This document shows, in pieces, positions 1 to 8,082 of a stretch of 8,082 bases of DNA. Under the pieces are notes generated by a model. The model was not told where the DNA came from. It did no database searches and saw only the letters and a list, made by a program, of their open reading frames with translations. The position numbers were made by a program, and so were the translations under genes. This stretch comes from a virus (taxonomy: Duplodnaviria; Heunggongvirae; Uroviricota; Caudoviricetes). Position 1 is the stretch's first letter; each line of letters starts with the position of its first letter. The DNA lies in IMG/VR virus record IMGVR_UViG_2548876962_000007; one strand, 5' to 3'.

Positions 1-639
1 TACGGTAACCCGCAGGCCACCCAGAAAATGCTGGATGATGCCTTTTTCAACGTGGAGGCCTGGATCAACAGCGAGCTGGCAACCGAATTTGCCGAACAGG
101 AAGAAATTGCCTTTACCACCGGCGATGGTACCAAGAAGCCGAAAGGGTTCCTGGCGTATGAATCCACTGATGAAACCGACAAGGTCCGGGCATTCGGCAA
201 ACTTCAGCATATTGTATCCGGCGAAGCGACGGCAGTGACTGCAGATGCCATTATCAAACTGATTTACACGCTGCGTAAGGCACACCGCACCGGCGCGAAG
301 TTCATGATGAACAACAACAGCCTGTTTGCCATTCGTCTGCTGAAAGACACCGAGGGTAACTATCTGTGGCGTCCGGGGCTGGAGCTGGGGCAGCCGTCCT
401 CTCTGGCGGGTTACGGTATCGCTGAAAACGAACAGATGCCGGATATTGCCGCTGATGCGAAAGCCATTGCATTTGGTAACTTCAAACGGGGTTACACCAT
501 CGTTGACCGTATCGGTACCCGCATTCTGCGTGACCCGTACACCAATAAACCGTTTGTCGGTTTTTATACCACCAAGCGCACTGGCGGCATGCTGGTCGAT
601 TCGCAGGCCATCAAACTGCTGAAGATTGCAGCGGCGTAA
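1..639 (+). CDS. Major capsid protein, HK97 family, C-terminal portion (5' end lies upstream of the window)
   Basis: The reading frame is open from base 1 with no stop; the ORF track lists only the part from the first internal ATG (28). The translation resembles the C-terminal region of HK97-family major capsid proteins as I recall them. Stop TAA at 637-639. It sits at the head of a canonical head-to-tail gene order. Confidence 0.85.
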   Translation, partial: YGNPQATQKMLDDAFFNVEAWINSELATEFAEQEEIAFTTGDGTKKPKGFLAYESTDETDKVRAFGKLQHIVSGEATAVTADAIIKLIYTLRKAHRTGAKFMMNNNSLFAIRLLKDTEGNYLWRPGLELGQPSSLAGYGIAENEQMPDIAADAKAIAFGNFKRGYTIVDRIGTRILRDPYTNKPFVGFYTTKRTGGMLVDSQAIKLLKIAAA

Positions 640-645
640 TCATTC

Positions 646-674
646 AGGGGGCGCAGAAGTGCGCCCCTGTTCTG
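646..674 (+). terminator. Stem-loop just downstream of the capsid gene; possible partial terminator or mRNA-stabilising hairpin
   Basis: Perfect 7-bp GC-rich inverted repeat GGGGCGC (648-654) / GCGCCCC (661-667) around a 6-nt loop AGAAGT. The downstream sequence TGTTCTG is only weakly U-rich, so this is not a textbook intrinsic terminator. Confidence 0.35.
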
Positions 675-689
675 ACAGGTGAAAGAATC

Positions 690-878
690 ATGATCCTGAA
701 ACAAGATCTGAAATGGTCACCGGACGGTATACGTGTTGAGATTATTCGGGCCGGTGAGTATGAAGATAAAGAATTACCCGAACGGGTACGCGAAATTGCC
801 ATTGCAGCTGGGATTGTCTCTGATAAGAGAACACCTGTTGCGCGGGGGGCTGATAAGTCTAAAAAACAGCATTCATAG
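690..878 (+). CDS. Small hypothetical protein (62 aa) between the capsid and connector genes
   Basis: ATG at 690 preceded by a purine-rich stretch (AGGTGAAAG, 677-685). It fills the gap between the capsid and connector genes on the same strand, and its stop TAG (876-878) lies just before the next gene's RBS. The product is charged and has no recognisable motif. It could instead be a non-coding spacer. Confidence 0.5.
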   Translation: MILKQDLKWSPDGIRVEIIRAGEYEDKELPERVREIAIAAGIVSDKRTPVARGADKSKKQHS

Positions 879-889
879 AGGTTGCCCAA

Positions 890-1195
890 ATGATGCCCAC
901 TCTGGAAGAGCTTCGTGTTCAGTGCCGGATTGATGATGACAATGAACAGGAGAATTCTCTTCTTATGATGTATCTGGCTGCCGCCAGGGAAGAGGCTGAA
1001 AAGTTTTTAAACCGGACGCTTTACGATGAAACTGTTTCTGAGCAGGATGCGACCGGGCTTGTAATAACACCTCTGATAAAACTGCGTCTTATGCAACTGG
1101 TTGGCTACTGGTACGAGAACAGGGAAATGCAGGATGCAGTGCCTGATTTTTTCTATACCGGACTGCGGATGTATCGGTTTCATCCCGGAACATAG
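890..1195 (+). CDS. Head-tail connector protein (phage gp6-like, Phage_connect_1 type)
   Basis: 101 aa. RBS AGAGG at 877-881, 8 nt before the ATG. The translation contains a ...LVGYWYENRE... stretch typical of gp6-like connector/adaptor proteins, and the size and position (after the capsid gene) fit. Confidence 0.8.
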   Translation: MMPTLEELRVQCRIDDDNEQENSLLMMYLAAAREEAEKFLNRTLYDETVSEQDATGLVITPLIKLRLMQLVGYWYENREMQDAVPDFFYTGLRMYRFHPGT

Positions 1196-1203
1196 GAGGA
1201 TTC

Positions 1204-1542
1204 ATGCAGGCAGGAAGATTACGTGATCGTGTGGTTATTCTGAATGCCACCACCGTTCGGTCTCCATCAGGGCACCCTGTGGAAACAATGACGGAGGGGG
1301 CAACCATATGGGCAGAAGTTAAGGGGATCAGTGGCAGGGAGAGAATATCCGGAGGCGCAGAAACTGCTCAGGCTACAGTGAGGGTCTGGATGAGATTCCG
1401 GCGAGATGTGACAGCAACTTCATGTCTGAAAGTGCTGACTGGTGCATTCAAAGGCGCGATTCTGAGTATAGACGGTCCGCCGATACCGGATGCCCGTGCC
1501 ACCCGGCTTGAGATACTCTGTTCTCAGAAGGGGAATGTGTGA
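1204..1542 (+). CDS. Head closure / head-tail joining protein (SPP1 gp16-like, Phage_H_T_join type)
   Basis: 112 aa. RBS AGGAGG immediately upstream (about 1194-1199). N-terminal ...RLRDRVVI... and the overall size are typical of the family. Its stop TGA (1540-1542) shares a base with the next gene's ATG. Confidence 0.8.
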   Translation: MQAGRLRDRVVILNATTVRSPSGHPVETMTEGATIWAEVKGISGRERISGGAETAQATVRVWMRFRRDVTATSCLKVLTGAFKGAILSIDGPPIPDARATRLEILCSQKGNV

Positions 1543-1988
1543 TGGATTTCAGTCTTGATTTTTCAGGTCTGGCGGATATTGCACGGGATCTGGAGACGCT
1601 CAGCAGGGCAGAAAATAATAAGGTACTGCGCGATGCCACCCGTGCCGGTGCTGAAGTTATGCGGGATGCAGTTGTTGAACGTGCGCCGGAGCGAACCGGG
1701 AAACTGAAGAAAAATGTGGTTGTTCTCACTCAGCGTTCAAAGCGTCGGGGGGAAATTATCTCGGGTGTCCACATTCGTGGACGGAACCTGCGAACCGGAA
1801 ACAGTGATAACAGCATGAAAGCCAGCGATCCCCGAAATGCGTTTTACTGGCGCTTTGTGGAGCTGGGAACGATAAACATGCCCGCGCATCCGTTCATTCG
1901 CCCGGCTTTCGATACGACAGAGGAACTGGCAGCACAGATTGCCATACAGCGAATGAATCAGGCTATTGATGAGGTCTTAAGTAAATGA
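1542..1988 (+). CDS. HK97 gp10-family neck / tail-completion protein
   Basis: About 148 aa from ATG 1542 (the ORF track starts one codon earlier, at GTG 1539). RBS AAGGGGA at 1528-1534. N-terminal ...DFSLDFSGLADIARDLE... is typical of the HK97 gp10 family. The TGATG junction with the upstream gene suggests translational coupling. Confidence 0.8.
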   Translation: MDFSLDFSGLADIARDLETLSRAENNKVLRDATRAGAEVMRDAVVERAPERTGKLKKNVVVLTQRSKRRGEIISGVHIRGRNLRTGNSDNSMKASDPRNAFYWRFVELGTINMPAHPFIRPAFDTTEELAAQIAIQRMNQAIDEVLSK

Positions 1989-2329
1989 GAGAGACCACAC
2001 TGTATTCCCTGCTGTCTCAACTGGCCGGAGGACAGGTTTATCCTTATGTGGTCCCGCTGACGGAGGGAAAGCCTGCGGTATCTCCGCCATGGCTGGTGTT
2101 TTCTGTGGTGTCTGACACGGCATCTGATGTGCTTGATGGTCAGGCTGAATCAAGAATTACCGTGCAGATCGATGTCTGGGCGACAGTACCTGATGACGCA
2201 GATGATATCCGTGAGCAGGCGCTTGATGCGGTAAGGCAACTGGCACCCTCCGTTATTTCTAAAACGCAGGGTTATGATCCTGATTCCCGTCTGAGCAGAG
2301 CCACGCTTGAATTTCAGGTAATAGCCTGA
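1985..2329 (+). CDS. DUF3168-like protein, probable tail terminator / tail completion protein
   Basis: 114 aa. ATGA start/stop overlap with the upstream gene (ATG 1985-1987, TGA 1986-1988). It occupies the position immediately upstream of the major tail gene that tail-terminator proteins usually hold. The family assignment is from memory of sequence character and is moderate. Confidence 0.7.
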   Translation: MRETTLYSLLSQLAGGQVYPYVVPLTEGKPAVSPPWLVFSVVSDTASDVLDGQAESRITVQIDVWATVPDDADDIREQALDAVRQLAPSVISKTQGYDPDSRLSRATLEFQVIA

Positions 2330-2349
2330 GATCGTTAATGATTTTACCC

Positions 2350-2377
2350 ACCCGCCGCTGGCGGGTTTTTTTATTTT
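2350..2377 (+). terminator. Intrinsic-terminator-like hairpin between the tail completion gene and the major tail gene
   Basis: Stem CCCGCC (2351-2356) / GGCGGG (2360-2365) with a short loop and an extra A-T pair (2350/2366), followed by seven Ts (2366-2372) and TTTT (2374-2377). Confidence 0.5.
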
Positions 2378-2389
2378 CAGGAGACGAGT

Positions 2390-3094
2390 ATGTCCTCTAA
2401 TTTTGAACGTTCTCAGCAGACCAAAGTCATGATCTCGTCTGCACCGGTAACGGCAGAAACGCTGAGTTCTGCCAGTTTTCTTGAACTGAGCTGTACGATT
2501 AAAGAGGTTCAGTTTACCGCCGGGCAGAAACAGGATATTGATGTCACCACGCTGTGTTCTGTTGAGCAGGAAAATATTAATGGTCTTGGTGCCGCGTCAG
2601 AGATTTCCATGTCAGGCAACTTTTATCTGAATGCTGCCCAGAACGCGTTGCGCAGTGCCTATGACAATGACACCACGTATGGCTTTAAAGTTATTTTTCC
2701 GTCAGGCAACGGATTTACCTTTATGGCAGAGGTGCGTCAGCATACCTGGTCTGCAGGAACCAATGGAGTTGTGGCTGCAACGTTTTCCCTGCGCCTGAAA
2801 GGTAAACCTGTACTGACGACAGATCCACTGAAAGTGAAGGTCGATTTAAACAGCACGCTGCAGGTTTCTGCCGGAGCGAAACTCGAAATGGTGGTTGAGG
2901 CTGCCGGTGGTGTGCCGCCTTATTCTTATGTCTGGAAGAAAGGTGGTTCTCCTGTTTCCGGACAGACGGCGGCAACGTTCAGTAAGGCATCAGCAGCATC
3001 CGGTGATGCCGGTGCGTATACCTGCGAGATTTCTGATTCAGCAAGCCCGGTTAGCAAGGTGACCTCCACTTCCTGCACTGTTACCGTCAGTTAA
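2390..3094 (+). CDS. Major tail (tube) protein, lambda gpV-like, with a C-terminal Ig-like domain
   Basis: 234 aa. Strong RBS AGGAG (2379-2383) 6 nt before the ATG. The N-terminal two-thirds is tail-tube-like (...YGFKVIFPSGNGFTFMAEV... parallels the lambda gpV segment ...AYKIRFPNGTVDVFRG... as I recall it). The C-terminal roughly 90 aa (...PPYSYVWKKGG...GDAGAYTCEISDS...) has the character of an Ig-like domain. Confidence 0.85.
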   Translation: MSSNFERSQQTKVMISSAPVTAETLSSASFLELSCTIKEVQFTAGQKQDIDVTTLCSVEQENINGLGAASEISMSGNFYLNAAQNALRSAYDNDTTYGFKVIFPSGNGFTFMAEVRQHTWSAGTNGVVAATFSLRLKGKPVLTTDPLKVKVDLNSTLQVSAGAKLEMVVEAAGGVPPYSYVWKKGGSPVSGQTAATFSKASAASGDAGAYTCEISDSASPVSKVTSTSCTVTVS

Positions 3095-3480
3095 TGAGGA
3101 TAGATGTGATGACTAAAAATATCCGTAATCTGGCACTGGCAACGATGTCGGGGTTTCGCCATAAAACTGTTGATGTGCCTGAATGGGAAGGGGCAACGGT
3201 TGTATTACGGGAACCTTCTGCAGAAGCCTGGTTGCGCTGGCAGGAGATCGTTAAAGCAAAAGATGATGAGACACCGTTATCCGTTGCGGAGCGCGCCCGC
3301 CGAAATCTGGAGGCAGATGTTGAACTGTTCATTGATGTTCTGTGTGGTACCGGACTGCAACCTGTATTTTCAGAGGATGATCGTGAACAGGTGATTGCCG
3401 TGTATGGCCCGGTGCATGCGCGGCTTCTTCGGCAGTCTCTGGAACTGATCAGTGATGCCGGTGAGGTTAAAAAAAAGTAG
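3094..3480 (+). CDS. Tail assembly chaperone, lambda gpG-like (short product)
   Basis: 128-aa ORF immediately upstream of the tape measure region, ending ...GEVKKK-stop with a slippery A-run at its 3' end. The start is ambiguous: ATG 3094 overlaps the upstream stop (TAATG) but has no obvious RBS, whereas ATG 3109 has GAGGA 8 nt upstream. Confidence 0.8.
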   Translation: MRIDVMTKNIRNLALATMSGFRHKTVDVPEWEGATVVLREPSAEAWLRWQEIVKAKDDETPLSVAERARRNLEADVELFIDVLCGTGLQPVFSEDDREQVIAVYGPVHARLLRQSLELISDAGEVKKK

Positions 3481-3782
3481 CGCTTCCGGGGATGCGTTTT
3501 CTGATGATGCTGGCGCTCAGGATGGGGCGCACATTGTCAGAGTTACGCCGGGAAATGTCAGCATCAGAAATCATGATGTGGGCAGAATTTGACAGGTTCA
3601 GCCCGCTGGGGGACGAGCGGGCTGATATCCGGGCTGCCCAGATAGTTTCTGCGGTTTACGGTGCGCAGGGTGTCAAAGTCCCACTGAATGATGCGCTTCT
3701 TCAGTGGGAGCATGATTCAGAAGAAAATAAATGCGATGATCCATTTATTGGATTAGAGGTTGCTCTAATGTCTTCACTATAA
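3094..3782 (+). CDS. Tail assembly chaperone frameshift fusion product, lambda gpGT-like (-1 frameshift at 3471-3477)
   Basis: The downstream ORF (track 3492-3782) is in the -1 frame relative to the chaperone ORF, has no RBS of its own, and its frame opens exactly at the slippery site. The arrangement and position immediately before the tape measure gene match the conserved G/GT chaperone pair of long-tailed phages. Predicted fusion is about 229 aa. Confidence 0.7.
3471..3477 (+). promoter_or_regulatory. Programmed -1 ribosomal frameshift slippery heptamer A AAA AAG (G/GT type)
   Basis: The last two codons of the chaperone ORF are AAA AAG (3472-3477), preceded by A at 3471, i.e. the X XXY YYZ heptamer A AAA AAG. 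The -1 frame has a stop at 3468-3470 and is then open from 3471 through to 3782. A -1 slip here therefore reads ...KK then V-A-L-P-G-M-R-F-L... into the 3492-3782 ORF. Confidence 0.7.
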
Positions 3783-3840
3783 GATAATTTTTTAATCGTT
3801 TTGAAATTGAATGCTTAACTCAAAGTCAGGAGGATTAATC

Positions 3841-4182
3841 ATGAGAAAATCAGTGGTGACATTAGCTTGTTTGTTTTTTATTAGTGCATGTAAACCATCA
3901 GATAATTATGTTATTTCTTTAGGGGAAAACTTAGTTAAAGATAAGCTTATTGATCCTGATAGTGCAAAATTTAATTCTTTTTTTCATAAGTCAGGTGATT
4001 TATATGGTTATGTTTGTGGGGATGTTAATTCAAAAAACACGTTTGGTGGATATACAGGGAAAAAGCCATATTTTGTTTATTTGGAAGTTGTGGATGGAAA
4101 AGTTAAGAGTCATGGGACTGTAACAATTGTTAATGATCATGATCCAAGCAGTATGGAAAAATATAAGTTGTTTTGCCAATAA
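3841..4182 (+). CDS. Predicted lipoprotein of unknown function (moron, about 113 aa) inserted between the chaperone and tape measure genes
   Basis: Strong RBS AGGAGG (3828-3833) 7 nt before ATG 3841; the track's ATG 3811 has no RBS. N-terminus MRKSVVTLACLFFISAC-KPSD is a positively charged n-region, hydrophobic core and lipobox I-S-A-C. GC content is about 30% by my hand count, far below the flanking structural genes. A terminator follows directly. I do not recognise a known family. Confidence 0.75.
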   Translation: MRKSVVTLACLFFISACKPSDNYVISLGENLVKDKLIDPDSAKFNSFFHKSGDLYGYVCGDVNSKNTFGGYTGKKPYFVYLEVVDGKVKSHGTVTIVNDHDPSSMEKYKLFCQ

Positions 4183-4192
4183 TTATCATCTT

Positions 4193-4217
4193 AAAAAACC
4201 GCAGAAGCGGTTTTTTT
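4193..4217 (+). terminator. Intrinsic terminator downstream of the lipoprotein moron
   Basis: AAAAAACCGC (4193-4202) / GCGGTTTTTT (4207-4216) around the loop AGAA, followed by a run of seven Ts (4211-4217). It lies 11 nt after the lipoprotein stop. Confidence 0.55.
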
Positions 4218-4231
4218 ATGGGGTAAAGTAA

Positions 4232-7200
4232 ATGGCGACATTACGTGAACTGATTATTAAAATATCGGCAAACTCCCGGTCATTCCAGTCAGAGATCTCC
4301 CGGGCTTCGCGTTTGGGGCAGGATTACTACCGCACCATGCAGAACGGAGGCCGGCAGTCCGCTGCGGCATCCCGTGAAATGCGGCGTGCACTGGCAGAAG
4401 TGACGGATCAGATAAATACAGCTAAATCTTCGGCACTGAATATGGCGGGGGCATTTGCCGGAGCTTTTGCTACCGGTCATCTTATTTCTCTCGCCGATGA
4501 GTGGAATTCAGTAAATGCCCGTCTGAAGCAGGCCTCACAGTCCAGTGATGATTTTCAGGCATCACAGCGTGAATTAATGGCGATCAGCCAGAGAACGGGG
4601 ACGGCGTTTTCTGATAACGCCAGCCTTTTTGCCCGTTCTGCAGCTTCCATGCGGGAGTATGGTTACAGTTCTGAGGAGGTACTGAAAGTCACCGAGGCGA
4701 TCTCCACGGGCCTGAAATTATCCGGTGCCAGTACAGCAGAAGCCAGTTCGGTGATCACGCAGTTCAGTCAGGCTCTGGCGCAGGGAGTGCTGCGTGGTGA
4801 AGAGTTTAACTCGGTGAATGAGAACGGCGATCGTGTTATTCGTGCGCTGGCTGCGGGAATGGGAGTTGCCCGTAAGGATCTGAAGGCCATGGCGGATAAC
4901 GGAAAACTGACCGCCGATAAGGTTGTTCCTGCACTGATTAGTCAGCTTGGGGCATTACGTGATGAATATGCGGCAATGCCTGATACGGTTTCATCCTCTG
5001 CAACCAAAGTTGAAAACGCCTTTATGGCCTGGGTTGGTGGTGCGAACGAGGCAAGCGGAGTGACGAAGACGCTCTCCGGTGTGCTGAATGGTATTGCAGG
5101 CAATATTGACACCGTGGCAACCGCTGCCGGTGCTCTGGTTGCCGTCGGGGTAGCCCGATATTTTGGCAATATGGCGTCTTCTGCTGGTTCTGCAACTGCC
5201 GGGCTAATCACTGCGGCCAGAAACGAAGTGGCTCTTGCGGAAGCGCAGCTCCGGGGGACGCAGATAGCAACCGCCAGGGCGCGTGCGGCAGTTTATCGTG
5301 CGCAACAGGCGGTTGCTGCTGCTCGCGGTACCGAAAGGCAGGCAGCCGCAGAATCGAAACTGGCTGCTGCCCAGGCGTCACTTACCCGTAATATTGCGGC
5401 CAGAACAGCAGCACAGACAACGCTGAATACTGTCACGTCAGTGGGAAGTCGTCTGTTAAGTGGAGCACTGGGACTGGTTGGTGGGGTGCCGGGGCTTGTC
5501 ATGCTGGGGGCCGCGGCCAGGTACACGATGTATCAGAATCAGGAGCAGGCCAGAGAATCTGCACGCCAGTATGCCGCAACAATCGACGAAATTCGCCAGA
5601 AAACGTCGGCAATGTCACTTCCTGAAGCGGCAGATAATGAAGAAAAGACGCGACAGGCTCTGGAGGAGCAGAATCGCCTGATTGGTGAGCAGGAAGGAAA
5701 GATTCGTGGACTGAAAAATCAGATTGCAGATTATCAACGCTGGCTTGATGAAAGTCCGCAGAGTGGTTCGGGTGCTGAAATCATCCTTAAAGGGCTTGCC
5801 GAAGCAACAAATCAACTGGCAGTTGAACAATCCCGTCTCACTCAAATGCAGGGCAAAGCGCAATCCATTCAGGATGTGCTTGCCGGGCTGGAGGAGCGCC
5901 GGGTGGCGTTGATCCGTCAACAGGCAGCGGAACAAAACAAAGCGTATCAGTCCCTGTTGATCATGAATGGGCAGCATACCGAGTTTAATCGCCTTCTCGG
6001 GCTCGGTAATGAATTACTTCAGCAGCGACAGGGGCTGGTGAATGTACCATTACGGCTGCCACAGGCAACCCTGGATGATAAACAGCAGACCGCGCTGAAT
6101 AACAGCGAGCGCGAACTGGCTCTGTCCCGCCTGAAGGGGGAAGCCCGTGAGCGTGCCCGCCTGGGTTATGCTGCGGATGATCTCGGCTTTGTGGGAGAGG
6201 CGTATCAGACAGCCAGACAGAATTATATCAATAACTCACTGGATGCCTGGCGAAATAACCAGGCAAATAAACCCAAAGCGCATAAAAAGACCGAAGCGGA
6301 AAAAACAGAAGATATTTATAAACGGCTGATTAAACAGCAAAAAGAACAGATAGCACTGGCAGGGCAGAATACTGAACTGGCTAAGATGAAATATCAGGTC
6401 AGTCAGGGCGAATTATCAACCCTGTCAGAAGCGCAGAAAAAAACGCTTTTACAGAATGCAGCACTCATCGACCAGAAAAAGATTCGTGAGCAGCTTGCCG
6501 CGTATGAAAGCAGTCTGGCGGACAGTAATGCCAGTGCCCGGGCATCTGACGACGCGCAGTTGCTGGGATATGGTGAAGGCTCACGGATGCGTGAACGACT
6601 CCAGGAAATGTGGAGTATCCGGCATGAGTTTGAGCAGAAAAATAACGAGCTGCTGAGACAGTATCAGGCCGGAGAAATTGAAGAAGCCCTGTGGAAACAG
6701 GAAAAATCGCTGAATGAAAAATATCTGGAAGAGCGTCTCAGCGATCAGCAGGATTATTATGCAAAGGCTGATGCTTTACGCAGTGACTGGAATGCCGGCC
6801 TCCAGGAGGGACTGACGAACTGGGCAGACAGTGCCACCGATTATGCTTCGCAGGCGGCAGATGCTGTCGTTTCCACTATGGACGGGCTGGTATCAAATAT
6901 TTCCGATGCACTGGCCGGAAATGTTGTGGACTGGAGAAACTGGGGGAGTTCAATTCTCCAGGAAGTTTCAAAAATTCTGATGAACGCTGCCATCGTTAAC
7001 GGGCTGAAGTCACTTTCCAAAAGCATGTCCGGTGCCGGAGGATGGCTTGGTACGGTCGGCGACTGGCTTTCCGGTGCAGTGGCAAACGCAAAAGGTGGTG
7101 TTTACACATCGGCAAATCTGAGTGCTTACAGTAACACTATTGTGGATACACCGACGTATTTTGCTTTTGCGAAAGGTGCCGGGCTGATGGGCGAGGCCGG

Positions 7201-7444
7201 GCCTGAAGCTATCATGCCACTGACACGGGCAGCGGACGGCTCTCTTGGGGTCAGAGCCATTGGCAATGTGAATGGTGGCGGGGGATTTGTTTATTCTCCC
7301 GTGTATCACATCAGTATTCAGAATAAAGGGAGCAATGGCGAGATAGATACGCAGTCAGCCAGGGGGCTGGTGGAACTGATCGACAGCAGGGTTGTGTCAA
7401 TTATGCAGTCATCACGTCGGGACGGAGGATTATGCAGTGCCTGA
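4232..7444 (+). CDS. Tail tape measure protein (lambda gpH-like C-terminal region)
   Basis: 1070-aa uninterrupted ORF directly after the chaperone pair. It has an Ala/Gln/Arg/Glu-rich, coiled-coil-like central region and two hydrophobic segments (about 5080-5170 and 5450-5530). The C-terminal region (...AIMPLTRAADGSLGVRAIGNVNGGGGF...) resembles the C-terminal part of lambda gpH as I recall it. Confidence 0.92.
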   Translation: MATLRELIIKISANSRSFQSEISRASRLGQDYYRTMQNGGRQSAAASREMRRALAEVTDQINTAKSSALNMAGAFAGAFATGHLISLADEWNSVNARLKQASQSSDDFQASQRELMAISQRTGTAFSDNASLFARSAASMREYGYSSEEVLKVTEAISTGLKLSGASTAEASSVITQFSQALAQGVLRGEEFNSVNENGDRVIRALAAGMGVARKDLKAMADNGKLTADKVVPALISQLGALRDEYAAMPDTVSSSATKVENAFMAWVGGANEASGVTKTLSGVLNGIAGNIDTVATAAGALVAVGVARYFGNMASSAGSATAGLITAARNEVALAEAQLRGTQIATARARAAVYRAQQAVAAARGTERQAAAESKLAAAQASLTRNIAARTAAQTTLNTVTSVGSRLLSGALGLVGGVPGLVMLGAAARYTMYQNQEQARESARQYAATIDEIRQKTSAMSLPEAADNEEKTRQALEEQNRLIGEQEGKIRGLKNQIADYQRWLDESPQSGSGAEIILKGLAEATNQLAVEQSRLTQMQGKAQSIQDVLAGLEERRVALIRQQAAEQNKAYQSLLIMNGQHTEFNRLLGLGNELLQQRQGLVNVPLRLPQATLDDKQQTALNNSERELALSRLKGEARERARLGYAADDLGFVGEAYQTARQNYINNSLDAWRNNQANKPKAHKKTEAEKTEDIYKRLIKQQKEQIALAGQNTELAKMKYQVSQGELSTLSEAQKKTLLQNAALIDQKKIREQLAAYESSLADSNASARASDDAQLLGYGEGSRMRERLQEMWSIRHEFEQKNNELLRQYQAGEIEEALWKQEKSLNEKYLEERLSDQQDYYAKADALRSDWNAGLQEGLTNWADSATDYASQAADAVVSTMDGLVSNISDALAGNVVDWRNWGSSILQEVSKILMNAAIVNGLKSLSKSMSGAGGWLGTVGDWLSGAVANAKGGVYTSANLSAYSNTIVDTPTYFAFAKGAGLMGEAGPEAIMPLTRAADGSLGVRAIGNVNGGGGFVYSPVYHISIQNKGSNGEIDTQSARGLVELIDSRVVSIMQSSRRDGGLCSA

Positions 7445-7778
7445 GTCTGAAGTTTTTAACTGGATCCCCCGCGAGGGGATGGAGACGACACGAAAGCCAT
7501 CTGTTATTACGGTAAAGTTCGGTGACGGATATGAACAGCGACGGGCTGGTGGTCTGAATGCAGAACTGAAAACGTTTAAACCGGTATTTCGTGTCACAGA
7601 TGAATATTCCCGTGCCGCGCTGGACAGTTTTTTATCCCGTCATGCCGGGATTCGTGCTTTTTTGTGGCGTCCGCCAAAACACAACAGGACTGTCCGGGTT
7701 GTCTGCAGGGAGTGGAGCATTTCGGATAATGCCATGTATACCGATTTTAACTGTACCTTTGAAGAGGTCACTCACTGA
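7437..7778 (+). CDS. Minor tail protein, lambda gpM-like
   Basis: The translation contains ...VKFGDGYEQRRAGGLNAELKTF...FLWRPP..., clearly paralleling lambda gpM (...VRFGDGYSQRAPAGLNANLKTY...FLWTPP...) as I recall it. The most plausible start is GTG 7437 with GGAGG (7424-7428) 8 nt upstream, overlapping the tape measure stop by 8 nt. The track's start at 7392 is a TTG with no RBS. Confidence 0.8.
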   Translation: MPESEVFNWIPREGMETTRKPSVITVKFGDGYEQRRAGGLNAELKTFKPVFRVTDEYSRAALDSFLSRHAGIRAFLWRPPKHNRTVRVVCREWSISDNAMYTDFNCTFEEVTH

Positions 7779-8082
7779 TGCAGGATATACAGCAGGAAAC
7801 ACTCAATGAGTGCACTAAAACGGAGCAATCCGCGCTGGTCGTGCTCTGGGAAGTCGATCTGACGGAGGTCGGTGGCGAGCGTTATTTTTTTTGTAATGAG
7901 CAGAACGAAAAAGGTGAGCCGGTCATCTGGCAGGGGCGGCAGTATCAGGCGTACCCCATTCAGGGAAGCGGCTTTGAGATGAACGGCAAAGGAGCCAGTG
8001 CAAGACCAACGCTGAAAGTCTCTAATCTGCACGGCATGGTCACCGGGATGGCGGAAGACCTGCAGAGTCTGGTCGGCGGAAC
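7778..8082 (+). CDS. Minor tail protein, lambda gpL-like, N-terminal portion (continues beyond the window)
   Basis: Not in the supplied ORF track. ATG 7778 overlaps the upstream TGA (TGATG), and the frame is open for 101 codons to the window edge. The translation MQDIQQETLNECTKTEQSALVVLWEVDLTEVGGERYFFCNEQNEKGEPVIWQGRQYQAYPIQGSGFEMNGKG... is nearly identical to the N-terminus of lambda gpL as I remember it. Confidence 0.9.
   Translation, partial: MQDIQQETLNECTKTEQSALVVLWEVDLTEVGGERYFFCNEQNEKGEPVIWQGRQYQAYPIQGSGFEMNGKGASARPTLKVSNLHGMVTGMAEDLQSLVGG

Follow-up and report, generated by a model that had tools for sequence, protein, structure and literature searches.

Does the major tail protein encoded at positions 2390 to 3094 of the 8,082-nucleotide stretch of viral DNA analysed here (the window) carry an immunoglobulin-like (Ig) domain appended to its tail tube domain, or is its C-terminal region an integral part of the tube fold? 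If the former, what might such a domain contribute to the virion?

The locus encodes the tail tube subunit of an HK97-type prophage

The 8,082 nucleotides come from an HK97-like siphovirus prophage of E. coli and make up its head-to-tail structural module. The genes flanking the tube gene were assigned as follows.

28 to 639: major capsid protein, 3' part
890 to 1195: head-tail adaptor Ad1
1204 to 1542: head closure Hc1
1539 to 1988: HK97-gp10-like neck protein
1985 to 2329: tail terminator
3094 to 3480: tail assembly chaperone G
3492 to 3782: tail assembly chaperone T (Pfam Phage_tail_T; -1 frame)
3811 to 4182, plus strand: small extra gene (predicted lipoprotein)
4232 to 7444: tape measure protein

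The tube gene itself is organised as follows.

2390 to 3094, plus strand: major tail (tube) protein gene, 234 amino acids plus stop codon (3092-3094), ortholog of HK97 gp12
2390 to 2809, plus strand: N-terminal tail-tube domain, residues 1-140, lambda gpV-N-like fold with a long flexible loop at residues 49-66
2810 to 3091, plus strand: C-terminal Ig-superfamily decoration domain (Ig_2/Ig_3/I-set type), residues 141-234 (94 residues), identified by Pfam, an AlphaFold2 model and Foldseek
2906 to 2941, plus strand: motif GG-x-PPY-x-Y-x-W-x-K, G173 to K184, comprising the B-C loop and strand C and including the Ig core residue W182
3005 to 3025, plus strand: Ig strand-F signature D-x-G-x-Y-x-C, D206 to C212, recognised by conservation and by a model strand at residues 208-215

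Searched against PHROGs, the whole protein was placed in phrog_158 'major tail protein' (E=5.8e-108). A ribosome binding site (AGGAG) lies 5 nt 5' of the ATG at 2390. The Pfam tube families Phage_TTP_11, Phage_tail_2 and Phage_TTP_12 all matched the protein below their own cut-offs (24.7 against 28.4 bits for Phage_TTP_11), and neither NCBIfam nor PADLOC returned a match to it. A sequence search of the PDB recovered no solved relative of the tube domain; the Ig domain alone was matched. At the nucleotide level, the gene matches that of Escherichia phage phi467 at 98.7% identity, and a chromosomal locus in E. coli strain 377323_2f carries an identical copy (100%). We conclude that the product of 2390 to 3094 is the tail tube subunit of an E. 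coli siphovirus prophage of the HK97 type. Two minus-strand open reading frames beneath the tube/Ig region (2721 to 2975 and 2926 to 3078) are mechanical only, and Rfam identified no RNA family on either strand of the whole window.

A strong hairpin resembling an intrinsic terminator (2350 to 2376, plus strand) occupies the gap between the genes for the tail terminator and the tube protein, just 5' of the ribosome binding site. It consists of ACCCGCC-GCT-GGCGGGT followed by a run of T. Its conservation extends to HK97, in whose record a putative terminator is annotated at the corresponding position. The T-tract is polymorphic, with seven T in the window and in phage 733R4 and six in 606R7, Evi and R49_2. 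Six T place an upstream ATG in frame, which accounts for the 251-residue annotations found in 606R7, Evi, R49_2 and clusters P0002-P0004. We rejected this extended start, since it hinges on the T-tract polymorphism and is out of frame in the window; the 234-residue start at 2390, which matches that of HK97 gp12, is very likely the true one.

Downstream of the tube gene, a -1 frameshift site of the canonical tail-assembly-chaperone (G/GT) type was observed at 3469 to 3480 (plus strand). The G reading frame ends in ...GTT AAA AAA AAG TAG, with the slippery heptamer A AAA AAG at 3471-3477, and the same G/GT -1 frameshift is annotated in HK97.

The small extra gene between chaperone T and the tape measure (3811 to 4182) stands out by its low GC content (30-35% against about 50% in the flanks), and the ATG at 3841 is its likely true start. 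Its product is a predicted lipoprotein of 113 residues with the signal peptide MRKSVVTLACLFFISAC, an invariant lipobox A-C and two further invariant cysteines. The gene is absent from the closest relatives (L006-L009). The protein belongs to phrog_2320 (unknown function) and had no match in Pfam, NCBIfam or PADLOC, while its structural model (pLDDT 86) gave no significant fold match in the PDB (best E 0.04, vaguely NTF2/VirB8-like). The same slot in HK97 holds an unrelated gene, the superinfection-exclusion moron gp15. A putative prophage-expressed envelope or exclusion function for the lipoprotein is plausible.

The C-terminal region is an Ig-superfamily domain

A first-pass annotation, made from the sequence of the window, had proposed that the last ~90 residues of the tube protein are Ig-like. 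When the C-terminal 90 residues were searched in isolation, they scored at or above the Pfam cut-offs of three Ig families: 31.5 bits for Ig_2 (PF13895; cut-off 27), 31.0 bits for Ig_3 (PF13927; cut-off 30) and, marginally, 24.1 bits for I-set (PF07679; cut-off 23.7), with E-values from 2e-7 to 4e-5. With the full protein as query the scores were 31.4, 29.5 (just under) and 21.1 bits (below), respectively. Matches to PF13927 are also precomputed for most homologs of the tube protein. No Pfam match to Big_1, Big_2 or fn3 was found in the protein at E<=1, and a Big_2 or FN3 identity of the module was consequently rejected.

The PDB sequence search aligned the domain with T5 pb10 (8zvi/5lxk; E=1.4e-16), at 44.6% identity over 92 aligned residues of the pb10 C-terminal Ig domain. 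Further matches were obtained to the Ig repeats of the phage tail proteins 9c2d and 9ncf (E~1e-26 summed over repeats) and to the Sf11 neck whisker protein 9occ. Within PHROGs, the C-terminus additionally matched the Hoc-like head decoration families phrog_2973 and phrog_4069. Together, the Pfam families and the pb10 match put the proposed Ig-like character of this region far beyond chance. The scan for Ig families had been suggested as one of three checks, and it came out in favour of the proposal, as did the other two (see below).

Both motifs quoted in the first-pass annotation are present: PPYSYVWKKGG, which spans residues 176-186 (nt 2915-2947) of the 234-residue protein, and GDAGAYTCEISDS, which spans residues 205-217 (nt 3002-3040). 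The GG-x-PPY-x-Y-x-W-x-K motif also occurs in T5 pb10 and in 9c2d/9ncf. Across 67 full-length homologs, G173, G174, P177, Y178, W182 and K184 are 97-100% conserved (0.99 for W182, the strand-C tryptophan), and the strand-F residues D206, G208, Y210 and C212 are conserved at 0.93, 0.97, 0.93 and 0.93. The full set of strongly conserved positions in the domain (L153, V169, G173, G174, P177, Y178, W182, K184, D206, G208, Y210, C212, D216, S226 and C229) consists mostly of determinants of the Ig core and fold and marks no obvious binding surface.

The strand-B cysteine is absent. Thirteen residues before W182 lies V169, a valine conserved at 0.97, at what we take, from the consensus spacing of I-set domains, to be the canonical strand-B cysteine position. 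The classical Ig disulfide therefore cannot form. This loss does not disqualify the domain from the Ig superfamily, because many cytoplasmic I-set domains, for example those of titin, also do without the canonical disulfide. A second conserved cysteine, C229 (0.88), resides in the last Ig strand; the codons of C212 and C229 occupy 3023 to 3025 and 3074 to 3076.

A sub-threshold match to the SprB repeat (PF13573; 19.6 bits, cut-off 28) was also seen over 'GGVPPYSYVW' (nt 2894 to 2947, residues 169-186). A PF13573 match is precomputed for several homologs, and GGVPPYSYVW resembles the repeats of Bacteroidetes gliding-motility adhesins. This likeness may reflect convergence or a distant relationship within Ig-like repeats.

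The predicted structure separates the tube and Ig domains

AlphaFold2, run on a 72-sequence alignment, gave a model (mean pLDDT 81) with two separate domains. Residues 1-140 formed a beta-sandwich accompanied by a single helix and by a long loop that was disordered (residues 49-66), an arrangement typical of tube proteins. Residues 141-234 formed an all-beta sandwich with a pLDDT of ~95. The inter-domain linker is short (residues ~137-147, pLDDT ~80), and the relative orientation of the two domains is uncertain in the model (pTM 0.60).

The best whole-chain Foldseek matches in the PDB were to lambda gpV (7t4f, 8iyk and 8iyd; E 1e-9 to 7e-8). The N-terminal domain on its own matched lambda gpV-N (7t2e/8k36; E~4e-6, TMt 0.55-0.57), in a set comprising 7t2e, 8k36, 8k35, 9mfe, 8qhs and 6toa (E 4e-6 to 1.5e-4, TMt 0.55-0.61); the proteins matched include the YDC107 tail core (9mfe), monocin MttP and the GTA tube protein. 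The initial description of a gpV-like tube domain bearing an Ig domain is thus right at the level of the fold, although the two proteins are only 15-17% identical in sequence and the Ig domain here is not of gpV's Big_2 class.

The C-terminal domain superposed on the Ig domain of MALT1 (3bfo) with a TM of 0.90 and an rmsd of 1.5 Å over 91 columns, and on the capsid decoration Ig of Moo19 (9d7z) with an rmsd of 1.3 Å over 96 columns. It also matched titin I-set domains (among them 2rik), and the capsid decoration Ig modules of Moo19 and N4 superposed on it at 1.3-2.6 Å rmsd. We assign residues 141-234 to the Ig superfamily, as a beta-sandwich of the I-set/Ig_2/Ig_3 class that is homologous to the T5 pb10 and Hoc-like Ig modules.

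These results bear directly on the possibility that the C-terminal region is integral to the tube fold, for instance as a C-arm making ring-ring contacts as in SPP1 or 80alpha, and that its likeness to Ig is spurious. Nothing was found in favour of this possibility. Scores above curated cut-offs for Ig HMMs, a separate high-confidence beta-sandwich, superposition on Ig domains at 1.3-1.5 Å rmsd and the existence of homologs lacking the region (see below) refute this proposal, to which we attach almost no credence. The structure prediction that had been suggested as a check returned a separate all-beta domain.

The Ig domain is fused in frame and is lacking from some syntenic relatives

One reading frame, with no intervening stop, spans the tube and Ig parts of the gene. 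No slippery heptamer (X XXY YYZ) was found around the domain junction (nt 2790-2830), where both alternative frames stop within a few codons. The claim that the Ig domain shares the frame of the tube domain and is not added by frameshifting is borne out by this single uninterrupted frame. A programmed frameshift at the junction giving an Ig-less isoform is unsupported. It follows from the shared frame that each tube subunit bears one Ig domain.

The homolog search recovered hundreds of full-length relatives in prophages of E. coli, Klebsiella, Citrobacter, Enterobacter, Pectobacterium, Dickeya and Erwinia, many of them named 'immunoglobulin domain-containing protein'. A comparison with relatives lacking the domain had also been suggested, and such relatives exist: a subset of 147-150 residues, with tube domains 76-78% identical to that encoded here, ends 7-10 residues after LRLKGKP. 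The gene order around them is otherwise unchanged (L001-L004). In three of these loci (L002-L004) the chaperone gene starts 8 bases after the stop codon of the tube gene, and in the fourth (L001) 31 bases after it, leaving no room for an Ig domain hidden in another frame; a frameshift-encoded Ig in the 147-150-residue relatives was rejected on this ground. Because syntenic relatives stop after LRLKGKP without an Ig domain, we consider the domain a dispensable module that was added to the tube fold and does not belong to it.

The same relatives define the domain boundary. The first-pass annotation had placed the Ig domain at 2820-3094, and the domain does lie there, but the limits were off: position 2820 is the second base of codon 144, and the domain occupies nt 2810-3091, its start being set at residue 141 because the Ig-less relatives end just after ...SLRLKGKP (residue 140). 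As regards structural identity alone, we are as good as certain that the gene encodes a tube protein of the HK97 gp12 type with an Ig decoration joined to it in frame.

The Ig domain evolves faster than the tube domain, under purifying selection

Mean pairwise identity among the 67 full-length homologs is 73% for the tube domain and 52% for the Ig domain. A group of homologs (P0097, P0102, P0106 and P0107) retains a tube identity of ~73% with an Ig identity of only 24-30%. Ratios of non-synonymous to synonymous divergence (omega) were estimated by the Nei-Gojobori method on eight phage genes. They ranged from 0.03 to 0.11 for the tube part and were mostly 0.12-0.42 for the Ig part, with one close pair reaching 0.54 on very few substitutions; between distant orthologs, synonymous divergence was saturated. 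On these estimates, the Ig domain is under purifying selection that is several times more relaxed than that on the tube domain, as expected of an accessory domain exposed to solvent.

Of 5426 complete E. coli genomes, 1198 carry the gene, 894 of them with at least 80% coverage; RefSeq names it 'immunoglobulin domain-containing protein' in more than a thousand E. coli genomes.

These data also weigh on a neutral-passenger proposal, in which the Ig domain is a promiscuous module that recombination passes between phage structural genes, is functionally neutral and is tolerated owing to its independent folding. The fact that close relatives differ in whether they have the domain would fit this proposal, as would the occurrence of the same module on the heads, necks and tails of unrelated phages and the lack of a laboratory phenotype reported for some tube Ig domains. 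A neutral passenger is, however, difficult to reconcile with omega values clearly below 1 at saturated synonymous divergence between distant orthologs, with an open reading frame that is intact in the great majority of matches (full length in the 894 complete E. coli genomes) or with retention of the domain from E. coli to Klebsiella, Pectobacterium and Dickeya prophages. We therefore judge it improbable.

A mosaic patch was noted at window positions 2407 to 2530 (gene nt 18-141, residues 6-47), within the part coding for the tube domain. The gene differs from those of the closest phages (606R7, Evi, 733R4 and R49_2) at 36-50 nucleotides; 23 of these differences cluster in the first ~140 nt, and the identical 23 positions differ from all four phages. 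This pattern indicates a short recombination tract within the tube domain and not at the tube/Ig junction. The patch explains why, in close pairs, dS is higher for the tube half, and given its position a recent recombination junction at the domain boundary was rejected.

A candidate role in surface adhesion

What, then, might the Ig domain do? The explanation that we consider probable as a whole combines an Ig-decorated tube subunit with low-affinity adhesion to surface carbohydrates. From established knowledge of tube proteins, the N-terminal domain would polymerise into hexameric rings stacked about the tape measure protein, and Ig domains would hang outside the tube, six per ring. By our own estimate this would give of the order of 200 Ig copies per tail. 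Such an array could act as a low-affinity, high-avidity adhesin for host lipopolysaccharide (LPS) or capsule, or for gut mucus glycans, and could keep the virion at the surface so that the rate of productive receptor encounter would rise. The Ig domain would be an accessory in this scheme, and building the tube would not require it.

Several observations favour this explanation. Reviews describe Ig domains as projecting outward from siphophage tubes, with adhesion the prevailing, proposed hypothesis for their function, and mucus-glycan binding has been proposed for T4 Hoc. The module found here is shared with outward-facing decorations (T5 pb10, the Hoc-like PHROGs, Moo19 and N4), which would support adhesion, and a fast-evolving yet selected Ig half would likewise support an exposed accessory role. 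Against it, the residues conserved in the Ig domain are mostly those of the fold, the analysis brought out no ligand, glycan-binding motif or binding pocket, and reviews describe the function of tube Ig domains as unclear and the Ig-fold domain of the SPP1 tube as dispensable for infection under laboratory conditions. Weak, multivalent binding to surface carbohydrates that raises productive adsorption is the best-supported candidate mechanism, and we hold it to be somewhat better than an even proposition.

A different role is suggested by lambda. There, the Ig domain runs along the axis of the tube and contacts the beta1-beta2 loop of the neighbouring subunit; tails still form when it is removed, but activity drops ~100-fold. 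The Ig domain here could by the same token be mainly structural, making neighbour-subunit contacts on the tube surface that stabilise or assemble a long flexible tail, as proposed for lambda gpV-C. The purifying selection on the domain and its short linker to the tube domain (residues ~137-147, with a model confidence of ~80) are compatible with such contacts. Syntenic relatives with tube domains ~76% identical nevertheless have no Ig domain, so this tube family presumably assembles without it; the Ig half evolves several times faster and has apparently been replaced by very divergent versions, which would be unexpected of a co-evolving interface; and the Ig class here is I-set type, lambda's being Big_2. 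A mainly structural role is the main rival to adhesion but on balance unlikely.

An extension of the adhesion mechanism is more speculative. In otherwise syntenic Enterobacteriaceae prophages the Ig domain occurs in three states: standard, highly divergent (24-30% identity, with the tube domain at ~73%) and absent. The domain might be a swappable cassette for niche specificity, whose alleles might tune adsorption to particular O-antigens, capsules or mucus glycans. The conserved, non-canonical cysteine pair C212 and C229 might also form a stabilising cross-strand disulfide once the virion is extracellular. We regard this reading as a doubtful conjecture.

Comparison with known systems

The tube plus Ig architecture of this protein is already known and belongs to a known family. 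HK97 gp12, BP-4795 ORF64 and PY54 gp12 are listed as tube proteins with a C-terminal I-set domain in Table 3 of a 2022 review (PMC9022992), according to which ~70% of Enterobacteriaceae siphophage tube proteins carry Ig-like domains, most of them encoded in frame. The architecture was catalogued in 2006 by Fraser et al., as cited in that review.

The closest of the known systems is HK97. Its gp12 (NP_037706) has the same length of 234 residues and is 71% identical over 234/234 residues, gap-free across both domains; it differs by sequence divergence only, the Ig half being more diverged than the tube half. The gene order is shared from Ad1, Hc1, the gp10-like gene, the tail terminator, the terminator hairpin and the tube gene through the G/GT chaperones with their -1 frameshift to the moron slot and the tape measure.

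Lambda gpV, the best whole-chain structural match, shares the two-domain architecture, the fold of the N-terminal domain and the in-frame Ig domain. It differs in its low sequence identity (given above) and in the class of its Ig domain, Big_2 in lambda and the eukaryote-like Ig_2/Ig_3/I-set class here.

The closest solved relative of the Ig module itself is the C-terminal Ig domain of T5 pb10 (PDB 5LXK, 8ZVI), with which it shares the GGxxPYxYxW and DAGxY motifs. In pb10 the Ig domain is solvent-exposed and has been proposed to bind carbohydrate. It is carried there on a helical capsid-binding domain and displayed on the head, whereas here it is carried on the tail tube.

SPP1 gp17.1* likewise bears a C-terminal Ig-fold decoration on a siphophage tube protein, dispensable for tube formation. 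In SPP1, however, the decoration is an FN3 domain added by a programmed +1 frameshift to about a quarter of the subunits, whereas here it is of I-set type, in frame and on every subunit. Set beside these systems, the present locus offers a natural experiment, in that closely related tail modules exist with the Ig domain, with a divergent Ig domain and without one. Such sets of modules could test the hypothesis that tube Ig domains aid adsorption or adherence to mucus.

Follow-up and report, generated by a model that had tools for sequence, protein, structure and literature searches.

Near the middle of an E. coli prophage tail module, two short overlapping genes on the plus strand raise the question of what the second one encodes. 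Public annotation treats it as a small protein in its own right; the sequence at the overlap suggests instead that it forms the C-terminal half of a fusion, produced when ribosomes slip back by one base at the end of the first gene. We examined this locus in a window of 8,082 nucleotides, by which we mean the whole stretch of DNA analysed and to which all coordinates refer. The window is the head–tail module of an HK97-like E. coli prophage. Its genes run major tail protein, G, T, a moron, tape measure protein, M and L, an arrangement that matches the V-G-T-H-M-L order of the tail genes in phage lambda. Directly 5′ of G lies the major tail protein gene (2390–3094, plus strand; PHROG 158, E=6e-108), whose product has a C-terminal Ig-like domain and matches the Pfam families Ig_2/Ig_3 as well as tail tube families. 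T and the tape measure gene (4232–7444, plus strand) are separated by a moron gene of 342 nt; the tape measure gene was recognized by PF06120, PF20155 and PF09718, is labelled 'phage tail tape measure protein' in RefSeq and is followed by gpM-like and gpL-like genes. An NCBIfam scan of the G, T and moron proteins gave zero matches, as did a PADLOC scan of the moron protein.

The upstream gene of the pair encodes a G-like tail assembly chaperone of 123 amino acids (3109–3480, plus strand), and its reading frame is the zero frame in what follows. Its product matched PF06222 (Phage_TAC_1) with E=7e-58 and 194 bits against a cut-off of 25, and a Pfam scan of the G part at E≤0.01 returned no family besides this one. 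The mechanical ORF starts at 3094, but translation likely begins at ATG 3109: the PF06222 match begins at the residue encoded there, the RefSeq CDS WP_024246320.1 has coordinates identical to 3109–3480, and an SD, GAGGA, is found 5′ of 3109 (−6.1 kcal/mol), with none for 3094.

At its 3′ end, G carries the slippery heptamer A AAA AAG (3471–3477, plus strand), read from the sequence as X XXY YYZ in the zero frame. The codons here are GTT (3466), AAA (3469), AAA (3472) and AAG (3475), followed by TAG (3478–3480). AAA 3472–3474 is the P-site codon of the heptamer and AAG 3475–3477 its A-site codon; together they are the final two sense codons of G, and the zero-frame stop TAG that ends the gene stands directly 3′ on the same strand. 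In the −1 frame, a TAA at 3468–3470 (plus strand) lies immediately 5′ of the heptamer and shuts the frame upstream, so that only a shift at the heptamer would be productive. From 3471 the −1 frame is open, reading AAA AAA GTA GCG CTT CCG GGG up to ATG 3492 and continuing until TAA 3780–3782. The two ORFs overlap by 7 nt, a space filled exactly by the heptamer, with the second ORF in the −1 frame. An A8 run (3469–3476, plus strand) encloses the heptamer and is a possible minor substrate for slippage by RNA polymerase. An earlier note on this DNA had located A AAA AAG in the last two codons of the upstream ORF, the −1 frame stop at 3468–3470 with an open frame from 3471, and a stand-alone 96-amino-acid ORF at 3492–3782; the heptamer was borne out at 3471–3477 and all of these coordinates were right.

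Past the shift, the −1 frame codes for a T domain (3477–3782, plus strand) of 101 amino acids, VALPGMRFLMMLALRMGRT...SSL, and then reaches the TAA. This product matched PF06223 (Phage_tail_T, the lambda gpT family) with E=5e-18 and 65.7 bits against a cut-off of 25.9. G and T together matched PHROG 14766 end to end, G covering positions 1–121 and T positions 123–220 of a 224-position profile that was made from proteins annotated as already fused. The predicted GT fusion likewise has 224 amino acids, the T part being its C-terminal half, and VKKKVALPGMRFLMMLALRMGRTLSE is the predicted stretch that spans the junction. By translation the junction reads EVKKK|VALPGMR; the earlier note had placed it correctly but written EVKK/VALPGMR, with two Lys where there are three. 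Its identification of a G-like/T-like tail chaperone pair with a conserved frameshift finds support in PF06222, PF06223, PHROG 14766 and synteny.

We then looked at how this arrangement is kept among homologues. A profile of 17 diverse G homologues led to 47 loci in separate genomes of Enterobacterales and Orbaceae, including Enterobacter, Serratia, Pectobacterium, Brenneria, Morganella, Proteus, Providencia, Yersinia, Pantoea and Orbus, with protein identities to the window of 42–69%. In the majority of the 47, G ends with an in-frame A AAA AAG and a −1 ORF of 100–132 codons comes next. We aligned 34 non-identical sequences over 126 columns without gaps, using the T motif LALRxGR as anchor. 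Of these, 22 had A AAA AAG, in frame and aligned with the heptamer of the window, and the other 12 had G GAA AAG (the HK97 type), A GAA AAG or A/G GCA AAG. A zero-frame AAG with an A before it was present in every one of the 34; it fell in identical columns in 32 and one codon (3 nt) upstream in two, and in 24 a stop codon (TAA or TAG) came directly after it. Where G extends 8–10 codons beyond the site, the distance from the heptamer to LALRxGR is unchanged. Codon choice is AAA AAG, never AAG AAA, across homologues down to 42% identity, and among close relatives in IMG/VR the A8-G sequence is identical in 80 of 80. Aligning related G/GT pairs, as the earlier note had advised, therefore found the slip site kept in position and frame across the 34 homologues.

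Coding in the −1 frame is conserved from the same point. Amino-acid conservation in this frame starts at the slip site, with V-x-x-P-G-x-x-F-L-M kept across the family. Over the interval from the slip site to the first conserved Met, entropy at −1 codon positions 1, 2 and 3 was 0.80, 0.79 and 1.35, respectively (34 homologues). The excess at third positions, together with the conserved peptide, marks the −1 frame as coding sequence from the slip site on. Anatomy, homology and the conservation of both the site and the −1 coding beyond it are all direct observations here, and on these sequences a GT fusion beginning at the slip site is strongly indicated.

The locus has well-described relatives. 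HK97 gp13, the analogue of G, is 63% identical to the G of the window, and by tblastn HK97 aligned with the predicted GT at 61.6% identity over 100% of its length, in two pieces and two frames. HK97 gp14 is a joined CDS in GenBank, 'translated due to a -1 frameshift', and the homologue in Burkholderia phage Bcep176 is likewise annotated as a joined fusion. HK97 and the window share their gene order, with a slot for a moron after T and ahead of the tape measure gene, and the position of the slip relative to the T motif, whereas the moron genes themselves are unrelated. The heptamers also differ: HK97 has the near-canonical G GAA AAG, with G running five codons past it, and the window has the canonical A AAA AAG and then TAG. 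Significant matches to PF06222 and then PF06223, in that order across the frameshift, place the pair of the window in the HK97 gp13/gp14 family.

Members of this family have been assayed for frameshifting. Antonov et al. (2013) tested two members of a 'Phage_TAC' cluster, likened to an HK97 protein, with a GST-MBP reporter in E. coli (PMC3711429). An insert with ...GCC AGA AAA AAG TAG... gave 7% ± 0.79 frameshifting in E. coli (PMC3711429 Table S2), and one with GCG GGA AAG CCG TAA gave 6% (PMC3711429). We found the 7% insert to be 100% identical to Stx-converting phages and O157 prophages. In these lambdoid phages (for example BP-4795 and 2851), G is 65% identical to the G of the window and A AAA AAG followed by TAG occupies an equal position, but the A run is 6 nt long (AGA AAA AAG) compared with 8 in the window, the downstream 45 nt differ, and the codon aligned with ATG 3492 is ATT. 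The mechanism, the family and the heptamer at the matching position have thus already been described and tested in relatives.

Phage lambda is a more distant point of comparison. Its G/GT system was described by Levin, Hendrix and Casjens (1993) and by Xu, Hendrix and Duda (2004, 2013, 2014), as cited in PMC5009743; according to the same review, the G:GT ratio is roughly 30:1 and GT is functional in tail assembly. In lambda, G/GT bind the tape measure protein. Lambda and the window are alike in mechanism class and genomic slot (V-G-T-H). BLASTP was not significant for the G of the window against lambda G (E=4.6) or between the T parts (E=0.21), and by sequence the G of the window appears to lie outside the lambda gpG family, with just the T part sharing a Pfam family with lambda. 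Homology of the T parts is supported by this Pfam profile and by a shared LA(L)RxMGR motif that keeps its register. In lambda the heptamer is G GGA AAG with GTG (Val) as the next codon, compared with A AAA AAG in the window, where the first −1 residue is also Val; in both, MGR occupies positions +16 to +18 counted from the slip. Despite the non-significant BLASTP results, the initial Val and the placement of MGR point to a site positionally homologous to that of lambda. The locus also agrees with lambda-type G/GT pairs as set out by Xu et al. (2004) in its location, the −1 overlap, the in-register heptamer and the conserved slip position.

Taking these lines together, we consider it very probable that ribosomes undergo programmed −1 frameshifting at this locus, in the manner of lambda G/GT and HK97 gp13/gp14. 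The majority would read ...GTT AAA AAA AAG and halt at TAG 3478, releasing G. On a minority, the tRNA-Lys on AAA 3472–3474 (P site) and the one on AAG 3475–3477 (A site) would both move back one base onto AAA AAA 3471–3476; the single E. coli tRNA-Lys pairs better with AAA than with AAG, with which its pairing is weak. GUA 3477–3479 would be read next, and translation would stay in the −1 frame until 3782 to yield GT, with the T domain fused to a full-length G. The likely products are G, of 13.9 kDa, and a few percent of GT, of 25.2 kDa. On the model of lambda, the tape measure protein would be coated by G together with the G portion of GT while the T part would recruit the major tail protein, and a fixed low GT:G ratio would be what tail assembly needs.

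Public annotation matches a different reading, in which T is made solely as a stand-alone protein from ATG 3492 or 3504, perhaps by termination–reinitiation after the G stop, and the heptamer is incidental. The G stop is 12–24 nt upstream of these ATGs and so near enough for coupling. RefSeq takes the Met codon at 3504 as the start. All 34 homologues keep this codon, and 12 nt 5′ of it stands a weak SD-like GGGGA that scores −5.7 kcal/mol, near the values of the real G and H starts. GGGGA, however, is just the coding sequence for Pro-Gly and is not conserved as an SD, and ATG 3492 has no SD (−1.0 kcal/mol) and is matched by ATG in only 13 of 34 homologues, with ACN in 18 and GTA in three. An exclusively stand-alone T also sits poorly with −1 conservation and third-position wobble that span the interval from the slip site to Met 3504, with a heptamer-to-T-motif distance that holds even where G reads on past the site, with the fusions annotated for HK97 and Bcep176, and with the fusion product obtained by reporter assay in two family members (PMC3711429). 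We regard it as highly improbable. The claim of the earlier note that the second product is a fusion is thus strongly indicated, by conservation and by the HK97 join, but not its exclusivity: judging from the sequence around Met 3504, some additional stand-alone T may be initiated there. It is scarcely credible, in turn, that the heptamer is no more than an A-rich Lys-Lys-Lys C-terminus that arose by chance and has no recoding function. Lys-rich C-termini are common, and AAAAAAG is no commoner in the window than in shuffled sequence (3 copies on both strands against 1.81 expected, with at least 3 in 49 of 200 shuffles); by frequency alone the motif is not significant. Its placement is non-random: the copy at 3471–3477 is the sole one on the plus strand, lies in the register of the upstream ORF and within a 7-nt overlap, and is conserved. 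Against a chance origin, position, frame and synonymous codon choice are all conserved down to 42% identity, and the downstream ORF is a T domain without a conserved start of its own.

The same GT could in principle arise at the level of transcription, if RNA polymerase added one A at the A8 run (3469–3476) and the message were then translated normally. A transcript with one extra A encodes exactly the same fusion (EVKKK-VALPG...), and because ribosomal and transcriptional slippage yield an identical protein, mass spectrometry is unable to separate the two mechanisms. Efficient slippage by bacterial RNA polymerase occurs at 9 A/T (PMC5009743), one more than the run has, A8 is kept in all 80 close relatives, and A9 occurs in some homologues (L130 and L126). 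Programmed transcriptional slippage, as in Thermus dnaX and IS elements, goes with at least 9 A/T and a conserved run length, whereas the run is 8 here and varies from 0 to 9 in the family. Among the 34 homologues, the number of A before the G is 7 in 15, 8 in six, 6 in one, 3–4 in ten and 0 in two, the last two groups making up 12 homologues with 0–4 A that include HK97 with GGAAAAG. What the family keeps is an in-frame heptamer or A AAG rather than a run length, and a homopolymer would need no reading-frame register, yet the register is invariant. Given this variation in length, the conserved element is the frame-registered A AAG and not the homopolymer, and its retention in variants without a long A run fits slippage by tRNA-Lys, not by polymerase. 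The homologue tested by reporter has just 6 A, too few for polymerase slippage, and still reached 7% (PMC3711429). With a heptamer locked in frame, many members at 7 A or fewer and several at 3–4, ribosomal slippage emerges as the selected mechanism, and we hold slippage by RNA polymerase to be a very unlikely main source of GT. The A8 run may add a little of it, giving the same protein.

Ribosomal frameshifting at such sites can be raised by flanking elements, and the usual spacer from a heptamer to a stimulatory structure is 5–9 nt. The earlier note had proposed folding 3478–3560. This did return a stable fold, with an MFE of −33.3 kcal/mol (z=−2.43; 5 of 200 shuffles as good), and with it a local hairpin at 3494–3548 (plus strand) built from the stems 3499–3509/3532–3542 and 3513–3518/3525–3530, but the core of the hairpin starts 16–21 nt 3′ of the heptamer and the structure is not conserved. 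RNAalifold on the 34 homologues found no consensus structure downstream of the slip site. When the structure of the window was imposed on the alignment, 57% of cells were paired and compensatory pairs were no more frequent than in slid controls; the short inner GC helix, which falls on the conserved LALR/GR codons, was alone in reaching 80% paired. Individual folding of 12 homologues gave z<−3 for three (L090, L093 and L099) and z>−1.3 for eight. The absence of a consensus, the 57% pairing and the strong folds in only 3 of 12 led us to reject 3494–3548 as a family-wide stimulator. The hairpin is probably not a general stimulator, and it is possible that it is a feature of a sub-lineage. In its long form it is shared only with a few relatives, the three just named.

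Upstream of the heptamer, the sole SD-like element is GAGG at 3463–3466, 4 nt 5′ of the site. In homologues, the positions aligned with it hold ordinary Asp/Glu codons and show no conserved SD, and we rejected it as a dnaX-like stimulatory SD on account of its wrong spacing and its lack of conservation. In dnaX, the stimulators lie ~10 nt (SD-like) and ~6 nt (stem-loop) from the shift site, and frameshifting reaches about 50%. The dnaX cassette combines the heptamer A AAA AAG and a reliance on the single E. coli tRNA-Lys (PMC5009743) with an SD-like stimulator 5′ of the shift site and a stem-loop 3′ of it (PMC3711429). The earlier note had likened the window to dnaX. This likeness stands for the heptamer, which is identical, and for the reliance on tRNA-Lys that the two have in common; it does not extend to the stimulators, as the window lacks both an SD ~10 nt 5′ and a conserved, properly spaced stem-loop ~5–9 nt 3′. 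The two also differ in outcome, the shifted product being the longer one in the window and the shorter one in dnaX.

In keeping with the lack of a conserved dnaX-like stimulator, a low, lambda-like efficiency is to be expected rather than one of about 50%. We infer both efficiency and function at the window locus by analogy with its relatives; low-level shifting like that of lambda and HK97 is expected, and the 7% of the homologue is the best estimate available. A lineage-tuned cassette, in which the sub-lineage combines two mechanisms such that polymerase slippage at A8 and the hairpin 3494–3548 raise GT:G well above the few percent of lambda or the Stx-phage homologue, seems unlikely to us.

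Returning to the ribosomal frameshift, its product is missing from current gene annotation. In RefSeq, and in each of the 11 closely matching phage records that we inspected, G is listed with a truncated, stand-alone T starting at 3504 or 3492 and not with the 224-amino-acid GT. A search of public annotation for a joined CDS found none in close relatives; joins occur only in the more distant HK97 and Bcep176. With the fusion missed by annotation, what would be a real second product of this E. coli prophage family is absent from protein databases. The new point is limited to this annotation correction, a joined CDS missing for the prophage lineage; the finding opens no new question and adds one more clean example of a G/GT frameshift. 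Across Enterobacterales, the G/GT frameshift stays in place while its heptamer drifts between A AAA AAG, G GAA AAG and G GCA AAG, and the 34-sequence alignment is accordingly a natural series of shift-site variants that could serve in measuring single-tRNA versus tandem slippage.

The G/T region, queried as 3094–3782, matched the chromosome of E. coli 377323_2f at 100% identity and a number of phages at 96–98%, among them phi467 and Evi (97–98%). Upstream of this region on the 377323_2f chromosome, annotation marks portal and protease as frameshifted pseudogenes. That copy of the prophage is thus possibly defective, which would make the slip site a relic in the strain. The prophage family itself is very common in E. 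coli, being present in 901 of 5426 complete genomes.

In the stretch between T (window 3477-3782), the -1 frame domain of the tail assembly chaperone, and the tape measure gene (4232-7444), the window carries a low-GC insert with a predicted lipoprotein gene (3811-4182; likely start, ATG 3841). The GC content of this insert is 0.29-0.30, versus ~0.52 in its flanks, and its gene has a strong SD (-10.3 kcal/mol) and encodes a 113-aa predicted lipoprotein, MRKSVVTLACLFFISAC, with the lipobox ISAC. The product matches PHROG 2320, a family of unknown function; searches of Pfam, NCBIfam and PADLOC with it returned zero matches. The gene is missing from close relatives, among them vB_EcoM-606R7 and Evi, and the similarity of relatives of this type to the window ends 57-72 nt short of the end of T. 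In HK97, the moron gp15 sits in the same slot. The lipoprotein possibly serves in lysogenic conversion or in superinfection exclusion.

A few homologous loci, from Symbiopectobacterium, Pectobacterium and Serratia, have unusually stable hairpins 3' of the slip site (L090 1864-1946, L093 1864-1946 and L099 1867-1949; z of -3.4, -5.8 and -3.8, respectively), and most of the remaining homologues have no unusually stable hairpin at this position. These hairpins and that of the window (3494-3548) have the same codons at their centre, those for LALR/GR of the conserved T motif LALRxGR. Such structures could modulate the shift in particular lineages, or could simply result from what the sequence encodes.

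Several homologous loci have broken or joined G/T frames, G being the upstream chaperone gene. In a locus from Candidatus Symbiopectobacterium endolongispinus (L126, 1512-2160), G and T lie in a single frame via an A9 run, reading ..AEIAKKKVTQPGMQFLM..; G is interrupted upstream. The frames are also broken in L104, which has an A6 run, and in L095. All of these look like decaying prophages, or like cases in which the assembly has an indel in the homopolymer or close to it.

Among database variants of the window's G protein (3109-3480), some leave the A run in a different frame. Variants P0001 (54 members), P0003 and P0004 continue in the +1 frame after the run, as though it were A7; P0002 (EVKK-VALPGMRF...) is a genomic G-T fusion, as though the run were A6. 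The source of all four is automated assemblies of sequencing runs, and they may reflect errors in sequencing the homopolymer or genuine variants that arose by replication slippage.

The window's G/T stretch has a 100% identical counterpart in the host genome of E. coli 377323_2f (L002, NZ_CP039404.1). There, RefSeq annotates the portal and prohead protease genes of this prophage (L002 1-826), which lie upstream of where the window begins, as pseudogenes with frameshifts, so this strain may carry a defective prophage. The major tail protein gene (window 2390-3094) encodes an in-frame C-terminal Ig-like domain (Pfam Ig_2/Ig_3, residues ~154-233), which is why RefSeq calls the whole product 'immunoglobulin domain-containing protein' and not major tail protein.

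Follow-up and report, generated by a model that had tools for sequence, protein, structure and literature searches.

What is a small AT-rich gene for a lipoprotein doing inside the tail operon of an HK97-like prophage, between the tail assembly chaperone genes and the gene for the tape measure protein (TMP)? The window in which it was noticed, the whole 8,082-nucleotide stretch of viral record IMGVR_UViG_2548876962_000007, is 100% identical to an HK97-like prophage of Escherichia coli strain 377323_2f. Its genes run in the order major capsid, head-tail connector genes, Ig-domain tail tube gene, G, T, lipoprotein ORF, tape measure and then M, the gene for a minor tail protein (Table 1). Just ahead of the stop codon, G ends in a slippery heptamer (A_AAA_AAG at 3468–3474) and T lies in the -1 frame, and the two are therefore a classical G/GT pair. 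A scan of the window against Rfam found no RNA family. The original prediction took positions 3783–4230 to be a self-contained and horizontally acquired cassette, a lipoprotein moron with its own terminator and a possible promoter of its own, and saw in it an interruption of an otherwise conserved junction.

Table 1. Features at and around the T/tape-measure junction, with positions in the 8,082-nucleotide window.
Feature	Position	Strand	Basis and remarks
Tail assembly chaperone G (context, outside the cassette)	3094..3480	+	Pfam Phage_TAC_1, 7e-58
T part of the G/GT chaperone, -1 frame of G	3492..3782	+	Pfam Phage_tail_T, 4e-18
Swapped segment: AT-rich 3' end of T, leader, lipoprotein gene, hairpin, spacer	3710..4231	+	Alignment with EC12, GC profile
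Candidate σ70 promoter, TTGCTC-N17-GATAAT, weak	3760..3788	+	8/12 matches, manual scan; overlaps the T stop codon
Shine-Dalgarno sequence, AGGAGG	3828..3833	+	7 nt ahead of the ATG; read from the sequence
Lipoprotein gene, 113 aa	3841..4182	+	Identical to RefSeq WP_071605788.1 'hypothetical protein'; phrog_2320, 2e-33
Signal peptide, residues 1–16, and Cys17 (predicted lipidated)	3841..3891	+	Lipobox I-S-A-C, then K-P-S
Intrinsic-terminator-like hairpin, AAAAAACCGC agaa GCGGTTTTTT and T-run	4193..4217	+	Stem-loop 4193–4216, T-run to 4217
HK97-type tape measure protein (context)	4232..7444	+	Pfam TMP_3, 8e-58; Phage_HK97_TLTM, 8e-82; Tape_meas_lam_C, 6e-14

The contrast in composition, put beforehand at roughly 30% GC against flanks of about half, is present as described. 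The GC content of the gene is 0.304, and 0.193 at third codon positions, whereas G/T stands at 0.504 and the tape measure gene at 0.530. In 200-nt windows it is 0.29–0.32 over positions 3701–4200 and 0.46–0.56 on both sides. Relatives in the same slot, with 48–86% identity, are still AT-rich, the gene having a GC content of 0.32–0.36 and its neighbours 0.49–0.54. The strong ribosome-binding site is likewise in place, and purine runs resembling a Shine-Dalgarno sequence are present in every relative examined. A longer ORF from 3811 was ruled out as the gene, since RefSeq has the 342-bp version and the homologues begin with MRK or MKK. The sole minus-strand ORF within the cassette is a chance ORF of 49 aa.

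Conservation as a coding sequence is clear. The ORF is unbroken in 18 out of 18 carrier E. coli genomes, and dN/dS against relatives is 0.09–0.27, with dS ranging up to saturation, which indicates purifying selection.

The edges of the exchange were placed by alignment of the window with E. coli EC12, used as the reference for the empty allele. The two are identical as far as ...CAGTGGGA at 3709, within T, and identity resumes at 4232, where the tape measure gene starts. In between, the swapped segment stands in place of approximately 118 bp of the empty allele. Since the left edge is inside T, the cassette supplies its own AT-rich version of the last 24 T codons (3710–3782). An AT-rich gene has indeed been inserted, as had been proposed, but the segment does not begin after T: it includes the C-terminus of T. 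The T tails of the two alleles show kinship at the protein level (DPFIGLE versus DPFAGLE) and none at the DNA level. The junction spans 1201 bp with the cassette and approximately 797 bp when empty, most junctions being approximately 404 bp shorter than that of the window, and the flanks of filled and empty alleles are some 97–98% identical. In one viral contig the 3' end of T is present twice, bracketing an extra KilA-N gene ahead of the lipoprotein gene, from which the 3' end of T can be recognized as a recombination anchor.

Comparison with related prophages, the check that bears most directly on horizontal acquisition, gave a consistent picture. This T/tape-measure junction is present in 904 of 5,426 complete E. 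coli genomes. The lipoprotein gene is in 18 of these 904, which is 0.3% of the complete genomes, and most junctions are empty. In 43 genomes the same slot holds a gene for a 113-aa membrane protein with two transmembrane helices and a zinc ribbon, and in 6 genomes it holds HK97 gene 15 (gp15/YebO-type). The presence and absence of the lipoprotein gene within one prophage lineage, the other cargo in the slot and the contrast in composition bear out the horizontal acquisition of a moron. The idea that the cassette belongs permanently to the tail module is rejected for E. coli, where approximately 98% of junctions lack the lipoprotein gene; nor do its relatives have host-like composition, being AT-rich. 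A second prophage with this type of junction is present in two of the 18 carrier strains, an observation that is neutral with regard to self-exclusion.

In HK97-like prophages the junction between the chaperone and tape measure genes serves as a natural slot for cargo. Among complete E. coli genomes alone it accommodates at least three small envelope proteins that are unrelated to one another, of which gp15 is a proven exclusion protein. The slot was already known. It is the site of HK97 gene 15, the element to which the term 'moron' was first applied (PMC3594210), and in Salmonella phage ES18 three genes in the slot are annotated 'possible moron', the last of them, gp20, being a homologue of the lipoprotein. 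The novelty of the interruption was therefore overrated.

HK97 gene 15 occupies this very position, with the tail assembly chaperone genes on one side and an HK97-type tape measure gene on the other. With a GC content of 0.33 it is AT-rich; it has a strong Shine-Dalgarno sequence and encodes a small envelope protein, and between it and the start of the tape measure gene come a hairpin terminator and then a short spacer (TTTTTTTATGGG...) similar to the one here. The proteins themselves are unrelated in sequence (hhalign probability 0.1%), gp15 being a 62-aa single-pass inner-membrane protein, whereas the product here is a 113-aa lipoprotein with a predicted place in the outer membrane.

ES18 gp20 is closer, with 41% identity over the core and a pairwise E-value of 5e-15. 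It is a lipoprotein with an LTAC lipobox, both Cys residues and the motifs DPESAKF and VNAKNSYGGYTG, encoded directly upstream of the tape measure gene with a hairpin of its own and a GC content of 0.40 against 0.53 for its neighbours. It differs in being 151 aa long, with a longer linker after the lipobox, and in lying behind two further morons (gp18 and gp19) among other types of chaperone and tape measure.

The criteria for a moron in the sense of Juhala and Hendrix are an extra gene between otherwise adjacent neighbours, deviant composition, its own promoter, its own terminator, and expression from the repressed prophage. The lipoprotein gene has the position and the composition. For the promoter, the possible σ70 site of the original prediction corresponds to the candidate in Table 1, which is conserved in an 86%-identical relative, but no + strand site upstream of the gene passed the promoter scan. 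In several other lineages there is a different candidate, GTGACA-N17/18-TAGGAT or TAGCAT, with 9/12 matches and at a constant spacing of 27–29 nt before the start codon. The candidate in the window is weak, and expression of the lipoprotein from the repressed prophage is therefore a prediction.

The terminator that had been assigned to the cassette is a strong hairpin with a T-run (ΔG -15.3 kcal/mol, z = -4.7 against shuffles). A simple terminator scanner passed over it, the T-run being taken up by the A/T extension of the stem. It does not, however, belong to the cassette alone. In the empty allele an equivalent hairpin (AACCGCttcgGCGGTTTTTTTT) separates T from the tape measure gene, and equivalents are also present in the allele with the zinc-ribbon cargo, in HK97 and in ES18. 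This would mean that the terminator belongs to the junction, with the cargo placed upstream of it. The presence of the hairpin in empty alleles would also mean that late transcription evidently passes through it.

The gene is optional, compositionally foreign and selectively maintained, and it sits in a recognized moron slot. It is very probably an accessory envelope lipoprotein moron. As such it is a real but fairly ordinary case of a known type of phage cargo. In substance the original prediction is borne out, although the setting is a textbook one and no unusual interruption.

The features of the product that would place it in the envelope stood up well. The N-terminus, MRK-SVVTLACLFFISA-C17-KPS, satisfies a PROSITE-type lipoprotein rule, for which a charged n-region, a hydrophobic h-region, the pattern [LVI][ASTVI][GAS]C and a Cys at position 15–35 were looked for. 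There is Arg/Lys within the first 7 residues, the h-region SVVTLACLFFI has a mean Kyte-Doolittle hydropathy of 2.3, and the lipobox TLACLFFISAC ends at Cys17. ACKPS is invariant across the close clade, and the signal aligns with those of Bor and Cor. Under the Lol +2 rule of E. coli, lipoproteins with no Asp at +2 are sorted to the outer membrane, and the Lys at +2 predicts this destination here. The mature part of some 96–97 aa carries the two further Cys that had been pointed out, Cys59 and Cys112. Both are kept in the close clade, and the pair is kept in 128 of 137 distant family representatives, which fits with a periplasmic disulfide. The fusion of some relatives to SPOR, a periplasmic domain, also favours a place in the envelope.

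A confident AlphaFold2 model of the protein (pLDDT 87.8) has one helix, a four-stranded sheet and a C-terminal helix. This would be of a generic NTF2/cystatin-like alpha+beta fold class, to which the structure search gives low Z scores. No significant relative was found when solved structures were searched with the model, a profile search of PDB sequences gave chance-level matches only (E 0.6 and above), and a BFVD structure search returned only further unnamed phage lipoproteins. The lipoprotein has no match in Pfam (E ≤ 0.1) or NCBIfam, and none of the PADLOC anti-phage defence models matched at E ≤ 1.

In PHROGs the lipoprotein is a full-length member of phrog_2320 (residues 1–113), annotated 'unknown function', and there is no functionally annotated family among the matches. 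The family is nevertheless a very large one. In a library clustered at 50%, a search with the clade profile recovers 9,877 cluster representatives (E ≤ 1e-3), and the names on cluster members are uninformative ('hypothetical', 'lipoprotein', 'SPOR domain-containing'). In most family representatives the Cys pair is present, as is a lipobox or signal peptide, and two motifs, L-x-DP-x-SA-x-F and VCG-x-VN-A/S-KN-x-x-GGY-x-G, are very strongly conserved. Within this phrog_2320 or 'DPxSAxF / VNAKN-GGY' superfamily, which has no Pfam entry, nothing sets the lipoprotein of the window apart. Searches of the literature for the accession, the PHROG, ES18 gp20 and lipoprotein morons at the T/tape-measure junction found no characterization.

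The T/tape-measure slot is also where close relatives of 45–100% identity from Citrobacter, Enterobacter, Salmonella and metagenomic viruses are found, and differences in the tail-tip modules do not alter this. Of the 80 closest viral loci, 76 have the gene within a siphovirus tail operon and 4 could not be placed. In 39 it is directly upstream of the tape measure gene (with T detected upstream in 38), in 31 it is downstream of K (with X or I following in 30, as in phage Fraca), and in 6 it follows the tape measure gene directly. For more distant relatives, in Xenorhabdus, Janthinobacterium, Campylobacter concisus, Brenneria and Atlantibacter, the position is once more just upstream of a tape measure gene. 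The gene appears to have been long resident in the T/tape-measure slot in the wider clade. The identity of the lipoproteins correlates with that of T, G and TMP (rho 0.49–0.61), but these comparisons are not phylogenetically independent and are not used as evidence.

Other relatives are placed differently. They are found near the integrase of a P2-like phage, beside the O-antigen acetylase gene in PAJU2, and, in Mycobacterium abscessus prophages, next to a toxin-immunity pair in a polymorphic toxin cassette. Places outside tail operons also include other prophage regions and what appears to be core chromosome. In a brief look, the neighbours of distant chromosomal relatives were a mixture of prophage-like and core contexts. 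That the wider family is also found outside tail operons means that the domain need not be phage-specific.

The role that is tentatively preferred for the lipoprotein, and that may be the most likely, is to block phage entry at the envelope of the lysogen. Three things point in this direction: the clade's preference for slots on either side of the tape measure gene, the presence of gp15 in the same slot, and the precedent of P-FimU, a protein encoded in the tail operon of Pseudomonas phages that excludes related phages (PMC12952977). For HK97, gp15 is an exclusion protein of the inner membrane, expressed from the prophage, and its specificity maps to the tail (PMC3594210). Exclusion has been shown for gp15, whereas for the lipoprotein we infer it. 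Counting against a block to entry are the empty scans of PADLOC, Pfam and NCBIfam, a mature domain that is not homologous to Cor, Bor or gp15 and has no significant relative among solved structures, the weak promoter, and the occurrence of the wider family outside tail operons. Linkage to the tape measure gene may also be functionally meaningless, since tail-operon slots tolerate morons.

In this proposal the lysogen would produce the lipoprotein, and read-through of the tail operon would add to it late in infection. Once lipidated at Cys17, the protein would be carried by the Lol pathway to the outer membrane, where it would sit on the inner face and display a disulfide-stabilized alpha+beta domain (NTF2/cystatin-like) of approximately 96 residues in the periplasm. 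From this site in the envelope it could stop related siphophages from getting their DNA in, by one of two routes. In the manner of T5 Llp and Cor, it might bind a receptor in the outer membrane from its periplasmic face, or it might interfere with the periplasmic step that depends on the tape measure protein, the step which gp15 blocks from the inner membrane.

Cor (of HK022, phi80 and N15) and T5 Llp are receptor-blocking lipoproteins encoded in tail or receptor-binding modules, and share with the protein here their small size and a genetic linkage to the tail. The likeness to T5 Llp is by analogy and does not come from sequence comparison. In the case of HK022 Cor, hhalign aligns residues 1–20, the signal peptide, and the mature domain is not homologous. 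The same is true of lambda Bor, and the earlier statement that the protein resembles neither Bor nor Cor is upheld outside the signal peptides.

A wider and doubtful proposal is that the 'DPxSAxF / VNAKN-GGY' lipoproteins are as a whole a widespread and unrecognized class of superinfection exclusion proteins, linked to the tail modules of temperate siphophages of Gram-negative bacteria, which would act from the inner face of the outer membrane, either blocking the passage of the incoming tail or DNA through the periplasm, dependent on the tape measure protein, or locking a receptor. If this were true, an excluder linked to the tape measure gene would travel with the entry machinery that it recognizes. 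A function assigned to this lipoprotein could extend to thousands of 'hypothetical lipoproteins', and could also reveal whether the cargo of the chaperone/tape-measure slot generally targets the step of DNA entry. If there is no phage phenotype, the lipoprotein is one more uncharacterized moron. What gives the case interest is the very large uncharacterized family and its repeated association with tape measure genes in phages from several genera.

An unlikely role, but the next to be weighed, is in the fitness of the host. The lipoprotein would then be a factor of lysogenic conversion that changes the envelope, with effects on serum or stress resistance, adhesion or colonization. Lambda Bor, a serum-resistance lipoprotein moron, is the model. 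Like the protein here, Bor (PF06291) is a prophage outer-membrane lipoprotein of approximately 100 aa from an AT-rich add-on gene, and the signal peptides align. The relatives beside the O-antigen acetylase gene and the polymorphic toxin cassette adjoin genes of this kind, and the carrier isolates come from varied sources (human, cattle, chicken, mouse and soil). The mature domain, however, is not homologous to Bor: only residues 1–20 align and there is no match to Pfam Lambda_Bor. Lambda bor is also placed differently, adjoining the lysis genes. A fitness role leaves unexplained the strong bias of the close relatives to tail slots next to the tape measure gene, and the rarity of the gene in complete E. 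coli genomes does not favour it.

Binding to a target in the periplasm is a quite unlikely alternative. The lipoprotein would act against the cell wall or against an incoming enzyme or toxin, as an inhibitor of a peptidoglycan hydrolase or in a manner similar to colicin or type VI immunity. The two very strongly conserved motifs suggest one ligand site. Some relatives are fused to a C-terminal SPOR domain, which is periplasmic and binds peptidoglycan, and the M. abscessus relative is beside a toxin-immunity pair. The cystatin/NTF2-like fold class, at low Z, includes protease inhibitors and the colicin M immunity protein.

It is improbable that the lipoprotein acts in the lytic cycle only, as a late read-through product that masks the receptor on the dying cell and its debris and so spares the progeny. 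Such masking of the receptor, called 'lytic conversion', has been described for T5 Llp. The gene is within the late operon and in the same orientation, with only a weak promoter of its own, and late transcription evidently passes through the junction hairpin. Lasting AT-richness and promoter-like elements in several lineages fit instead with independent expression, and in mechanism this role overlaps with the blocking of entry.

That the gene is a neutral passenger or decaying remnant with no function is very improbable. In its favour, the gene is rare in E. coli, and in the identical prophage the annotation shows frameshifts in the genes for portal and protease. Against this stand the 18 intact copies and the low dN/dS, and the conservation of the lipobox, the Cys pair and the motifs over thousands of relatives.

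A part in the virion or in tail assembly, for which the position among the tail genes is the one argument, can be set aside as extremely improbable. Virion assembly takes place in the cytoplasm, but the protein carries a Sec/lipoprotein signal and a conserved disulfide pair, and it is missing from approximately 98% of otherwise near-identical tail modules.

Cargo other than the lipoprotein gene is found in the T/tape-measure slot, as in E. coli ECONIH1 (L004), where the gene has a GC content of 0.42 and encodes a zinc ribbon and two predicted membrane helices. Among complete E. coli genomes, 43 have zinc-ribbon cargo of this type. In an IMG/VR contig (L028), the 3' end of T (SGDPFAGLEAALLAAS) is present twice, flanking a 1.6 kb insert that is just upstream of the lipoprotein gene and has a KilA-N/P63C gene inside it. 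This duplication is the footprint of cassette exchange via recombination at the 3' end of T. The cassette of the window (3783-4192) was compared with L023 and the 92.4% allele: in E. coli the cassette has two alleles, with a DNA identity of 92.4% and a dS of 0.27, while the whole 1.2 kb query, cassette included, is 95.8% identical. Because the cassette alleles diverge more than their flanks, comparison of the sequences suggests that the cassette is exchanged independently of the flanking sequence.

All alleles, the empty one among them, carry a terminator-like hairpin after the chaperone genes and ahead of the tape measure gene. This hairpin may be a landing pad or a leftover of moron turnover, and late transcription must read through it.

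Features of the junction, its cargo and the relatives of the lipoprotein
Feature	Locus	Coordinates	Remarks
Alternative cargo, T/tape-measure slot	L004	1442-1783	113 aa, same length as the lipoprotein
Duplicated T 3' end and insert	L028	4067-6342
Junction hairpin	L001	1893-1913
Junction hairpin	L004	1792-1812
Junction hairpin	L010	899-923
Junction hairpin	L003	4321-4342
K/I-slot lipoprotein gene	L002	4355-4690	phage Fraca
Family member with C-terminal SPOR fusion	L007	3001-3654	Pseudomonas phage AUS531phi; P0066 cluster
Slippery heptamer A_AAA_AAG	window	3468-3480	directly 5' of the G stop codon
Portal and prohead protease genes	L005	14152-16020	NZ_CP039404.1

Phage Fraca and about 30 IMG/VR loci have the lipoprotein gene in the K/I slot, and in every case the next gene is a conserved ORF of 111 aa that matches nothing in Pfam; the two may form a two-gene cassette. 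The SPOR-fused relative, also between K and I but in a P. aeruginosa prophage, has 57 member sequences in its 90% cluster; the SPOR domain binds septal peptidoglycan.

NZ_CP039404.1 is the genome identical to the window, and in its annotation this prophage has frameshifted portal and prohead protease genes, which may mean that the prophage is defective or that these are sequencing errors. A second T/tape-measure junction is present in this strain as well.

The T reading frame in the window is -1 relative to G, and the A_AAA_AAG heptamer is where the programmed G/GT frameshift takes place in this prophage. Within the tape measure gene, a local dip in GC to 0.405-0.42 with a strong AT skew of 0.38-0.46 (window 6201-6500) matches a Lys/Glu-rich stretch of the protein.
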